Shown piece after piece: positions 1 through 64,000 of a DNA stretch of 64,000 bases. Positions within the stretch are counted from its first letter, which is position 1. Every line of letters starts with the position of its first letter. Made by a program: the position numbers and the translations under genes. Source of the stretch: Halothiobacillus sp. (GTDB lineage Bacteria > Pseudomonadota > Gammaproteobacteria > Halothiobacillales > Halothiobacillaceae); assembly GCA_023255735.1 (NCBI GenBank), contig JAGDVP010000012.1, positions 105,477 to 169,476 on the forward strand, given 5' to 3'. The notes beneath the pieces were generated by a model, which was not told where the DNA came from, did no database searches, and saw only the letters and a list, made by a program, of their open reading frames with translations.

Positions 1-86
1 GGCAAGGCGCCGGTACTGAAATAAAGATCGGAGCCTTCTTTTTCCGCGAGGAGCTTCAAAAAAGGGTCAAGTGCGGATTCATTCAT
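1..86 (-). CDS. N-terminal fragment of a third PilT/PilU-family ATPase; it runs off the left edge of the window
   Basis: The reverse complement of 1-86 reads ATG AAT GAA..., giving MNESALDPFLKLLAEKEGSDLYFSTGAL. This resembles the PilU N-terminus (GSDLF.T.G.PP) of the gene at 176-1321. Only 28 codons are visible. Confidence 0.45.
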   Translation of the reverse strand, partial: MNESALDPFLKLLAEKEGSDLYFSTGAL

Positions 87-175
87 GGGGTTTGGTCCTG
101 ATTCTGGCTTTAGCCAAAGGGGCGCTAGGGCATCCTTCGCGGGCGTTAAGCTTTCTATATTGCGCGGTGACGGGC

Positions 176-1321
176 TTAGTCTTCTTTTTCGACTTGGAGC
201 TGATTATCGTCATCACTCAACCCCTTAGGTAAGCCGCGCCGACTGTGTAATTTGATGTTTAACCGTAAATCATTTTGCGAATCGGCATTGCGCAGGGCTT
301 CCTGAAAGTTAACCCGCCCTTGATCGTAGAGATCAAGCAAGGCCTGATCGAAGGTTTGCATGCCATGCTCGCGCGAGCGCTTCATGACCTCTTTGATTTC
401 ATGCACATCTCCCTTGAAAATTAAATCGCCAATGAGTGGCGTATTAATTAGCACTTCAACGGCGGGTACTCGGCCAACCCCATCCTCGCGGCGCAGCAGG
501 CGCTGAGAGATGACGGATTTAAGATTTAAGGACAAATCCATGAGCAGCTGGTGGCGTCGCTCTTCGGGGAAAAAGTTAATAATGCGATCAAGGGCTTGGT
601 TGGTGTTGTTCGCGTGCAAAGTGGCCAAACACAGATGCCCTGTTTCTGCAAAAGCGACAGCATGATCCATGGTATCCCGATCGCGGATTTCACCAATTAA
701 AATCACATCGGGCGCTTGGCGCAGCGTGTTTTTCAAAGCGGATTCAAAGCTTTCCGTATCAACGCCCACTTCGCGCTGGGTAACAAGGCAACCTTTATGC
801 CGATGAACATATTCAATCGGATCTTCGATGGTGACAATATGCCCTTTGGAGTGCTCATTGCGGTAATCCAGCATGGCGGCAAGGGAGGTGGACTTGCCCG
901 AGCTCGTAGCCCCAACAAAAATGACCAAACCGCGCTTGGTCATGGAAATATCTTCCAGGATTTTGGGTAAAAGTAATTCTGAAAAATTGGGCACATCCGA
1001 GCGGATCATCCGTAAAACCATGCCAACACTGCCGCGCTGCATAAATGCGTTGACGCGGAACCGCGCGATGCCCGGCAAGGATATGGCAAAATTTGCTTCA
1101 CGGGTTTCTTCAAAAGAGGCGATTTGCTTATCACTCATAATGGAGCGAACCAGCATTTGGGTGTGGTTAACCGATAACGGGGTTTCTGATAAATGCGCGA
1201 TTTCGCCGTTGATTTTGGCGCTGGGCGGTGCGCCGACCGTCACGAATAAATCGGAGGCGTCGAGGTCAACGGCTTTACGCAATAATCCCTGAACATAGTT
1301 TGCCGCTTGGCTGCGATCCAT
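176..1321 (-). CDS. pilU: Type IV pilus retraction ATPase PilU
   Basis: A 381-aa ORF with Walker A GATSSGKST. Long matches to PilU signatures: RGLVIFVGATSSGKSTSLAAM, LRQAPDVILIGEIRD, AETGHLCLATLHANN. It lies directly downstream of pilT. Confidence 0.9.
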   Translation of the reverse strand: MDRSQAANYVQGLLRKAVDLDASDLFVTVGAPPSAKINGEIAHLSETPLSVNHTQMLVRSIMSDKQIASFEETREANFAISLPGIARFRVNAFMQRGSVGMVLRMIRSDVPNFSELLLPKILEDISMTKRGLVIFVGATSSGKSTSLAAMLDYRNEHSKGHIVTIEDPIEYVHRHKGCLVTQREVGVDTESFESALKNTLRQAPDVILIGEIRDRDTMDHAVAFAETGHLCLATLHANNTNQALDRIINFFPEERRHQLLMDLSLNLKSVISQRLLRREDGVGRVPAVEVLINTPLIGDLIFKGDVHEIKEVMKRSREHGMQTFDQALLDLYDQGRVNFQEALRNADSQNDLRLNIKLHSRRGLPKGLSDDDNQLQVEKED

Positions 1322-1377
1322 AGTGAAGCATTCCTTTAGATTGGTGTGAAACCGTTCTGTTTAACTTGGGGTGAGTT

Positions 1378-2427
1378 TTACATAAAGTCTGTTTTGTTTT
1401 GCGCGCGAGAGCGGGCTTCATCTTTGGCAACTAGCCCACGTTTAACCAGTTGTTGCAGGTTTTGATCGAGGGTTTGCATGCCTTGGGTTTGGCCGGTTTG
1501 AATGGCAGAATACATTTGCGCAATTTTGTTTTCACGAATGAGATTACGAATAGCCGGGCTGCCCAGCATGATTTCGTGCGCGGCAATTCGCCCGCCCCCA
1601 ATTTTTTTCAACAGCGTTTGTGAAATAACCGCACGCAGTGATTCAGATAACATGGCGCGCACCATGTCTTTTTCAGCGGCGGGAAAGACGTCTACCACGC
1701 GATCAATCGTTTTTGCAGCTGAGCTGGTATGCAGTGTGGCAAACACCAGATGCCCCGTTTCTGCGGCAGTAAGTGCGAGGCGAATGGTTTCTAAATCCCG
1801 CAATTCGCCGACCAAAATCACATCGGGATCTTCCCGCAGGGCAGAGCGCAAAGCGGCATTAAAGCTGTGGGTATCTCGGTGCACTTCACGCTGGTTGATT
1901 AGGCATTTTTTGCTGTTGTGCACGAATTCGATGGGGTCTTCGATCGTCAGGATATGGTCGTTTCGATTTTCGTTGATATGGTTAATCATCGCGGCCAAGG
2001 TGGTCGATTTGCCCGAACCGGTGGGGCCGGTGACCAGAACGATCCCGCGAGGGAAGAAGCACAGGTCCTTGAACACATTGGGGGCGGCGAGCTGTTCGAG
2101 TGTGAGAATTTCGCTCGGAATGGTGCGAAAAACCGCCGATGCGCCCCGTTGCTGATTAAATGCATTAACCCGGAAACGGGCGACGCCGGGCAGCTCAAAG
2201 GAAAAGTCTATTTCGAGATTATCCTCATACTCCTTGCGCTGCTTATCGTTCATGATGTCGTACACCATGGCGTGCACTTCTTTGTGTTCCATCACGGGAA
2301 CGTTTACTTTGCGTATATCACCATCAATCCGCACGCGCGGCTGCTCACCGGCTGAAAGATGAAGATCTGAAGCGCCATTTTTAACCGAGAAGGTCAGAAG
2401 AGAATCAATACCGCGTTGTTCTGCCAT
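1378..2427 (-). CDS. pilT: Twitching motility ATPase PilT
   Basis: Near-canonical PilT sequence: GASDLHLSAG, GVARFRVNAFNQ, VTGPTGSGKSTTLAAM, LTAAETGHLVFATLHT, AIRNLIRE. Start set at ATG 2427 (MAEQRGID). The ORF-track N-terminal extension to 2508 has no homology. Confidence 0.93.
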   Translation of the reverse strand: MAEQRGIDSLLTFSVKNGASDLHLSAGEQPRVRIDGDIRKVNVPVMEHKEVHAMVYDIMNDKQRKEYEDNLEIDFSFELPGVARFRVNAFNQQRGASAVFRTIPSEILTLEQLAAPNVFKDLCFFPRGIVLVTGPTGSGKSTTLAAMINHINENRNDHILTIEDPIEFVHNSKKCLINQREVHRDTHSFNAALRSALREDPDVILVGELRDLETIRLALTAAETGHLVFATLHTSSAAKTIDRVVDVFPAAEKDMVRAMLSESLRAVISQTLLKKIGGGRIAAHEIMLGSPAIRNLIRENKIAQMYSAIQTGQTQGMQTLDQNLQQLVKRGLVAKDEARSRAQNKTDFM

Positions 2428-2606
2428 GATTTTTATATCCTTTTGAGTGCTAATCCTTAAATTGATCTCTGCGCGTGCTTTTTTAACCCATGTTGCCGAT
2501 GCTTGCAAACTTATCGCATGAGCTGTGCTTCAGCCAACATCTTGTGGGCGCAACGGGTTTTAATCGGGTCAATAATAGTCTTAAATGGGCATGGTTAACA
2601 AATGAA

Positions 2607-3293
2607 ATGGGCGTGAGGCACAGCGTGGATACACTTGAGGCGCGTTTTTTATCCATCCATTCGCAGATAGCGGCGGCGGCGACGGCAGCGGGGCGATCGC
2701 CAGATGCAGTACGGCTTATTGCGGTGAGTAAGTTTCAGCCCGCCTCGGCAATTGCGGCACTGGCAGCATTGGGGCAACGAGATTTTGCGGAAAATTATGT
2801 CCAAGAGGCTTTAAGTAAGCAGGCGATGCTGGCAGGTCATCCGTTGTTTGAACAAATAATCTGGCATTTTACAGGGCCTATTCAATCGAATAAAACCCGC
2901 GCCATTGCGACGCATTTTTCTTGGGTGCACAGTGTTGATCGGCCAAAAATTGCCGAACGGCTCAGCGCGCAACGCCCCGATTCACTCCCTGCACTCAAGC
3001 TCTTTATTGAGGTAAATTTGGATGCTGAACCAACCAAAGCCGGCGTGACTTTGGCACAATTGCCCGAGATGGTGCTTTTATGCCAGCGTTTGCCACGCAT
3101 CGAATTGGTCGGCTTAATGGCGATTCCCGCGCGGGCATCAACGGATGCCTTTGTGCGTTTAGCAGAAATCAACGCGAATTTGCCCTCGCCCTTGCCCATG
3201 TTGTCGATGGGGATGAGTGTCGATTTTCCGGCCGCGATTGCGGCGGGGAGTACGCATGTGCGCATTGGCACCGCACTTTTTGGCGCACGCTGA
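2607..3293 (+). CDS. yggS: YggS-family pyridoxal-phosphate homeostasis protein
   Basis: Motifs LIAVSKFQP, FAENYVQE, WHFTGPIQSNK and HVRIGTALFG. Divergent from pilT and upstream of proC, as in the conserved pilT/yggS-proC-yggT neighbourhood. Start chosen at ATG 2607. Confidence 0.85.
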   Translation: MGVRHSVDTLEARFLSIHSQIAAAATAAGRSPDAVRLIAVSKFQPASAIAALAALGQRDFAENYVQEALSKQAMLAGHPLFEQIIWHFTGPIQSNKTRAIATHFSWVHSVDRPKIAERLSAQRPDSLPALKLFIEVNLDAEPTKAGVTLAQLPEMVLLCQRLPRIELVGLMAIPARASTDAFVRLAEINANLPSPLPMLSMGMSVDFPAAIAAGSTHVRIGTALFGAR

Positions 3294-3435
3294 CGCCTCA
3301 CGGTACCCTTAAGGCAGCTGCCCCGTGGTAACCTTGCTCAGTGCGGGTGCAACATTCGTTATAAAAAACACCTGAAAACAATCAACTCGCGATCAAAATA
3401 GCGCAGCAAAATGACGAACTAGGCTAGAGGTATTT

Positions 3436-4287
3436 ATGCAGGCGGCAAAAATCACGTTTATTGGCGGTGGCAATATGGCAGCGGCGCTGATTGAAGGTTT
3501 GCAAAAAAATCAAGCCAGCATGATGTCTGTAGCGCAGCCCGTGTTGGTGGTGGCCGATCCCTCGGCAGAGCGCCGCGCCTTGCTGGCTGATCTATACGCG
3601 GTTGAAACTTTTGCCGATAGCATGGCGGCGGTCTCTAATGCTGATTTAATCGTGCTTGCCGTTAAACCCAATCACGTTCGCGCCGCCGCCGAGCAAATTC
3701 GGACCAACTTATCGCCGAACCAATTGATTGTTTCGGTGGCGGCGGGCATCACGCTTACTGCGTTGCAAAATTGGCTTGGCGGGCATCAAGCTCTGGTGCG
3801 CGCCATGCCGAACACGCCCGCGATGGTGGGTTCCGGGGCGACAGGTCTCTGCGGGCACCCGGCATTAACGGCCGCGCAACGCAACCTAGCCGAATCTCTG
3901 ATGCGCGCGGTGGGTCTGGTGCAGTGGGTGGCGCATGAGGCAGACATGGATGCGGTTACTGCGTTATCGGGCAGTGGGCCTGCGTACATTTTTCTTGTGA
4001 TGGAGGCCATGCAAGCGGCGGCGGAGCAATTAGGTTTGCCCGCGCAAACTGCAAAATTGCTCACATTAGAAACTGTGCTGGGTGCGGCGCGCTTGGCGAT
4101 GACGGTCGATGAATCGCCCGCGCAGTTGCGTGCACGGGTTACATCCCCGAATGGCACGACAGAGCGCGGGATTGCGGTGCTTGAACAGGCCGGCCTGCGC
4201 GCGGCGTTTGCTCAGGCATTGACTGCTGCGCATCAGCGCAGTGTCGAGCTCGGTGTGCAATTAAGCGAAGATGAGCGTGCATTATGA
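3436..4287 (+). CDS. proC: Pyrroline-5-carboxylate reductase
   Basis: N-terminal Rossmann motif ITFIGGGNMAAAL. C-terminal signature VTSPNGTTERG. Confidence 0.9.
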   Translation: MQAAKITFIGGGNMAAALIEGLQKNQASMMSVAQPVLVVADPSAERRALLADLYAVETFADSMAAVSNADLIVLAVKPNHVRAAAEQIRTNLSPNQLIVSVAAGITLTALQNWLGGHQALVRAMPNTPAMVGSGATGLCGHPALTAAQRNLAESLMRAVGLVQWVAHEADMDAVTALSGSGPAYIFLVMEAMQAAAEQLGLPAQTAKLLTLETVLGAARLAMTVDESPAQLRARVTSPNGTTERGIAVLEQAGLRAAFAQALTAAHQRSVELGVQLSEDERAL

Positions 4288-4832
4288 GCGGAAGTTTTGG
4301 CGATCCGCTGGCTTTTATTGTCCGCACCTTATTTGAGCTTTTAATTTTTATCGTGCTGGTGCGCTATTTTCTGCAGGCATTCCGGGCAAATTTTTTTAAT
4401 CCAATTGTTCAAACGCTCGTCAAAATCACCGACCCCGTGCTCAATCCCCTGCGCCACTATCTACCAAGGATGGGGCGGCATGATTTAGCATCCCTGCTGG
4501 TCGCTTTAGTTTTAATCGTGCTGATGGTTTGGGTGCTCGGCATGCTGAGGGGCGGCATACCCCTTTCCGCCTTGGCGTTCATGTCGCTTTATTTTGCTTT
4601 TTTGCTGGTGACGGATTTATTTTTCTGGACAATTTTGCTGCGCGCGGTGGCCTCATGGGTGGGTAATAATCGCTCACCGGGCGTCGCCTTGCTGGAAGAT
4701 TTAACCGACCCTATTTTGCAACCGGTGCAGAAGTTTTTGCCACCCTTAGGGGGCTTTGATTTAAGCCCGCTGGCGGTTTTGATTGTGATCCAAGTTTTGC
4801 AGATGGCGGTGGGTAATCTGCTTTTTGGGTGA
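4284..4832 (+). CDS. yggT: YggT-family integral membrane protein
   Basis: Two YGGT repeats (..TDPVLNPLR.. and ..TDPILQPVQKFLPPLGGFDLSP). ATGA overlap with proC. Confidence 0.85.
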   Translation: MSGSFGDPLAFIVRTLFELLIFIVLVRYFLQAFRANFFNPIVQTLVKITDPVLNPLRHYLPRMGRHDLASLLVALVLIVLMVWVLGMLRGGIPLSALAFMSLYFAFLLVTDLFFWTILLRAVASWVGNNRSPGVALLEDLTDPILQPVQKFLPPLGGFDLSPLAVLIVIQVLQMAVGNLLFG

Positions 4833-4870
4833 TTTTTTGCGCGGTGGTTTTATTTTTGAATCAGTAAAAG

Positions 4871-6079
4871 GTGTCTGGATTGAGTGATGTAGCCCCAAAA
4901 ATAGCGACGCCGGGCGCGGCGGATGCCGGCATGAACCACTCGGTGGGCATTGTGCACCCGCAAACGGCGATTTTTACTGCGCCACTGGCTTTGGATTGTG
5001 GCCGAAGTTTACCCAGCTATACGCTCGTTTATGAAACCTATGGCCAATTAAACGCAGCGGGGAGCAATGCGGTTTTGATTTGTCATGCCCTATCTGGCGA
5101 TCATCATGCGGCCGGATTTAACGCAGAAACTGAGCGCAAGCCGGGCTGGTGGGATTCTGCCATAGGACCTGGCAAACCCATCGATACCAACCGGTTTTTT
5201 GTGGTCTGCTTGAATAATTTAGGCGGCTGCAAGGGATCAACAGGGCCTTTGAGTATCGATCCTGCTACCAATAAACCCTATGGACCGGATTTCCCGATTG
5301 TGACTGTACGCGATTGGGTGAGTGCCCAGCATCGTTTGATGCAATATTTAGGACTTGCTCGTTGGGTTGCCGTGATTGGCGGCAGCTTAGGCGGCATGCA
5401 GGTGTTGCAGTGGTCGATCAGTTACCCCGATGCGATTGCCCATGCGGTGGTGATCGCGGCGGCGCCTAAGCTATCAGCGCAAAATATTGCGTTTAATGAA
5501 GTGGCACGCCAAGCGATTATCACCGACCCTGAGTTTCACGGCGGGCGTTATGCTGAAGAAGGCACACTCCCCCGGCGGGGGCTTATGTTGGCGCGGATGC
5601 TGGGGCACATCACCTACCTCTCTGATGATGCGATGCGCGCTAAATTTGGCCGTGAATTGCGCGCAGGGCAAGTCAATTATGGGTTTGATGTGGAGTTTCA
5701 GGTGGAAAGCTATTTGCGCTATCAAGGCACAAGTTTTGTCGATCGTTTTGATGCCAATACCTACCTTCTCATGACTAAGGCCTTGGATTATTTTGATCCC
5801 GCGCATGAGTACGGGGACGATTTGAGCGCCGCACTTGCGCCGGCGCAGGCTGATTTTTTAGTGATTTCATTTACCTCCGATTGGCGTTTTGCCCCCATGC
5901 GCTCGCGCGAGATTGTGCGTGCGTTGCTGGCGGCGGGGCGGCGGGTTTCTTATGCCGAAATTGAATCGAATCATGGCCACGATGCGTTTTTGATGAACAT
6001 TCCTTACTACCACCGAGTTTTAGCCGGGTATATGGCCAATATTGATTTAACCCTTGAACAGTCAGCGGGTGTTTTATGA
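4871..6079 (+). CDS. metX: Homoserine O-acetyltransferase (MetX)
   Basis: Alpha/beta-hydrolase with GGSLGGMQ nucleophile elbow, [10 protein letters not shown] and HGHDAFL. The start is uncertain: GTG 4871, TTG 4880 or ATG 4931 (MNHSVGIV). Confidence 0.9.
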
Positions 6080-6678
6080 TTCGCCCCGATTGGCATATTG
6101 TGGAGCAGTGGATTACCCCCCGCAGCCGCGTGCTGGATTTAGGCTGCGGCGATGGATCGTTAATGGCGCATTTAATTGATCGCCGGCAAGTTTCAGCTGT
6201 TGGGCTTGAGCTGGATGATGATCAAGTCGCCGCCTGCATTGAAGCTGGTTTGAATGTAATTCAAGAAGATCTCGATAGTGGCATTAGCGATTGGTTTGCG
6301 CCAATGTCGTTTGATTTCGTTATCGTCAGCCAAACAATTCAGGCCATGCGCCATCCTGAGCGCTTGCTGGCGGATATGCTCAGTATTGCCCGTGAGGGGA
6401 TTGTGACATTCCCCAACATGGGTTACTGGCGCAATCGGGTGCAATTGGGGTTGCTCGGCCACATGCCATTTAATCGTGCGCTGCCGAACCCGTGGTACAA
6501 CACCCCGAATATCCACTTGTGCACACTCACTGATTTTGAGGCACTGTGCGATGAATTGGGTCTGGAGATACTCGATCGGGCGGTGGTGGATAGCGCTCGG
6601 CGTGAATCGGCTTTATTGCGCACATTCCCCAATTGGTTTGGGGAGCACGCGATTTATCGGATTAAACGCCGCGTATAA
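6076..6678 (+). CDS. metW: Methionine biosynthesis protein MetW
   Basis: Typical MetW SAM-MTase-like fold ([27 protein letters not shown]). ATGA overlap with metX. Confidence 0.9.
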
Positions 6679-6681
6679 GAT

Positions 6682-7662
6682 TTAAAATAATTTGGCGCGT
6701 TTGAATAAATAAATTAATAAAACGCCGATTAACGCCAAAATCACGACGAAAAGAGAAAACGACCAACTCGGTTCTTGATTGCCTGGAATGCCGGCAATGT
6801 TGACGCCAAATAAGCCGGTAATAAAAGTTAATGGCAGAAAAATGGCCGACAGTGCGGTTAAGAAAGTGAGCTGCTTGTTGAGCTCATTGCTTGAACGGGT
6901 GTTCATCTGTTCTTGAATAATCCGCATTTGATCGCGTGAGGCATCTAATACTTCGATATATCGTGTAAGGCGGTTTTCTGCTTCACGTAAGCGCTGGATG
7001 GTTGGTTTTTTCAGCCAACTTAAATGGCTGGCAATCACCGAAAGCATGGCATCCCGTTGTGGGCCTAAATAGCGACGCAGGGTTAAAATCATAGTGCGTA
7101 GATCGGCTAAATCCCGATCTGACACAGGTTCAACCTCATCACTGAGGAGCATGCTTTTCTCGTAGTTATCGGTGAGCTCATCAATCTCATCAATGGTGTC
7201 GAGCATGTTGTCGTTTAAAAGTTCAATCAACCGCGTAACAAATTGCCCCGCGTCTTTGGGGGCATTATTGGATTCCATATCCCGCTGCATCGTATTGACG
7301 GCGCGCAAGGTGCGCAAATGGGTGCTGATAATGCGGCGCGGGGTAATCCAAAGCCTTATGCCAATCATGTCATCTGGCTCTTGGCCCGGGTTGTGATTAA
7401 TGCCACGCAAGGTAAGTAGCAAGCCTTGATCTAAAATTAAGGCGCGCGGGCGGGTCACTTCGGCTAATAAGGTGTCTTGCACTGTGCTATCAATGTCGGC
7501 TTGGCTGCGAATCCAGTCTTGCACTTCAGGCTGACTATAATTTAAATGAATCCAGACTGGCCCCGGGCTTGGGGTGTTATCAGATAAGGGCAGGAGTTGT
7601 GCACTGCCATCGCCTTGCATATGCCAAGTGTAAAAATCAGTTGCCACAGCTTCTAGTCTCAA
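6682..7662 (-). CDS. zntB: CorA-superfamily zinc transporter ZntB
   Basis: C-terminal TM pair with the ZntB-type motif TGLFGVNIAGIPG. The N-terminus aligns with E. coli ZntB (FYTWHMQGDG vs FAWMLDGRGG), which favours the TTG start at 7662 over ATG 7620. Confidence 0.8.
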   Translation of the reverse strand: MRLEAVATDFYTWHMQGDGSAQLLPLSDNTPSPGPVWIHLNYSQPEVQDWIRSQADIDSTVQDTLLAEVTRPRALILDQGLLLTLRGINHNPGQEPDDMIGIRLWITPRRIISTHLRTLRAVNTMQRDMESNNAPKDAGQFVTRLIELLNDNMLDTIDEIDELTDNYEKSMLLSDEVEPVSDRDLADLRTMILTLRRYLGPQRDAMLSVIASHLSWLKKPTIQRLREAENRLTRYIEVLDASRDQMRIIQEQMNTRSSNELNKQLTFLTALSAIFLPLTFITGLFGVNIAGIPGNQEPSWSFSLFVVILALIGVLLIYLFKRAKLF

Positions 7663-7695
7663 TAGTGAGGGTTAAACTTAAACATAAGCTTGCGC

Positions 7696-8286
7696 CTATT
7701 CTTTGACCGCACGATGAATGGTGTACTCTTGCCCTTGTTTTATTTTGTCATAATTGCCAAATTGCTCTTTAAAGGTGCGTTTAAAATAATCCCGCAAGCC
7801 ATTAATGCTGACAAACCAAATATCCCCGCCGGGGGTTAAGTTTTGCCATGCATCTAATAACATAATCGACCAAAGTTCTTTGCCGACTTTAGCTGGCACA
7901 TTCGACACAATGCGGCTGAGCTGTGTGCCTTCTACGGCACTCAAGCCGTTGCTTAATTTAACTTGGACATTGCTTAACCGATTCCGGGTGGCGTTTTTGG
8001 CGGCAAAATCACAGGCAACAAAATCTTTATCTAACAAAATCACCTGTGCGGTGGGCGCAGCCTTGGCAAGCGTGAGACCGATGGGACCATAACCGCAGCC
8101 CAAATCGACGACAGTTTGATTGGGCTTGGGCGAATCCAAGAAATCGAGCAGCAAGCGGGTGCCGTCATCAATTTCGCGCGGAGAGAATAAGCCCCACGTT
8201 GAATGCAAAATCAGCTCTTGCCCCATTAATTGAACGTGTTGGATAAGGTCTTGGCGCAGCAGATTAATTTCTTGGGGCGTGGGCAT
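7696..8286 (-). CDS. Class I SAM-dependent methyltransferase (RsmC/RsmD-like small domain)
   Basis: SAM-binding motif VVDLGCGYGPIGL, then ILLDKD and SNVPAK in place of the NPPxH motif. Substrate unknown. Start set at ATG 8286. Confidence 0.7.
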   Translation of the reverse strand: MPTPQEINLLRQDLIQHVQLMGQELILHSTWGLFSPREIDDGTRLLLDFLDSPKPNQTVVDLGCGYGPIGLTLAKAAPTAQVILLDKDFVACDFAAKNATRNRLSNVQVKLSNGLSAVEGTQLSRIVSNVPAKVGKELWSIMLLDAWQNLTPGGDIWFVSINGLRDYFKRTFKEQFGNYDKIKQGQEYTIHRAVKE

Positions 8287-8439
8287 AATAATAAATCTCA
8301 AGGGCGTGACGTGGATTAAGTCTTGCCTTATAAAAAAGCCAGATAGAAAACAGCAGCGGTAGTTAAAAAAGTGGGCAAATTCTAGCGCGATTAACCTAAC
8401 TTTTGGCGCACCAAGCGTAAATGGTTCGTTAATGGAGGT

Positions 8440-8898
8440 CTAGCCGGGTTGGCAGCGGCGACAAGTGCCATGGAGTTCGATCGATTGACGGGTTATTTTG
8501 AAGTGTTGTTGATCGCTCATCTGGGCAACCAGCTGATTTAACGCCTCGCTTGATTGCTCGTTAATTGTGCCGCAGGTATCGCAAATCATCAAAACTGCCT
8601 GATGCGCAATTTCAGGATGATCGCAGCCAATAAAGGCATTCAGGCTCTCGATTCGATGAATTAAACCATGCGCCAGCAAAAATTCCAGCGCACGATAAAT
8701 GGTGGGCGGTTTGATGAGGTTGTCCGCGGTGGATAGGCGGGAAATTAAATCATAGGCCTTGGTGGCTTCATGCCCCGACCATATTTCAGACAGCACCGCT
8801 TTTCGGATTGGGGTAAGCCGCGCGCCGCGCGCTAAACAGACCTGCTCGGCGTGTTCAAGTGCGGTTCCGGCACAATGGGTATGGTTTGAGCAGTGCAT
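8440..8898 (-). CDS. zur: Fur-family zinc uptake regulator Zur
   Basis: Aligns with E. coli Zur (ARLTPIRKAVL, AYDL, KPPTIYRALEFLLAHGLIHRIES, ICDTCG ... HGTCRRC). Start set at ATG 8898 (MHCSNH). The ORF extension to 8970 has no homology. Confidence 0.8.
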   Translation of the reverse strand: MHCSNHTHCAGTALEHAEQVCLARGARLTPIRKAVLSEIWSGHEATKAYDLISRLSTADNLIKPPTIYRALEFLLAHGLIHRIESLNAFIGCDHPEIAHQAVLMICDTCGTINEQSSEALNQLVAQMSDQQHFKITRQSIELHGTCRRCQPG

Positions 8899-9154
8899 TA
8901 CGGGGTGTTCACTCCAAGAGGCGGAAGTTGGTTTGATTGTACCTGTGCGGCGAGGTTCTGTAGACCGCAAACTGGATTCTTTATGAGTTTGGGTGGCAAG
9001 CGTTGCCCAAACCCAAGTTAATTCAGGGTGTTATTGAAAAGTTCTATGATTTGGGTATTGAATTTATTCATCACACTGACCACCATTGAGATTGAACGAT
9101 TCAATGCAGGTGCCGGTTTTTGCGGTACCCAAATCAATAAGAGTGAGAATTACC

Positions 9155-10180
9155 ATGCAAGCCAATCCATCTGTTCTGCTGCCCCGGCGGCGTTTTCTTC
9201 AAACGGCAGCTTCGGTCGCGGGCTTTGCCATTTTACCGATGGCCTATTCTGCACACGTTTTTGCGGCAGAGCAGTTGGTTATAGCCGGCCCCAAGGTTTC
9301 GGATATTGCGCCCACGCGGCTTGCCGAGCAGGTGTATTGCATTATTTCTCCTTGGGGTTTCCCTTCGGTTGAAAATCAGGGAATGATGAGTAACGTGACT
9401 TTTGTGACGACACAAAAAGGCGTCGTGGTCATTGATAGCGGCGCCTCACGGCAAATTGGTGAAATGGCGTTGCGCCAAATTCGTCAAATCACCCAAAGCC
9501 CCATTGTAGCGGTGATTAATACCCATTATCACGGCGATCATTGGCTGGGTAATCATGCCTTTGTGAATGAAAACCCAGATGTGCCAATCTATGCCCATGA
9601 AAAAACCATTTCGGCGATTAAGACCGGGCAAGGCCAGTATTGGACTAATTTAATGGAGCGTTCTACCGATAACGCTACCTTAGGCACCGTGGCCACGCCG
9701 CCAAATAAGGTCGTAGCGCATGGCGATGTATTGGATTTTGGCGATACCAAAATCAAAGTGCATTTTTATGGCACCGCGCATACGCCCTCTGATATTAGCC
9801 TTGAAGTAGTGGGGCACAATATTGTGCACGTGGGAGATGTGGCGATGGATAACCGGATTGCCTTTATGGATGATGGCAGTTTCCGTGGTACGTTCAAAAA
9901 TTTTGATGCCTTGGAAGCTGCCGTGCCCGGCGCGCTGTGGATTCCAGCGCATGGCAACCCCGGCAAGCAAGTGCTCGCTCGCAATCGCGAACTCTTTGAA
10001 GGGATTTATCAATCGGCCGAAAAAGCGGTGCAGGATATGTCGGGTCAAGAAGGCGCTAAAGCCTATGCCTTGGCCGATCCTCGGGTGAAAAAATATGCGC
10101 CTGTCACCAAAGGTTTTGATGAAAATATCGGCAAATATAGCTCGCTTGCTTATCTTGAGGCGGAGTCAGCTTCATTTTAA
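9155..10180 (+). CDS. Tat-exported MBL-fold metallo-hydrolase (SoxH-like or persulfide-dioxygenase-like; exact activity unknown)
   Basis: Twin-arginine signal (PRRRFLQTAASVAGFAILP...AHVFA) and MBL motif INTHYHGDHWLGN, plus later His/Asp ligands (HTPSD, HVGD). Start set at ATG 9155. Confidence 0.75.
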   Translation: MQANPSVLLPRRRFLQTAASVAGFAILPMAYSAHVFAAEQLVIAGPKVSDIAPTRLAEQVYCIISPWGFPSVENQGMMSNVTFVTTQKGVVVIDSGASRQIGEMALRQIRQITQSPIVAVINTHYHGDHWLGNHAFVNENPDVPIYAHEKTISAIKTGQGQYWTNLMERSTDNATLGTVATPPNKVVAHGDVLDFGDTKIKVHFYGTAHTPSDISLEVVGHNIVHVGDVAMDNRIAFMDDGSFRGTFKNFDALEAAVPGALWIPAHGNPGKQVLARNRELFEGIYQSAEKAVQDMSGQEGAKAYALADPRVKKYAPVTKGFDENIGKYSSLAYLEAESASF

Positions 10181-10343
10181 TTCAAGTTTCGTAAAGATGA
10201 CCTGAATGCTCTAACGTAAGTCATCGGCGTTCTTAATAGAGCAACCGAATGGTTCAATAGAACATATCGATTGGTCAAAAAGCCGTCGCGTAAGCTAAAA
10301 AGATAACGTATCTATCGATAAGGCTTAATTTAAGGAGTTTTGC

Positions 10344-10880
10344 ATGTCTGGTTCTTCCCCCGCCTGTTCTCAAGTTAGACCCTTATGGCCGCCGTTGGTT
10401 GCCGGTTTGGTGTTGGGCTTAGTGCTTATTTTAACGTTTGTGCTCGTGGGCAATGGCGTGGGTGCCTCGGGTACGTTTGCCAGTATTGCCGCATGGCTTG
10501 GCTTGCAGGTGGCGCCGGCGGTAACTCAATCCAACGGGTATCTTGGGCCCATGGTGGCCAATGGCGCCAATCCCTTTGCCAGCTGGATCGTGGTCGAGGT
10601 AATTGGTGTGGCCATCGGTGCCCTGTTGGCTGCAGTCAGTGCGGGGCGATTCAAAATTAAAGTGGATGTTGGCGCCGGAAAAATCGGCGTTATCCCCCGT
10701 TTGTTGCTCGCATTGGTGGGTGGCTTGCTGGCAGGGTTGGGTTCACGCTTTGCGGCGGGCTGCACCAGTGGCGTCGGGCTGTCTGGCACGGCCATGTTGG
10801 GCATGGCGGGGTTCATTTTTTTAATTGTTTTTTTCGTGGTGGGCTTAGCTGTTAGCGCCCTGATGCGGAGGGTTTGGTAA
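10344..10880 (+). CDS. YeeE/YedE-family sulfur-compound transport membrane protein (half-size, subunit 1)
   Basis: A polytopic 178-aa protein with the conserved Cys loop RFAAGCTSGVGLSG typical of the YeeE/YedE (TsuA) family. RBS AAGGAG lies 7 nt upstream. Confidence 0.8.
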   Translation: MSGSSPACSQVRPLWPPLVAGLVLGLVLILTFVLVGNGVGASGTFASIAAWLGLQVAPAVTQSNGYLGPMVANGANPFASWIVVEVIGVAIGALLAAVSAGRFKIKVDVGAGKIGVIPRLLLALVGGLLAGLGSRFAAGCTSGVGLSGTAMLGMAGFIFLIVFFVVGLAVSALMRRVW

Positions 10881-11554
10881 TGGATTATGGTGTAGCGGGT
10901 ACGGCTTTAGCCTCGGGCATCCTTTTTGGTTATGTGCTTGAACAAGCGGGTTTTGGTTCTCCCTGTAAGTTAACAGCGCAGTTTCGCTTAACCGATTGGT
11001 CGGTTTTTAAAGTGATGTTTACGGCAATTTTGGTCGCATCCTTGGGGATTTTATTGTTGCAATCGGGTAATTATTTTGGCTCGACCGGGTTTTTTGTGCC
11101 CACCACATTCTTTTGGGCCACGGCAGTAGGTGCTGCACTGATTGGCGCCGGCTTTGCTGTTGGGGGATATTGCCCCGGTACGTCGGTGGTCGGGTTTATG
11201 TCGGGCAGAATAGATGGCTTGGTTTTTATGCTCGGTATGGTGCTCGGCATTTTAGTCTTTGCCTCGATCTTCAATGCGCCCATCACGCAAAGCATTTTGC
11301 ACACCGCCCAAATCAGCGCTAAAACGATTCCGCAATGGCTGGGCGTTTCTCCGTGGATTGTGTGGGGTGCGATGGTTGTTATGGCGATTGCCGGGTTTTG
11401 GTTGGGTCGCATGATGGAGCAGCGCTCGCACGGCGTGCTCACAGCGGATGATATTGTCGAAAGCATCGATCCGACCCTTGATTCTGCGAAGCAAGGTAGC
11501 GCGGTAGATGGCAATTTGGGGGAGGGATCGGTACCTCTTGTACGCGGTGTTTAA
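10880..11554 (+). CDS. YeeE/YedE-family sulfur-compound transport membrane protein (half-size, subunit 2)
   Basis: N-terminal GILFGYVLEQAGFG and Cys loop GGYCPGTS. TAATG overlap with the preceding gene implies translational coupling. Confidence 0.8.
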   Translation: MDYGVAGTALASGILFGYVLEQAGFGSPCKLTAQFRLTDWSVFKVMFTAILVASLGILLLQSGNYFGSTGFFVPTTFFWATAVGAALIGAGFAVGGYCPGTSVVGFMSGRIDGLVFMLGMVLGILVFASIFNAPITQSILHTAQISAKTIPQWLGVSPWIVWGAMVVMAIAGFWLGRMMEQRSHGVLTADDIVESIDPTLDSAKQGSAVDGNLGEGSVPLVRGV

Positions 11555-11611
11555 ATCGGTTGCTTGAAATCTAGCACGATTGTTTTAATTCTATTTTTGG
11601 AGTGATTTGTG

Positions 11612-11884
11612 ATGAGCATTAATGAAAAAAGTTCTGCCCCTATTAAATCCCGTAAATTTTTGGCAGTTTCCATTCCAGCCTTAGCGGTCGCCCTGTCTGG
11701 CGCGGCTATTCTTTCGTCGCCCATTGATGCCTTATCGATTATTCCTGCGGCACAGGCTCGCGGGGATAACCCGTGCGCCCCAGCGAGTCGTGGCGGGAAC
11801 CCGTGCGCCCCAGCGAGTCGTGGCGGGAATCCTTGTGCACCAGTCAGCCGCGGTGCGAATCCTTGCGCACCGGGTGGTCGTTAA
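11612..11884 (+). CDS. Small exported protein: Sec-type signal peptide plus four tandem R-G-x-N-P-C-A-P-x-(S/G) decapeptides
   Basis: GGAG RBS 9 nt before ATG 11612. N-region KSRK, hydrophobic core FLAVSIPALAVALSGAAIL, and a possible AQA|RG cleavage site. The mature part is RGDNPCAPAS RGGNPCAPAS RGGNPCAPVS RGANPCAPGG R. The peptide motif is retained although units 3-4 use different synonymous codons. Confidence 0.6.
   Translation: MSINEKSSAPIKSRKFLAVSIPALAVALSGAAILSSPIDALSIIPAAQARGDNPCAPASRGGNPCAPASRGGNPCAPVSRGANPCAPGGR
11759..11878 (+). repeat. Four 30-nt tandem repeats in frame, encoding the NPCAP decapeptides
   Basis: Unit boundaries are 11759, 11789, 11819 and 11849. Units 1 and 2 share an identical 21-nt run, aacccgtgcgccccagcgagt. 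Units 3-4 are diverged at synonymous positions (cct tgt gca cca). Confidence 0.9.
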
Positions 11885-11967
11885 TTTCGTCGATGTATTT
11901 TGTGATTTTAACGGGCATCGCCGGTTTATCTGGGCATTTCTCTTAATGGGCTTGGATTGGTCGAATC

Positions 11968-12657
11968 ATGGATAAAGTGTATTGCGACTGGCTCGGCACA
12001 CTGCCCGATGCGGCCTTTGATGAGCTCCTATCTTGTGCTGATGAGTTTTTTGCGATTAATCGTGCGCTGATTCACGATCATCAAACCATTTTGACTGAGT
12101 TACTGCGAGATGAATCAGCACTCGTGCCTGTGCGCTGGCAGCATTATCCGAAAGATGATGTGTGCGACCCTGGCAGTGGGGCGATGTTTTACTATCATGC
12201 ACATGATTCAACGGATCGCCCGGGTGACGAGCACGGGCATTTCCATTTGTTTATTCGACCGGATATTGACGCGGTTTTTAGCCATTTTGTGGCGCTTTCG
12301 CTGGATGCGCGGGGGCAAATTCGATCCATATTTACCACCAATCGCTGGGTGACCGATGAGCAAATACGTCCCGCGCAAGCACTTATCGAATTATTACCTG
12401 ATGCCTTTGTGATAGATCGATCTCGCCCATCTTGGTTGGTTGCTCGCTGGCTTATGATGGTGGCGCGTTTGCTTGTACCTCAAATCCAGCAGGCGCTTTG
12501 GTTGCGTGATGGCGCGCTAAATTGGGATGGCGCGCAAGAATTGCCGCAAGCCCTGCTTGAAGATCGATCTCGTCATGTGCTCAGCGAAGTGCCCATTCAC
12601 ATGATTGATGTGCTGCAGATGATCCAGCGTGAGGGGCTTTTGCGTTATCCCCTATAA
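11968..12657 (+). CDS. Hypothetical cytoplasmic protein with a His-rich putative metal site
   Basis: A 229-aa ORF with no signal peptide. It carries a dense His/acid cluster, FYYHAHDSTDRPGDEHGHFHLF. I could not assign a family. Confidence 0.6.
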   Translation: MDKVYCDWLGTLPDAAFDELLSCADEFFAINRALIHDHQTILTELLRDESALVPVRWQHYPKDDVCDPGSGAMFYYHAHDSTDRPGDEHGHFHLFIRPDIDAVFSHFVALSLDARGQIRSIFTTNRWVTDEQIRPAQALIELLPDAFVIDRSRPSWLVARWLMMVARLLVPQIQQALWLRDGALNWDGAQELPQALLEDRSRHVLSEVPIHMIDVLQMIQREGLLRYPL

Positions 12658-12793
12658 AAAAACTTAACTTTTGCGATTATAAAGTTCGTGGTTTGATGAT
12701 GCTATCTTCGGTGAATTGATAGCGTTTGACATAGTGTGGTTAGGGTTGCATCAGTAGCCTAGGTTTTTGAAAATGAAGAAGGAGTTTGGACAA

Positions 12794-13780
12794 ATGAATG
12801 TTAAGAAATTTGTGTTTGTGCCCGTCGTGTTCGCCGCGACATTCGCCGCGCAGTGTGCTTTTGCGGTGGAGGTGCCTGGCCCTTTGGTTGACCCGGCGTG
12901 GTTAAATGCGCACGCGAATGATGTTAAGGTGCTGCAAGTGAGTGGCCCTTTAAAAGATTTCACCACGGCTCCTGAAATGAAAGATGTAAACGGCAAAAAA
13001 GTTGCCGTGACTGTCAGCGGTCATGTGCCCGGTGCTTCATTTGTTGATTTCAAAACGATCCGGGTTGAGCGCGATATCGATGGCAAGAAAGTCAAAGATA
13101 TGATTCCCGACAAAGCCGCGTTTGAGAAACTGGTTCAATCATGGGGTGTGAATAAAGGCCAAGCTATTGTGATTGTGCCCAAGGGGCTGTCGACACCGGA
13201 TATCGATGAAGCGACTCGTTTATATTGGCAGCTTAAGTATTATGGCCAGGACAATATGGCCATTTTGAATGGCGGCATGGCGCAATGGCTGGCCGATGGC
13301 ATGACGGCGTCAACCGATGCACCTGCAGCGACAACGGGAGATTGGGTAGCGACCGCTGAGCGCAAAAATATTTTAGCAACCTATGCGGAAGTGAAGCACG
13401 CCGTTGAACATCCCGGCTCGGTTGAATTTGGGGATGCGCGTCCATCTAACCAATACATGGGCGTGTTCACCAAGCCTAAAGAGTTATCTGGGCATTTGCC
13501 GGATGCCAAAAATGTACCGCCTGACTTGCTAACTTATGCGGATGGCTCTTCTGCTCGTTTCTTACCCAAAGCAAGCTATGAAGCGATGTTCAAACAGGTT
13601 GGTTTGAATCCGGATAAAGAAATTATCGATTACTGTAATACCGGGCATTTAGCTTCGGGTTTGTGGTTTGTCACGCACGAAATTGTGGGTGATAAAAAAG
13701 CCCGTTTGTATGATGGCTCTATCGTCGAGTACAGTATGTATGACGGCGCCAAGATGACTAATCCTGCAAATTTAAAATAA
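12794..13780 (+). CDS. Periplasmic two-domain rhodanese (thiosulfate sulfurtransferase-like)
   Basis: Signal peptide MNVKKFVFVPVVFAATFAAQCAFA and a C-terminal catalytic loop YCNTGHLASG (rhodanese CxxGxxx). GAAGGAG RBS lies upstream of ATG 12794. Confidence 0.8.
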   Translation: MNVKKFVFVPVVFAATFAAQCAFAVEVPGPLVDPAWLNAHANDVKVLQVSGPLKDFTTAPEMKDVNGKKVAVTVSGHVPGASFVDFKTIRVERDIDGKKVKDMIPDKAAFEKLVQSWGVNKGQAIVIVPKGLSTPDIDEATRLYWQLKYYGQDNMAILNGGMAQWLADGMTASTDAPAATTGDWVATAERKNILATYAEVKHAVEHPGSVEFGDARPSNQYMGVFTKPKELSGHLPDAKNVPPDLLTYADGSSARFLPKASYEAMFKQVGLNPDKEIIDYCNTGHLASGLWFVTHEIVGDKKARLYDGSIVEYSMYDGAKMTNPANLK

Positions 13781-13797
13781 GCGATCTATTCCGATGT

Positions 13798-13827
13798 AAA
13801 AACGCCCCGATTTCGGGGCGTTTTTTT
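13798..13827. terminator. Bidirectional intrinsic terminator between the rhodanese gene and the convergent membrane-protein gene
   Basis: The sequence is aaaaaCGCCCCGatttCGGGGCGttttttt. A GC stem is flanked by an A-run and a T-run. Confidence 0.7.
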
Positions 13828-13851
13828 GAGCCAGAGCTTTGAGCCGTGGCA

Positions 13852-15063
13852 TTACGCTGCTTGGGTTTTTGCGTTTGCTGGTGTTGGTTGCGCGTTAAGC
13901 AGCTTCGATTTTAGTTTGAAGAATACCCGAATCGTGATCAATTGCACGGCCATAAATGGCACCATCATGGCAAAATATAGCCAAGAGCCCTGCGCAATGA
14001 TGTGATTATGTGCCAAGCCTAAATTCAGAAGAAACATGCCAAATACAAAAAATGCGACACCGGGGCAAATGAGCGCAAACGAGCCGGCATTGCCTTTATC
14101 GCCATTAATGTAATGCGCAAAATAACCCAAGCGTTTCATCACGGCATACCCAATTAAGCCGAACAAAATTTGCAGCGACACAATCATCATGCTCGATACA
14201 AAAAAACTGCTGTTATTTAAGGGGTGATCAAAGCCTTGATGCAACCCAAGAGTGAGGCGAATCCAAGTAATGCCGAGTAGGGTCAAGATAGGGATCATAA
14301 TCCATAAACTTGGACTGGCCGATTCAGCAATCCCATTGGTCATCATGCTATGAAAACCATTAACGAGTTTAACGATCGTCAGCAGCAGGGCAATGGTGAA
14401 GAAAAAGAGTGAAAGCGCGATAGACACAGCAACCGTGAGCGTGTTGTGTGACATGTATGCGGGTGCAGCCAAACCGACGGCGATCATCGCTAAGGCAAAC
14501 ATCGAAATCATGGGTGCCAAGCTGTTGTTGGCGGTGAAATCAACCTGGCCGCCAACGAGCGCGCGGGTGAAATAGTGCACCAAAATAGTCATGGCATAAA
14601 TGCCGATGGCAAAGAACGCCCCAATCGCCAGCGGAAAGAGCCATTCCACCACGGTCCATAGCCCCGGAACTAACAATGCGCCCAGCACAAACATCACATT
14701 CACCGACATGGCCAGAGTGAGCGGAATGGTCATAAGCCCAATTTCCGCATTACTGTTGAGCAGGGTTTTAAAAGCATCCAGACGCTTAAATTGCGTGTAC
14801 TCCGCAATATTCCACAGCAAGAGTTTGAAGTGAAGCAATGCGAAAAATAAAATTGCAGCAATCGTGAGCCCGACCAAGCTTGCATTCAGCCAATTGGTGC
14901 CAGTTAAAATGCGCCACACATCGCCAAAGGTGACCATGGCACTATTGGGATGGGGCGCCAAAAACATTAAGTAAATAAAAAATGAAACCGAAAGCCCGCC
15001 GGCGCCCAGCGCGGCGAGAAAGTACAGAGGGGAGTAAGCCGCCCCGAGGTTCTTGCGAATCAT
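13852..15063 (-). CDS. Polytopic membrane transporter, family unresolved (possibly TDT/TehA-like)
   Basis: A 403-aa protein that is hydrophobic throughout. I count at least about 10 predicted TM segments by eye and recognise no soluble domain. Confidence 0.55.
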   Translation of the reverse strand: MIRKNLGAAYSPLYFLAALGAGGLSVSFFIYLMFLAPHPNSAMVTFGDVWRILTGTNWLNASLVGLTIAAILFFALLHFKLLLWNIAEYTQFKRLDAFKTLLNSNAEIGLMTIPLTLAMSVNVMFVLGALLVPGLWTVVEWLFPLAIGAFFAIGIYAMTILVHYFTRALVGGQVDFTANNSLAPMISMFALAMIAVGLAAPAYMSHNTLTVAVSIALSLFFFTIALLLTIVKLVNGFHSMMTNGIAESASPSLWIMIPILTLLGITWIRLTLGLHQGFDHPLNNSSFFVSSMMIVSLQILFGLIGYAVMKRLGYFAHYINGDKGNAGSFALICPGVAFFVFGMFLLNLGLAHNHIIAQGSWLYFAMMVPFMAVQLITIRVFFKLKSKLLNAQPTPANAKTQAA

Positions 15064-15343
15064 GCTATTTCTCCTGACTGAGTGAGTGCTTAGAGCACGT
15101 AATTAATTGCCAATCAACATATTAGAGTTTTCTAACATAGGGATTACTTTACCAACATAGTTGGAATTAATAAATAGCAAAAGCGAAAAAAGTGGGAATA
15201 TTTTACACGGATGGGTGTTTGCCATCGCTTTTTTTTCTAAGTCTTAAGGCGCATTTTGCGTAATCGAAGATTTTGCTTTGCGAACCGGTGGGGGATTTGG
15301 CATTCTGGTGGGATTAACTTCCCCATTGATAGGACGTGTTGAA

Positions 15344-17002
15344 ATGAGTGTATCTGCTTTGGCTGCCACGCAAGTGGCTGGAACGCAGCCAACCCCGGAC
15401 ATGCTGGTCGCGGTGCCGCAGTTAGTGAGTGCTTATTACACGCGCCAGCCAGACCCTGCGCTCGCGGCTCAACGGGTGAGTTTTGGCACCTCCGGCCATC
15501 GGGGCAGCAGCTTGAATACGGCATTTAACGAAGCGCATATCGTGGCCATTACCGCGGCGCTTGTGGAATATCGCCAAGCGCAAAACATTAACGGTTGCCT
15601 ATTTATTGGTTTTGATACCCACGCCTTATCGTGGCCGGCTTTTGTGACGGCCATTGAAGTGCTGGCAGCGGCTGGGGTTTGCGTGCGCTACCAAGCGGGC
15701 TTTAAGCCCACGCCCACGCCTGTTATTTCCCGGCTGATTATTATGGCGAACGCGCAGGCGGATGCGGGCAGCTTGGCAGATGGGGTGGTAATTACCCCAT
15801 CACATAACCCGCCGGCCGATGGTGGCTTTAAATACAACCCAATCCACGGCGGGCCTGCGGATACCGATGCGACCGGCTGGATCCAAAATCGCGCGAATGA
15901 ACTGCTGGTGGATTACCACCGCGTGGCGCGAATGGATTTCGCCTTGGCCTTAACCCAGCCTCAGGTGGTAGGGCAAGATTTTATTGCGCCCTATGTGGCA
16001 GAGCTGGATGCGGTGATTGATTTTGCGGCGATTCAAGCCGCCGATGTATCAATCGGGGTTGACCCTATGGGCGGTGCGGGTTTGCCTTATTGGGCGCCGA
16101 TCGCCGAGCGCTATCAGCTGGACTTAACCGTTGTTAATGATCAGGTTGAGCCGGATTTTCGGTTTATGCCGCTAGATCACGATGGGAAAATCCGAATGGA
16201 TTGTTCATCACCCTATGCGATGGCGAATTTGCTCAAGATTAAAGACCAATTTGATGTTGCATTTGGCAATGATACCGATGCCGATCGGCACGGAATCGTG
16301 ACACCCGATGGCGGGCTACTCAATCCCAATCATTTTTTAGCCGTAGCCATTGATTATTTATTTCGACATCGTCCGCAATGGGGTAAAGCCCTGTCTATTG
16401 GCAAAACGGTGGTCTCAAGCTCGCTGATTGATCGGGTGGCGGCAGGGCTGGGGCGCACGGTCTACGAGGTGCCGGTGGGCATAAAATGGTTTCAACCGGG
16501 GTTAACCGCAGGCGATCTTGGGTTCGGTGGTGAGGAATCTGCCGGTGCCACGTTTTTATGCCGCGATGGCACGGTCTGGACGACTGATAAGGATGGTTTA
16601 ATTATGGGCCTGCTTGCGGCAGAAATTTTGGCGGTGACAGGCAAGGATCCTTGGGCGTATTTTAATGAACTGGTTGATCGTTATGGCCAACCTTTTTATA
16701 CCCGAGTCGATGCCCCCATCAGCGCGGCACAAAAAGCGCGGTTTCATGGCCTAAGCGCCGATGCCGTGCAAGCAAAACAATTGGCGGGCGAGCCCATTAC
16801 GCGCGTGATGACCCATGCGCCGGGTAATCATGCGCCGCTCGGCGGGTTAAAAGTAGAAACAGCGAATGGCTGGTTTGCCGCACGGCCTTCGGGCACTGAG
16901 GATATTTATAAAATTTATGCTGAAAGTTTTATTTCATTAAAACATCTTCAGCAGATATTGGATGAGGCAAAAACCTTGGTTAATCAGGTGTTAATGGGTT
17001 GA
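15344..17002 (+). CDS. pgm: Phosphoglucomutase (alpha-D-glucose phosphate-specific)
   Basis: Active-site loop [16 protein letters not shown], Mg loop [10 protein letters not shown], and GEESAG. Start set at ATG 15344, giving the E. coli Pgm-like size. Confidence 0.9.
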
Positions 17003-17061
17003 TAATACGAGGGGATTTCCTGCTTTATTGATAGACAGATAACGCGCAGATTGTCACAATT

Positions 17062-17088
17062 ATGCCCAATTTATTTGGGCATTTTTTT
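17062..17088 (+). terminator. Intrinsic terminator after pgm
   Basis: The sequence is ATGCCCAAtttatTTGGGCATtttttt, an 8-bp stem plus a T6 run. It lies inside the ORF-track extension of the next gene, which argues for the ATG 17102 start. Confidence 0.75.
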
Positions 17089-17101
17089 GAGGTTATGCGG
17101 G

Positions 17102-18517
17102 ATGCTGATTGGGTTTGTCGTTTTATATCTCATCGTTTCTATTGGGATAGGATTGCTGGCGGCACGAAGGGTTCATAACACCGCTGATTTTATGACAACA
17201 GGGCGGCAGCTTTCGCTTCCCGTTGTGGTGGGTGTGGTATTTGCTACTTGGTTTGGCGCTGAAACGGTGCTCGGCATTCCCGGTACTTTTTATCAGGAGA
17301 ATTTAGGCGGCTTAATTTCAGACCCCTTTGGCGCGGCATTATGTTTGGTTTTATTCGGTTTGATTTTTGCGCGCCGTTTGTACCGAATGAATTTACTCAC
17401 CTTGGGTGATTTTTATCGGCAGCGATTTAATCGCCAAGTTGAAGTGATTGCCGCGATTGCCATTACCTTGTCCTATTTGGGTTGGGTTGCCGCCCAAATT
17501 ACCGCTTTGGGCATGGTATTTAATGTACTGACTCAAGGAATGATTAGCGAGCCACTTGGCATATTAATAGGTGCCGCGGTTGTCTTGATTTACACCGTGG
17601 TGGGGGGGATGTGGTCTGTCGCGATGACCACGTTTTTTCAAATGATTGTTATTGTGGTCGGGCTAACCATTATCGCCTTTATGCTTGGCCAGATGGCGGG
17701 TGGCATTGGTCCTGTGGTGGCGCATGCCGCAGCGGCCGGAAAGTTTGAATTTTGGCCGGCGCTGAATGCGGCGGCTATTTTGGCTTTTGTCACGGGGTTG
17801 CTGACCTTGGGCTTTGGTTCGATTCCGCAGCAAGATGTCTTTCAAAGGGCCAACTCATCCCGCACCGAGAACATCGCGGTTTGGGGGAGCGTGTTGGGCG
17901 GCGTAATGTATTTACTCTTCGCGGCCATCCCGTTGTTTATTGCTTATTCGGCCACGGTGATTGATCCGGCGCTCGTGGCGCGTTTGATTCAGGGTGATGC
18001 CGATAAAATTATGATGCAGCTCATTCAAAATCACCTGCCTTTATGGGCGCAGGTGATTTTTTACGGCTCACTGATGGCGGTGATTATGAGTACGGCCTCG
18101 GGTACTTTGCTTGCGCCCTCGGTTACGATTGCCGAAAACTTACTCAAAGGCTGGATAGCCCCCGGCGGGATGAGCGATCAAGCCTTTCTGCGGCTAACTC
18201 GCTGGGTGATTGTGGGCTTTGCTATTGCCGTGACGGGCTATTCGCTTTGGGAGCATGCCGGCAATACATCGATTCACAACATGGTAGAAAATGCCTACAA
18301 GGTGACCTTGGTGGTGGCATTTGTGCCTTTATTCGCCGGCTTGTTTTGGCGCCGCGCTAATTTAACTGGGGCCTATTGGTCGATTGGTTTGGGATTGCTT
18401 GCGTGGTTGCCGATGGAGTTTTTGCTCACAAACCCGACGGTGCCCGCGCAGTTTTACGGCTTTGCCGCCAGTATAACGGGCATGGTATTGGGTTCTTTAC
18501 TGAGTCGGCGCGTTTAA
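17102..18517 (+). CDS. Sodium:solute symporter family (SSF) transporter
   Basis: About 13 TM segments. N-terminal SSF signature (TGRQLS...FATWFGAETVLG). GAGG RBS 9 nt upstream of ATG 17102. Confidence 0.8.
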   Translation: MLIGFVVLYLIVSIGIGLLAARRVHNTADFMTTGRQLSLPVVVGVVFATWFGAETVLGIPGTFYQENLGGLISDPFGAALCLVLFGLIFARRLYRMNLLTLGDFYRQRFNRQVEVIAAIAITLSYLGWVAAQITALGMVFNVLTQGMISEPLGILIGAAVVLIYTVVGGMWSVAMTTFFQMIVIVVGLTIIAFMLGQMAGGIGPVVAHAAAAGKFEFWPALNAAAILAFVTGLLTLGFGSIPQQDVFQRANSSRTENIAVWGSVLGGVMYLLFAAIPLFIAYSATVIDPALVARLIQGDADKIMMQLIQNHLPLWAQVIFYGSLMAVIMSTASGTLLAPSVTIAENLLKGWIAPGGMSDQAFLRLTRWVIVGFAIAVTGYSLWEHAGNTSIHNMVENAYKVTLVVAFVPLFAGLFWRRANLTGAYWSIGLGLLAWLPMEFLLTNPTVPAQFYGFAASITGMVLGSLLSRRV

Positions 18518-18539
18518 ATTGTCTAAATTTTTATTAAAT

Positions 18540-18563
18540 AAAATCCAATGGTTGGATTTTTTT
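18540..18563. terminator. Bidirectional terminator-like hairpin
   Basis: The sequence is AAAATCCAAtggTTGGATTTTttt, lying between convergent genes. Confidence 0.55.
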
Positions 18564-18571
18564 GACGGTTA

Positions 18572-19018
18572 TCAATTTGGGCGGCTTTTTTCTTCTTCAT
18601 GCACCAAATTAGGCCAAAACTGTCGCAATGCTTCCATTGGCACGGGGGTTTTTGAGTGCAAATAAACCTCTGCACCCGCCAATAAGCTTGGATGACGTTT
18701 CGTCATGGCGTGCATCCAGTTCAAATCTCGAAACGATAAAAATCCCTGATGCAAACGCACCGACCAAGCCAAGGTTTTAGTGATGCGGGTTGCGGGTGTC
18801 ACCGAAAACCAAACCGCCGCCATTAATACGGGAATACCCAGCCAAGGGTACCCGCTGGCTTGATCGGCCAGCAGCAGCCATTGCATCAAAAAAAAGCCGC
18901 CAGCCAAGGCCATGAGTGTGGCGTAGGTAAATTTGTGCTGACAAATTACCGCATAAAGGCGGTTGAGCCGATCAATCAACTCAGGCTGGTAATTAAATTC
19001 ATCGTATAAATTCAGCAT
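18572..19018 (-). CDS. Hypothetical membrane protein
   Basis: A 148-aa protein with two predicted TM helices. GGGAG RBS precedes ATG 19018. No family recognised. Confidence 0.5.
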   Translation of the reverse strand: MLNLYDEFNYQPELIDRLNRLYAVICQHKFTYATLMALAGGFFLMQWLLLADQASGYPWLGIPVLMAAVWFSVTPATRITKTLAWSVRLHQGFLSFRDLNWMHAMTKRHPSLLAGAEVYLHSKTPVPMEALRQFWPNLVHEEEKSRPN

Positions 19019-19120
19019 AAGAACTCCCAATTCAGCGCAGAGCTATTTATAGACTATGACGATGATATGACATGCAGCGCGTGGCTGCCACTGGCATTTA
19101 ATCACACGGGCATTCCAACT

Positions 19121-19624
19121 TTAGGGCGTGCGGGTTGTAATACGCTGCCAGGTCATAAAACTATAGGGATAAAGATTGCTGGCATCGGCGGGATGGCTTT
19201 CCTCACAGGTTAAACGCCATTCTCGGCGATTATAGGCCGGGAAAAATGCGTCACCATCATGGATTTGGGTGTGGACTTGGGTCAAATACAGCCGATCGGC
19301 ACGGGGTAAAAATTGATAATAAATATTGGCGCCGCCAATCACCATCACCTCAGGCGCGTCTGCCGCCGCGTCAATGGCTGCATCCAAACTCTCAACAACG
19401 GTAACGCCCTCGGCCATGAAATTGGGGTTACGGCTAATCACAATATTTTGTCGCCCCGGGAGTGGGCGACCAATCGAATCATAGGTTTTGCGCCCCATAA
19501 TAATCGGCTTGCCTAGGGTGATGGCTTTAAAGCGTTTTAAATCTGCGGGCAGGTGCCAAGGTAGGGCATTATCTCGCCCAATCACTTGATTGCGTGACAG
19601 TGCAGCGACGAGGCCAATTTTCAT
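19121..19624 (-). CDS. folA: Dihydrofolate reductase
   Basis: Canonical motifs VIGRDNALPWHLPADLKRFK, IMGRKTYDSIG and MVIGGANIY. Confidence 0.9.
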   Translation of the reverse strand: MKIGLVAALSRNQVIGRDNALPWHLPADLKRFKAITLGKPIIMGRKTYDSIGRPLPGRQNIVISRNPNFMAEGVTVVESLDAAIDAAADAPEVMVIGGANIYYQFLPRADRLYLTQVHTQIHDGDAFFPAYNRREWRLTCEESHPADASNLYPYSFMTWQRITTRTP

Positions 19625-20052
19625 GATTGATCCGGTGAGCCGCCAGGGAATTTAGCGGAGCTGTATTTAATCACAAGAATGGCGAGTGCTAAAACAGCAA
19701 TGGCGCCCGCATAAGTGATGATGGTGGCATTGCTCATGACCTTGACATCGACCACCAGTACCCGAGTGACGGCGGTAATCGCGATATAGATCAAAAACCG
19801 TACGGGCATGCGTTTGGTTTGAAAGTAAATGCCAATCATCGCCAAAATTTCAAGATAAATGAAAAACAGCAAAAGGTCATCAAGCGTGGGCGTGCCTTTT
19901 TGCAATATGTCAAAAACGGAAGCGGTGGTTGACCAAAGCACGGCAATCCATAGGACGAAGAGCAATAAAATATGCGCCACATTGTTGAGTTCATTGCCCA
20001 GCCGCTCAATGAATTTGTGACCGGAAGTTAATTTGGAGTTGGGGGGTGTCAT
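19621..20052 (-). CDS. psiE: PsiE-family membrane protein
   Basis: FIYLEILAMIGIYFQTKRMPVRFLIYIAITAVTRVLVVD parallels E. coli PsiE [40 protein letters not shown]. Start set at ATG 20052, so it does not overlap thyA. Confidence 0.7.
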   Translation of the reverse strand: MTPPNSKLTSGHKFIERLGNELNNVAHILLLFVLWIAVLWSTTASVFDILQKGTPTLDDLLLFFIYLEILAMIGIYFQTKRMPVRFLIYIAITAVTRVLVVDVKVMSNATIITYAGAIAVLALAILVIKYSSAKFPGGSPDQS

Positions 20053-20084
20053 GATGTGTAGCCTATTAATGGGAACAGGCTTAA

Positions 20085-20879
20085 TTATATGGCAACCGGG
20101 GCTGCGATATGCGGCCAAGGCTCGTAGCCTTCAAGTGAAAAATCTTCAAAGATAAAATCTTCAATGCGCGTGCGATCGGGGTTAATTCGCATCTGAGGCA
20201 GGCTTTTCGGGGTGCGCTCAAGTTGGGTTCGCGCTTGGGTGAAATGATTATGATAAATGTGCGCGTCGCCTAGCGTGTGGATAAATTCGCCCGGACGCAA
20301 CCCGGTTACCTGCGCAATCATTAACGTGAGTAGGGCATAGCTTGCGATATTGAAGGGTACGCCGAGAAAAATATCCGCGCTGCGCTGGTAGAGCTGGCAA
20401 GAGAGTTTGCCGTTGGCCACATAAAACTGAAACAGCAAATGGCAGGGTGGGAGTGCCATATTGGGTACGTCGCTTGGGTTCCACGCGCTCACAATCAGCC
20501 GGCGCGATTGCGGATTGGTTTTGATTTGGGCGATCACCTCGGCTAATTGATCAATGGTGCGGCCATCGGGCGTGGCCCACGATCGCCATTGTTTGCCATA
20601 CACGGGGCCTAAATTACCTTGCGCATCGGCCCATTCATCCCAAATACGCACACCGTGGGTTTGCAAATAGCGGATATTGGTGTCGCCTTGAATAAACCAC
20701 AATAGCTCGTGGATGATGGAGCGCAGATGCAGCTTTTTGGTGGTGAGGGCAGGAAAACCCGCGCTTAAATCAAAGCGCATTTGGTGGCCGAATACCGAGC
20801 GGGTGCCGGTGCCGGTGCGGTCGTCGCGATCAACACCGTGGCTCATTACATGGGCGATTAAATCAAGGTAGGCCTTCAT
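20085..20879 (-). CDS. thyA: Thymidylate synthase
   Basis: A 264-aa ThyA with [10 protein letters not shown], the catalytic LPPCH, and DAHIYHNH. Confidence 0.95.
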
Positions 20880-21691
20880 ACGGGGGTCTCTTTTTTAACG
20901 GGGCGATCTTGAATGTTTTTAACGTAGGCATAACGCATTAAGGCCACACCAATCACGATCATGGGGAAGGATAGCACTTGCCCCATGGTGAGCCAGCCGT
21001 CCCATAAATAGCCGAGCTGCGGATCGGGTTCGCGCACAAATTCTACAAGGAAGCGGAATAAGCCATAGAAAATCAAAAACATCGCTGAAACGGCCATGCG
21101 CGGCTTGGGCTTAAGTGAAAAAAAGTACAAAATTAAAAACAATAAAATTCCTTCTGAACAGGCTTCATAGAGCATGGAGGGGTGGCGAGGCAGGGAGCCG
21201 CCGGTTGGGAAGACCATGCCCCAAGGCAAGGTGGTGACTTTGCCCCACAACTCGCCATTAATGAAATTACCGATACGTCCGGCAAATAAACCAATCGGCA
21301 CCAAGGGCGCCACAAAATCCATCAGGGTGAAAAACGGGATTTTATATTTACGCGCAAACAAAAGCATCGCAGTCATCACGCCGATTAAGCCACCATGAAA
21401 GCTCATGCCGCCATCCCAGACCTGAAATAAGCTTAAGGGGTGGGCCAGTAGCTCGAGGGTTTGGTAAAACACCATATAACCAATGCGTCCACCTAAGATG
21501 ACCCCAAGTGCACCGTAAAAAATTAAATCATCCACTTGCAGCGGATTAAGTGGCCAATCGGGTTTGCCTGCGCGATAACGGCCAAGCAGCCATGCGCCGA
21601 CAAAACCGACCAGATACATTAATCCATACCAATGGACTTTTAACGGGCCTAAAGATACAGCGATGGGGTTAATATCCGGATATATCAGCAT
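20876..21691 (-). CDS. lgt: Prolipoprotein diacylglyceryl transferase
   Basis: Lgt signatures [25 protein letters not shown] and [11 protein letters not shown]. 4-nt overlap with thyA. Confidence 0.93.
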
Positions 21692-21888
21692 AAAAAACTC
21701 ATAGGTTCGCGCGTGGGCAAAATTTTGGCGGGGCAGATTGTTAGAAAATAAAGACCATCTTGAATATTCAGTGACGCAATACGGGGCATTTTGCCGCGCC
21801 CTGTGACGAAACCTGCCGGCTGCTAAACTTTAACAGACTCTTGGGGGCGGTGGCGGTGGATTTCTAATTGTCGTGAGCTTGACTTTTT

Positions 21889-22305
21889 ATGAGGGTATTG
21901 ATGATGGAACTCTCTTTGTATCGCGATGAGGCCTTGGGGATTGAACCGCGTTCATTACGGGCGCAAACCTATAACCTTGGGCATGTTTTATGGGCCAATA
22001 GTGCGGACGGTGTGGTGTTTTTGCCGATTCGCCAGATGCAATTTTTAGCGATATTGGATGCACAGGAATGGGTATTTGTGGATGGGATGAAAAAACACTT
22101 TATCGAACTAGCTTGGCAAAAATTCCATCCCCAAGCGCGCAGCAACATTGATGAAGCCGTGCCGTTTGAGGCGGTGTTTTATACCGAGGCCAGTTTGCCG
22201 TTGATGTCGCGCTTGGAATCGGCCATTCATGCGGCCTTAGTGGATGCGGTTAAACGTATCCGCCGCATTAATAGGGGCGGCGTGGTGCTGCCATTTAAAC
22301 GGTAA
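21889..22305 (+). CDS. Hypothetical protein
   Basis: A 138-aa ORF with no recognisable motif. Convergent with the 101-aa ORF. Confidence 0.4.
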   Translation: MRVLMMELSLYRDEALGIEPRSLRAQTYNLGHVLWANSADGVVFLPIRQMQFLAILDAQEWVFVDGMKKHFIELAWQKFHPQARSNIDEAVPFEAVFYTEASLPLMSRLESAIHAALVDAVKRIRRINRGGVVLPFKR

Positions 22306-22333
22306 CTGTATTCTGTTCAGCTCTAATTAGGGG

Positions 22334-22639
22334 TTAATCATCATCCCCAAGCTCCGGATCCCAGCCATGTTCGCGGGCGTATTTAATGGCTTCTGCTTGA
22401 ATGCGGAAATATTTTTCTTGCAGTTCGGAGTTTAATTTACTTGGAATATGGCCATAGGGCGCCCAAGCGAGATGCACTTTTTCATAAAGAACCTGCAGTT
22501 GGGTGGGTAACCAGCCCTCGCAGCTTTCGGATTCAGGGATGAGATCAAAAAGCCAGGCATCGCGAATCATTTTGGCAATATTGGTCATGCCACCTTGTTC
22601 ATCGTTATAAATGCCAACATATCGTTTAGGTGTGTTCAT
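22334..22639 (-). CDS. Hypothetical acidic protein downstream of cbbO
   Basis: A 101-aa ORF on the same strand as the cbb operon. It is separated from cbbO by a strong terminator hairpin and has a weak RBS. No family recognised. Confidence 0.45.
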   Translation of the reverse strand: MNTPKRYVGIYNDEQGGMTNIAKMIRDAWLFDLIPESESCEGWLPTQLQVLYEKVHLAWAPYGHIPSKLNSELQEKYFRIQAEAIKYAREHGWDPELGDDD

Positions 22640-22660
22640 GGATTTTTTCTTTAGTGATTA

Positions 22661-22683
22661 AAAAAAGGCGCTGTGCGCGCCTT
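22661..22683 (-). terminator. Intrinsic terminator directly after cbbO (form I operon)
   Basis: The minus-strand RNA reads AAGGCGCgcacaGCGCCTTTTTTTAAT, a 7-bp GC-rich stem plus a T-run, about 7 nt after the cbbO stop. Confidence 0.65.
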
Positions 22684-22689
22684 TGGGAT

Positions 22690-25032
22690 TTAGCGAGTGA
22701 GGCCAGCATACAGCATGGGCAGTTTTTCAGGCAGGCGTTCAACGTGATCGACCACCATAAAATTGCGGGCGCCAAAAATGCGGGATACATATTGATCGGC
22801 GCGCGGGTCAAGGCTCATGCAGTAGGTGATGATGCCATTGCGCGCCGCATCTTCAACCGCTTTTTTGGTGTCAAAGCGTAAATATTGTGGATCGCGCACA
22901 TCGATATCCGCCGGTTCCCCGTCGGTAATCACGAGCATTAATTTTTTGGTCGAGCGCTGTTGTTTTAAGTGATAGCTGGCATGGCGAATGGCTGCCCCCA
23001 TGCGGGTTGAAAGCTGCCCTGTCATGCCGGCGAGTTTTGCTTTAGGTAGCTCGCTGTAGGACTCATCGAAATCTTTGAAGCGATAATATTCCACATCGTG
23101 CCGCCCATCGGAGCAAAAGCCGTGAATGGCAAAAGGATCGCCGATTTTAGCAATGGCATCAGCAAGGAGCACGCAGGCTTGCCGGGTTAAGTCGAGCACT
23201 GAAAACTCCTGCCCGGTGACCTTCTCGTTGGTCGATTCGGATAAATCGAGCAAAACCATCACCGAAATATCGCGGGTTTTGCGAACCGAGCGCATCATGA
23301 TGCGCGGATCGGGTTGGCGGCCTTGACGAATGTCGACCATGGCACGAATGGCGGCATTAATATCCACTTCATCACCATCTTCGAGCTTGCGAATGCGCTG
23401 CACACCTTGTGGTTGCATGGCATCCAGTAGGAATTTCATGCGGCTAATTTCGCGTTTGTAACGCGCGGCGATGTCGTCGATAAGCGAAAGCTCGCCAAAT
23501 TTAGCGCGCTTTTCGAGCACGGTAGCCCAACTTGGGCGCTCGTGCTGGATTTGATAATCCCACTCGGGGTAATGAAATGGGGCAGATACTGGCGCAGTGC
23601 CTTCCATTTCGTTAAAGCTGACGCCATGATCTTCATAGGGGAACAGCTCGGTGCCAAGCACCCATACTTCTTGCGGGTTGCCATCGGTGAGCTCGCTATC
23701 GATCTCGTTGATCATTTCCATAACCGACACTTGCTTGCGCACGGTCTGAACGTTGTCATAACCCGCTTCTAGCGATTTATCAAAATCGAACTCTTCAAAT
23801 GCCCAAAAATAGCGGTTATCGTCTCGATAGGGGGCGGTGAGCACATCGGTGCGTTGCTGGAATGGGATGCGAAGTGACATGAGTTCATGCGCTAAAACCG
23901 CGCCGCAATCCCACGATAATTGGTTGTCGCGGAGCCTGTGCTGTTCGCGCTCGAAGAGTTCACGCGCGCGGGCAATGAGGGGGTGATTGTCCTCAAAGCT
24001 GGGGTCGAGCAAAGCACGGGCGATGCGATTTAAATAATCGCCCATGGTGTTGGCTTGGGTGGCGGCAATGGTGTGAAACTGCGCCCAAATTGGGCGTAAG
24101 CCCGGAAAATCTTGAATGGCCAAGGCTTCAATCCGCGCATCTTCAAACACGGAAATGACGGCCATTTGCAGGTTGTTTAAATTTTCCGCAGAAATGGGCG
24201 CTTGGGTATACACCACATGCGCGGCGCAGTGCGCGGCGGCGGCGCGATAGAGCGTTAGGCCTGAAATGGGCTCTTGGCCTTCGATGACGATATCATCATA
24301 CGCATCAGGTAAATGCAGCAGATAATCTTCAATGTAGGGGCGGTAGCCTTCGCGCTTTTCAAAATCACCGGAGGTGGGGCGCATGAAAAAATCGCGTGCC
24401 CACAACGCCCGCAAATACATATTGATGCGCCGCTGCACATCCACAAACAGCGTGCCTTTGCGCTCCTGCTGCAGCATGGCCTGAGATTCTTTCGAGGCGA
24501 GGCTGAAGTAGCGTATTTGCTCTTCATAATTAGTGCGGTGCACCTGAGCCCCCCAGTTTGACCACCGACGCAGGCCACCTAGGGTTAAATGGGCAAACAG
24601 GGTATCGAGGTTTTCCAGCATGGGGCGAACGCCCCGGGGCGCGGTGGCCACCAAGTTATTGAGCAGCTGCAAATACTTTTTGAATAGTTCGGCATCGCCC
24701 AGCCTATCAGCGGCGGTCGGCGCGGTGGCCAGCACGAGCTCAATAACGGTGCCACTGGTTTTTGAGGCCATCATCATGGCATTTTCGATTAAGGAATCAA
24801 TAACGCCTTCGCCCAAAATTCGGGCAATGCTGGGGGCATTTTGAATAAAGGTTGAAACCAGTTCATGACCGCGCCCTAAGTTTTTGAGCGATAGGGCGCC
24901 ACCGAGATAAATATCGAGCCCTTGTGGGCTAAAAACGCGCGTGGCTTCTTGCCATGAGGCCTGCAAAATATCGCGCGAATGCTCGGACAATGAACCGAGT
25001 TCTTCTGCATATTCTTCAAGTTGAACAGACAT
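22690..25032 (-). CDS. cbbO: RuBisCO activase adaptor CbbO (von Willebrand A domain), form I-linked copy
   Basis: A 780-aa protein. C-terminal VWA/MIDAS (VLLDLSESTN ... STRMGAAIRHA ... LMLVITDGEPADIDV). Located after cbbQ. GGAGGAG RBS. Confidence 0.88.
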   Translation of the reverse strand: MSVQLEEYAEELGSLSEHSRDILQASWQEATRVFSPQGLDIYLGGALSLKNLGRGHELVSTFIQNAPSIARILGEGVIDSLIENAMMMASKTSGTVIELVLATAPTAADRLGDAELFKKYLQLLNNLVATAPRGVRPMLENLDTLFAHLTLGGLRRWSNWGAQVHRTNYEEQIRYFSLASKESQAMLQQERKGTLFVDVQRRINMYLRALWARDFFMRPTSGDFEKREGYRPYIEDYLLHLPDAYDDIVIEGQEPISGLTLYRAAAAHCAAHVVYTQAPISAENLNNLQMAVISVFEDARIEALAIQDFPGLRPIWAQFHTIAATQANTMGDYLNRIARALLDPSFEDNHPLIARARELFEREQHRLRDNQLSWDCGAVLAHELMSLRIPFQQRTDVLTAPYRDDNRYFWAFEEFDFDKSLEAGYDNVQTVRKQVSVMEMINEIDSELTDGNPQEVWVLGTELFPYEDHGVSFNEMEGTAPVSAPFHYPEWDYQIQHERPSWATVLEKRAKFGELSLIDDIAARYKREISRMKFLLDAMQPQGVQRIRKLEDGDEVDINAAIRAMVDIRQGRQPDPRIMMRSVRKTRDISVMVLLDLSESTNEKVTGQEFSVLDLTRQACVLLADAIAKIGDPFAIHGFCSDGRHDVEYYRFKDFDESYSELPKAKLAGMTGQLSTRMGAAIRHASYHLKQQRSTKKLMLVITDGEPADIDVRDPQYLRFDTKKAVEDAARNGIITYCMSLDPRADQYVSRIFGARNFMVVDHVERLPEKLPMLYAGLTR

Positions 25033-25216
25033 GATGCTCCTCCAAACTATCGAACGAGGGTGGGGCTTGCGTTGCAGGCGGGGGCTTGAGCGCGGCCACC
25101 GTCACAATTTTGGCGAGAGGTTATCTTCCATCGCGCGGTGGTTAAAACTAACACTAGGCGCCCTTGCCATGACGCGAGCCTTAGCCGGCTGCTGAAATAA
25201 GTTGTTCAGCGGTCTG

Positions 25217-26020
25217 TTAGAAAAAGGTGGCCACCGCCGCATCAAGCGCATCGCGCATATCCGGATCATCGGTAATGGGGCGCACCAACGCTACGCGGCA
25301 AGCCGAGGAGGGGTCGACATTTTTTGAAATAAGCGAGGCTGCGTAAATCAGCATGCGGGTCGAAATGCCTTCATCTAAGCCATGGCCTTTAAGATTACGG
25401 GCGCGCTCGGCAATCGAGACAAGTTTGCTCGCAATTTCCGCCGAGACATGACCTTCGTGCGACACAATTTCGGTTTCAGTGGCATGCTCTGGATAATTGA
25501 AATCGAGCGCACCAAAGCGTTGCTTGGTGGACTGTTTTAAATCTTTCATCAGGGATTGATAACCGGGGTTATACGAAATTACAAGTTGAAAGTCGGGATG
25601 GGCGTGGATGAGTTCGCCTTTTTTCTCAAGCGGTAATTCACGGCGCGCATCGGTGAGGGGGTGAATCACAACCGTGGTGTCTTGGCGAGCTTCAACCACT
25701 TCATCGAGATAGCAAATGGCGCCATGCCGCGCGGCAATTGCCAAGGGACCATCTTGCCAACGGGTGCCTTGGGCATCGAGTAAAAAGCGGCCGACCAAAT
25801 CAGAAGCGGTCATATCTTCATTACAGGCCACGGTGATGAGGGGTTTATCCAGCTTGTGCGCCATGTATTCAACAAAACGGGTTTTGCCGCAGCCCGTAGG
25901 CCCTTTGAGCATCATGGGCATCCGCACCGAGTAGGCCGCTTCATACAGTTCAACTTCATCGGCTACGGGGCGATAGTAGGGTTGTTTTTGTACACGATAT
26001 TGCGCCATCAGATCAGTCAT
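25217..26020 (-). CDS. cbbQ: RuBisCO activase CbbQ (MoxR-type AAA+), form I-linked copy
   Basis: A 267-aa protein. Walker A GPTGCGKT, Walker B ICYLDEV, and the CbbQ-typical run [17 protein letters not shown]. Confidence 0.92.
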
Positions 26021-26093
26021 TTATGCTCTCCTGTGGGTGGATGCGGCTTGCTTTTTGCTCAATTGAACCTCCAATTTTTAGGGGATCAACTCA

Positions 26094-26128
26094 GAAAAAA
26101 ACCTAAATAACCCACCCGGAGGTGGGTT
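26094..26128 (-). terminator. Terminator/attenuator-like hairpin after cbbS
   Basis: The minus-strand RNA reads AACCCACCtccgGGTGGGTT followed by ATTTAGGTTTTTTTC. It sits in the 127-nt cbbS-cbbQ spacer. Confidence 0.5.
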
Positions 26129-26147
26129 TGGATGGTGTGTCGGTTAA

Positions 26148-26504
26148 TTACACGGTTTTGCCGCGGTAAATAACCATTGAAGCGCCTTGGCTTTGCGTAA
26201 AGTTGTTGTAACCGATCAAGCGAACATGGTTGTTCGGGTTGGCAATATGGCAAGCTTTGGCTTCGCCTAAGATTTTGTCTACGTCGGTTTCACCGAACAT
26301 AGGCAGCTTCCACATATACCAGTAAGAATCCATCAGGTGCTCTGGCTCAGTGTGCTCAATGGCGGGATTCCAGCCTTGATTCACAATGTATTGCACTTGG
26401 CTTTTGATTTCTGCATCGGTCATGGCCGGCAAGTAAGAAAAAGTTTCAAATTTACGGCTGCCAGGATCGCTCAGACGTGATTTGTAATCTTGCATTTCGC
26501 TCAT
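26148..26504 (-). CDS. cbbS: RuBisCO small subunit (form IA)
   Basis: A 118-aa protein with [11 protein letters not shown] and [19 protein letters not shown] precedes ATG 26504. Confidence 0.93.
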
Positions 26505-26564
26505 GGAAAAACTCCTAAAATTAGTGGCTATTTGGGTTGGTGCAAGCCAACCCAATCAATGGCA

Positions 26565-27986
26565 TTACTTGTGGGCAACGTCTAGTTTGTCGACAGTGTC
26601 GAATTCAAACTTGATTTCTTTCCATGTTTCCATGGCGATTTTCAATTCTGGGCTGCTTTTCGCCGCTTTTTCCAGAACAGATTTGCCTTCTTTCTCAATT
26701 TCAATGCCTGAATTGCGTGCTTCTACGCAAGCTTCCAGTGCAACACGGTTTGCGGCGGCGCCGGCGGCGTTGCCCCATGGGTGACCTAATGTACCGCCAC
26801 CGAATTGCAGCACAGAATCATCGCCGAAAATGTTGACCAGTGCCGGCATGTGCCATACATGAATACCACCGGAGGCAACGGGCAATACGCCGGGCATTGA
26901 GCCCCAGTCTTGATCGAAGAACAGACCGCGTGAACGATCTTCAGGGATGAAGGAATCGCGCATGGTATCGATCCAGCCCAAAGTGGCTGCGCGGTCGCCT
27001 TCCAATTTGCCCACAACGGTACCTGAGTGCAGGTGATCGCCGCCCGATAAACGCAATACTTTCGTTAAGACACGGAAGTGGATGCCGTGGTGCGGGTTAC
27101 GGTCGAGTACCGCGTGCATGGCGCGATGGATGTGCAGCAGCATGCCGTTATCGCGACACCAGTTCGCCAAACCTGTGTTGGCTGTTAAGCCGCCGGTTAG
27201 GTAATCGTGCATGATGATGGGCGCGCCGATTTCTTTTGCGTATTCGGCCCGTTTGTACATTTCTTCAGGCGTTGCAGCGGTTACGTTCAGGTAAGAGCCT
27301 TTGCGCTCGCCAGTTTCAGCTTCAGCCTTCAGGATGCCTTCCATCACGAAGTCGAAGCGATCACGCCAGCGCATGAATGGTTGGCTGTTGACGTTTTCGT
27401 CATCTTTGGCAAAGTCCAGACCACCGCGGAGTACTTCATAAACCGCGCGACCATAATTTTTGGCAGACAAGCCCAATTTTGGCTTGATGGTGCAGCCGAG
27501 CATAGGACGGCCATATTTATTCATTTTATCGCGTTCAACCTGGATGCCATTTGGTGGGCCGCCGCAGGTTTTGATATAAGCGATTGGGAAGCGAATGTCT
27601 TCTAAGCGCAGGGCACGCAGCGCTTTAAAGCCGAACACGTTGCCTACCAGCGAGGTGAGTACGTTAACCATTGAGCCTTCTTCGAAGAGGTCAATGGGGT
27701 AGGCTACAAAGGCATAGAAGCAGGTATCATCACCGGGTACGTCTTCGATGTGGTACGCGCGGCCTTTGTAGTAATCCAAATCGGTCAGCAGGTCGGTCCA
27801 CACGGTGGTCCAAGTGCCGGTTGAAGATTCAGCGGCTACCGCAGCGGCCACTTCTTCGCGGTCAACCCCAGCTTGGGGGGTGATTTTGAAGCACGCCAGG
27901 ATATCGGTATCCAATGGGGTGTATTCGGGCATCCAATAGGTTTGCCGGTATTCTTTAACACCAGCGTTGTACTTTTTAACTGCCAT
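26565..27986 (-). CDS. cbbL: RuBisCO large subunit, form IA
   Basis: A 473-aa protein with the full catalytic signature ([66 protein letters not shown]). Confidence 0.97.
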
Positions 27987-28086
27987 GAGTTCCTCCAGAA
28001 AGGGGTCGGTGATCCGCGAAATGCCCCTGTGGCCTGACGCGTTTGAGCATCATGCCGAGGTTAAATCATCAATAACAGTCGATATT

Positions 28087-28111
28087 TTCTATTATAAGAA
28101 TAGAATTCTAT
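28087..28111. promoter_or_regulatory. Overlapping palindromes in the cbbL-cbbR divergent control region (candidate CbbR operator)
   Basis: The sequence TTCTATT-ataag-AATAGAA-TTCTAT gives three TTCTAT/ATAGAA half-sites. The site lies 36 nt upstream of the cbbR ATG and about 100 nt upstream of the cbbL ATG. Confidence 0.5.
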
Positions 28112-28146
28112 CTATGATTTTAATGGTATTAGTTGGGGCTAATTTA

Positions 28147-29058
28147 ATGCGGCAATACACGACATTCAGACAACTTGAAATTTTTGATGCCATTGCACGC
28201 TTCAAAAGTTTCACGAAGGCATCGGAGGCGTTGTATCTCACCCAACCAACTGTTTCGATGCAGATGAAAAAACTCAGCGATATGGTCGGCGTGCCTTTGA
28301 TCGAGCAGGTGGGTAAGAAAATTTATCTCACGGAGGATGGGCACGAGCTTGCCCGCGCCACGCGTGAGGTGTTCGATATTATGGATCGCTTCACGATGTC
28401 GGTGGCTGAACGCCAAGGCTTGAAACAAGGGCGGTTGCGCTTGATGGCGATTTCGACGGCCTCATATTTTGCGCCGCGATTGCTGGGGGAGTTTGCCAAA
28501 CGTTATCCGGGCATTGATGTGAGTTTACGTGTGACGAATAAAGAGCAAGTGCTCGCCAGTATCGCTAATAATTTAGATGATTTGTATTTGCTGGGTCAGC
28601 CGCCGCTGGATATGGATGTGGTGGTGACGCCGATTATGGATAACCCGATTGTGGTGTTGGCCGCGCCCGATCACCCCTTAGCAAATGTGAAAAATATTCC
28701 GCTGAATGCCTTGGTCGATGAGCCTTGGTTGATGCGAGAAGCCGGCTCCGGTACGCGCAACGCCATCGAGCGGCGTTTTGCGGAACAGGGAATTGTGCTG
28801 CGCCCGCGCATGGAGTTGGGGAGCAATGAGGCGATTAAACAGGCGATTCTTTCAGGTTTAGGGATTTCGGCGCTCTCGCAGCACACGCTGGTGATGCATC
28901 AGCCGGGCCAATTTGCGGTGCTGGATGTCGAGAATTTTCCGATTTCACGCCACTGGTACGCGGTTTATCCTGAGGGGCGGCAGCTTTCTGTGGTGGCGCG
29001 CGCCTTTTTAGATTATCTGTTGGCGCGGCCGCAACCTGCGGGATTGCAAGCGCCGTAA
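28147..29058 (+). CDS. cbbR: LysR-type regulator CbbR (form I operon)
   Basis: wHTH FRQLEIFDAIARFKSFTKASEALYLTQPTVSMQMKKLS. Divergent from cbbL. Start set at ATG 28147; the ORF-track extension overlaps cbbL. Confidence 0.85.
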   Translation: MRQYTTFRQLEIFDAIARFKSFTKASEALYLTQPTVSMQMKKLSDMVGVPLIEQVGKKIYLTEDGHELARATREVFDIMDRFTMSVAERQGLKQGRLRLMAISTASYFAPRLLGEFAKRYPGIDVSLRVTNKEQVLASIANNLDDLYLLGQPPLDMDVVVTPIMDNPIVVLAAPDHPLANVKNIPLNALVDEPWLMREAGSGTRNAIERRFAEQGIVLRPRMELGSNEAIKQAILSGLGISALSQHTLVMHQPGQFAVLDVENFPISRHWYAVYPEGRQLSVVARAFLDYLLARPQPAGLQAP

Positions 29059-29090
29059 TTTTCATCGCGAGCGTTAAGTCCGATAGGCGG

Positions 29091-29423
29091 CTAGGCTTTT
29101 TTCACAAAGCAGGCTTTGAGCATCATAGACCCCGCGTCGGTTTTGCAATCGAGTTCGTGATCGCCATCCACAATGCGGATGCCCTTGATTTTACTGCCCA
29201 CTTTAAGGGTGATGGATGAGCCTTTGACTTTTAAATCTTTGATTAACGTCACCGTATCACCGTCGGTGAGTACGGTACCGTTGGCATCGCGCACCACGCG
29301 CCGATCCTCAGGGGATTCTTGGGCGTTTGCAGGCCATTCAAAGCCACAATCGGCGCAGATGAATAAATCGCCATCGGGATAGGTGTTGGTTTGGCCACAT
29401 TGGGGGCAGGCTTTTGCAGTCAT
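29091..29423 (-). CDS. yjdM: Zinc-ribbon protein YjdM (PhnA family)
   Basis: A 110-aa protein. N-terminal CPQCG...CADCG zinc ribbon and the C-terminal PhnA domain (DANGTVLTDGD...KGSS..LKVG.K...IR). Confidence 0.85.
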   Translation of the reverse strand: MTAKACPQCGQTNTYPDGDLFICADCGFEWPANAQESPEDRRVVRDANGTVLTDGDTVTLIKDLKVKGSSITLKVGSKIKGIRIVDGDHELDCKTDAGSMMLKACFVKKA

Positions 29424-29461
29424 GAGAGGCTCCTTGGGTGCGTTACGTTAAGGGGAGAATT

Positions 29462-31717
29462 TTATCGGGTTAAGCTTAAAAAAAGTGCGGGCAGTTTTTG
29501 CGGCAGGCTTTCGATTCGGTCGATCACGGTGTAATGGCGGCCGAAAATGTCGGACACGTATTCATCAGCTTTGGCATCGAGGCTGATGCAGTAGGTGAAA
29601 ATGCCGTCCGTATCCAGTTCATTCACCGCTTGGCGCGCATCTTCGATCAGGGCGCGTGGGTCGGCTACGTCAATGTCGGCGGGTTGGCCGTCGGTCAAAA
29701 TCAGCATGAGCTTTTTGTCGGCTTTGCGCTTGCCCAAATAGTGCCCGGCGTGGCGCATGGCCGCGCCCATGCGGGTGGAATAGCCCGCTTGCATGGCGGC
29801 GAGGCGGGCTTTGACTTCATCCCCCCAGACCTCGCCAAAGCCTTTAATGTGCTGGTAGCGCACATCAAAGCGGGTGTTGGATGAAAAGCCGGCAATGGCG
29901 AGCGGGTCGCCGAGTTGGTCGATCGCCCAGGCGAGCAGAGAGACGGCTTCTTGCGAGCGTTGCAGGATGGTTTGTTCGGAGCCCGCGACTTTTTCGTTCA
30001 GAGATTCGGATAAGTCGAGCACCAGGCTGACCGCAATGTCGCGCCCGGCGGTGCGGTGGCTCATGTTGATGCGCGGGTCGGGCTGTGCGCCGCCTTTGAA
30101 GTCGATCAGCGAGCGGATGGCGACATCCAGATCAAGCTCGCTGCCTTCTTCCTGATAACGAATCCGCACTTTGTCTTGCGGTTTGAGTAAATCAAGAATG
30201 CGCTTGAGTTGTTTGGCTGTGCCGGCGTTTTTTTGCAGTAGCTTGTCGATGTCGGCGGCATTGCCGCTCGGGTGCAGAGCCTCAAACACGCTGACCCAGT
30301 CCGGGCGGAAGCTTTGGCTGTGGTAGTCCCATTCGGGGTAGTGGCGCGGCAGCAGGCCGGTAATGTTGATGTCGGGTTCGATTTTGCGCTTTTCGTCAAA
30401 GGCTTCTTCTTCGTCGCCGGGTTCGATGAATTGCCACAGTTGGCGGTTGTCGTCGCGGTAGTCGATGACGGTGTTATCGAAATGCACGCGGGCGAGCTGG
30501 TCGCTTGGGCGGCGGGTTTTGGTGACGTAGGAAAGCGCCAGTCCGGCGATTTCGCGGGTCGATGATTCACCGGCGGCCATCATCGCGTGGAAGCGTTGCG
30601 TAAAGACCAAAAGGTCGGCATCGGTGTAGCCGTGCTCAGGGTCGAGCAGGGCGCGGGAAAGCATGGCGAGGCGGTGACGCAGGCAAGAGGTGTTTGCCGG
30701 GTCGCAGGCATTTTCAATCGGCTTGGGGTGCAGGCCGAGGAAGATGCGGCGCAGGCCGGGATATTCGCGCATCAAGAGGGTTTCAATGCGGCAGTCTTCG
30801 AAGAATTCAACGGCCATGCGTTGAAATGGGCTCCAGTTGTCGGCGATTTGCGGCAGGCTGAAGCGCCGGTGGCCGACGATGTGGGCGAGGGTGGCGCGGT
30901 AGCGGTCGATGGCTTTGATGCTGCCCGCGTCTTCTTGCACATCGGGTACGCGGATGCCGAGCTTGTCGTAATACGGTATCGGCTTGCGCAGCTCGTCGAA
31001 GGCAGTGGAGTAGGGTACGAGCTGTTCGGTGTCATTCCACAGGCCGCGCAGGTAGAGATCAAGCTGGCGCTCGACATCGACAAACAGGGTGCCGTGGCGC
31101 TCGCGCTGCATCACGGCGCGGCTGTCGGCCGATTGCAGGCTGAAGTATTCGGCCTGACGCTCCGGGTGGTGTTGGTAGTTGCGGATACCGTAGTCCACCC
31201 AGTTTTTGACCCCGGCAAGGCTAAGCTGGTTTAAAAGGCGCGGTGCTTGGGCGAGGAACTCGGGCAAGCCGGGGCTGGGGAAGGTGGTGTGGTGGCCGTG
31301 GATGGAGCCGGTGGTGCGCGCGGTTAAATCCTGCACAAGGATCAGAAAATCATTGAGTTGCTCGGCAGATGGCAGGCGGCGCGCGACGGCGGCTAGGTTT
31401 TGCAGCAACGGCGCGATGGCGCGGCTGTTGGGCGAGCGTTGCAGTTTGCTGACTTGCTGCATTACTTCGGGCAGGCTGTCTTCGCCCACGATGGCGGCCA
31501 CTGAAGGCCATTCTTCCAAAAAAATCAGCATGGGCGCAGCACCGCGCCCGAGCTTGCCCAAGATGCGTGCGGCATCGAGGTAGGCGTCGATGCCGCGTGT
31601 GCTTAAGCTGCTCATGGCTTCGGCCATGCAGGCAGCAAACACGCCATCAACCTCGGCAAAACGGGTGTCGAGTTTGACGCGGTAGGCGGTCAGTTGTTCT
31701 GCTGTGCGGACGCTCAT
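29462..31717 (-). CDS. cbbO: RuBisCO activase adaptor CbbO, form II-linked copy
   Basis: A 751-aa paralogue of 22690-25032. It shares the VWA/MIDAS motifs (LVLDLSESLN, STRMGAAMRHA, LMLILTDGQPADIDV). Its start is 3 nt after the cbbQ stop. Confidence 0.88.
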   Translation of the reverse strand: MSVRTAEQLTAYRVKLDTRFAEVDGVFAACMAEAMSSLSTRGIDAYLDAARILGKLGRGAAPMLIFLEEWPSVAAIVGEDSLPEVMQQVSKLQRSPNSRAIAPLLQNLAAVARRLPSAEQLNDFLILVQDLTARTTGSIHGHHTTFPSPGLPEFLAQAPRLLNQLSLAGVKNWVDYGIRNYQHHPERQAEYFSLQSADSRAVMQRERHGTLFVDVERQLDLYLRGLWNDTEQLVPYSTAFDELRKPIPYYDKLGIRVPDVQEDAGSIKAIDRYRATLAHIVGHRRFSLPQIADNWSPFQRMAVEFFEDCRIETLLMREYPGLRRIFLGLHPKPIENACDPANTSCLRHRLAMLSRALLDPEHGYTDADLLVFTQRFHAMMAAGESSTREIAGLALSYVTKTRRPSDQLARVHFDNTVIDYRDDNRQLWQFIEPGDEEEAFDEKRKIEPDINITGLLPRHYPEWDYHSQSFRPDWVSVFEALHPSGNAADIDKLLQKNAGTAKQLKRILDLLKPQDKVRIRYQEEGSELDLDVAIRSLIDFKGGAQPDPRINMSHRTAGRDIAVSLVLDLSESLNEKVAGSEQTILQRSQEAVSLLAWAIDQLGDPLAIAGFSSNTRFDVRYQHIKGFGEVWGDEVKARLAAMQAGYSTRMGAAMRHAGHYLGKRKADKKLMLILTDGQPADIDVADPRALIEDARQAVNELDTDGIFTYCISLDAKADEYVSDIFGRHYTVIDRIESLPQKLPALFLSLTR

Positions 31718-31720
31718 GCC

Positions 31721-32524
31721 TTAGGCAAAGCTCACATCAATGGCGTGCTCCAGCGTGGCGCGGATGTCGGCATCGTCGGTAATCGGTTGCACTAGCGCCA
31801 TGCGGCAAGCGTCATGCGGGTGGATGCCGTCTTTAATCAGGGTGGCCGCGTAAACCAACAAACGAGTGGAAATGCCTTCGTCTAAGCCATGACCTTTCAG
31901 ATTGCGCGCGGTGTGGCCGATTTTTACCAATTTGGCGCTGCGGGCTTCATCCAAGCCAGTTTCTTTGGCGAGAATGGCGGTTTCCAGCTCCGCTGCGGGG
32001 TAGTCGAAGGCAAAGCCGGTGAAGCGTTGCTTGGTGGATTGTTTCAAATCCTTCATCAGATTTTGATAGCCGGGGTTGTAGGAAATCACGAGCTGAAAGT
32101 CGGGGTGCGCGGCAATCAGCTCGCCTTTTTTGTCCAGCGGCAGGGTGCGGCGGTGGTCGGTGAGCGGGTGAATCACCACGGTGGTGTCTTGGCGTGCTTC
32201 GACAATTTCATCCAAATAGCAAATCGCACCGATGCGGGCGGCGGTGGTCAAAGGGCCATCCAGCCAGCGTGTGCCATTGGCATCCAGAAGATAACGGCCA
32301 ACCAAGTCGGAGGCGGTCATGTCTTCGTTGCACGCCACGGTAATCAAGGGTTTGCCCAATTTCCAGGCCATGTATTCAATAAAGCGCGATTTGCCGCAGC
32401 CGGTCGGGCCTTTGACCATGACCGGGAGTTTGTTGCGGTAGGCGGCCTCATACAACGCGACTTCGTTGCCTTGTTGCCGGTAGAAGGGTTCGTGCGGGAC
32501 GCGGTATTGATCTTTATCGACCAT
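31721..32524 (-). CDS. cbbQ: RuBisCO activase CbbQ, form II-linked copy
   Basis: A 267-aa paralogue of 25217-26020. Identical runs include [50 protein letters not shown] and [16 protein letters not shown]. Start set at ATG 32524. Confidence 0.92.
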
Positions 32525-32597
32525 GATTAGGTTCCTGATGGACATGCTTGGCGATAAGCACCCAATGATGCGTATGGCCAAGCGGGCGGGTTGAACA

Positions 32598-32760
32598 ATC
32601 CCCCTCAAATCCCCCTCGATCCCCCTTTTACAAAGGGGGAAGGAAGAAGATCCCTTTTTTGCATAGAGGGAGGAAGCAGCTAACCCCCTTTTCCAAAGGG
32701 GGAGGAAGTACGCTAACGCCTTTGGGTAAAGGAGGAGGCGGCCTTCCCATTGAAGGGGGA
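32598..32760 (-). repeat. Array of C5T3/A3G5 stem-loops plus three ATCCCCCT direct repeats in the cbbM-cbbQ spacer
   Basis: Two perfect 8-bp hairpins, CCCCCTTT-N3-AAAGGGGG, at 32621-32639 and 32684-32702. Two degenerate 5-bp copies at 32719-32732 and 32742-32756. Each is followed by GGAGGAAG-like purine tracts. ATCCCCCT starts at 32598, 32609 and 32619. Confidence 0.8.
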
Positions 32761-32782
32761 ATAAAAAAAGCTACGGTATCAA

Positions 32783-34162
32783 TTATTTATGCACACCGAG
32801 TTTCTCGCGCCAGCCCGGATAGAGCTTGTCGGCATCTTTGGGGAAAGATTCAAAGGCGCGGGCAAATTCCTTGTGTTCTTTGGCAAACTCGATCGGGTCG
32901 GCACCCGCTTTCCAGCACTCGTACGATTGACGCAGCGAGATGGCGCCCGCCGCTGGGCTATCGATATGGCCATAAGAGCCACCGCCCGCGGTGTTGATGA
33001 CGTTGCCGTGGCCTAAGTTCTCAAAGAAGCCGGGCAAGCGCAGCGCGTTCATGCCGCCGGAGATAATCGGTGTAGTGGGCTTCATGCCGTACCATTTCTG
33101 GAAGTAGACCGGGCCTTGTGCTTCATCACGCTCAATCATGTAAGCAATGTTACGGTCGTCGCCTTCGCCTTCCATTTTGCCGTAGCCCATGGTGCCCACA
33201 TGAATGCCAGAGGCCCCTTGCAGGCGGCTCATTTTCGCCAGTACAAACGCGGTGTAGCCACGCTTGGATGAGGGCGAGGTAATCATGCCGTGGCCCGCAC
33301 GGTGGTAATGCAGGTATTGGCTTGGGTATTGACGGCGGGCGGTGGTAATCATGCCAGGGCCGCCCACAAAGCCATCTACCAAGAAGGCGAGTTTGTCGGC
33401 ATCCGGACCGAACACTTCCAGCGCGTAATCCGCACGCGCCAGCATTTCATAGTGGTCGTCGGCGGTGATGTTCATGGAGAACAGCTTAGCCTGTCCGGTT
33501 TCATCTTGCGCGCGCTTCATGGCGTCATAAACCAGCGGCAGCACTTTTTTCAGTGGGCAGAACACTTGGTTGCCTTGCGGTTCATCGTTCTTGATGAAAT
33601 CGCCACCCAGCCAGAACTGATAGGCCGCTTGCGCGAACGGCTCGGGGCGCAGGCCGAGTTTGGGTTTGATGATGGTGCCGGCGATGTAGCCGCCATTTTG
33701 GATCGGACGACCCAGAATGCGCCACAGGTTGGAGATGTCGGTCGCAGGGCCGTCGAACATCTGAATGCAGCGCTCGGGCACGTAGAAGTCAATCATTTGA
33801 CCGTATTCAATATCGCCCATGCCTTGGTTGTTGCCGATGACGAGGGTCAAGAACGAGACAATCATGAAGCGGCCATCGGTTAGGTTGCGGTCAAACAACT
33901 CAATCGGGTAGGCAATGCGCATGTCTTCGGTGGCTTCGTCGATGTAGTACACCAGCGCGTCCACACCCTTGGTGAAGTCGTCGGTGGTGGATACTTCAAC
34001 ATTGGTTCCGGTGGAAGACTCTGCCGCGAAGTGCGCAGCAGCCTCCAAATAGCCATGACCGGCTTTGGGCTTCATTTTGTAGGCGACAAGAATATGTTTG
34101 CCAGCAGCGATCAGGTCTGCTTCTTTCAGGCTTAAATCGGCGTAACGATTGGATTGATCCAT
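32783..34162 (-). CDS. cbbM: RuBisCO form II
   Basis: A 459-aa protein with classic form II motifs ([57 protein letters not shown]). Start set at ATG 34162 ([10 protein letters not shown]). Confidence 0.97.
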
Positions 34163-34290
34163 GAGGGGGCTCCCAGTTGGGTTGAACATTTCAGGGGGTT
34201 CCTGAATACAGCGCAGCTACTTTAATGCGGGGTAGGTATAATAAAAAATCAATAGTTTTTAGAGTTGACATAAGTTGAGGCTTATATGTT

Positions 34291-35211
34291 ATGCGCCGTT
34301 TAACGATGCGTCAGTTAGTGGTTTTTGAAGCAGTCGCAAGGCATTTATCTTTTAGCAAAGCGGCATTAGAGCTGCATTTAAGCCAGCCTGCCGTATCGAT
34401 GCAGGTGCGACAAATTGAGTCATTTATCGGCTTGCCACTCACCGAGCAAGTCGGGAAAAGGATTTTTCTTACCGAGGCGGGGCGCATTGTGTTTCATGCC
34501 AGCAAAAATATTGCGGCGCAGCTCAATGATTTAGGCCACGCCTTAACGCATCTTAAAGGCGCCGAAGAAGGCTTGTTTCGAATTGCCGTTACCTCAACGG
34601 TTAACGCGGTGGCCACCGGCATTTTGGCGGGGTTTAGGGGGGAGCATCCCAAGGTTTCGATTCATCTGCAAGTGTCTAATCGCGCCGAAGTATTGGCGTT
34701 ACTGGCAGAAAACGAAATTGATTTAGCCCTGATGGGGCAGGTGCCAGAGGGGTTGGGTTTGACGGCGACTCGCTTTATGGAAAACCCGCTGGTGGTGATT
34801 GCCCCGCCGGATCACCGTTGGGCGCACAAAAGTAAAATTCCGATTCAAGCCTTGGCGGACGAGCCGTTTGTTGAGCGCGAAACAGGCTCGGGTACGCAAG
34901 GTGCGATGGAGCGATTTTTCGCTGCTAAGCATTTGAAAATAAAAACAAGCATGGTGATGGATAGCAATGAAGCGATTAAAATGGCGGTGCAAGCCAAATT
35001 GGGCTTAGGCATTATCTCTAAGCAGACGCTTGAAATGGAGCTGATGCTTAACCGGCTGATTGTGCTACCGGTTGTAGGCTTTCCGATTATGCGGCATTGG
35101 TATGTGGTGCACCGCAGCAATAAACTCCTATCGCCGATTGCCCAAGCGTTTAAAGATTTTTTGCTTAACCAGGCAAACCTAATTCAAGCAGCTCCCAGCC
35201 CCCTAGGATAA
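34291..35211 (+). CDS. cbbR: LysR-type regulator, second CbbR (form II operon)
   Basis: Divergent from cbbM. wHTH MRQLVVFEAVARHLSFSKAALELHLSQPAVSMQVRQIE, clearly paralogous to 28147-29058. Confidence 0.8.
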   Translation: MRRLTMRQLVVFEAVARHLSFSKAALELHLSQPAVSMQVRQIESFIGLPLTEQVGKRIFLTEAGRIVFHASKNIAAQLNDLGHALTHLKGAEEGLFRIAVTSTVNAVATGILAGFRGEHPKVSIHLQVSNRAEVLALLAENEIDLALMGQVPEGLGLTATRFMENPLVVIAPPDHRWAHKSKIPIQALADEPFVERETGSGTQGAMERFFAAKHLKIKTSMVMDSNEAIKMAVQAKLGLGIISKQTLEMELMLNRLIVLPVVGFPIMRHWYVVHRSNKLLSPIAQAFKDFLLNQANLIQAAPSPLG

Positions 35212-35248
35212 ACAAGGTTTAGCGCATATGCCTCCCCCATTAAGGGGC

Positions 35249-35539
35249 TTAGCGCCCACCGCCATACCGCCGTTGCAAACCTGCGCCAGAACTGCCGCCT
35301 GAGTGGTTGCCCGATGCATTGCCCATGTTGCGTTGGCCTGCGCTTGCGCCCATGCCGGATTCGGTTCGGCTGCGGTTTTGGCTATTTAAGCGTTCAAAAT
35401 CTGCTGCGGTAGGTGATTGCCGAGTTTGCGTTTGGATGCGCTCTTGGTAGGTGGATTGCAGCGGTGTTGTTTCAGCAAAGCTTAGCGTGCTGATTGATAG
35501 GATAAAGCCGCTGAGAAGAATTTTTTGCAATGGGTGCAT
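35249..35539 (-). CDS. Small secreted low-complexity (Gly/Ser/Gln/Arg-rich) protein
   Basis: Signal peptide MHPLQKILLSGFILSISTLSFA, then a sequence that looks disordered and ends RRYGGGR. No family recognised. Confidence 0.4.
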   Translation of the reverse strand: MHPLQKILLSGFILSISTLSFAETTPLQSTYQERIQTQTRQSPTAADFERLNSQNRSRTESGMGASAGQRNMGNASGNHSGGSSGAGLQRRYGGGR

Positions 35540-35651
35540 TCGGCGCGCCTCTGGCGTGATGGGGAATACAGGCAGTTTGCCTTGCACGCGTTGCGCGTCT
35601 ATTTCGGTTTTGTTACGAGGTGTTACGCGCCCTCAGCGCAGTGAACGGGGG

Positions 35652-36377
35652 TTAAAGGCCGCATATGCCCCGGCGTTTAAGTTCGGCTTGGTACGTGCGC
35701 CAATCAGGCAAAAATTGATCCATAAAGCTATAAAAGCGGGCGTTATGGCCGCGCTCCAAAAGGTGCGTTAATTCATGCACCAGCACTAACTCAATGCAGG
35801 CTTTAGGCATTTTGGCGAGCGCTAGGTTAATCCAGATGCGCTTATCTTTAATGTTGCAGCTGCCCCAGCGCGTTTTCATGTGCCTAATGCCAATGAAATG
35901 CGCGCTAACCCCCATTTTTTTCGACCAGAAAGGCAGCCGCTCCTGCAACACGCGCGCCAGCGCATCGCGCAAGTGGGCATGGATGCGGGCTTGGAGCTCC
36001 TCAGGTTCAAGCGAGGTTTTGCTCGTAATATGCATCACCCCCGCGTGGCAAATCACCTGATTGTGCGGCGCGTGGGGCTGAATGTTGAGGGTGTGCGGCT
36101 CGCCAAAAATAGGCAGCGTTTGCCCGTGCGCAAGGGGTGCCTGCGTGATTGATGCGGCTTGCTCTGCCAGCCGGCTTTGATTTTTGCGAATCCAAGCGAG
36201 GTTTTGCCGAATCAGCGCATGAATCATGCTCATGGGCAGGTTAAGCGGGGCATTCACGGTGATTTGGCCATCGGGCGGGCGCACGCGCAGGTAGGCGCGC
36301 TTGATGGGTTTGCGCGTTAATTCAAACGCGAGCCCCAGCTCGGGAACAATTTCCTTGGAAATGAGCGCGTTAGCCAA
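35652..36377 (-). CDS. M48-family metallopeptidase (YgjP/DUF45-like)
   Basis: Zincin motif LVHELTHLLERGHNARF near the C-terminus. Apparent TTG start. Confidence 0.75.
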   Translation of the reverse strand: MANALISKEIVPELGLAFELTRKPIKRAYLRVRPPDGQITVNAPLNLPMSMIHALIRQNLAWIRKNQSRLAEQAASITQAPLAHGQTLPIFGEPHTLNIQPHAPHNQVICHAGVMHITSKTSLEPEELQARIHAHLRDALARVLQERLPFWSKKMGVSAHFIGIRHMKTRWGSCNIKDKRIWINLALAKMPKACIELVLVHELTHLLERGHNARFYSFMDQFLPDWRTYQAELKRRGICGL

Positions 36378-36424
36378 GGAGGCATTGCTCGGGCTTAGGC
36401 CTATCCATTAACGCTCAAACCCAC

Positions 36425-37939
36425 TTACGCTGGGCTGCTGGCTTTGTTGGCTCGCTTGAGTAAAAACTCTGCAATCAGCGCAACCGGGCGACCGGTGGCG
36501 CCTTTGTTCTCGCCGGTTTGCCACGCGGTGCCGGCAATATCTAAGTGCGCCCAACGGTAGTCTTTGGTAAACCTTGATAAAAACGCAGCCGCCGTGAGTG
36601 CGCCGCCTTCACGGCCGCCGATATTGGCCATATCGGCAAAGTTGCTTTTGAGTAAAGGTTGATAGTCATCCCAAAGTGGGAGCTCCCAAACGCGATCCGC
36701 GCTGGCTTCGCCGGCTTTAATCAGCTCTTGGGCGAGCGATTTATGGTTGCTGAACAAGCCACTTGGCACGCGCCCCAGCGCAATCACACAGGCACCGGTT
36801 AAGGTGGCCATGTCAATCACAAGCTCTGGTTTGAAGCGTTTGGCGTAGGTGAGTGCATCACACAAAATCAGGCGACCTTCGGCATCGGTATTCAGCACTT
36901 CGATGGTTTGCCCAGACATGCTTTTGATGATATCGCCGGGTTTCATGGCCTTGCCATCGGGCATGTTTTCAACCGAGGGCACAATACCCACGACATTAAT
37001 GGGTAGGCGTAACTCCGCCACGATGGAAATCAGGCCGATGACGGCGGCGGCGCCCGCCATGTCATATTTCATTTGATCCATATCAAGACCGGGTTTGAGC
37101 GATATGCCGCCCGAATCGAAGGTCACCCCTTTGCCCACCAGCACAATCGGCGCGTCATCCGCGTTGCCGCCCATATGTTCCATCACAATCAATTTCGGTG
37201 GCTCAATGCTGCCCTTGGCGACAGCCAGCAGCGCATTCATGCCGAGGGCTTCCATGCGGGATTGATCCAACACCTCAACGGTGAGCGCTGGGTGGGTTTC
37301 GGTTAGCTTGCGGGCATGGTCAGCCAGCGTTGTAGGGGTACATAAATTGGGCGGCAGATTGGCCAGGTTCTTGGTGAGGTGGATGCCTGAACTAATGGCC
37401 ATGGCTTCGCGCACGCTGGCCTCGGCATCGAGCAAACCACGGCGGCTGGGGGTAATAAACGTGACCTTGCGCAGTGGGCGGCGCGGGCTGGGTTCGGGCG
37501 TGGATTTCAGTTGATCGAACCGATACACGGCGGCATCAATGGCGAGCACGCTTTGGCGGATAATTTGTTCAAACTCTACGCCTTTGATGTCAAGCTCAGT
37601 TAAATGGCTCACGCACTCGGTTGTGCCGCGATAATGCAATGCTTTAACCGCCGCCGTGGTGGCTTTGATTAAGGCGGGTAAATCAAAGTCTCGCTCTTTA
37701 CCTAAACCGACGAGCAGCACGCGCTCGGCTTGAATATGGGGCACACCGTGAATCAACAGCGTGTCGCCCAGTTCCCCTTCCATATCACCACGGCGTGTTA
37801 TAGCGCCTAGGTGCCCTTCGCTGACTTCATCAATAGTGAGTGCTGCGTCGGATAATTTGCGCGCTTCAAATACGCCTACAATTAAGCACGATGAGCGTTG
37901 TTTTTCGGGCGCGCCACTTTTAACAGAAAACTCCAACAC
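36425..37939 (-). CDS. pepA: Leucyl aminopeptidase
   Basis: N-terminal EFSVKSGAPEKQRSSCLIVGVFE parallels E. coli PepA. Catalytic NTDAEGRL and VGKGVTFDSGG. Start is GTG 37939 or TTG 36. Confidence 0.92.
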   Translation of the reverse strand: MLEFSVKSGAPEKQRSSCLIVGVFEARKLSDAALTIDEVSEGHLGAITRRGDMEGELGDTLLIHGVPHIQAERVLLVGLGKERDFDLPALIKATTAAVKALHYRGTTECVSHLTELDIKGVEFEQIIRQSVLAIDAAVYRFDQLKSTPEPSPRRPLRKVTFITPSRRGLLDAEASVREAMAISSGIHLTKNLANLPPNLCTPTTLADHARKLTETHPALTVEVLDQSRMEALGMNALLAVAKGSIEPPKLIVMEHMGGNADDAPIVLVGKGVTFDSGGISLKPGLDMDQMKYDMAGAAAVIGLISIVAELRLPINVVGIVPSVENMPDGKAMKPGDIIKSMSGQTIEVLNTDAEGRLILCDALTYAKRFKPELVIDMATLTGACVIALGRVPSGLFSNHKSLAQELIKAGEASADRVWELPLWDDYQPLLKSNFADMANIGGREGGALTAAAFLSRFTKDYRWAHLDIAGTAWQTGENKGATGRPVALIAEFLLKRANKASSPA

Positions 37940-38107
37940 AGCAAATCTCCTAAGGATTAACTAAAACTCGCTCGTGATTCTATCAGAACGCTACAGGTCG
38001 ATAAGCGGGTATTCCTATGGCTGTAATAAAAACATCGAATGCCGAATACGATCCGAGATGTTATCTTAATCTCAAGCGCACTTATTGCTGACCTATCAGG
38101 AATTTAT

Positions 38108-38389
38108 ATGAACCCGCAAGATGATAAAGAAGAATTTGAGCCCGGCGCCCACAATCCCTACCGCTATGAGCCAAGATTTAGGCCCTCAAATTTAGGACGG
38201 ATTTCTAAGTTTTTGCTTATTTTTGGCGCAATTTTAGTGCTGATTGGTGTGGTGGGTGGATTTAGTGCCATGTTTTTGATGAAAGATGGGAGTGATTCAC
38301 CTTTTATGGATTTACTCATGTTGGCGCCGGCCGGTTTTTTAATGGCCTTCACCGGAATTACCGGCTGGGTTATTAGCGGCGGAAAATAG
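38108..38389 (+). CDS. Small two-TM membrane protein, hypothetical
   Basis: A 93-aa protein. AGGA RBS 6 nt before ATG 38108. Two hydrophobic helices. Confidence 0.4.
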   Translation: MNPQDDKEEFEPGAHNPYRYEPRFRPSNLGRISKFLLIFGAILVLIGVVGGFSAMFLMKDGSDSPFMDLLMLAPAGFLMAFTGITGWVISGGK

Positions 38390-38426
38390 CCCGCAGCGCC
38401 CGCCTTGCCTTGCGCGCGCGCAAGGG

Positions 38427-39125
38427 CTACCGATTGTTTCTGGCTACATCAATATGATGGGAACCTGGCACTCGGCCAGCGCCCACATAATGCTTGCGCC
38501 AGTATGCATCGTTGAGCTTGGCATAGGCGACCCGCTCACCGGGTTTAGGTGCATGAATGAAGGTGTCTTCGCCCACATAAATAGCCACATGATCGATTTT
38601 TCGGCTGCGGATTTTAAAGAACAGTAAATCACCCGGTTTTAGATTGGCCTTGGCCACACGTTCGGTGAACGCGTACTGATCGCGCGCTGTGCGCGGCAGG
38701 GTGATGTCGGCTTTTTTGTACACATAGCTTGTCAGGCCACTGCAATCAAACCCGCTGGATAGCGAGGATCCCCCGCGCTGATAGGCCACACCGAGCTGCG
38801 CCATGGCCATAATCAGCGCCTCGCCGGCAGAGGAGTTGGGAATACCTTTTGGGTCGATAGCTTTAAGCGGGTTTCTGGGCAGCCTCCTGTTTAGGCTTTC
38901 GTTTTGAAAGCCATAAGTATCATCTAAGGCTTCATTACGGGCTTGCGTTTGCGCGCCATCATTAAATTCGCCAAATTGCGTATTGGCTTGCGCCGCCGTA
39001 TTGCCCGAGCCGGCAGTGGGCAAGCTGGCGCAGCCGCCTAAACTCAGCGCGGCGGCCAGGATGAGCGCCAGCAAGCCTATGGGGTTTACGCGGGGATTAG
39101 TCGCGGGGGCGGTGCCGGATTTCAT
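38427..39125 (-). CDS. NlpC/P60-family (C40) peptidoglycan endopeptidase lipoprotein
   Basis: Lipobox LSLGGCAS. Catalytic FDCSGLTSYVY and later DHVAIYVG..FIHAP. Confidence 0.8.
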   Translation of the reverse strand: MKSGTAPATNPRVNPIGLLALILAAALSLGGCASLPTAGSGNTAAQANTQFGEFNDGAQTQARNEALDDTYGFQNESLNRRLPRNPLKAIDPKGIPNSSAGEALIMAMAQLGVAYQRGGSSLSSGFDCSGLTSYVYKKADITLPRTARDQYAFTERVAKANLKPGDLLFFKIRSRKIDHVAIYVGEDTFIHAPKPGERVAYAKLNDAYWRKHYVGAGRVPGSHHIDVARNNR

Positions 39126-41427
39126 ACACACTGCGTCGGTGCGGTGTTCGAGCGAAATCGGGCGGCAGAGTCTTTCTCGATAAGTCATTGATTAAGAATT
39201 CTTCCGTTAAAAGTGACGACAATTTAAATCCTTTTAAGTTATTTGAAAAGATTAAAATTCCTTCGTTAGCTAACAAATGCATGCAAATTTCAATCATGTG
39301 TTCATGATCGCGCTGAATATCTAGGGTGTCTTGCATGGACTTAGAGTTGGAAAAAGTCGGCGGATCGCAAAAAATCACGTCGAACCGTTCGGGCTGGTAA
39401 ACGCTGTTTTGGCGCTGATCTAGCCATTCGAGCACGTCGGCGCGCACGAGCTTATGTTCGGTGCCCACTTTAATTTTATTGAGGGCGAAATTGCGCTCTG
39501 CCCAGTCTAAATAGGTATGCGATAAATCGATCGATAACGTGCGGGCAGCCCCCTTGTGGGCGGCACGCACCGACGCCGTGGCGGTATAGCAAAATAAATT
39601 AAGCAGGCTTTTGCCGCGCGATAGTTCGGCCACTAAATCCCGTACGTATCGATGATCGAGAAAAAGTCCGGTATCTAAGTAGTCGGTTAAGTTAATCAAA
39701 AGGCGGGTGCCGCCTTCTCGCACCACGCGCTCAAGTCGTTCTTGCGTGATTTTTTGATATTGCTCGCTGCCCGTTTGCCGTTTGCGCTGGCGCACCACGC
39801 TGTGGTTGGGGGCTAAATCTAAGCCGGTGATGGTTTGATTGACGGCAATCGAGAGCCGCGCGCGAGCGAGTTTCGGGTCGATGGTGTTGGGCGCGCGGTA
39901 TTCTTGAATATCGGCCCAAGTCTCGCCTATTTCATCGTGGTAGAGATCAATGGCGAGATTGAAATCGGGCAGATCGGCGTCGTACACGCGATAACAGCAG
40001 CCACCTTCACGCCCGATTATTTTCTTGAGGTGGGCGAAATTTTTTCGCAAGCGGTTAGTAAATGGTTCGGCATCGACAAGCTCGGCGGCGGTGGCTGCCG
40101 CGGTGCTTAGGCGATTAGCTAAACCGATGGGACCTGGTGCTTCACGGCGGCCTTTGCCATCGAAGTTGCCGCGAATCATATCAATGGCAATGCCGCTTTG
40201 ATCCATGGGAAACGCGCGCTCATAGCGCAGCGGCCAATTTTTGCCTTCGCCTTCAGCCAAGAGCACGGCCCAATGCCAGCCGTTTAAGCAGACTTGCCAT
40301 TGATCGGTTAGGGTTGAAAAATCGGGCGCGCTATCTTGCGCGCCATAGGCATTGGTACCGGCGATATCGAGGCGATGGCCATAGGGTAAATTGCTCACTA
40401 ATAACCCGTGCGTGATGCCTTCAAAGGCTTTGGGGCAGGGTTCTGCCCAGGCATCGGCTTCACGAAAGTGCACTAAGTGCGCCACCCCAGCACGCTCGGC
40501 ATTCGCTTTTGCGGCTAAAATTTGTTCAATATCAATATCTTGCCCGATAAGTTTGCCTGCAAATTGTGCGGGGTCAACGTTTAAGACCCCGGTAGGTGCT
40601 GTGTTGAGCGCCCGCTGGCGAGCTGCCAGATCGTGGCCAAGCCAGCCTTGTGAGCCAATGCGCTGTTGGCGCAGCACTGGGGGTAAACCTATAAGCCGCA
40701 GTGCCGCTTCAATCACGAGTGTGCCCGATCCGCACATGGGATCAAATAAGCCGACCTCGGTATCGGGCATTAAGCTTGCTAAGTGCGGCCAGCGTGCGCG
40801 CCACAGCACGCCGGCGGCCAAGGTTTCTCTTAAAGGAGCCAAACCGCCGTCCACCCGATAACCGCGACGATGCAGCGAGCCGTTGGAAAGCTCAAGCGAT
40901 AACGTGGCATGGCCGCTGGCGGTGAGGTGACAGTGCAGACGAATATCTGGCTGATCGGTATCCACCGTGGGGCGGTTGCCGCTTTTGGTGCGAAATTGAT
41001 CGACAATGGCGTCTTTAATGCGGGTGGCTATAAAACCGGTGTGGCGTAATGAATCGGTGGCGCCGGTCGCGCTGATCGCAAAATAACCATCCTCCGCGAG
41101 GTGGGCAGACCAATCAATGCGTTGAACTAATTGGTACAGTTCTTCGGCATTTTCTCCCTGGCCGCTGATGAGTTCCACATAGACATGCCCTGCAATTAAG
41201 CTGTCGCAAATGATTTTATAGGCTTGCTCCGGTGTGGCATCTAATAATACGCCGAACGGGCGATCGGATACTTTGGCGGTCACTAAGCTGCGGATTTCTT
41301 CCGCTAACGGTGCTTGTAAATCGGGCGCACTCACCACCGTTAAAGGCCAGGTGGTCTTGAATGCAGCGGTTTGGCTTTCGCGTTCCATCTCAGATGTCGG
41401 TAGCGATGACGGGGTGGGCATGGGCAT
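39097..41427 (-). CDS. rlmL: Bifunctional 23S rRNA methyltransferase RlmKL (m2G2445/m7G2069)
   Basis: Collinear with E. coli RlmL (DPMCGSGTL, SNLPYG, FTNRLRKN, YRVYDADLPDFN, NLTDYLDTGLFLDHR, DPPTFSNSK, QRDH). The start is uncertain (ATG 41427, 41421 or 41388). The 3' end overlaps the NlpC/P60 start by about 29 nt. Confidence 0.88.
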   Translation of the reverse strand: MPMPTPSSLPTSEMERESQTAAFKTTWPLTVVSAPDLQAPLAEEIRSLVTAKVSDRPFGVLLDATPEQAYKIICDSLIAGHVYVELISGQGENAEELYQLVQRIDWSAHLAEDGYFAISATGATDSLRHTGFIATRIKDAIVDQFRTKSGNRPTVDTDQPDIRLHCHLTASGHATLSLELSNGSLHRRGYRVDGGLAPLRETLAAGVLWRARWPHLASLMPDTEVGLFDPMCGSGTLVIEAALRLIGLPPVLRQQRIGSQGWLGHDLAARQRALNTAPTGVLNVDPAQFAGKLIGQDIDIEQILAAKANAERAGVAHLVHFREADAWAEPCPKAFEGITHGLLVSNLPYGHRLDIAGTNAYGAQDSAPDFSTLTDQWQVCLNGWHWAVLLAEGEGKNWPLRYERAFPMDQSGIAIDMIRGNFDGKGRREAPGPIGLANRLSTAAATAAELVDAEPFTNRLRKNFAHLKKIIGREGGCCYRVYDADLPDFNLAIDLYHDEIGETWADIQEYRAPNTIDPKLARARLSIAVNQTITGLDLAPNHSVVRQRKRQTGSEQYQKITQERLERVVREGGTRLLINLTDYLDTGLFLDHRYVRDLVAELSRGKSLLNLFCYTATASVRAAHKGAARTLSIDLSHTYLDWAERNFALNKIKVGTEHKLVRADVLEWLDQRQNSVYQPERFDVIFCDPPTFSNSKSMQDTLDIQRDHEHMIEICMHLLANEGILIFSNNLKGFKLSSLLTEEFLINDLSRKTLPPDFARTPHRRSVYEIRHRPRD

Positions 41428-41554
41428 AACGGTTGCTCGGTTAAATTTCTCGTGACTGTACCGGAAATAGGCTTTTATTGCGCAGCAATTCATGCGGGAA
41501 TGCCTGATAAACTCAAGCGTTTGGATTTAAGAATCGTTCATCAATTTATAGAGA

Positions 41555-43189
41555 ATGCGTATGCAGCCTGACTTGATCGGTAATCACCCCGCCGCGCCGT
41601 TGGTATCGATTCAAAATCTTAGCGCCCGATTTGGGACGGGGGCGCCGGTTTTGATTGATGTGAATTTAACCGTTATGGCCGGCCAACGGATGGCGCTGGT
41701 GGGGGAGTCGGGGTCGGGTAAAACGCTCACGGCGCTATCTATCTTGCGCTTGCTCGATGACATTACCTACACCGCTGGGGCTGTGTGCTTTGCCGGGCAA
41801 AACATGCTGACCGCATCAAACGCGGTTCTTCGCCAGATTCGGGGCCGTGCAATTGGGATGATTTTTCAAGAACCGATGACCGCATTCAACCCGCTAAAAT
41901 CCATCGGCGAGCAAATCTCAGAGGTCATTGTGCAGCACGAGGGCGGCACAAAAGTGCAGGTGCAAGCGCGGGTTATCGAATTGCTCAGACAAGTGCAGCT
42001 GCCCGATCCCGCTGAACGCGCTAGGGTCTTGCCGCATGAGCTATCGGGTGGCCAGCGGCAACGCGCCATGATTGCGATGGCGCTGGCTTGCCGGCCGCAA
42101 TTGCTGATTGCCGACGAGCCAACTACCGCGCTGGATGTGACCTTGCAGCGCCAAATTATGGCGCTGTTAACCGCCTTGCAGCGCGAATTAGGCATGGCGG
42201 TGTTGCTGATTACGCATGATTTGAATTTGGTGCAGCGTTATAGCGATTGGGTGGCGGTCATGCAGCAGGGACGGATTGTGGAGCAGGGCACGGTGGCCGA
42301 TATTTTCGACCATCCCCAGCACCCCTACACGCAGCAGTTATTGGCTGCAGCCCCGGTCGCGGTGCCCCTGCCACCAATTGCGGCCAAGGCGCCTTTGGTG
42401 CTGGCAGCCCGTGGGCTCACGGTGGGTTACAAACAGCCCAAACCGCGCGATGAGGCGCGCACTTGGCGCGATCGATTTGCGGCAACCCGCCCATTGATTG
42501 CCTTAGATCATCTGGATTTGTCGCTTGCCGCAGGTGAAACCTTGGGCGTAATTGGGGAATCCGGTTCGGGCAAAAGCACGCTGGCTCTGGCGCTATTGCG
42601 CCTGATTCGCGCCCAAGGGGTGATTGAGCTTGATGGCAAGCCTGTGCAGGCGTTAGCTGAAAAAGCATTCAGACCTTTTCGTGCGGCGATTCAAATTGTT
42701 TTCCAAGATCCATTTGGTGCGCTTTCGCCCCGCATGACAGTGGGTGAGATTATCGGCGAAGGGCTGCGCGTCCATGCATCAAAATTATCAGCACAAGAGC
42801 GACAAGAGAAAATCGCCGCAGTGATGGCCGCCGTGGGATTAGCTGATACGGGGTTGGATCGTTATCCGCACGAATTTTCAGGCGGGCAGCGTCAAAGGAT
42901 TGCGATTGCCCGCGCGCTCATCTTACGCCCCCGGATTTTAATTCTCGATGAACCCACCAGCGCGCTGGATGCCACTGTGCAAAAGCAAATTTTGGCTTTG
43001 TTGCGAGAGTTACAAGCAACGCTGGGATTAAGTTATCTTTTCATTACGCATGATTTGCGGGTGGTGCGGGCGATGGCGCATCGGGTATTGGTGTTGTATC
43101 AAGGGCGGGTGGTTGAGGTCGGCGCGACGCAGCAAATATTCGAGGCACCCACGCAAGCCTATACCCAGCAATTGGTCGCCAGCATTTGA
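41555..43189 (+). CDS. Duplicated ABC ATPase (Dpp/Opp/YejF-type ATP-binding protein)
   Basis: Two complete cassettes: [25 protein letters not shown] and [25 protein letters not shown]. No permease or binding-protein gene is adjacent. Confidence 0.85.
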
Positions 43190-43225
43190 GGGGCTTGTTC
43201 ATTTAAGCGCTTGATTTTTAGCTAT

Positions 43226-43252
43226 AAAAAACGCCGGATGCCCGGCGTTTTT
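43226..43252. terminator. Bidirectional intrinsic terminator between the ABC ATPase gene and fabB
   Basis: The sequence is aaaaaACGCCGGatgcCCGGCGTtttt. Confidence 0.7.
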
Positions 43253-43275
43253 GCGTGCAGCCGACACAGCGAAGT

Positions 43276-44493
43276 TTAAGCGGTATAGCGCCGCAATACT
43301 AACGAGGCATTGGTGCCGCCAAAACCAAAGCTATTAGATAACACCGTGTTGATTTGAGCGTTTTCTAAGGTTTGCGTGAGGAAGTTAACGCCCACGGCTT
43401 TCGGGTCGATGTCATCTAAATTCGCTGACGCCGCGATGAAATTATTTTGCATCATTAAGAGCGAATAAATGGCCTCATGCACCCCAGCGGCACCCAAAGC
43501 GTGCCCCGAAAGGGATTTAGTTGAGGTGATATAAGGCATGCGCTCGGGGAAAATTTTCAGCAAAGATTCAATTTCCCGCATATCGCCCGCCGGGGTGCTG
43601 GTACCATGCGTATTCACGTAATCGACTGGGGTATCCACCGTGGCCAGTGCTTGCTGCATGCAACGCAATGCGCCTTCACCTGAGGGCTGAACCATGTCAT
43701 AGCCATCCGATGTGGCGCCGTAGCCCACAACTTCAGCAATGATAGGCGCGCCGCGCGATAGTGCATGCTCGAGCTCTTCGAGTACAACCATGCCACCGCC
43801 GCCGGAGATAACAAAACCATCGCGGGTGGCATTGAATGGGCGCGAAGCGCTGTGCGGGGTATCGTTGTACTTGGATGACAGCGCGCCCATGGCGTCAAAC
43901 ATCGCCGTTTGCGACCAATGCAACTCCTCACCGCCGCCTGCAAAAACAATATCTTGTTTGCCGAACTGAATTTGCTCAACGCCTGAGCCAATGCAATGCG
44001 CTGAGGTGGCGCAGGCGGAGCTGATTGAGAAATTAATCCCCTTGATGCCAAAGGGGGTAGCAAGGCAAGCCGAGGTTGTCGAACTCATGGTGCGGGTTAC
44101 CATATAAGGCCCTACGCGCTTAACGCCTTTCTCGCGCACAATATCTGCCGTTTCGACAATATTGGCGCACGATGAGCCACCCGAGCCCACAATTAACCCC
44201 GCGCGTGGCTGCGAGACTTGCTCGGGGGTTAAGCCCGATTGCGCGATGGCCTCTCGAAGCGCAATGTAGGTATAGGCAGCAGCAGCGCCCATAAACCGAT
44301 ACAGTTTGCGATCGATATGCTCTTCAGGATTAATTTTAAGCGTGCCCGCAACGTGCGAGCGAAAGCCTCGTTCGGCCTGCTCTGGATTGATTTCGATCCC
44401 AGAATGCCCTGTTTTCAGAGCGTGAAGAACCTCCGAGCAATTGTTGCCAATGCTAGAAACAATGCCCATGCCAGTAATAACAACGCGGCGCAT
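43276..44493 (-). CDS. fabB: Beta-ketoacyl-ACP synthase I
   Basis: A 405-aa protein with the active-site [12 protein letters not shown], plus HGTSTPAGD and [11 protein letters not shown]. Directly downstream of fabA. Confidence 0.93.
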
Positions 44494-44499
44494 GGCGAT

Positions 44500-45018
44500 T
44501 TACTCCGATAGTGACTGTGTATTGATGAACAGGCCAACCCGTAGGTCGCAGGCTTCGTATATAACTTTGCCATCAACGGACATGTGCGCATCGGCAATGC
44601 CCATAGTTAATTTACGCATAATGATGCGTTTAATATCTACTTGGTATGTGATTTTTTGATTACTCGGCAACACTTGGCCTGAAAATTTAACATCCCCCAC
44701 GCCGAGTGCGCGGCCATGACCCAAGCCACCACTCCAACCCAAATAAAAGCCGACCAGTTGCCACAGGGCATCAAGCCCCAAGCAGCCGGGCATGACCGGG
44801 TCGCCTTCAAAATGGCAACCAAAAAACCATAAATCTGGCTTAACCGTCAATTCGGCAATCATTTCGCCTTTACCAAATTTGCCGCCATCGGTGGTAATGC
44901 GCTCAATGCGATCAAACATCAGCATGGGCGGCAGGGGTAACTGGGCATTGCCCTCACCAAACATGTCGCCCTTGGCGCAGCGGATGAGGTCATCGTATTC
45001 AAAGCGGGTTTGTGTCAT
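44500..45018 (-). CDS. fabA: 3-hydroxydecanoyl-ACP dehydratase/isomerase
   Basis: A 172-aa protein with [24 protein letters not shown], the canonical FabA active site. Confidence 0.95.
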
Positions 45019-45183
45019 GGCGGCTCTGGAGAGTTAAGAAGCTCAAAGGCGAAATGTTAACCGAAATTGAGCGATTTGTTGCTGATTTGTTTCAGCCGCC
45101 CGAGCAGCCTAGCGGTTAAGCTGTAAGGCTTGAGTTTTTTACTGATAAAACCGGGTGCGATTAGCGCGAGAACGCTGAGCGAT

Positions 45184-45591
45184 TCAGGCCGACTTTTGCG
45201 TTGGGCGCAGCGATTGCACACCCCAGATGAGCCAAGCCAGAATCAAGCAAGCGCCGCCGATGGGCGTAATCACGCCGGGGATTTTGAGGTCGGAAAAAAC
45301 CATCAGATACAAGCTGCCAACAAATCCCAGCAGGCCCAAAATAAAAAAACCAGCCGGCCAAGCGGTGTGGTGCGGATTTTGGCTGCGCCATTGGCTGTAT
45401 TGAATAAGCGCTAAGCTATGGCTTAAGTGAAACAAGCTCGCGGTGGCCAGCAACTGCACTAACGCTGGTGTGCTGGGTGCCAGAGGGCCATGCGCACCTA
45501 TAGCGGCCATGATGACGGCAATCAACGCGCTGAGAATGCCCGCCAACAACCCGAGGGGCTTGGCGGCGATTTGCTGGATTAAAGGCGGCAT
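45184..45591 (-). CDS. DUF423 (YgdD-like) membrane protein
   Basis: A 135-aa, 4-TM protein with GAHG near TM1 and a PIGG..LI.W motif near the C-terminus. Confidence 0.65.
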   Translation of the reverse strand: MPPLIQQIAAKPLGLLAGILSALIAVIMAAIGAHGPLAPSTPALVQLLATASLFHLSHSLALIQYSQWRSQNPHHTAWPAGFFILGLLGFVGSLYLMVFSDLKIPGVITPIGGACLILAWLIWGVQSLRPTQKSA

Positions 45592-45604
45592 GATGGCGCG
45601 GCGC

Positions 45605-46165
45605 TTAGGGCTTTAAGGGTGCCGCGCTGCCTAAACCCGTGCCAGCCGGCGGCGGCGTTAAATCGTAGAGGCTGGGCGTTGCGTTGGCGGGCGCGCTGGA
45701 TTCGCTGACGGGGGCATCGGCGGGCGCGGCATCGGTACTTGCTTTTTTATTGCGCAAAGCTTGCGGTAGATCTTGCGCGGGCGCTTGATCGAGTGGATCG
45801 CCCTGCTGATCGATTTTTGTTACCCGGCCATCGGCGTCATACAGCAGCACGAGGGTATGCTGGAATGCTTTGTTTTTGCCACGTTTGTCATAAAAAACAT
45901 AGGTTTCACGTTGGTTTCGATGAAATATATCTTGCAGCGCGGGTGTGCCTAAAATTTGATTCACTTCCGCTTTGCTCATGCCTAACTGCACTTTGGCGAC
46001 TTGCAGAGGTTCCAGCACATTGCCTTGGGCAATATCAGGCTGGTAAACCTTGATAAAGCTTGGAATGTACACCGAGCTGCACCCGCCGATTGATACGGCG
46101 AGCAAGGTAAGTAGAGGGAGTGCGCAGGTGATGCGCAGGGTGGTGAGGTAGGGTAATTGTTGCAT
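45605..46165 (-). CDS. bamE: Outer membrane protein assembly factor BamE (SmpA/OmlA) with a Pro/Ala-rich tail
   Basis: Lipobox SIGGCSS. VYQPDIAQGNVL...VQLGMSKAEVNQILGTPALQD. Divergent from fur, as in many gammaproteobacteria. Confidence 0.8.
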   Translation of the reverse strand: MQQLPYLTTLRITCALPLLTLLAVSIGGCSSVYIPSFIKVYQPDIAQGNVLEPLQVAKVQLGMSKAEVNQILGTPALQDIFHRNQRETYVFYDKRGKNKAFQHTLVLLYDADGRVTKIDQQGDPLDQAPAQDLPQALRNKKASTDAAPADAPVSESSAPANATPSLYDLTPPPAGTGLGSAAPLKP

Positions 46166-46344
46166 GGGGTGCTATTTCTGTGGGGATGGCCTAAAGATGG
46201 GTTAATCATACGCAACTGCGCGTCATTTATTCCAGTGTTTGCATAGAATTATCGCAATTGGGGTAAATTTCCAATCCCAAGGGGCGATTCAAGTACAATC
46301 AAAGGCCGCTACAAAAAACATTTTGCCCGTGTGAGGGGTGTATC

Positions 46345-46773
46345 TTGGAACAACATGAACAAAATGATCTGAAAAAAGCCGGTTTAAAGGTGACGCTACC
46401 CCGGGTGAAAATTTTGGAACTGATTGAAAGCAATCCGGAGAAGCACATGAGTGCGGAGGATGTGTATAAAGAATTGTTGAGCCGAGGTGATGATATCGGT
46501 TTGGCCACGGTTTATCGGGTGCTAACTCAGTTTGAAGGGGCGGACATCCTTAAACGGCATCAGTTTGAGGGCGGTAAATCGGTTTTTGAGCTGATTTCAA
46601 AGGGCGAGCACGATCATTTGGTGTGCATTAAAACCGGGGCGGTGGAGGAGTTTCACGATCCGATTATTCAGGAGCGAATCGCCGCCATTGCTGCGCAATA
46701 TGACTTTGATCTGACGGATTATTCTTTGGTGATTTACGGAATTAGCGCGGCGGCTCGTTCCAAGAAAAAGTAA
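46345..46773 (+). CDS. fur: Ferric uptake regulator
   Basis: LKKAGLKVTLPRVKILE, GLATVYRVLTQFE and HDHLVC. The apparent start codon is TTG, since there is no in-frame ATG near the homologous N-terminus. Confidence 0.92.
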   Translation: MEQHEQNDLKKAGLKVTLPRVKILELIESNPEKHMSAEDVYKELLSRGDDIGLATVYRVLTQFEGADILKRHQFEGGKSVFELISKGEHDHLVCIKTGAVEEFHDPIIQERIAAIAAQYDFDLTDYSLVIYGISAAARSKKK

Positions 46774-46800
46774 AATTATTGCGTTTAAAACTCGGGTTAC

Positions 46801-46823
46801 AGCCCCTTTATCGGGGCTTTTTT
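46801..46823 (+). terminator. Intrinsic terminator after fur
   Basis: The sequence is AGCCCCtttatcGGGGCTttttt. The T-run abuts the recN stop codon. Confidence 0.6.
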
Positions 46824-48498
46824 AATGCGGCTCCTTAAGCATTTCTATCGCTAGGGCGCGGGTTTGCGCGCTGATTTCAACGCCGCCGATCATGCGGGCA
46901 ATTTCTTCGATGCGGGCATGGGCATCTAACGGCACGATGGTGGTGATGGTGCCGGAAGCCCGGTGATGTTTTTGGACTTGAATTTGATGCTGCCCCTGGG
47001 CTGCGACTTGCGGCAGGTGGGTGACGCAAAACACTTGCCGTGTTTGCCCAAGTCTCGATAGGTGCCGGCCAACGATTTCTGCGATGGCGCCGCCAATGCC
47101 GGTATCCACTTCATCAAAAATAAAGGTTTCCACCGGGTCGAACGCGGCGGTGAGCGTTTTAAAGGCCAAGCTTACGCGGGCTAACTCGCCACCGGAGGCA
47201 ATTTGATCGAGCGGCTGCGGCGGTTGGCCTTGGTTGGCGCTGATTAAAAAGCTGATCTCGTCTATGCCGTGTTCGCTGCGCCCGGCGGCGGGCTCAAAGT
47301 TGTTTGGGGTGAGGCTAATCTCGATATGTCCGTGCGGCATGCCAAGCTGGCGGATGGCCTCGGTAACCAAATCGGCCAGTGCGCTGGCGGCTGTGTGCCG
47401 CTCGGCTGAAATGATTAAGGCTAATTGGTCATAGCTTTGGGTAACGGCATCGATGCGCTCATCTAAGTGGGCGCTTAAGGCATCATCGTTATCGAGTGTG
47501 GCCGCTTCATGGCGTAGGGCTGTCATGTAATCATCGAGCTGTTCGGGCGGAATGCGGTGTTTGCGCGCCAGTTGATGCAGTTGATCTAAGCGCTTTTGAA
47601 CCCGCTCGAGCAGCTCGGGATCGTCTTCAGTTGTATCCAGCCGGTCGCGTAGGCTTTCGGCGGTCTCATTAATTTGAATTCGCGCCGATTGGAGCGCTTC
47701 AATGAGCGGTGCAAGGCTGTCATCTAAAGCCAAAAGCCGGCTTAATGCCTGCTGTGCCTGACTCAGCTCGTCGTGCACATTGCGCTCGCCATCAAAGAGG
47801 TGTTGGAGCTGGGTTGCGAGCACGCTGCGCCACTCGTCTTGCCGCGAAAGCCGTGTGAGCTGCTGGTGGCGCAGGTTGAACTCATCGGTTTGGGGCGCGA
47901 TCTGATCGATTTCCTCTAGCTGGAAGGCGAGCAGCGCTCGGCGATCTGCCCGGTTCTTTTGGGCGAGCTGAATCTCGGCGCGCTGGCTTTGTAATTTGCG
48001 CAGTTCCCGTGCGTGCAGGCTTAGCGCTTGGGTTTCACGGCCTAGGCTGGCAAAGCTATCCAGTAAATCGCGTTGGTAGCGTTTTTCGAGCAGTTTTTGG
48101 TTGTGGTGCTGGCCATGCACGTCAATGAGTAAACGGCTTAATGTTTTAAGCAGGGTGGCAGGGCTTGGGCGGCCATTAATCCAAATTTTGCCGCGCCCTT
48201 CGCGATTTAACGTGCGGCGAATGATGAGCTCATGATCATCTTCGATTGCTTGTTCGTGCAAAAACTGGGCGACCGGCCCTTGTTTCTCAAAACTAAATAC
48301 GCCAATCACCTCGGCCTCATCACAGCCCGCGCGGATCAGCTGGATATTGGCGCGCTCACCCTGAATTAAGCCGATGGCATCAATGAGAATGGATTTGCCC
48401 GCGCCAGTCTCGCCGGTGAGGGTGGTCATGCCGGGGGCGAAGGAGAGTTCGAGCTCATCAATTAAAGCAATGTGACGGATGGTTAGAGAAATCAGCAT
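46822..48498 (-). CDS. recN: DNA repair protein RecN
   Basis: A 558-aa SMC-like protein with Walker A GETGAGKSI, a long coiled coil, the signature ASGGELARV, and Walker B FIFDEVDTGIGG. Confidence 0.93.
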   Translation of the reverse strand: MLISLTIRHIALIDELELSFAPGMTTLTGETGAGKSILIDAIGLIQGERANIQLIRAGCDEAEVIGVFSFEKQGPVAQFLHEQAIEDDHELIIRRTLNREGRGKIWINGRPSPATLLKTLSRLLIDVHGQHHNQKLLEKRYQRDLLDSFASLGRETQALSLHARELRKLQSQRAEIQLAQKNRADRRALLAFQLEEIDQIAPQTDEFNLRHQQLTRLSRQDEWRSVLATQLQHLFDGERNVHDELSQAQQALSRLLALDDSLAPLIEALQSARIQINETAESLRDRLDTTEDDPELLERVQKRLDQLHQLARKHRIPPEQLDDYMTALRHEAATLDNDDALSAHLDERIDAVTQSYDQLALIISAERHTAASALADLVTEAIRQLGMPHGHIEISLTPNNFEPAAGRSEHGIDEISFLISANQGQPPQPLDQIASGGELARVSLAFKTLTAAFDPVETFIFDEVDTGIGGAIAEIVGRHLSRLGQTRQVFCVTHLPQVAAQGQHQIQVQKHHRASGTITTIVPLDAHARIEEIARMIGGVEISAQTRALAIEMLKEPH

Positions 48499-48574
48499 AA
48501 AAGCATCAGCCTAATGAGGGTTTTACCGGGTAAAAATTTAATCGGGCTGGAATCCAACCGGCCAAGTGCGCCGG

Positions 48575-49573
48575 TTACCCACTTTGTTCGCCCCAGCAAA
48601 GCTTAGTGCGTAATAAAGCGTAATAATCATGGTTGCAGGGATGAATCAGCTTAATATCATGATCGTGCCGTCGAATTACCAAGCTATCACCCACCTCTAA
48701 CGGGTGATTGATTTGGCCATCAAAGCTCATCACGCCGCCGCCCCGAGATTGGGGTTTGGGCGTAATTTCAATGACATGCTGGCTGCTTACCACAATGGGG
48801 CGATAGCTTAAGGTGTGCGGACAAATCGAGACGATGCCAATGGCGGCAAGATCGGGGGCAATCAACGGCCCACCGGCGGAAAGGGCATAGGCGGTTGATC
48901 CGGTCGGGGTACACACCACCACCCCATCCGAGCGCTGTTGATTGAGTAACACGCCATTGATGGACATCTCAAACTCCACCATGCGCGCGGGGTCACGCAT
49001 CTTAAAGGTGATGTCATTTAATGCGACCGCATCCATCAAGCGCGTCTCGCCGCGCATCAAGGTGCCTTCCAGCAAAAAACGCCGATCTTCGATGAACTGA
49101 CCGCGCAGCATGGCATCGAGGTAAAGCTTGAGATCACTGGGGCGCACATCTACCAAAAAGCCCAACCTACCCAAATTCACCCCCATAATTGGAATGCCCC
49201 ATTGGCTTAAGGTGCGGGCCGCGTTAAGTAAGGTGCCATCGCCACCGAGGACAATAATTAAGTCCCGATCCGGGTGGTTGCGCTCAAATCGTGCCGGATG
49301 CAGGTTGTGAACGGGGCTATCGCACGATTCTTCCAGCGCCCAATGAATCCCTAAGGCCTCCAATATGCGAATGAGTTTTAGAAAAACCTTTTTAATCGCC
49401 TCGTCTGCAAAGGGTTTGGTGATGATGCCCACTTTTTGAAAAATCGGCGCGGTAGGCCGGATGGTTAATGCGGCGGCGCCCTCGAAGAGCCGCGTTTGAC
49501 TGGCCGCTTGATCAAGGGGAAGCGGCACCGCTTGGGGCGTGGGTGCGTGCTTGGTTTTGGGGGTATCGGCCAC
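48575..49573 (-). CDS. nadK: NAD kinase, with an N-terminal extension of about 40 aa
   Basis: GGDGTLL, NLGRLGFL and PTGSTAYALSAGGP. GTG start; there is no in-frame ATG before the catalytic domain. Confidence 0.88.
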   Translation of the reverse strand: MADTPKTKHAPTPQAVPLPLDQAASQTRLFEGAAALTIRPTAPIFQKVGIITKPFADEAIKKVFLKLIRILEALGIHWALEESCDSPVHNLHPARFERNHPDRDLIIVLGGDGTLLNAARTLSQWGIPIMGVNLGRLGFLVDVRPSDLKLYLDAMLRGQFIEDRRFLLEGTLMRGETRLMDAVALNDITFKMRDPARMVEFEMSINGVLLNQQRSDGVVVCTPTGSTAYALSAGGPLIAPDLAAIGIVSICPHTLSYRPIVVSSQHVIEITPKPQSRGGGVMSFDGQINHPLEVGDSLVIRRHDHDIKLIHPCNHDYYALLRTKLCWGEQSG

Positions 49574-49662
49574 AACGTTTGATCCTGGAATGTAAGGATG
49601 AGGGCGAAAAGTATACCGATGAATATACCCCGCTTTGTTCCCTCAATGTTTATAAACCGTAT

Positions 49663-49690
49663 CTTGAAATTTATTTAAGCCGCCCCAAAT
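49663..49690 (+). promoter_or_regulatory. Sigma-32 (heat-shock) type promoter upstream of grpE
   Basis: CTTGAAA (49663-49669), a 13-nt spacer, then CCCCAAAT (49683-49690). The E. coli consensus is CTTGAAA-N13-17-CCCCATNT. The site is about 96 nt upstream of the grpE ATG. Confidence 0.65.
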
Positions 49691-49785
49691 CCCTGCAATA
49701 ACCCCAGCCGGTCGAAGGCGCACTTAAGGCAGCTGGGCGACAATCCTGATTTTACCTTTGTTTCCATCCACCCGAGGATCACAGC

Positions 49786-50319
49786 ATGACGGAACATTCC
49801 GAACAGCCCGCCCAAGCCGAAAGCCCTATTGAAACCCCGCAAAATGAAAGTACGGCGCCAGTTGATACGGCGCTCGCCGACAAGCTTGCCGAGCGCGAGC
49901 AAGAAATTTTGCGTCTTCACGCCGAGATGGACAATTTGCGCAAACGGGTTGAGCGCGATATTGATAATGCTCGCAAATTTGCCTTAGAGCGCTTTGTCGA
50001 TGGGCTATTGCCGGTGGTCGATTCGCTGGAAATGGGCATTTTGGCCAGCGAAAACGAGAACACAACGCTTCAAACCATTCGTGAAGGCAGCCAGATGACG
50101 CTGACTATGTTTATGCAAACCCTGGAGAAATTTGGCGTTACCCCGGTGCATCCGGTCGGTGAGCGTTTTAATCCAGAGCATCATCAAGCCATTTCAGTGC
50201 AGCCGCATGAGGGACCGGCCGATCATGTGGTCAGCGTGATGCAAAAAGGCTTCTTGCTGAAAGATCGACTCGTGCGGCCGGCGCTGGTCGTGGTGTCGAA
50301 ATCGGCAGAGCAAGGGTAA
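49786..50319 (+). CDS. grpE: Nucleotide exchange factor GrpE
   Basis: A 177-aa protein with RLHAEMDNLRKR, a coiled coil and the C-terminal beta domain (KGF.L.DR..RPA.V.V). Confidence 0.93.
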   Translation: MTEHSEQPAQAESPIETPQNESTAPVDTALADKLAEREQEILRLHAEMDNLRKRVERDIDNARKFALERFVDGLLPVVDSLEMGILASENENTTLQTIREGSQMTLTMFMQTLEKFGVTPVHPVGERFNPEHHQAISVQPHEGPADHVVSVMQKGFLLKDRLVRPALVVVSKSAEQG

Positions 50320-50336
50320 TTCACCGCAAACGGGCT

Positions 50337-50364
50337 CTTGAAAAACCAAGCTCAGTCCGCACAT
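50337..50364 (+). promoter_or_regulatory. Candidate sigma-32 promoter upstream of dnaK
   Basis: CTTGAAA (50337-50343), a 13-nt spacer, then CCGCACAT. The -10 element is weaker than the grpE one. Confidence 0.45.
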
Positions 50365-50434
50365 ATTAGCCTGTAGCGATAAGTACGCGGCATGATTTGA
50401 TAGCAACACATTTTTAAATTTGAGGAATAACACC

Positions 50435-52345
50435 ATGGCTAAAATTATCGGGATTGATTTGGGAACCACCAATTCGTGCGTGGCGATTATGGAAGGCAAA
50501 ACAGCCAAAGTGATCGAAAACGCCGAAGGTGCCCGCACCACACCCTCGATTGTAGCTTACGCTTCAGATGGCGAGATTTTGGTCGGCCAGCCAGCCAAAC
50601 GACAAGCAGTCACCAATCCGAAAAATACCCTGTATGCGGTAAAACGCTTAATTGGCCGCCGTTTTGAAGAAGAGGCCGTGCAGAAAGACATTAAATTAAT
50701 GCCTTATGAAATCGTTAAAGCCGATAACGGCGATGCGTGGGTTTCTGTGAATGGCCGCAAAATGGCGCCGCCGGAGATATCCGCGCGCGTCTTAATGAAA
50801 ATCAAAAAAGATGTCGAGGCCTACCTAGGCGAAGAAGTGACCGAAGCGGTCATCACTGTGCCGGCCTACTTTAATGACAGCCAGCGCCAAGCCACCAAAG
50901 ATGCGGGGCGCATTGCAGGCTTAGATGTGAAACGTATTATCAATGAACCAACCGCTGCGGCATTGGCCTATGGTATTGATAAAAAAGATAATGTTGACCG
51001 TAAAATCGCAGTTTATGACTTGGGCGGTGGCACATTCGATGTGTCGATCATTGAAGTGGCCAACATTGATGGTGAAAAACAATTTGAAGTGCTGTCAACC
51101 AATGGGGACACCTTCTTGGGCGGTGAAGATTTTGACAACCGCTTGATTGATTTCTTAGTTGACGAGTTCAAAAAAGAGCAGGGCGTGAACCTTGCTAATG
51201 ATGCGTTGGCGATGCAACGGCTAAAAGAAGGCGCAGAAAAAGCAAAAATTGAGCTCTCATCCACCGAACAAACCGATGTGAATTTGCCGTATATCACCGC
51301 CGATGCGAGTGGTCCTAAGCATATGAACATCCGTTTAACGCGCGCCAAGCTCGAATCGTTGGTGGATGATCTAATTACCCGCACCATTGAACCCTGCAAA
51401 ATGGCCGTGAAAGATGCCGGTGTGTCTTTAAGCGATATTGATGAAGTTATTTTGGTCGGCGGACAATCGCGCATGCCCAAAGTGCGTGAAGCGGTTAAAA
51501 ACTTCTTCGGTAAAGAGCCGCGGAAAGATGTGAATCCCGATGAAGCGGTGGCTATTGGTGCAGCGATTCAGGGCGGCGTGCTATCTGGCAGCGTGAGCGA
51601 TGTGCTGCTGCTTGATGTGACTCCACTCTCTTTGGGTATTGAAACCATGGGGGGCGTGATGACTAAACTCATCGAGAAAAACACCACCATCCCAACCAAA
51701 GCCAGCCAAGTGTTTTCTACGGCCGATGACAACCAAAACGCCGTAACCGTGCATGTGTTGCAAGGTGAGCGCGAGATGGCTGCAGGTAACAAATCGTTGG
51801 GTCGGTTTGATTTAACCGATATTCCCTCCGCACCCCGAGGTATGCCGCAAATTGAAGTGACCTTCGACATCGACGCGAACGGTATCTTAAATGTGTCGGC
51901 CAAAGATAAAGGCACGGGTAAAGAGCAGAAAATTGTTATTAAAGCCAACTCAGGCTTATCGGATGCCGAGGTGCAACGCATGGTGGATGATGCCGCCGCG
52001 CACGCCGATGAAGATCGTAAATTGCGCGAATTGGTCGATGTGCGCAATCAAGGCGACGGTTTAATTCACACCGTTGAAAAAACCCTAAAAGAATCGGGCG
52101 AACGCTTAAGCGACGGCGATAAGCAACCCGCGACAGATGCTATTGCGGCACTGCGCGCGGCGATGAAAGGTGATAATAAAGCGGATATCGAAACGAAAAT
52201 TGAAGCGCTCAGCCAAGCATCAAGCGCCCTAATGCAAAAAGCCAGCGCGCAACCTCAAGAGGCCGGCGGTGCACCGTCATCGGCAGCTAAAGATGATGAT
52301 GTGGTTGATGCAGAGTTTGAAGAAGTTAAAGACGATAAAAAATAA
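50435..52345 (+). CDS. dnaK: Chaperone DnaK (Hsp70)
   Basis: [17 protein letters not shown]..., DLGGGTFD, and the full Hsp70 signature set. Start set at ATG 50435. Confidence 0.98.
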
Positions 52346-52385
52346 GCAGTAAACTCCGCTGATTTTCGCTCTCAGAATCAGCAAG

Positions 52386-52420
52386 ATCCGCACGCGACAT
52401 GAGTTCGTGCGGATTTTTTT
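52386..52420 (+). terminator. Intrinsic terminator/attenuator after dnaK
   Basis: The sequence is ATCCGCACGcgacatgagttCGTGCGGATtttttt, a 9-bp stem plus a T7 run. Confidence 0.7.
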
Positions 52421-52427
52421 AAGATTA

Positions 52428-52462
52428 CTCGAAAAGCCAATGACATGAATTGGCTTTTCGAG
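52428..52462 (+). other. Perfect 14-bp stem-loop in the dnaK-dnaJ spacer
   Basis: The sequence is CTCGAAAAGCCAATgacatgaATTGGCTTTTCGAG. The loop heptamer GACATGA also occurs in the loop of the preceding terminator. Confidence 0.7.
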
Positions 52463-52527
52463 TGACCTTTATCGACTGAGTTCATCTGCAGTACTGCGGG
52501 TAATTATTTCTATTTTTTGAGCAAATC

Positions 52528-53673
52528 ATGGCAAAGCGTTGTTATTACGAAGTTTTAGAAGTTGAGCGCACCGTATCAAGCGATGAGCTGAAAAAATCTT
52601 ATCGACGATTAGCGATGAAATTTCATCCCGATCGCAACCCAAATGACCCCACGGCTGAAGAAAAATTCAAAGAAGCTAAAGAGGCCTTTGAAACGCTGTC
52701 TGATCCGCAAAAGCGGGCAGCGTACGATCAGTTCGGCCATGCGGGTGTGAATCAAGGCGGTGGCGGTGGAGCGGGATTTGGCGGCGGCGCAGGATTTGCC
52801 GATATATTTGGCGAGGTGTTTGGCGATATTTTCGGCGGCGGCGGTGGGCGTTCACGCGCGTATCGCGGCGCTGATATGCAATACAACCTCAGCATCACCT
52901 TAGAAGAGGCGGTTCGTGGCACCACGGTAGATATTCAAATCCCAACGACTGAAGAATGCGGCGTTTGTCACGGCACAGGCGCCAAGCCTGGTACGGGAAA
53001 AAAAACCTGCGGCACCTGCAAAGGTGCCGGCGCCGTGCGGGTTCAGCAAGGGTTTTTTGCGATTCAACAAGTTTGCCCTACCTGCGGGGGCAGCGGTGAA
53101 ATTATCGAAGATCCCTGCACCGCGTGCCGAGGGGCAGGGCGGATTGAAACTAAAAAAACGCTCAGTATTAAAGTCCCACCGGGGGTTGATACGGGTGATC
53201 GGTTGCGGCACACCGGTGAAGGTGGGCCGGGTGAACAGGGCGGCCCTAAAGGCGATTTGTATATTCTCATTGAAGTCAAACCGCACCCAATTTTTAAGCG
53301 CCATGATGCCGATTTGCTGTGCGACATGCCCATCAGTTTTGTGACCGCAGCCTTGGGCGGTGAGATTGAAGTACCCACATTAGATGGTCGGGTGGATCTT
53401 AAAATCCCCGCCGAAACACAAACCGGCAAAGTATTCCGCCTGCGCGGTAAAGGAGTTCAACCCGTGCGGGGTGGCTCGCCAGGGGATTTATTGGTGAGTG
53501 TGCATCTGGAGACGCCCGTTAAGCTCACCCCCGAGCAGCGGGATTTGCTGATCGCCTTCGAGCAATCGCTCACGGGCAGCGGCACGGGCGGAATTGCCGA
53601 GCAGCATCGCCCGCGCGAGCGTTCGTTTTTGGATTCGGTGAAACGGTTTTTCGATGATCTGCGCGGCGAATAG
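52528..53673 (+). CDS. dnaJ: Co-chaperone DnaJ
   Basis: J-domain with HPDRN, a G/F-rich linker, four CxxCxGxG zinc-finger repeats and the C-terminal domains. Confidence 0.96.
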
Positions 53674-53771
53674 ATCAAGTGATTAAAGGGCAAGCGCTAA
53701 GCCTTTTGCCGGTATTTCGGGCGTTATCGCGGTTTGGCTCTGGGTGGCTTGACAAGGTTCTGGGCTTAAAT

Positions 53772-53800
53772 TTGACTTTTTGACCTAACCTTCATATATT
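53772..53800 (+). promoter_or_regulatory. Sigma-70-like promoter for the rimP-nusA-infB operon
   Basis: TTGACT (53772-53777), a 17-nt spacer, then TATATT (53795-53800). Confidence 0.5.
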
Positions 53801-53834
53801 CCGCATCCCGCGATCAAAGATAAAAGAAAACCGG

Positions 53835-53859
53835 GCCCCAAATGGGGCTTTTTTATTTT
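53835..53859 (+). terminator. Short leader terminator/attenuator between the promoter and rimP
   Basis: The sequence is GCCCCaaatGGGGCttttttatttt, a 5-bp GC stem plus a long T-tract. It overlaps the spurious ATG 53842 of the ORF track. Confidence 0.45.
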
Positions 53860-53883
53860 GCGTATTTAAGAGAACAAGCCGCT

Positions 53884-54411
53884 GTGCAAAAAATTCCAGA
53901 ATCCATTGAGGCACTCCTGCAACCGGTCGTTGAAGCGGCTGGTTGTGAATGGGTTGGCGGCGAATTTCGTGGCGGCCCGGATGGTTTGCTGCGGGTTTAT
54001 ATCGATACGCCCGCGGGCGTTACCTTGGATGATTGCTCGCGCATTAGTGATGCTTTAAGCGGTGTTTTAGATGTCGAAGATCCCTTCCCCGGCTTCTATC
54101 GTCTTGAGGTTTCATCGCCTGGCGTTGAGCGCCCGATGTTCCGCGCCAGCGATTTTGCGCGGGTTGTAGGTCAAAAAATTCGAGTTCGATTGCACCGCCC
54201 CCTCGCGCAAAGGCGCCGGTTCGACGGCATCGTGGTTGCGGTTGAGGGTGAGCAAATCAGCGTTACTATTGATGGTCTTGCTGATGTGTTTACCTTCCCG
54301 TACGCGGAAGTCGAGCGGGCTCATTTGGTTTTTGAATTTGGCGCACCCAAATCTGATCGTACGCAGGGCGACCGTAAAACACGGCGCGCCGCGAATAACT
54401 CACAGGAATAA
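53884..54411 (+). CDS. rimP: Ribosome maturation factor RimP
   Basis: RimP-like LLQPVVEAAGCEWVGGEF...LRVYID...VTLDDC...YRLEVSSPG..RP. Start set at GTG 53884, downstream of the leader hairpin. Confidence 0.8.
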   Translation: MQKIPESIEALLQPVVEAAGCEWVGGEFRGGPDGLLRVYIDTPAGVTLDDCSRISDALSGVLDVEDPFPGFYRLEVSSPGVERPMFRASDFARVVGQKIRVRLHRPLAQRRRFDGIVVAVEGEQISVTIDGLADVFTFPYAEVERAHLVFEFGAPKSDRTQGDRKTRRAANNSQE

Positions 54412-54421
54412 TTCAACCATC

Positions 54422-55903
54422 ATGAGCAAAGAGATTCTTTTTGTAGCCGATGCGGTATCTAACGAGAAAGGCGTAGATCGCGTCGTGATTTTCGAAGCCA
54501 TTGAAGCGGCGTTAGCGCAAGCAGCGCGCAAGCGCCATGGCGGCGATATTGATGCCCGCGTTGAAATTAATCGGGAAACGGGTGATTACCGCACCTATCG
54601 CCGCTGGCAGGTTGTGGCGGGTGACTCGTCGGAATTCCCAGAGCGGGAAATGATTCTTGAAGCCGCGCAAATGGATGAGCCGAACATCAAAGTGGGCGAT
54701 TTCGTTGAAGAAGAAATCGAATCCGTTGAGTTTGGTCGCATCGCCGCGCAAGCCGCTAAACAAGTAATTGTGCAAAAAGTGCGCGAAGCGGAGCGACGCC
54801 AAATTGTTGATGCGTATATTGATCGCAAAGGCAGCCTGATTATGGGGCTGATTAAGCGGATTGATCGCGGTAATGTGATCTTGGATTTGGGCGGCAACGT
54901 TGAAGCTTTAATTCCGCGCGATGAAATGATCGGTCGCGAAGCGGTTCGTCCGGGTGATCGTATCCGCGGCTATTTGGCTGATGTGCGCCATGAGCCGCGC
55001 GGGCCGCAATTATTTGTGAGCCGTACCGCCCCTGAATTTTTGATTGAATTATTCAAACTTGAAGTGCCTGAAATCGATCAAGGCTTAATCGAAATTAAAG
55101 GCGCTGCCCGTGATCCGGGTCTGCGCGCTAAAATTGCGGTGCTTTCACGCGATGCTCGCATTGATCCTGTGGGTACCTGTGTGGGTATGCGCGGTTCGCG
55201 TGTGCAGTCGGTCACCAATGAGCTCAATGGTGAGCGTGTCGATATCATTATTTGGGATCAAAACCCCGCGCAATTTGTGATTAATGCCATGTCGCCGGCG
55301 GAAGTGGTGTCCATTGTGGTCGATGAAGATCGTCACAGCATGAATGTGGCCGTTACCGAAGAAAAATTATCCCAAGCGATTGGTCGTGGCGGTCAAAACG
55401 TGCGTTTAGCGAGCCAGTTAACCGGCTGGCATTTGAACGTGATGGGTGAGAACGAGGCCATAGCCCAAGGTGAAACCGAAACGCGGCGCAATGTCGAGGC
55501 GTTTATGCGCGATTTGGATGTGGATGAAGATGTTGCCTCGGTGTTGGTGGAAGCCGGTTTCTCCTCGTTAGAAGAGGTGGCCTACGTGCCAACTGCTGAA
55601 CTACTCGAAGTCGAAGGATTTGATGAAGGCATCGTCGAAGAATTACGCAATCGCGCGCGGGATGCGTTGCTGGTTCAAGCCATTTCGGGTGAAACGGCCG
55701 AACAAGCGGCTGACGAGGGCTTGAATATCGCCGAATTAGCGGGCATGACGCACGCCTTACTGGATGCGTTGCATGCCGCTGGCATTAGCAGCTCGGATGA
55801 TTTAGCCGAATTATCCATCGATGAGTTAACCGCCTTTGACGGGGTTGATGAACCCCTGGCGCATCAACTAATTATGGCGGCGCGTGCGCCTTGGTTTGCT
55901 TGA
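54422..55903 (+). CDS. nusA: Transcription termination/antitermination factor NusA
   Basis: MSKEILFVADAVSNEKGV, S1 and KH domains (AIGRGGQNVRLASQLTGW), and C-terminal acidic repeats. Start set at ATG 54422. Confidence 0.96.
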   Translation: MSKEILFVADAVSNEKGVDRVVIFEAIEAALAQAARKRHGGDIDARVEINRETGDYRTYRRWQVVAGDSSEFPEREMILEAAQMDEPNIKVGDFVEEEIESVEFGRIAAQAAKQVIVQKVREAERRQIVDAYIDRKGSLIMGLIKRIDRGNVILDLGGNVEALIPRDEMIGREAVRPGDRIRGYLADVRHEPRGPQLFVSRTAPEFLIELFKLEVPEIDQGLIEIKGAARDPGLRAKIAVLSRDARIDPVGTCVGMRGSRVQSVTNELNGERVDIIIWDQNPAQFVINAMSPAEVVSIVVDEDRHSMNVAVTEEKLSQAIGRGGQNVRLASQLTGWHLNVMGENEAIAQGETETRRNVEAFMRDLDVDEDVASVLVEAGFSSLEEVAYVPTAELLEVEGFDEGIVEELRNRARDALLVQAISGETAEQAADEGLNIAELAGMTHALLDALHAAGISSSDDLAELSIDELTAFDGVDEPLAHQLIMAARAPWFA

Positions 55904-56053
55904 AACCTAAATTGAGTGCTGGGCGTGAACCTAAGTTCACGCTTGAATTAAAACGACGCTGTTCGGTGTAAAGCCGCAGCAAATATGCTCATTTTCAATC
56001 ACTTTAGCGTGATTGGTGTGAATTTTAGATGTGTGACGACCACAGGAGACCCC

Positions 56054-58819
56054 ATGTCCGAGGTCACGGTTAAAGATTTAGCGAAAATTGTTGGTGCAAC
56101 CCCTGAACGTCTGCTGGTACAGCTGGCGGAGGCGGGTGTTGCCGCGAGTTCGACCGATTCATTGATTAATGATGGCGATAAAATGAAGCTGCTGGCTCAT
56201 TTGCGTCAACATGCGGCAGGTTCGGTTGATGCCAAACCCAATCGCATCACCCTGCAACGCAAAAAGCAGGAAGAAATTAAAGTAGGCGGTGGCGCTGCAC
56301 GCGGTAAAACTGTGGCGGTCGAATATCGTTCCAGCAAAACCTACGTGGCGCGTGAGCCCGTGGCACCGACGCCGCCGGTCGCGGCTCCGGCAAGCCCGCC
56401 CACGCCATCTGCCCCAACGGTGCGCGCCCCAGAGCCCGTGCCTATGGTTGAGCCAACCCCTGCGCCATCGCCCGCAGCAAAGGCTGTGGCACCTGAAGCC
56501 ATGCCTGCGCCGATTGAGTCGGCTGCGCCTGTTGTGGTTGATGTGCCCGCAGCGCCGGTTGTCGTGCCTGCGCCATCGGCTGTGGCAGTTCAGCCCGATG
56601 AACCGCGCAATGAGGCGCCCGTGCCGGCCGAGGAGCCGTCCACAACGTCGGCAGCTGAACCGTTTGATACGGTTCTTGATACTTTAGATGAGAAAAAAGC
56701 CGCTGCTGGCGCCCCGTTATTGCCGCCTGAAATTGATGAACGCACGGGGCGTCCTAAGTCGCGCCTGCGGATCATTGCCATGCCGGTGCCCGAAGTGGCG
56801 CCTGTAGCTGAGCGCGTAAGGCCGGCGGCTGCGGCGCCATCTGAACCTAAATCGGCTGCTGCCGGCGATGATTCGGATCGAAAAAAAGGTGCTAAGCACA
56901 GCGGCAAAGGCCGCCACGAGCGCGAAGTGAAAGGTGGGCGAGCTGAGCTGCACTTAGGTGCTGGCGCGGGCGAGCGGCGTGCTAAACGATCGAAAAAGAC
57001 GAACGTGCGCCCGGGCGCTGCGGGCAACAGCCCGCAGACTAACTTTGAAAAACCCACAGCGCCGATTGTGCGTGACATCACGGTGCCCGAAACGGTTTCT
57101 GTGGCTGATTTGGCGCAAAAAATGGCCGTCAAGGGCGTTGATGTGGTCAAAATTTTGTTCAGCATGGGGGTGATGGCCACCATCAACCAAATGATTGATC
57201 AAGACACGGCCACCTTGGTGGTGGAAGAAATGGGTCACAAGGCGGTGCCTGTGTCGGATTCCACCCTAGAGGCAGAGCTGGTGGGGGCAATTGAGCAAGG
57301 CATTGCCTTGCCGCGCCCGCCCGTTGTGACGGTGATGGGGCATGTTGACCATGGTAAAACCTCTCTGCTCGATTATATTCGCCGCACCAAAGTGACAGCC
57401 GGAGAAGCGGGCGGCATTACACAGCACGTGGGCGCCTATCACGTAGAAACCAGCCGTGGTGTGATTAGCTTTTTAGATACGCCCGGCCATGAAGCCTTTA
57501 CCGCCATGCGGGCTCGCGGCGCGAGTGTCACCGATATTGTGATTTTGGTTGTGGCTGCCGACGATGGCGTTATGCCGCAAACCAAAGAAGCGGTGCAACA
57601 CGCGAAAGCGGCGGGCGTGCCGATTGTGGTGGCGATTAATAAAATCGATAAACCCAATATTGATCTTGAGCGGATTCGCAGCGAACTCTCACAACTGGAG
57701 GTCATCTCCGAGGAATGGGGTGGGGATACGCAATTTGTTCCCGTGTCTGCAAAAACGGGTGAAGGGATCGATAAACTCTTGGATGCCATTTTGGTTCAAT
57801 CGGAAGTATTGGAGCTCAAAGCACCGGTGGAAGGCCATGCGAAGGGATCGGTGGTGGAATCTTCGCTCGAAAAAGGCCGAGGCCCTGTGGCGACCGTGCT
57901 GGTGCGCAGCGGCACCTTGAAGAAGGGCGATGTGGTTTTGGTCGGGTTTGAATATGGTCGTGTGCGTGCCATGCTTGATGAGAATGGTCATCAAATTGAT
58001 AGCGCAGGCCCGTCGATTCCCGTCGTGATTATTGGACTATCCGGAACACCCTTAGCTGGTGATGATCTGGTGGTGGTTGAGGATGAGCGCAAAGCCCGCG
58101 AAATTGCGATGTTCCGTGCTGGAAAATACCGCGATAGTCGTCTGGCAACCCAGCAATCGACCAAGCTTGAAAATATGTTTGAGCAGTTGAAAGAAGGCGA
58201 AATTTCTGCACTCAATGTATTGGTTAAAACCGATGTGCAAGGCTCAGCCGAGGCCATTCGCGATAGCTTGAACAAGCTTTCGACCGATGAGGTTAAAGTC
58301 AACGTCTTAATGAGCAGTGTCGGCGGTATTAGTGAATCCGATGTGAATCTGGCCGTTACCTCCAATGCCATTATGATTGGCTTTAATGTGCGCGCCGAAG
58401 CATCTGCCCGCAAGTTGGCGCAGGCGCAAAACGTGGAAATTCGTTATTACAGCATTATTTACGAGATGCTGGACGATGTGAAACAAGCGATGTCTGGCTT
58501 GCTCGGCACCGAAACGCAAGAAAAAATTCTAGGCTTAGTCGAAGTGCGTGATGTGTTCCGCTCGCCGAAATTTGGTGCGATCGCCGGTTGCATGGTGACC
58601 GAAGGGCTCATTCATCGCGGTAACCCCATTCGCGTATTGCGCGATAGCATTGTGATTTATGAAGGCGAGCTTGAATCCTTGCGTCGCTTTAAAGATGACG
58701 TGCAAGAAGTGCGCGCGGGCTTTGATTGCGGTATTGGTGTTAAAAACTACAACGATGTGCGCGTGGGCGATGTCATTGAAGTGTTTGAGCGGATTCAAGT
58801 TCAACGCACCATGGCGTGA
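56054..58819 (+). CDS. infB: Translation initiation factor IF-2
   Basis: AGGAG RBS. G-domain motifs ([24 protein letters not shown]). A long Pro/Ala-rich N-terminal region. Confidence 0.96.
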
Positions 58820-58899
58820 GACAAACCGGGTGTGAATTTGGCCTGCCGCCTCATGAAGGGCGGCGGGTTTTTTAATTATATGTCAAGGTATTGCCCGTT

Positions 58900-59316
58900 A
58901 TGGCACAAGGTTTTGGTCGTCATCAGCGTGTGGCGGAACAGATTCGACGCGAGATTGCAGATTTGCTCCGTGAGGAAATGCGTCAAGCAGCTATTAGTTT
59001 GCTCACAGTGACTGATTGTGAAGTGACGCGTGATTTGAGCTATGCGAAAATTTTTTATAGCGTGCTAAACATTGATGAGCGCGACCGTGCTCAGGCATGG
59101 CTTGATGGCGCGGCAGGGTTTTTACGCACCGAATTGGCGCATCGAATGCGCTTGCGCAGCGTGCCCCGTTTGAGTTTTGTGTTTGATCCTTCCATTGAGC
59201 GCGGCATGCAGATGGATGCGTTGATTTCAGCCGTTCGCCGTCAAGATGATGCCCATGAGGGCGGTTTTGAGGCATCCGATGAGCCTACACAGCCCAAAGC
59301 AGGGGAGCGGTCATGA
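58900..59316 (+). CDS. rbfA: Ribosome-binding factor A
   Basis: RVAEQIRREIADLL...VTDCEVTRDLSYAKIFYS...P.L.F..D. Confidence 0.9.
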   Translation: MAQGFGRHQRVAEQIRREIADLLREEMRQAAISLLTVTDCEVTRDLSYAKIFYSVLNIDERDRAQAWLDGAAGFLRTELAHRMRLRSVPRLSFVFDPSIERGMQMDALISAVRRQDDAHEGGFEASDEPTQPKAGERS

Positions 59317-60287
59317 GTCGCCGCCGCAAAGGTCGCGAGCTCAATGGAATTTTGCTTCTCGACAAGCCGCTTGGGCTGAGTTCAAATCAAGCGCTGCAAC
59401 GGGTTAAATATTTATTTAATGCGGCTAAGGCCGGTCATACCGGCAGCCTTGATCCCGAGGCAACCGGTATGTTGCCCTTGTGCTTTGGGCACGCTACGCG
59501 CGTTTCGGGTTTGCTGCTCGATGCGGATAAAACCTATCGGGTCACGGGCAGGTTGGGCATTCGCACGGAGACAGGCGATATGGAAGGCGCCATTGTTGAG
59601 CAATTGCCCGTCCCCGCGCTAACCTTTGAGCAAATGCAGGCATCTATCGCGCCTTTTCGTGGCCAAGTGCTGCAAATTCCGCCCATGTATTCGGCGCTCA
59701 AAGTGGCGGGTAAACGATTATATGAACTGGCGCGAGCGGGAGAAACCGTGGAACGCCAACCCCGTGCCATTCACTTTTATCGCATTGATTTACTCAATTT
59801 TGATGGTGCGTTTTTCGAGTTGCGGGTGCACTCGAGTAAAGGGGCGTACATTCGCACCCTCATTGAAGACATTGGTGCGGCCATTGGCTGCGGCGCGGTG
59901 GTAACGCAATTGAGGCGAATCGGCGTGGGGCCTTGGTTGGTTGAATCCCCGCAGGTTGAATCACCGATGCGGGATGTACCGCTGGGCAATGAGCCGCAAT
60001 CCCGCCTATGGACGCTTGAGGAATTAACAGAACTCATTAAGGCCGATGAGGAAAGCGCGATAAATCGTGTTATCCTGCCGACCGATTCGGCGCTGGCGAG
60101 CTATCCTGTGGTAACACTTGATGCAGACAGCGCCTTTCATATTCGTCATGGTCATCCCGTGTTTGTCGCCAATGCGCCGCAAACGGGGTGGTTTTGTATT
60201 TACGGACCCGACGACCTCTTCCTGGGAATGGGGGAAGTTCTGGATGACGGACGAGTCGCACCGCGAAGATTATTCGCGGCGCTGTGA
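59313..60287 (+). CDS. truB: tRNA pseudouridine-55 synthase
   Basis: GILLLDKPLGLSSN, the catalytic GHTGSLDPEATG, and QIPPMYSALK. ATGA overlap with rbfA. Confidence 0.93.
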   Translation: MSRRRKGRELNGILLLDKPLGLSSNQALQRVKYLFNAAKAGHTGSLDPEATGMLPLCFGHATRVSGLLLDADKTYRVTGRLGIRTETGDMEGAIVEQLPVPALTFEQMQASIAPFRGQVLQIPPMYSALKVAGKRLYELARAGETVERQPRAIHFYRIDLLNFDGAFFELRVHSSKGAYIRTLIEDIGAAIGCGAVVTQLRRIGVGPWLVESPQVESPMRDVPLGNEPQSRLWTLEELTELIKADEESAINRVILPTDSALASYPVVTLDADSAFHIRHGHPVFVANAPQTGWFCIYGPDDLFLGMGEVLDDGRVAPRRLFAAL

Positions 60288-60398
60288 ATGACGTGCACGG
60301 TGCACGGCGTTCAAACACCTCATCGGTAAGGGCGCGGATTCGCTCAAACCTGATGGCATTTTTAACCCACCCAACCCAGGTGAAATAGGAGAAATTCC

Positions 60399-60668
60399 AT
60401 GTCGTTAACGACTGAGCAGAAAGCTCAAATATTGTCTGATTATGCCCGTGGCGCGGCCGATACCGGCTCCCCCGAGGTTCAGGTTGCCCTGTTAACCAAC
60501 CGTATCGTGCACTTAACTGAGCATTTTGCGGAACACAAAAAAGATCATCATTCCCGCCGCGGTTTGCTGAAATTGGTTAACCAGCGTCGCAAATTATTAG
60601 ATTATTTAAAATCTAAAGATTTGGCGCGTTATCAAGATTTAATCGCCAGGTTAGGTTTGCGTAAGTAA
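60399..60668 (+). CDS. rpsO: 30S ribosomal protein S15
   Basis: An 89-aa protein with [29 protein letters not shown]. Confidence 0.97.
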
Positions 60669-60731
60669 TTTTACGCGGGGCTCTGGTTGAGTTGACTCAT
60701 CATAGCCTGCCTTGAGCTTGCCTAATTTCTT

Positions 60732-60760
60732 ATCCCGGACTTGTGCCGGGATTGTTTTTT
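60732..60760 (+). terminator. Intrinsic terminator after rpsO (partial, ahead of the pnp leader)
   Basis: The sequence is ATCCCGGacttgtgCCGGGATtgtttttt. Confidence 0.7.
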
Positions 60761-60864
60761 GTCAATCATGAACTGAGTTTATTTTTTAGCAGCGCATCGT
60801 CGCTAAAACATACATTGAGTTATTTAAGCTGGACAACCTTGCCGGCAAATCATAGGGGAAGAAT

Positions 60865-62937
60865 GTGGCTGTATTTACCGAACACTTTGATTATGGACGT
60901 CATAGCGTCACGTTGACGACGGGTGAAATTGCAAGGCAAGCCTCCGGTGCGGTGATGGTCGAAATGGGCGATACGGTGGTTCTAGTCACGGCAGTGGTCG
61001 CAGCCACCCCTGAGCCGGGGCAAGATTTTTTGCCTTTAACGGTTGAGTATCAAGAAAAATTCTATGCAGCGGGACGCATTCCGGGGGGCTTTTTCAAGCG
61101 AGAAGGCCGAGCGACCGAGGCTGAAACGCTGATTGCCCGTTTGATTGATCGCCCCTTGCGCCCCTTGTTTCCTGCGGGTTTTTACAATGAAGTGCAAATC
61201 ATCGCCCAAGTGCTCTCGCTGGATCCCGAGGTGGATGGTGAAATTCCGGCCTTGTTGGGTGCATCAGCCGCCTTAGCATTATCCGGTATTCCGATTGAAT
61301 CACACTTGGCCGGTGTTCGAGTGGGGTACATTAACCAAGCGTTCGTGCTGAACCCAACCGCCAGTGAACTGGCTGAATCCGATTTAGATTTAGTGGTTGC
61401 CGGCACCGAAGATGCCGTGTTTATGGTGGAATCGCAAGCCGCTGAGTTATCTGAAGCCACGATGTTGGATGCGGTGATGTTTGGCCATCAAGCCGCACAA
61501 ACCGCGATTGCGGCGATTACCCGTTTGGCGACCCATGCGGCGAGGCCAGTGATGGCATGGGCGCCACCCATCGAGCACCCCCAATTAGCCGAAGCACTGC
61601 GGGCGGCTTTTGCCACTTCGGTGGCTGAGGCCTATCAAATGCCTGAAAAAGAACCCCGTTATCGTCGCATTAACGAACTGCGTGCTGAGGCAATTGCACA
61701 ATTTGCCGATGGCGATCGGGTGCCCGCCAAGCTTGTCGCCAGCTTGCTTGAGGAATTGGAGTCTTCTGTGGTGCGCAGCAGAATTTTAGCCGGCGCGCCG
61801 CGCATTGATGGCCGCGATACCCAAACCATCCGACCGATTTCAATTCGTACCGGTATATTGCCGCGCGTGCATGGCTCTGCGCTCTTCACGCGGGGAGAAA
61901 CCCAAGCGTTAGTTGTCACAACTTTAGGTTCCGCCCGGGATGCGCAGCTTATTGATGCGGTGGTGGGTGAGCGCAAAGAATCCTTCATTTTTCATTATAA
62001 TTTCCCCCCTTTTAGCGTGGGTGAAACGGGCCGATTCGGTGCACCTAAACGCCGGGAAATTGGGCATGGCAATCTCGCGCGCCGTGGGGTATTGGCTGTG
62101 GTTCCTAAAGCCGATAACTCCCCTTATACCTTGCGGGTAGTCTCTGAAATTACAGAATCCAACGGTTCAAGCTCAATGGCGAGTGTGTGCGGGGCGTCCT
62201 TATCGATGATGGATGCTGGGGTCGCGGTGAAAGCACCTGTGGCCGGTATCGCCATGGGGCTAATTAAAGAAGCCGACCAATTTGTTGTATTGTCCGATAT
62301 TTTGGGTGATGAAGATCACCTAGGTGATATGGATTTTAAAGTTGTCGGCACAGCCGATGGGGTGACGGCCTTACAGATGGATATTAAAATCCATGGCATT
62401 ACCCGTGAAATTATGGCGCAGGCGCTTTCGCAGGCTAAAGTTGGGCGGCAACATATTTTAGGGATTATGAACCAAGCGTTGTCTGCGCCCCGCACCAGCA
62501 CTGCACCCAATGCGCCGCAGTTTATTAAATTTAAAATCAATCCCGATAAAATTCGGGATGTGATTGGTAAAGGTGGCGCCACAATTCAGGCCATTACCCG
62601 CGATACGGGTACGCAAATCGATATTGCCGAAGACGGTTTGGTCACGATTACCGCGACTTCCACCGAAGGCGGTGCGGCGGCTAAACTGCGCATCGAGCAA
62701 ATGACGGTCGAGGCGGAAGTGGGCAAAATTTACGAGGGCAAAGTGGTGCGCATTACGGATTTTGGTGCGTTCGTTAATATTTTGCCGGGTAAAGATGGCT
62801 TGTTGCATATCTCACAAATTTGTGAGGAGCGAATCGAGCGGGTAACCGATAAAATCCAAGAAGGTGATTTGGTGCGCGTGCAATTATTGGAGCTGGATAA
62901 GCAAGGTCGGATGCGTCTGTCTATGAAAGGCATTTAA
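60865..62937 (+). CDS. pnp: Polynucleotide phosphorylase
   Basis: A 690-aa protein with two RNase PH domains, a KH domain ([11 protein letters not shown]) and an S1 domain ([13 protein letters not shown]). GTG start. Confidence 0.96.
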
Positions 62938-63037
62938 GCTCTGTGACGGCGCGATAAATTTAGGCTGGCGCCTCATGTGCCACCTATGAAGTATTTTTGG
63001 CAAGCAGGGCTCATTGATGACGCCCGAGGTTATCGTT

Positions 63038-64000
63038 ATGAAATCGCAACCCGTCGTGATTCAACATGTGCGTTTAGCTCGGCAACCCATTGTGGATCGA
63101 GATTTACAAACTACGGGCTATGAATTGCTGTTTCGCGCCCAAGATGCCGATCAAGTGGCGCGGATCAGCAACTCCAATCAAGCGACTGCCTCGGTTGTGA
63201 TTAATGCGCTCACCGAGATTGGTCTTGAAACCTTGGTGGGCAACACGCAGGCATTTATTAATGTGCCGCTTAAGCTCTTATTTAGTGAGGTTCTCAAGGG
63301 GCTATCACCCCGTCAGCTTGTGTTAGAAGTGCTTGAAACCGTCGAGTGCAACGAGGCCACGGCGCAAGCTATGAGCGAGCTCAAGCAATTGGGTTTTCGG
63401 ATCGCCTTGGATGATTTTCCGAGCACGGACATTGGTTTGCCCTGTGTCGCCAATGCGCATTACCTTAAGTTTGATGTGCTGGCCGATGGCGTTGATCAGA
63501 TTAATAAAACCGTGGCGTTGGCGCACCGGATGGGGCTTAAGGTAATCGCCGAAAAAGTGGAGGAATGGTCGGATTACGAATCCCTTAAAGCGGCCGGGGT
63601 GGATTTTTTTCAGGGGCATTTTTTCGCGCGTCCAGAAATGATTCTGCGGCAATCGATTCGAGCGAATAAAGCCCATCTGTTAAGTTTGCTGGTTTTATTG
63701 CAAGATGAGCAAGTCACCCTCGATGCCGTGGCGGATAAGGTGAATACGGATCTTGCTTTGAGTTATCGCTTGCTGCGCTTGGTTAACTCGGCCGCTATTG
63801 GGATGCGGCGCAAAGTGGATTCCGTTCCGGATGCGGTACGAATGCTCGGTTTGAATACGATTCGAAGCATGGTTTACCTTTCGGCCTTAACCGGCATTGA
63901 TGGTAAACCCCCGGCTTTAATTAATACCGCCATGGTGCGGGCACGATTTGCACAATTACTCTCAACAAAAACGCAACTCGGTAATCCGCATGCTGCATTT
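63038..64000 (+). CDS. EAL-domain plus HDOD-domain signalling protein (3' end outside the window)
   Basis: It is absent from the ORF track because no stop codon lies in the window. My translation from ATG 63038 gives MKSQPVVIQHVRLARQPIVDRDLQTTGYELLFR...EVLE...ALDDF...KFD...KVIAEKVE...FFQGHFFARP, followed by an HDOD-like LSYRLLRLVNSAAIG...VRMLG. The frame stays open for 321 codons. Confidence 0.8.
   Translation, partial: MKSQPVVIQHVRLARQPIVDRDLQTTGYELLFRAQDADQVARISNSNQATASVVINALTEIGLETLVGNTQAFINVPLKLLFSEVLKGLSPRQLVLEVLETVECNEATAQAMSELKQLGFRIALDDFPSTDIGLPCVANAHYLKFDVLADGVDQINKTVALAHRMGLKVIAEKVEEWSDYESLKAAGVDFFQGHFFARPEMILRQSIRANKAHLLSLLVLLQDEQVTLDAVADKVNTDLALSYRLLRLVNSAAIGMRRKVDSVPDAVRMLGLNTIRSMVYLSALTGIDGKPPALINTAMVRARFAQLLSTKTQLGNPHAAF

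Follow-up and report, generated by a model that had tools for sequence, protein, structure and literature searches.

A candidate sulfur-transport module joining a split YeeE/YedE transporter to a Cys-repeat peptide and a DUF6969 protein in Halothiobacillus

Introduction

Do a Tat-exported hydrolase, a split YeeE/YedE transporter, a Cys-repeat peptide, a His-rich protein and an exported rhodanese belong together when they stand in a single row of genes, and what might such a row do? The question is raised by a locus in the window analysed here, a 64,000-nt stretch of contig JAGDVP010000012.1 from Halothiobacillus sp., a sulfur oxidiser. An initial annotation had assigned all six co-directional genes to one candidate module of sulfur relay and import, likened it to bigR/blh-type operons, and considered the arrangement not known to be described; no published account of it was found in the searched literature. 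BigR and PigS operons carry an ArsR/BigR/PigS regulator and a cytoplasmic persulfide-dioxygenase protein of the MBL fold.

The sulfur theme of that reading is supported, but the region divides, as judged from sequence, into two predicted units: a five-gene core (10344-13780) and a divergent zur/MBL pair (8440-10180). With moderate confidence, we interpret the core as a discrete predicted operon proposed to transport reduced sulfur from the periplasm to the cytoplasm.

Results

The predicted features of the region are as follows.

8440 to 8898, minus strand: Fur-family regulator, Zur-like (PF01475, E 1e-10)
9031 to 9049, unstranded: AT-rich imperfect palindrome TTATTGAAAAGTTCTATGA between zur and the MBL gene, candidate Fur-family operator
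9155 to 10180, plus strand: Tat-exported SoxH-like MBL-fold metallohydrolase (PF00753, Lactamase_B, E 8e-25)
8440 to 10180: second unit, the divergent zur/MBL pair, a lineage-specific neighbour
10344 to 10880, plus strand: YeeE/YedE half 1, PmpA type, C-terminal-half match (PF04143 profile positions 174-307)
10880 to 11554, plus strand: YeeE/YedE half 2, PmpB type, N-terminal-half match (PF04143 profile positions 3-150, plus DUF6691)
11612 to 11884, plus strand: exported 90-residue NPCAP repeat peptide, with a leader of ~49 residues ending AQA followed by four units
11968 to 12657, plus strand: DUF6969 protein, cytoplasmic, without a leader (PF22308, E 6e-54)
12794 to 13780, plus strand: Sec-exported tandem-domain rhodanese, thiosulfate sulfurtransferase type (PF00581, E 3e-15, two stretches)
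10344 to 13780, plus strand: five-gene core, comprising the preceding five genes in an order kept in relatives
13798 to 13827, unstranded: bidirectional intrinsic terminator AAAAACGCCCCGATTTCGGGGCGTTTTTTT, shared with a convergent membrane-protein gene
13852 to 15063, minus strand: TsoY-family polytopic membrane protein, Cys form (NF047644, 485 bits; cut-off 150)

All six co-directional genes of the initial annotation are present as plus-strand open reading frames, separated by 163, -1, 57, 83 and 136 nt, and the spacers of 163 and 136 nt leave room for internal promoters. The bidirectional terminator reported after the row was confirmed: its plus-strand hairpin has a folding energy of -19.8 kcal/mol (z -3.4) and its minus-strand hairpin one of -21.8 kcal/mol (z -4.7). 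As had also been noted, Pfam and NCBIfam family matches revealed no ArsR/BigR-type regulator either within the row or immediately beside it; nor does the row encode a TusA or DsrE-type cytoplasmic acceptor.

In 13 full loci, drawn from at least five families, the five core genes stand in the same order, and two truncated contigs (L004 and L010) retain the part spanning the peptide, DUF6969 and the rhodanese. Carriers comprise Halothiobacillus, Guyparkeria, Thiohalomonadaceae, Ca. Thiodiazotropha, further gammaproteobacterial MAGs and two Burkholderiales. Across families, core proteins share 42-70% identity and gene order is preserved while the flanks change. Because flanking genes are unrelated outside Halothiobacillaceae, the core acts like a module in its own right. 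The synteny check proposed for six genes finds conservation in relatives, but of five; the MBL gene joins them in Halothiobacillaceae only.

Both halves of the transporter match the Sulf_transp profile (E 2e-20 for the C-terminal half and 4e-16 for the N-terminal half), and half 1 can be aligned with Spirochaeta thermophila YeeE (6LEP) over residues 237-319 of the latter, a stretch that contains the GGC motif. The split gene and its TAATG stop/start overlap are as first described, and half 2 is predicted to be translationally coupled to half 1 through this overlap. All 18 orthologs retain Cys140 of half 1 (GCTSG motif) and Cys98 of half 2 (GYCPGTS motif); 13 of the 18 have Cys29 of half 2. In PmpA and PmpB, a proposed heterodimer with YeeE-like action, the corresponding cysteines match Cys293 and Cys91 of YeeE (PMC11582611). 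NCBIfam models for TsuA score only ~33 bits, against cut-offs of 400-645, and the YedE/FdhT model matches half 1 weakly (34 bits).

For the rhodanese, a start at ATG 12794 is favoured by an AAGGAG ribosome-binding site and by ortholog alignment. The protein aligns over residues 70-318 with 1UAR, a rhodanese of tandem-domain type (E 3e-22), and the two agree at the catalytic Cys. The leader ends AFA|VEVPGP, and every ortholog has both a signal peptide and the C-N-[TS]-G-[HN] loop, in agreement with the export suggested at the outset. The model for ExtH, from a selenite/tellurite operon, also matches this protein (73 bits).

After its leader, the peptide repeats the single-Cys motif G-x-N-P-C-A-P-x-x-R four times, and a 30-bp tandem repeat is detected in its gene. 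The units differ mostly by synonymous changes (six synonymous and one non-synonymous codon difference between units 2 and 3) and NPCAP is invariant; the peptide is under purifying selection. Orthologs at the same gene position have 6 to 11 units, and no family match was obtained in Pfam, NCBIfam or PADLOC. Gammaproteobacterial peptides have long leaders with Tat-like SRRFL or RRLL motifs, and the window peptide has SRKFL.

The gene first described as encoding a His-rich protein is real, and its product is now identified as Pfam DUF6969, a family of 1108 representative clusters. An alignment of 22 sequences contains an invariant His/Glu cluster (H77, H79, E88, H91, H93 and H106) and no conserved Cys, and the protein therefore cannot be a classical persulfide acceptor. 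The AF2 model (pLDDT 91.8, pTM 0.90) found no fold match among solved structures (best E 0.63, TM 0.19), nor was there a sequence match to them; it thus predicts a new fold. Among 80 DUF6969 loci, an exported NPC-repeat reading frame lies within 3.5 kb of the gene in 48, against one elsewhere in the ~20-kb loci, and ~28 are without a nearby Cys-repeat gene. The repeat protein holds a SoxA/TsdA haem domain in 11 of the 80 and a DUF442 (BLH_phosphatase) domain in 4, an FGE-like gene lies directly upstream of DUF6969 in 24, and the rhodanese gene follows directly in 16. In L012 and L067 the rhodanese and DUF6969 genes overlap. In other loci, every partner of DUF6969 and the NPC repeats is, judging from sequence, a sulfur or thiol protein. 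Far from being an insertion into the row, as the peptide had been described, it makes up with DUF6969 the most widely recurrent pair in Proteobacteria, and this wide pairing favours a direct link between the two proteins. A YeeE gene is found within 6 kb in 23 of 80 loci and is lacking as a neighbour in 57; the role of DUF6969 is therefore not tied to import.

The predominance of the peptide link (48 of 80) over the YeeE link (23 of 80) lends some weight to an alternative that we consider unlikely but credible: DUF6969 may be a cytoplasmic metal-dependent enzyme or dedicated chaperone by which the Cys-repeat peptide is modified or loaded, in a bufferin-like manner, ahead of its export, with YeeE and rhodanese as lineage-specific accessories. 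The pair would then serve to make this mature product and not to relay sulfur. The leaderless sequence and His/Glu cluster of DUF6969 would suit such a role, and the Tat-like leaders would be consistent with a cytoplasmic step that precedes export. However, c-type haem-fused repeat proteins must travel unfolded by Sec, known enzyme folds are unlike DUF6969, DUF6969 was not found fused to any informative domain, and Pfam/NCBIfam family matches identified no known modifying enzyme in the row. Bufferins are exported Cys peptides that are matured in the cytoplasm by MNIO/DUF692 enzymes and belong to a context of copper stress. The row resembles them in setting a small exported Cys-rich peptide beside a cytoplasmic protein of uncharacterised chemistry, but it has a different repeat motif, a sulfur-transport rather than copper-stress context, and no MNIO/DUF692 or DUF2063 gene in the row or flanks.

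The MBL protein bears the twin-arginine leader initially reported (PRRRFLQ), from which export is predicted, and an HYHGDH motif. It scores 141 and 136 bits with TIGR04559 and TIGR04558 (SoxH_rel_PQQ), whose cut-offs are 280 and 300, versus only 29 bits with glyoxalase-II-type models, and assignment as a persulfide-dioxygenase-like enzyme was rejected on these scores. The bigR/blh analogy consequently stands for gene content and fails for enzymology, since the best matches are SoxH-related. The MBL gene adjoins the core only in Halothiobacillaceae, and in L086 and L087 it stays with the divergent methyltransferase-Fur block without the YeeE row; in Guyparkeria a hairpin lies 3' of it. The gene, which is paired with zur, probably forms a transcription unit of its own. 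Distant homologues often lie near YeeE or rhodanese genes, with a Sulf_transp gene within ~6 kb in 5 of 7 contexts.

The divergent regulator scores 127 bits with the Zur model NF008646 (cut-off 167; next best Fur, 45 bits) and is the first gene of a string of zur, methyltransferase and zntB-like genes. Its reading frame can be extended to TTG 8970; the start is most likely ATG 8898, which fits the orthologs in the Guyparkeria alignment. Divergence of the row from zur, as originally observed, holds here but is lineage-specific and forms no part of the core elsewhere. The palindrome at 9031-9049 is conserved in three Halothiobacillus-type sequences and is the sole exact match to the degenerate pattern within the 64-kb window; the same region of Guyparkeria contains a TTATTTAG-N6-CTAATAA palindrome. 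Beyond the terminator, the TsoY-family protein has CPGV where selenoprotein TsoY has UxxV (PMC13188914). Among related loci its gene persists solely as a 73-residue remnant in L002, and it is a neighbour outside the conserved module.

Together with the ZntB-like transporter and the zinc-type MBL enzyme, this Zur-like gene and its candidate operator raise the rather doubtful prospect that the function of the row is to buffer thiophilic metals or metalloids (Zn, Cu, Cd, Hg, selenite/tellurite) through a periplasmic poly-Cys peptide, under Zur control or as a selenium-handling system. The ExtH and YedE/FdhT matches and the adjoining TsoY-family gene point the same way, but all selenium-related family scores fall far below their cut-offs and the TsoY gene is not conserved beside the module. 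Moreover, the zur link is confined to Halothiobacillaceae, the zur-MBL block also occurs without the core, which has other flanks elsewhere, and genes for metal efflux, metal chaperones or MerR/CsoR-type regulators are not recurrent among conserved neighbours. Single Cys residues 10 apart, without CxxC, His or Met, would also make a poor chelating design. That the genes are merely adjacent and independent, as two spacers over 130 nt and the separable MBL unit might suggest, is highly improbable given an order kept across diverged families with changing flanks and the start/stop overlaps, which join the two YeeE halves in this row and link DUF6969 to the rhodanese in L012 and L067.

Discussion

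Overall, a predicted split channel and exported sulfurtransferase appear joined to two undescribed partners, the Cys-repeat peptide and DUF6969. In the proposed sulfur-transport route, the catalytic Cys of the rhodanese would accept sulfane sulfur from thiosulfate or polysulfide, and the enzyme would pass this sulfur to thiols of the exported peptide. The peptide may act as a multi-thiol arm, cationic and flexible, on which persulfide is buffered or carried, like the arm of SoxY but multivalent. The YeeE halves, as a PmpA/PmpB-type heterodimer with the essential Cys kept in each, would then move sulfur species across the inner membrane. At the cytoplasmic side, DUF6969, whose H-x-H...E-x-x-H-x-H...H cluster is probably metal-binding, may receive or convert the imported species, playing the part that TsuB/YeeD plays for TsuA; alternatively, it may ready the repeat protein ahead of export. 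One possible role of the MBL enzyme is to free carrier thiols of S-sulfonate adducts, by analogy with the proposed release of sulfate from SoxY by SoxH (PMC10045233, PMC11237559). The substrate of the module could be another thiophilic species.

Several known systems share parts of this design. Like PmpAB of Serratia sp. ATCC 39006 and BigR/Blh of Xylella and Agrobacterium, the region pairs short YeeE/YedE halves, each with one essential Cys, near an MBL-fold protein and sulfurtransferase-type domains. In contrast to these systems, it has no ArsR/BigR/PigS regulator, its rhodanese is periplasmic, and the Cys-repeat peptide and DUF6969 are extra; the MBL protein is Tat-exported and SoxH-like, whereas that of BigR/Blh is a cytoplasmic persulfide dioxygenase. 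TsuA-TsuB (YeeE-YeeD) likewise combines a Cys-bearing YeeE-family channel with a small cytoplasmic partner in one operon, and half 1 can be aligned with the S. thermophila YeeE structure, but here the channel is split between two genes, TusA-like YeeD is missing, and the candidate partner DUF6969 lacks a conserved Cys and has an unrelated predicted fold.

With SoxYZ, the row shares an exported protein whose flexible arm makes Cys available to sulfur enzymes of the periplasm. The peptide has no sequence relation to SoxY or SoxZ, however, and carries many Cys per chain rather than one, without a folded carrier domain; its proposed loading enzyme is a rhodanese, not SoxAX. The SoxH-type MBL recalls the adduct hydrolysis proposed for the Sox carrier (PMC10045233), and SoxT1A is a YeeE-family protein that takes sulfur into the cytoplasm (PMC11582611). 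A further likeness to Sox is that NPC repeats flank the SoxA/TsdA haem domain in other lineages.

Gene organization

All six co-directional genes that the initial annotation had combined into a single sulfur relay and import module were found on the plus strand, at the boundaries it had assigned.

Features of the gene row and of the spacer ahead of it
9031–9049, between zur and the MBL gene: imperfect palindrome TTATTGAAAAGTTCTATGA, conserved
9155–10180, plus strand: MBL gene, from the ORF call
10344–10880, plus strand: YeeE half 1 (YeeE1), from the ORF call
10880–11554, plus strand: YeeE half 2 (YeeE2), from the ORF call, with a visible TAATG stop/start overlap with half 1
11612–11884, plus strand: leader-bearing repeat peptide with four G-x-N-P-C-A-P-x-x-R units
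11968–12657, plus strand: DUF6969 protein of 229 aa, from the ORF call
12794–13780, plus strand: rhodanese, start most likely at ATG 12794 with an AAGGAG site just ahead

Spacers within the row measure 163, 57, 83 and 136 nt; an RNA element in them was rejected, with no meaningful Rfam match and folding no better than that of shuffled sequence. The two-way terminator called at 13798–13827 is a strong hairpin (−19.8 and −21.8 kcal/mol, z −3.4 and −4.7). It is common to the rhodanese gene and a convergent gene for a TsoY-family membrane protein (13852–15063, minus strand; NF047644, 485 bits), which has CPGV in place of the UxxV of selenoprotein TsoY. Tso operons also hold a rhodanese/DsbD fusion and an HSGNPxU-motif protein (PMC13188914), and this motif loosely echoes the GNPC repeat of the window. 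TsoY was nonetheless rejected as a part of the module, being absent from related loci except for a 73-aa remnant in one Halothiobacillus locus (L002).

PADLOC returned no matches that would mark the row as a defence system. A bufferin-type RiPP cluster, defined by an MNIO (DUF692) protein with a DUF2063 partner adjoining the precursor, was likewise rejected, since neither family is matched among the ten genes of 6682–15063. In a search of sequencing runs, the stretch was present in two metagenome runs from one hot-spring sample, with next to none in a third run of that sample, and no RNA runs carrying it were found.

A conserved five-gene core

Eighty loci around DUF6969 homologues were taken from species-representative genomes, in which a scan confirmed at least 582 such loci, and the window proteins were mapped onto them. 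The DUF6969 homologues that are 83–87% identical come from Halothiobacillus MAGs. The order YeeE1-YeeE2-peptide-DUF6969-rhodanese recurs in Halothiobacillus (L001, L002), Guyparkeria (L005, L006, L008, L009), Thiohalomonadaceae (L003, L013), Ca. Thiodiazotropha (L012) and other gammaproteobacterial MAGs (L007, L011); Tibeticola and a Burkholderiaceae MAG (L056, L067) have it too, with a peptide of a variant NPCGP/NPCAP type. Protein identities across these carriers drop to 42–60%, and L012 and L067 show an overlap between the stop of DUF6969 and the start of the rhodanese gene. Because this order is kept while the flanks become unrelated outside Halothiobacillaceae (flagellar genes, priA or a large repeat protein, for example), the five core genes behave as a discrete module.

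The MBL gene did not follow the core in this six-gene synteny comparison: together with zur, it adjoins the core in Halothiobacillaceae only. At L086/L087, the locus of an MBL homologue in another proteobacterial MAG, a methyltransferase-Fur block and an MBL gene of 61% identity point away from each other, and unrelated genes follow. Since Halothiobacillaceae alone join the two parts and L086/L087 has the block before unrelated genes, zur and MBL form a unit separate from the core. What stands of the proposed six-gene unit is thus the conserved order of its last five genes, and the MBL gene belongs to the divergent zur-MBL unit.

The regulator of this second unit (8440–8898, minus strand) is a Fur-family protein closest to Zur, with a score under the Zur cut-off. 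It heads a minus-strand string (6682–8898) that continues with a small-domain methyltransferase and a ZntB-like CorA transporter and is kept in Halothiobacillaceae. The palindrome at 9031–9049 is the sole exact match to a degenerate pattern within the 64-kb window and is not a canonical Zur box, and the corresponding region of the Guyparkeria zur-MBL spacer holds a different palindrome. We regard it as a candidate Fur-family operator, nothing more. Between MBL and YeeE1, the Guyparkeria loci (L005, L006, L008, L009) keep a GC-rich hairpin, GGCCCG-N9-CGGGCC, which is absent from Halothiobacillus and may be a terminator or attenuator dividing the two units; the Halothiobacillus spacer has a conserved AT-rich patch. 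These two spacer features suggest that the core may have a promoter of its own.

A SoxH-like MBL hydrolase

The MBL is a Lactamase_B protein of 341 aa with an RRRFLQ twin-arginine leader, which predicts the export proposed for it earlier. Its best curated matches are SoxH-related hydrolases (TIGR04559, 141 bits against a cut-off of 280; TIGR04558, 136 bits against 300), and the glyoxalase-II-type model GSH_gloB gives 29.5 bits (cut-off 200.8). Because the top matches reach about 140 bits, half their cut-offs, whereas glyoxalase-II-type models reach only 29, profile comparison classes the protein as SoxH-like. The likeness to persulfide dioxygenases (ETHE1/Blh), which are glyoxalase-II-type and cytoplasmic, did not hold, given a glyoxalase-II-type score far below cut-off and a leader that predicts export. 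A SoxH-related hydrolase of a quinoprotein relay would score above the curated cut-off in a PQQ-dehydrogenase neighbourhood; this candidate was set aside on the sub-threshold TIGR04558/TIGR04559 scores and the absence of a quinoprotein gene from the row. Alkyl/aryl-sulfatases of the YjcS type are ~640 aa long with C-terminal dimerisation and SCP2-like domains, and this assignment was rejected on the length of the protein and a match to 4PDX confined to residues 78–139. It is plausible that this MBL clade is functionally linked to sulfur transport, since five of its seven distant contexts include a Sulf_transp gene at a distance of up to ~6 kb and two include rhodaneses.

A split YeeE pair and an exported rhodanese

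The two YeeE halves cover PF04143 profile positions 174–307 and 3–150 (74 and 60 bits, cut-off 27), so that the C-half of Sulf_transp precedes the N-half. This is the layout of split PmpA/PmpB pairs, in which adjacent genes of ~130–230 aa each encode one half of a full-length YeeE, and which Li et al. propose to act as a heterodimeric YeeE (PMC11582611). YeeE1 aligns with residues 237–319 of the solved S. thermophila YeeE (6LEP), placing Cys140 of its GCTSG motif opposite the GGC motif. All 18 orthologs keep Cys140 and Cys98 (GYCPGTS, YeeE2), so each half retains one conserved Cys, the equivalents of Cys293 and Cys91 of S. thermophila YeeE; the N-half equivalence to Cys91 is taken from PMC11582611. 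Assignment of the halves as a TsuA thiosulfate transporter (NF041049/NF052577) was rejected at 32–34 bits against cut-offs of 400–645.

The rhodanese contains two PF00581 stretches and aligns to 1UAR (E 3e-22) with its catalytic Cys column matched (YCNTGHLAS versus YCRIAERSS). Two rhodanese domains with the catalytic Cys in the C-terminal domain loop define the tandem thiosulfate-sulfurtransferase architecture, to which we assign the protein with this putative activity. All orthologs conserve the C-N-[TS]-G-[HN] loop and a Sec leader, in agreement with its predicted export.

The Cys-repeat peptide

The peptide gene is real: its orthologs keep the leader and reading frame across 6 to 11 units, and in the window peptide the units differ mostly by synonymous changes and never in NPCAP. 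Leaders in the window (11612–11760) and in L001, L002, L003, L005, L012 and L013 are ~45–50 aa long. Export is predicted, by either Tat or Sec, because most gammaproteobacterial orthologs carry twin-arginine-like SRRFL or RRLL leaders and the window peptide carries SRKFL.

DUF6969 and its pairing with NPC repeats

The His-rich protein of the initial annotation is a DUF6969 protein (PF22308, profile positions 4–201 of 201, E 6e-54, 183 bits, cut-off 27). It is without a leader or conserved Cys, and in the alignment H77, H79, E88, H91, H93 and H106 are invariant. The AlphaFold model is confident (pLDDT 91.8, pTM 0.90), and neither fold comparison (best E 0.63, TM 0.19) nor sequence comparison found a match in the PDB. 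Nearly all of the 1108 representative clusters of the family are stand-alone proteins of 220–290 aa; no informative fusion was found among them. The exceptions were a tandem duplication, one SH3 tail and N-termini that are probably mis-called.

In 48 of the 80 loci, DUF6969 has an ORF with three or more NPC motifs no further than 3.5 kb away, and elsewhere in the ~20-kb loci such an ORF occurs only once. Variant Cys repeats are found in three further loci, and another has no repeat gene but contains an assembly gap. The repeats flank a SoxA/TsdA-type cytochrome c domain in Betaproteobacteria and Marinobacter, and in Thioclava, Alcanivorax and Roseibium they come after a split YeeE pair and precede a DUF442 (BLH_phosphatase) domain. 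A YeeE-family gene occurs within 6 kb of DUF6969 in 23 of the 80 loci.

Tentatively, NPC-type Cys-repeat arms and DUF6969 might constitute an unrecognised two-part system across Proteobacteria. If so, DUF6969 would be a new-fold cytoplasmic metalloprotein dedicated to exported poly-thiol proteins, which modifies, loads or resets the arms or forms the cytoplasmic end of a trans-envelope thiol relay. Rhodanese, the SoxA-like haem domain, DUF442, FGE-like proteins and YeeE would then be interchangeable front ends, and the Halothiobacillus operon, with its arm as a free peptide, would be the simplest version and the best entry for biochemistry.

Thalassospira-like Alphaproteobacteria encode an exported FGE-sulfatase-domain protein 70–190 nt upstream of DUF6969. 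This arrangement occupies 24 loci (L027, L029, L032, L033, L041, L043 and others), where the NPC-repeat gene is mostly further upstream on the opposite strand and DUF2336 and class I cytochrome c genes lie downstream. In three betaproteobacterial loci (L019, L024, L026), genes for an NPCAAK/SoxA-haem protein, DUF6969, a DUF302 protein and a full-length YeeE stand in order, followed by DUF3179 in L019 and L024; this order provides a second, independent arrangement linking DUF6969 and YeeE.

A candidate sulfur route and its rivals

Periplasm-to-cytoplasm sulfur transfer in sulfur oxidisers is still poorly understood (PMC11582611). From family knowledge and gene context, the reading with most support, at roughly an even chance, is that the core provides such a route. 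Sulfane sulfur would be loaded by the rhodanese, carried by the cationic multi-thiol peptide and conducted through the membrane by the split YeeE pair, with DUF6969 acting on the cytoplasmic side. The SoxH-like MBL may hydrolyse S-sulfonate and regenerate carrier thiols, following the proposal that SoxH acts on SoxY (PMC10045233, PMC11237559).

The main rival, in which DUF6969 matures or loads the repeat protein ahead of export, would explain why the DUF6969/NPC-repeat pair is more general than the link to YeeE, and we consider it possible but unlikely. Somewhat less probable again is a role of the row in handling selenium or a thiophilic metal: zur, ZntB and TsoY speak for it, as does a weak similarity to ExtH/YedE; every one of these is lineage-specific or under cut-off, and no metal-homeostasis family recurs among neighbours in the sampled loci. 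Pure coincidence of gene adjacency is very improbable for the five-gene core.

The closest systems known for a sulfur route of this kind are PmpAB with BigR/Blh operons, SoxYZ with SoxT and SoxH, and TsuA-TsuB, which share with the module a Cys-bearing YeeE channel, sulfurtransferase chemistry and carrier-arm logic. Unlike them, the module has an exported rhodanese and MBL, is without a TusA-like partner or SoxY fold and, as the initial annotation said and profile searches bore out, has no ArsR/BigR-type regulator in its row. It also adds two components without described function, and the arrangement did appear to be new, as no paper on it or on DUF6969 was found in the literature searched. 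The predicted operon is a compact candidate route comprising one channel, a loading enzyme, a carrier peptide and an uncharacterised cytoplasmic partner, and it offers a first functional context for DUF6969 across its 1108 clusters and at least 582 loci. If the peptide is a multivalent persulfide carrier, it would represent a second carrier design beside SoxY.

Context is also gained for Cys-repeat genes able to break assemblies. Repeat copy number ranges from 4 to 11 among relatives, and 30-bp repeats may break short-read assemblies. One Guyparkeria MAG (L006) shows no repeat-peptide gene between YeeE2 and DUF6969 and has a run of 100 N there (~3590–3935).

What the first reader, a model, noticed from the sequence alone, without database searches (positions are those of the whole stretch)
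11612..11884. Exported mini-protein made of four tandem N-P-C-A-P decapeptides, inside a sulfur-transport gene row
**What the sequence shows**
- A good RBS, an ATG and a classical Sec-type leader are followed by a mature part of only about 42 residues.
- That part is four head-to-tail copies of R-G-x-N-P-C-A-P-x-(S/G). Each copy has exactly one Cys, and there are no other Cys or aromatic residues.
- At DNA level it is a 4 x 30 nt in-frame tandem repeat. Units 1-2 are almost identical. Units 3-4 keep the peptide motif with different synonymous codons (ccg tgc gcc cca versus cct tgt gca cca). That pattern argues for selection on the peptide rather than a chance ORF.

**Context and hypotheses**
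- The gene sits between a YeeE/YedE transporter pair and a periplasmic rhodanese.
- The hypotheses below are inference. I do not recognise a described family.
- (a) A multi-thiol periplasmic persulfide/polysulfide carrier, analogous in logic to the Cys arm of SoxY.
- (b) A thiophilic metal buffer, given zur and zntB nearby.
- (c) A Sec-exported Cys-repeat RiPP precursor in the style of bufferin/HvfA-type peptides. No DUF692/DUF2063 (MNIO) genes are present here.
Basis: partly seen in the sequence, partly recalled or inferred. Interest (0 to 1): 0.78.

Follow-up and report, generated by a model that had tools for sequence, protein, structure and literature searches.

The report
Exported NPC-cysteine repeat peptide with DUF6969
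A tiny exported protein made of four "N-P-C-A-P" cysteine repeats is a real, conserved gene that almost always sits next to an uncharacterised histidine-rich protein (DUF6969) and often next to sulfur transport genes; it may be a missing periplasmic sulfur carrier, but its chemistry is unproven.

Summary
Window 11612-11884 (+) encodes a 90-aa protein: a 49-aa leader, then four in-frame RGxNPCAPxx decapeptides and a final Arg. It is under coding selection and conserved, with 3-12 repeat copies in relatives.

The main new result is a gene pairing. NPC-type Cys arrays are coupled to the downstream 229-aa gene, DUF6969.
- Forward test: 41 of 80 DUF6969 loci from different species carry exactly one NPC array, always upstream.
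- Reverse test: of NPCAP arrays found by DNA pattern alone, 33 of the 34 with a hydrophobic leader or 5'-truncated ORF and over 1 kb of downstream DNA, or with DUF6969 itself on the contig, have DUF6969.

The arrays are stand-alone mini-proteins or tails on SoxA/TsdA-type cytochromes, DUF442 sulfurtransferase-like domains and others. Frequent neighbours are a split YeeE/YedE (PmpAB-like) channel and a rhodanese with a signal-like N-terminus.

DUF6969 has no export signal and no invariant Cys. It has an invariant His cluster, and its confident predicted structure matches no solved structure.

No Pfam, NCBIfam or literature description exists for the peptide. The SoxY, bufferin/MNIO, CefA and TsoX membership tests all fail.

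Best reading (about 0.4): a disordered periplasmic poly-thiol arm that carries sulfane sulfur. Main rival (about 0.25): DUF6969 modifies the Cys before export. Metal buffering has little support.

The parts
11599..11602 (+). Shine-Dalgarno-like GGAG, 9 nt before the ATG
   Evidence: Read directly from the sequence.
11612..11758 (+). Leader of 49 residues: basic n-region (KSRK), hydrophobic core FLAVSIPALAVALSGAAIL, extended c-region ending A-Q-A. The cleavage site is inferred.
   Evidence: The leader is conserved in orthologues (A2). Orthologues mostly carry RR at the K-S-R-K position.
11759..11881 (+). Mature part: four 30-nt in-frame units (11759-11788, 11789-11818, 11819-11848, 11849-11878), each encoding RGxNPCAPxx, plus a terminal Arg codon. 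One Cys per unit.
   Evidence: AlphaFold2 gives no fold (mean pLDDT 51, no secondary structure).
11882..11884 (+). Stop codon TAA
11968..12657 (+). DUF6969 protein (229 aa), the constant partner gene. No signal peptide or transmembrane segment, invariant His cluster, predicted structure with no match among solved structures.
   Evidence: PF22308, E = 6e-54. Forward and reverse association tests. H77, H79, H91, H93 and H106 are invariant in 81 of 81 sequences and there is no invariant Cys. pLDDT 92.7. No Foldseek PDB match below E = 0.1 and no sequence-profile match to PDB. No hydrophobic segment.
10344..10880 (+). YeeE/YedE half-protein matching the C-terminal half of the Sulf_transp profile (PmpA-like), with a GCTSG Cys motif
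   Evidence: PF04143 profile positions 174-307. Conserved upstream of the peptide in 15 genome loci and many metagenome contigs. PmpAB halves are described in PMC11582611.
10874..11554 (+). [quoted passage not shown]
   Evidence: PF04143 profile positions 3-150 and DUF6691. Conservation as above.
12767..13780 (+). Two-domain rhodanese with a signal-like N-terminus (MNVKKFVFVPVVFAATFAAQCAFA) and an active-site Cys loop (CNTGHLA)
   Evidence: PF00581, two stretches. Downstream of DUF6969 in 15 genome loci.
9086..10180 (+). SoxH-related metallo-beta-lactamase-fold protein. The likely start is ATG 9156, with a twin-arginine signal (PRRRFLQTAA).
   Evidence: PF00753 and TIGR04559/TIGR04558 below cutoff. 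N-terminus read. Present only in Halothiobacillaceae-type loci.
13852..15063 (-). TsoY-family membrane protein (Cys form), convergent with the row. A lineage-specific neighbour, probably not a core part.
   Evidence: NF047644, 485 bits. Found only in L001, L002 and L004 (partial match).

Best explanation
The gene encodes a small precursor that is exported and cleaved after A-Q-A. This leaves a roughly 41-residue, basic, unstructured peptide with four cysteines, each in an N-P-C-A-P turn.

I propose that this peptide is a periplasmic poly-thiol arm whose cysteines take up sulfane sulfur as persulfide or thiosulfonate. The loading enzyme would be the rhodanese (read as periplasmic) in this lineage. 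In other lineages it would be the SoxA/TsdA-type cytochrome or DUF442 domain to which the same arrays are fused. The arm would then pass the sulfur to the Cys-lined split YeeE/YedE (PmpAB-like) channel for import.

DUF6969, a cytoplasmic protein with a probable metal-binding His cluster, is the constant partner. It either works on the imported sulfur species or handles the precursor before export.

Shown here:
- The gene, the repeat and coding selection.
- The leader's sequence features (export itself is inferred).
- Predicted disorder of the mature part.
- The NPC array-DUF6969 coupling.
- The sulfur-related fusions and neighbours.

Inferred: leader cleavage, sulfur loading, hand-over to the channel, and the role of DUF6969.
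For: - **Real gene:** synonymous excess and conserved period with variable copy number.
- **No fold:** mean pLDDT 51.
- **Context kept in the distant homologue:** P0007, at 51% identity, keeps the MBL, YeeE, YeeE, peptide, DUF6969, rhodanese order.
- **Context across lineages:** the YeeE pair, array, DUF6969 and rhodanese recur in Halothiobacillaceae, Guyparkeria, Thiohalomonadaceae, Thiodiazotropha, Tibeticola, a Burkholderiaceae MAG and Arenimonas (two NPC copies only in Arenimonas).
- **Fusions to sulfur-handling domains:** the same arrays are fused to SoxA/TsdA-type cytochrome c (PF21342, TIGR04484) and to a TIGR01244/BLH sulfurtransferase-like domain.
- **A DUF6969-free locus is also sulfur-flavoured:** in Motiliproteus an NPC mini-protein sits with an NPC-SoxA/TsdA cytochrome, a full-length YeeE and a cysteine desulfurase.
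- **Composition:** arrays are basic (K+R 8.5% against D+E 2.6%) and nearly free of His and Met, which suits anionic sulfur species better than metal cations.
- **Literature:** PmpAB-type half-YeeE proteins are proposed sulfane or polysulfide importers, and how periplasmic sulfane sulfur reaches them is stated to be unclear (PMC11582611; PMC9371685; PMC12345210).
Against: - There is no direct chemical evidence.
- About half of the NPC-DUF6969 loci, including the Marinobacter, Thalassospira and P460-like types, have no YeeE or rhodanese nearby.
- The most constant partner is DUF6969, which is cytoplasmic and has no invariant Cys. This model does not explain it well.
- Arrays also occur on DM13 domains in cyanobacteria, with no sulfur context.
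- Free thiols must be kept reduced in an oxidising periplasm.
- The Tat-like leaders of this class are odd for an unstructured cargo and hint at a cytoplasmic step.
Confidence: 0.4

Rival explanations
1. Pre-export modification, in the manner of a RiPP. DUF6969 would be a cytoplasmic metalloenzyme that recognises the N-P-C motif and chemically modifies the Cys (or Asn) of the arrays before export. The mature product would be a modified peptide or protein, such as a metallophore or a redox-active group, not a plain thiol.
For: - DUF6969 is the tightest partner of NPCAP arrays: 33 of 34 in the reverse test, with 32 co-directional at gaps of 42-832 bp, and arrays are always upstream in the forward test.
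- It stays when YeeE and rhodanese are absent.
- It has an invariant His, Asp and Glu cluster typical of a metal site, no export signal, and no match to any solved structure.
- N-P precedes 745 of 934 array Cys across phyla, which suggests that an enzyme reads the motif.
- Leaders of the period-10 class are long, conserved and Tat-like, which fits a cytoplasmic maturation step.
Against: - NPCAA arrays exist without DUF6969 within 5 kb in Methylomirabilales, Motiliproteus and a cyanobacterium.
- A nested DUF6969 subclade (Azospirillum type) has no local array but keeps the same invariant residues.
- Arrays lie on both sides of cytochrome c domains, which must be exported unfolded through Sec, and can contain up to 61 NPC motifs.
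- No catalytic activity or fold relative is known.
- Co-folding could not be run.
Confidence: 0.25
2. Thiophilic metal or metalloid buffer. The unmodified poly-Cys peptide would sequester Cu(I), Zn, Cd, Hg or As in the periplasm, like an exported phytochelatin or metallothionein analogue.
For: - zur and zntB lie 2.6-5 kb upstream in the window and in Halothiobacillaceae-type loci.
- In Marinobacter a VTT-domain protein fused to a pyridine-nucleotide-disulfide (MerA-like) reductase and an ECF sigma factor are nearby.
- Evenly spaced single Cys residues could chelate soft metals.
Against: - zur and zntB are absent from the Thiohalomonadaceae, Thiodiazotropha, beta- and alphaproteobacterial loci.
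- No Zur-box-like palindrome or metal riboswitch precedes the row.
- Arrays are net cationic with 0.4% His and 1.0% Met, and lack CxxC or CxC clusters in the period-10 class.
- No metal transporter or chaperone is a conserved neighbour.
Confidence: 0.12
3. General periplasmic thiol-disulfide redox module. The arrays would cycle between thiol and disulfide as an electron or oxidant buffer for attached or neighbouring redox proteins, without carrying sulfur.
For: Arrays are appended to cytochromes c, thioredoxin, DM13 and P460-like domains. AhpC/redoxin and DsbD_TM genes are neighbours in L143 and L142.
Against: This does not explain the specific links to YeeE, rhodanese, DUF442 and SoxA-type domains, or to DUF6969. 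Single Cys residues spaced 10 residues apart in a disordered chain have no evident specificity.
Confidence: 0.1
4. Chance ORF or non-coding tandem repeat.
For: The ORF is short and of low complexity, and unannotated in some sources.
Against: - Synonymous codon differences exceed non-synonymous ones between orthologues.
- The motif and leader are conserved across families at 51% identity.
- The gene order is conserved.
- A ribosome-binding site is present.
Confidence: 0.01

Closest known systems
SoxY, the carrier subunit of SoxYZ in the periplasmic Sox thiosulfate-oxidation system
   Same: Periplasmic. A cysteine on a flexible, small-residue peptide arm is proposed to carry sulfur species between enzymes. 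It is partnered with SoxA-type cytochromes, and in other lineages the NPC arrays are fused to a SoxA/TsdA-type domain.
   Different: SoxY has a folded Ig-like domain, a single C-terminal GGCGG cysteine and an obligate SoxZ partner. The NPC peptide has no fold, 3-12 (up to 61) cysteines in N-P-C-A-P/A units and no SoxZ. Its constant partner is the cytoplasmic DUF6969. There is no sequence relationship.
Bufferins and other MNIO-modified exported Cys peptides (BufA with DUF692 and DUF2063; HvfA-type)
   Same: A small precursor with an export signal and periodic Cys, encoded directly upstream of a cytoplasmic protein with a probable metal site.
   Different: No DUF692 (MNIO), DUF2063 or DUF2282 / BUF_6/12Cys domain is present. 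DUF6969 is unrelated in sequence and its predicted structure matches nothing in the PDB. The context is sulfur transport, not copper stress. No modification has been shown.
CefA 'Cys-every-fifth' RiPP precursor (NCBIfam NF038108)
   Same: A short peptide with regularly spaced Cys. The NPCAA-type relative from Thalassospira gives a weak match.
   Different: The match is 14.6 bits against a cutoff of 30 (E = 0.024), and only for the NPCAA type. The window peptide gives no match at E <= 10.
TsoX, the 'HSGNPxU motif' selenoprotein of the Tso neighbourhoods (NF045809; listed in PMC13188914)
   Same: A G-N-P-x-(Sec/Cys)-like motif. A TsoY-family protein and a rhodanese are neighbours here, as TsoY and the rhodanese-like TsoB are listed in the same Tso group.
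   Different: No HMM match at E <= 10. The register differs (GNPxU against GNPC). Whether TsoX is repetitive could not be checked. The primary paper (Haft & Tolstoy 2025) was not available, so the comparison is limited.
PmpAB / TsuA (YeeE) with TsuB (YeeD) sulfur import
   Same: The upstream gene pair matches the two halves of YeeE and keeps the conserved Cys motifs. A soluble partner is encoded next to the channel.
   Different: In E. coli the partner is the cytoplasmic TusA-like TsuB, which has a Cys. Here the adjacent genes are an exported poly-Cys peptide and the Cys-free DUF6969. The two half-proteins are 178 and 226 aa, against roughly 130 aa for PmpA and PmpB.

Membership tests
SoxY sulfur carrier | C-terminal GGCGG carrier motif on a folded SoxY domain | tested here: not met
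   The sequence ends ...NPCAPGGR. Pfam and NCBIfam give no SoxY hit. No fold is predicted.
SoxY sulfur carrier | Adjacent SoxZ partner and sox genes | tested here: not met
   Neighbours from 6.7 to 17 kb are ZntB, a methyltransferase, Zur, MBL, two YeeE halves, DUF6969, rhodanese, TsoY and PGM.
Bufferin / MNIO RiPP | Precursor with a DUF2282 or BUF_6/12Cys domain | tested here: not met
   The peptide has no Pfam or NCBIfam match, even at E <= 10 in NCBIfam.
Bufferin / MNIO RiPP | Adjacent MNIO (DUF692) and DUF2063 partner genes | tested here: not met
   None among the ten annotated neighbours, or in the called genes of related loci L001-L003.
Bufferin / MNIO RiPP | Cys-containing precursor with an N-terminal export signal | tested here: met
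   The leader has a basic n-region, a hydrophobic core and A-x-A. This feature alone is generic.
CefA Cys-every-fifth RiPP (NF038108) | HMM score above the curated cutoff (30 bits) | tested here: not met
   No hit for the window peptide. The Thalassospira NPCAA relative scores 14.6 bits.
TsoX HSGNPxU selenoprotein (NF045809) | HMM match and a Sec or Cys in the HSGNPxU motif | tested here: not met
   No NCBIfam hit at E <= 10 for the peptide, its mature part or four relatives. There is no His-Ser before G-N-P and no in-frame TGA.
Bacterial metallothionein | Cytoplasmic, CxC/CxxC-rich, metallothionein Pfam match | tested here: not met
   The peptide has an export leader, single Cys residues every 10 residues, and no Pfam hit.
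Tat-exported substrate | Twin-arginine motif (S/T-R-R-x-F-L-K-like) before a moderately hydrophobic core | tested here: inconclusive
   17 of 20 distinct leaders of the period-10 class have RR (ARRALK, SRRFLA, YRRLLA). The window copy has S-R-K-F-L-A. No TatP or SignalP predictor was available.
NPC-array / DUF6969 gene pair (defined here) | At least 3 N-P-C-(A/G)-(P/A) units after an export signal, with a DUF6969 gene within 1 kb downstream on the same strand | tested here: met
   Four units. DUF6969 (PF22308, E = 6e-54) starts 84 nt after the stop codon. The pattern recurs.
PmpAB-type split YeeE/YedE (neighbour genes) | Two adjacent short genes matching the C- and N-terminal halves of YeeE, each with a conserved Cys | tested here: met
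   PF04143 profile positions 174-307 and 3-150. GCTSG and YCPGT motifs are in the translations. The criteria are from PMC11582611. The lengths (178 and 226 aa) exceed the roughly 130 aa reported.

The most novel reading that the evidence does not exclude
NPC arrays are the substrates of DUF6969. DUF6969 would be a His-cluster metalloenzyme, with no detectable structural relative, that modifies cysteines in N-P-C motifs in the cytoplasm before export. This would define a new class of post-translationally modified exported Cys-repeat peptides and protein tails, distinct from the MNIO/bufferin class and spread across Proteobacteria.
Probability: 0.25. Interest if true: 0.85.

Novelty: new variant of a known kind. 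Interest (0 to 1): 0.7.

Why it matters
**An open question in sulfur oxidation.** How sulfane sulfur made in the periplasm reaches the cytoplasm is unresolved, and PmpAB/YeeE-type channels are only proposed importers (PMC9371685, PMC11582611). A dedicated exported poly-cysteine peptide encoded between such a channel and a rhodanese with a signal-like N-terminus is a concrete candidate for the missing hand-over carrier. It can be tested with a synthetic 41-mer.

**A functional lead for DUF6969.** The work links a domain of unknown function to a defined partner motif. DUF6969 occurs in at least 583 species-level genomes and matches no solved structure. The link makes the family experimentally approachable.

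**A possible new peptide-modification chemistry.** If DUF6969 proves to modify the cysteines, this would be a new modification chemistry for exported peptides.

Tried and rejected
- **Family libraries:** Pfam and NCBIfam scans of the peptide, its mature part and relatives gave no family.
- **Literature:** searches for DUF6969, the motif strings, 'Asn-Pro-Cys', TsoY and PmpAB found no description of the peptide or of DUF6969. Haft & Tolstoy 2025, the source of the Tso names, is not held.
- **DUF6969 structure:** Foldseek against the PDB and a sequence profile against PDB chains found no relative.
- **Promoters and terminators:** the scan of 8300-15400 gave counts no higher than in shuffled sequence, so it says nothing about operon structure.
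- **Regulatory elements:** searches for inverted repeats and Rfam families in the intergenic regions found no Zur-box-like palindrome and no riboswitch.
- **ORF calling:** my first greedy ORF caller failed in high-GC loci, finding DUF6969 in only 60 of 84. I replaced it with tblastn and six-frame clustering.
- **Exhaustive profile search:** most of the 112 hits were spurious decapeptide-repeat proteins with no NPC motif. Only about 20 are true relatives.
- **FGE hypothesis for this locus:** I considered that an FGE-like enzyme converts the C-A-P-x-x-R cysteine to formylglycine, and rejected it. The window locus has no FGE gene, and the loci that do have FGE carry C-A-A arrays, not C-A-P.
- **Tat hitchhiking of DUF6969:** rejected as a general mechanism, because cytochrome-fused and lipoprotein-type arrays are not Tat substrates.
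Full report
**1. The observation**

GGAG lies at 11599-11602 and ATG at 11612. A 90-codon ORF ends with TAA at 11882-11884.

The product is a 49-residue leader, MSINEKSSAPIKSRKFLAVSIPALAVALSGAAILSSPIDALSIIPAAQA. It is followed by RGDNPCAPAS, RGGNPCAPAS, RGGNPCAPVS, RGANPCAPGG and a final R. The mature part therefore has 41 residues and four Cys, with no aromatic residues.

Tandem Repeats Finder sees the 30-nt period at 11768-11843. Units 3 and 4 have drifted at DNA level. The NPCAP cores differ by up to 4 of 15 nucleotides with no amino-acid change. Against two orthologues, synonymous codon differences exceed non-synonymous ones in the first 60 codons, at 18:9, 28:12 and 30:9. This is a translated gene under purifying selection.

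AlphaFold2 with the family alignment predicts no structure, with mean pLDDT 51 and no secondary structure.

**2. Close relatives**

A search of 5.8 billion protein clusters found only seven relatives. All come from Halothiobacillaceae-type sources, carry 3-6 repeat units, and have invariant R-G-x-N-P-C-A-P.

The most distant, P0007 at 51% identity, keeps the same gene row: MBL, YeeE half, YeeE half, peptide, DUF6969, rhodanese.

An exhaustive profile search of 1.84 billion representatives gave 112 hits at E <= 1e-3. Most are unrelated decapeptide-repeat proteins without NPC. About 20 are true relatives, with a signal peptide followed by several NPC(A/G)(P/A) units separated by short, often Lys/Arg-rich, spacers.

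Pfam and NCBIfam have no model for the peptide, even at E <= 10 in NCBIfam. Full-text searches found no description of it.

**3. The neighbours in the window**

| Coordinates | Strand | Identity |
|---|---|---|
| 9086-10180 | + | SoxH-related MBL-fold protein; probable true start ATG 9156 with a twin-arginine signal |
| 10344-10880 | + | YeeE/YedE half matching the C-terminal half of the family profile |
| 11968-12657 | + | DUF6969 (PF22308, E = 6e-54) |
| 12767-13780 | + | Two-domain rhodanese with a signal-like N-terminus |
| 13852-15063 | - | TsoY-family membrane protein |
| 8440-8970 | - | Zur-like regulator |
| 6682-7662 | - | ZntB-like transporter |

The two YeeE halves match the PmpA/PmpB arrangement described in PMC11582611. 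The wider flanks are housekeeping genes.

**4. The key result: coupling to DUF6969**

*Forward test.* Using a DUF6969 alignment (A1), I fetched 80 loci from species-representative genomes. At least 583 species encode a relative.
- 41 of the 80 loci contain exactly one ORF with three or more NPC motifs.
- In all 41 that ORF lies upstream of DUF6969, and in 40 it lies within 3 kb.
- In the whole 64-kb window, across six frames, the finding's ORF is the only one with even two NPC motifs.

*The arrays come in several architectures.*
- Stand-alone RGxNPCAPxx mini-proteins with up to 11 units. These occur in Halothiobacillaceae, Guyparkeria, Thiohalomonadaceae and Thiodiazotropha, always with the YeeE pair (where the contig extends that far) and a rhodanese.
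- Short Lys-rich versions in Tibeticola, a Burkholderiaceae MAG and Arenimonas, again with YeeE and a rhodanese. The Arenimonas copies have only two NPC motifs and fall outside the 41.
- NPCAP units N-terminal to a BLH/DUF442 (TIGR01244 sulfurtransferase-like) domain in Thioclava and Roseibium, with YeeE.
- NPCAAK arrays on both sides of a SoxA/TsdA-type cytochrome c domain in Marinobacter, Denitromonas and betaproteobacterial MAGs.
- NPCAA mini-proteins transcribed divergently from a signal-bearing FGE-like gene followed by DUF6969, in Thalassospira.
- Arrays of 12-61 NPC motifs fused to a weakly P460-like domain.

*DUF6969 tree.* A neighbour-joining tree labelled by context shows that every deep branch is NPC-linked. 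Only a nested, Azospirillum-type subclade lacks a local array; there DUF2336 lies downstream.

*Reverse test.* This test does not use DUF6969. I scanned metagenome contigs for the DNA pattern encoding NPCAP-x5-NPCAP and obtained 58 contigs.
- 51 have three or more NPC(A/G)(P/A) units in one frame.
- 33 of these have DUF6969 on the contig. In 32 it is on the same strand, 42-832 bp downstream. In one it is divergent, with an FGE-like gene between.
- 11 end less than 600 bp after the array, so they cannot be scored.
- 7 have more than 1 kb downstream and no DUF6969. Four of these lack any hydrophobic leader and two are 5'-truncated with non-family repeats; all six look spurious or eukaryote-like.
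- Only L131 looks like a true exception, and a DUF6969 HMM finds nothing there.

So 33 of the 34 arrays with a hydrophobic leader or a 5'-truncated ORF, and with either DUF6969 on the contig or more than 1 kb of downstream DNA, have DUF6969.

**5. Limits of the coupling**

The NPCAA type is broader than DUF6969. It gave 141 hits, including tails on PF21342 cytochromes, other cytochromes c, DM13, thioredoxin and PDZ domains. The sources include Methylomirabilales, Thermodesulfobacteriota, Mariprofundaceae and cyanobacteria, and none gives a functional name.

Three such loci lack DUF6969 within 5 kb.
- Methylomirabilales L142 has two NPC mini-proteins, a multihaem cytochrome, an FGE-like gene, a DUF3179 gene with an in-frame TGA, an ECF sigma factor and a VTT-domain gene.
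- Motiliproteus L143 has AhpC, an NPC mini-protein, an NPC-SoxA/TsdA cytochrome, a multihaem cytochrome, a full-length YeeE and a cysteine desulfurase.
- A cyanobacterial DM13 protein (L144) has no related context.

**6. The motif**

I compiled 83 unique arrays.
- N at -2 and P at -1 before Cys define the units that were compiled.
- Position +1 is Ala in 89%. Position +2 is Pro in 69% and Ala in 24%.
- 745 of 934 array Cys are preceded by N-P.
- The common Cys spacings are 10, 3, 6 and 5 residues.
- K+R make up 8.5% and D+E 2.6%. His is 0.4% and Met 1.0%.

**7. DUF6969**

It has no signal peptide or transmembrane segment and no invariant Cys. Its invariant residues are H77, H79, E88, G90, H91, H93, H106, D67, N125, W127, E131 and R180, in 81 of 81 sequences, including the clade without arrays.

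The HxH and HxH pairs lie on neighbouring predicted beta-strands. That arrangement is typical of a metal site; this is inference.

The model is confident, with pLDDT 92.7 and pTM 0.90. Foldseek finds no PDB match below E = 0.1, and a sequence profile finds none at E <= 10.

**8. The leader**

In the period-10 class, 17 of 20 distinct leaders have a twin arginine just before the hydrophobic core (ARRALK, SRRFLA, YRRLLA). The window copy has R-K. Other array classes mostly have Lys-type or lipoprotein signals, and cytochrome fusions must use Sec. The export route of the window peptide is therefore unresolved, and 'classical Sec' is not established.

**9. Interpretation**

*Sulfur carrier (about 0.4).* In different lineages the same array is fused or adjacent to four kinds of sulfur-handling partners: a rhodanese, a split YeeE channel, a SoxA/TsdA-type cytochrome and a DUF442 domain. 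Its basic, His- and Met-poor composition suits anionic sulfur species. This favours a periplasmic poly-thiol arm that carries sulfane sulfur, analogous in logic to the SoxY arm. It would address the stated gap in how periplasmic sulfane sulfur reaches PmpAB/YeeE-type importers.

The weak point is DUF6969. It is the most constant partner, yet it is cytoplasmic and Cys-free.

*Pre-export modification (about 0.25).* DUF6969 would modify or handle the N-P-C cysteines before export, following the logic of bufferins but with unrelated proteins. Against an obligate maturase role stand the arrays that lack DUF6969 and the DUF6969 genes that lack local arrays.

*Metal buffering (about 0.12).* This rests on lineage-specific neighbours. 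No Zur-box-like palindrome or known RNA element precedes the gene row.

*Plain thiol-disulfide module (about 0.1).* This remains possible.

*Chance ORF.* Excluded.

**10. Comparison with known families**

The membership tests for SoxY, bufferin/MNIO, CefA, TsoX and metallothionein all fail on defining features. The peptide may work like a SoxY-type carrier or like a bufferin-type precursor, but it is a member of neither family.

The NPC-array/DUF6969 pair itself appears undescribed.

**11. Verdict**

Its function is unproven. I rate it a new variant of a known kind (periplasmic cysteine carriers), with about a one-in-four chance that it is a new modification system.

Noticed in passing
window 13852-15063 (-): A TsoY-family (seleno)protein homologue in the Cys form (NF047644, 485 bits) lies convergent with the rhodanese. 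It accompanies the locus only in Halothiobacillus-type contigs. The Tso group also lists a rhodanese-like selenoprotein (TsoB) and an 'HSGNPxU motif' selenoprotein (TsoX), whose motif resembles G-N-P-C. The mini-protein does not match the TsoX model.
   Followed up: partly
window 9086-10180 (+), probable start 9156: The SoxH-related MBL-fold protein probably starts at ATG 9156. Its N-terminus, MQANPSVLLPRRRFLQTAASVAGFAILPMAYSAHVFA, is a clear twin-arginine signal, so the protein is likely periplasmic. The longer TTG-start ORF in the list is probably not the real start.
   Followed up: partly
L142 7950-9020 (+): A DUF3179 homologue in a Methylomirabilales contig has an in-frame TGA within W-*-P-L-C, consistent with the known selenocysteine form of this family. 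It sits beside an FGE-like gene and two NPC mini-proteins. A DUF3179 gene also lies directly upstream of the NPC-cytochrome in Marinobacter (L057 3968-4909).
   Followed up: partly
L030 4962-5858 (+) and about 20 other loci: A signal-bearing FGE-sulfatase-domain protein is encoded directly upstream of DUF6969 in Thalassospira-type and P460-type loci. It has a C-G-V-C pair where canonical FGE has its two copper-binding cysteines (CxxxxC). In these loci the NPC arrays are of the C-A-A type, not C-A-P.
   Followed up: partly
L013 6822-8045 (+) and about 37 loci: In Rhodospirillales-type genomes DUF6969 is followed by DUF2336. In the Azospirillum subclade it is preceded by an ABC_trans_aux lipoprotein, and no NPC array lies nearby. 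Whether those genomes carry arrays elsewhere is unknown.
   Followed up: no
L057 7010-10086; L142 454-1826 and 9799-10306: An ECF sigma factor recurs near NPC arrays in Marinobacter and Methylomirabilales, with an anti-sigma zf-HC2 protein in L142. A VTT-domain protein also recurs; in Marinobacter it is fused to a pyridine-nucleotide-disulfide (MerA-like) reductase.
   Followed up: no
window 8971-9020: An imperfect GC-rich hairpin-like sequence (TTTGGGTGGCAAGCGTTGCCCAAACCCAA) lies just upstream of the zur start, in the zur/MBL divergent intergenic region. It does not resemble an AT-rich Zur box, and its role is unknown.
   Followed up: no
L035 3444-4718 (-), L060 3148-4878 (-), L077: Very long arrays of 42-61 NPC motifs, mostly NPCNPCAA, are fused to a C-terminal domain with a CxxCH motif and only a sub-threshold cytochrome P460 match (E = 0.006). 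This is an unusual architecture and was not analysed further.
   Followed up: no
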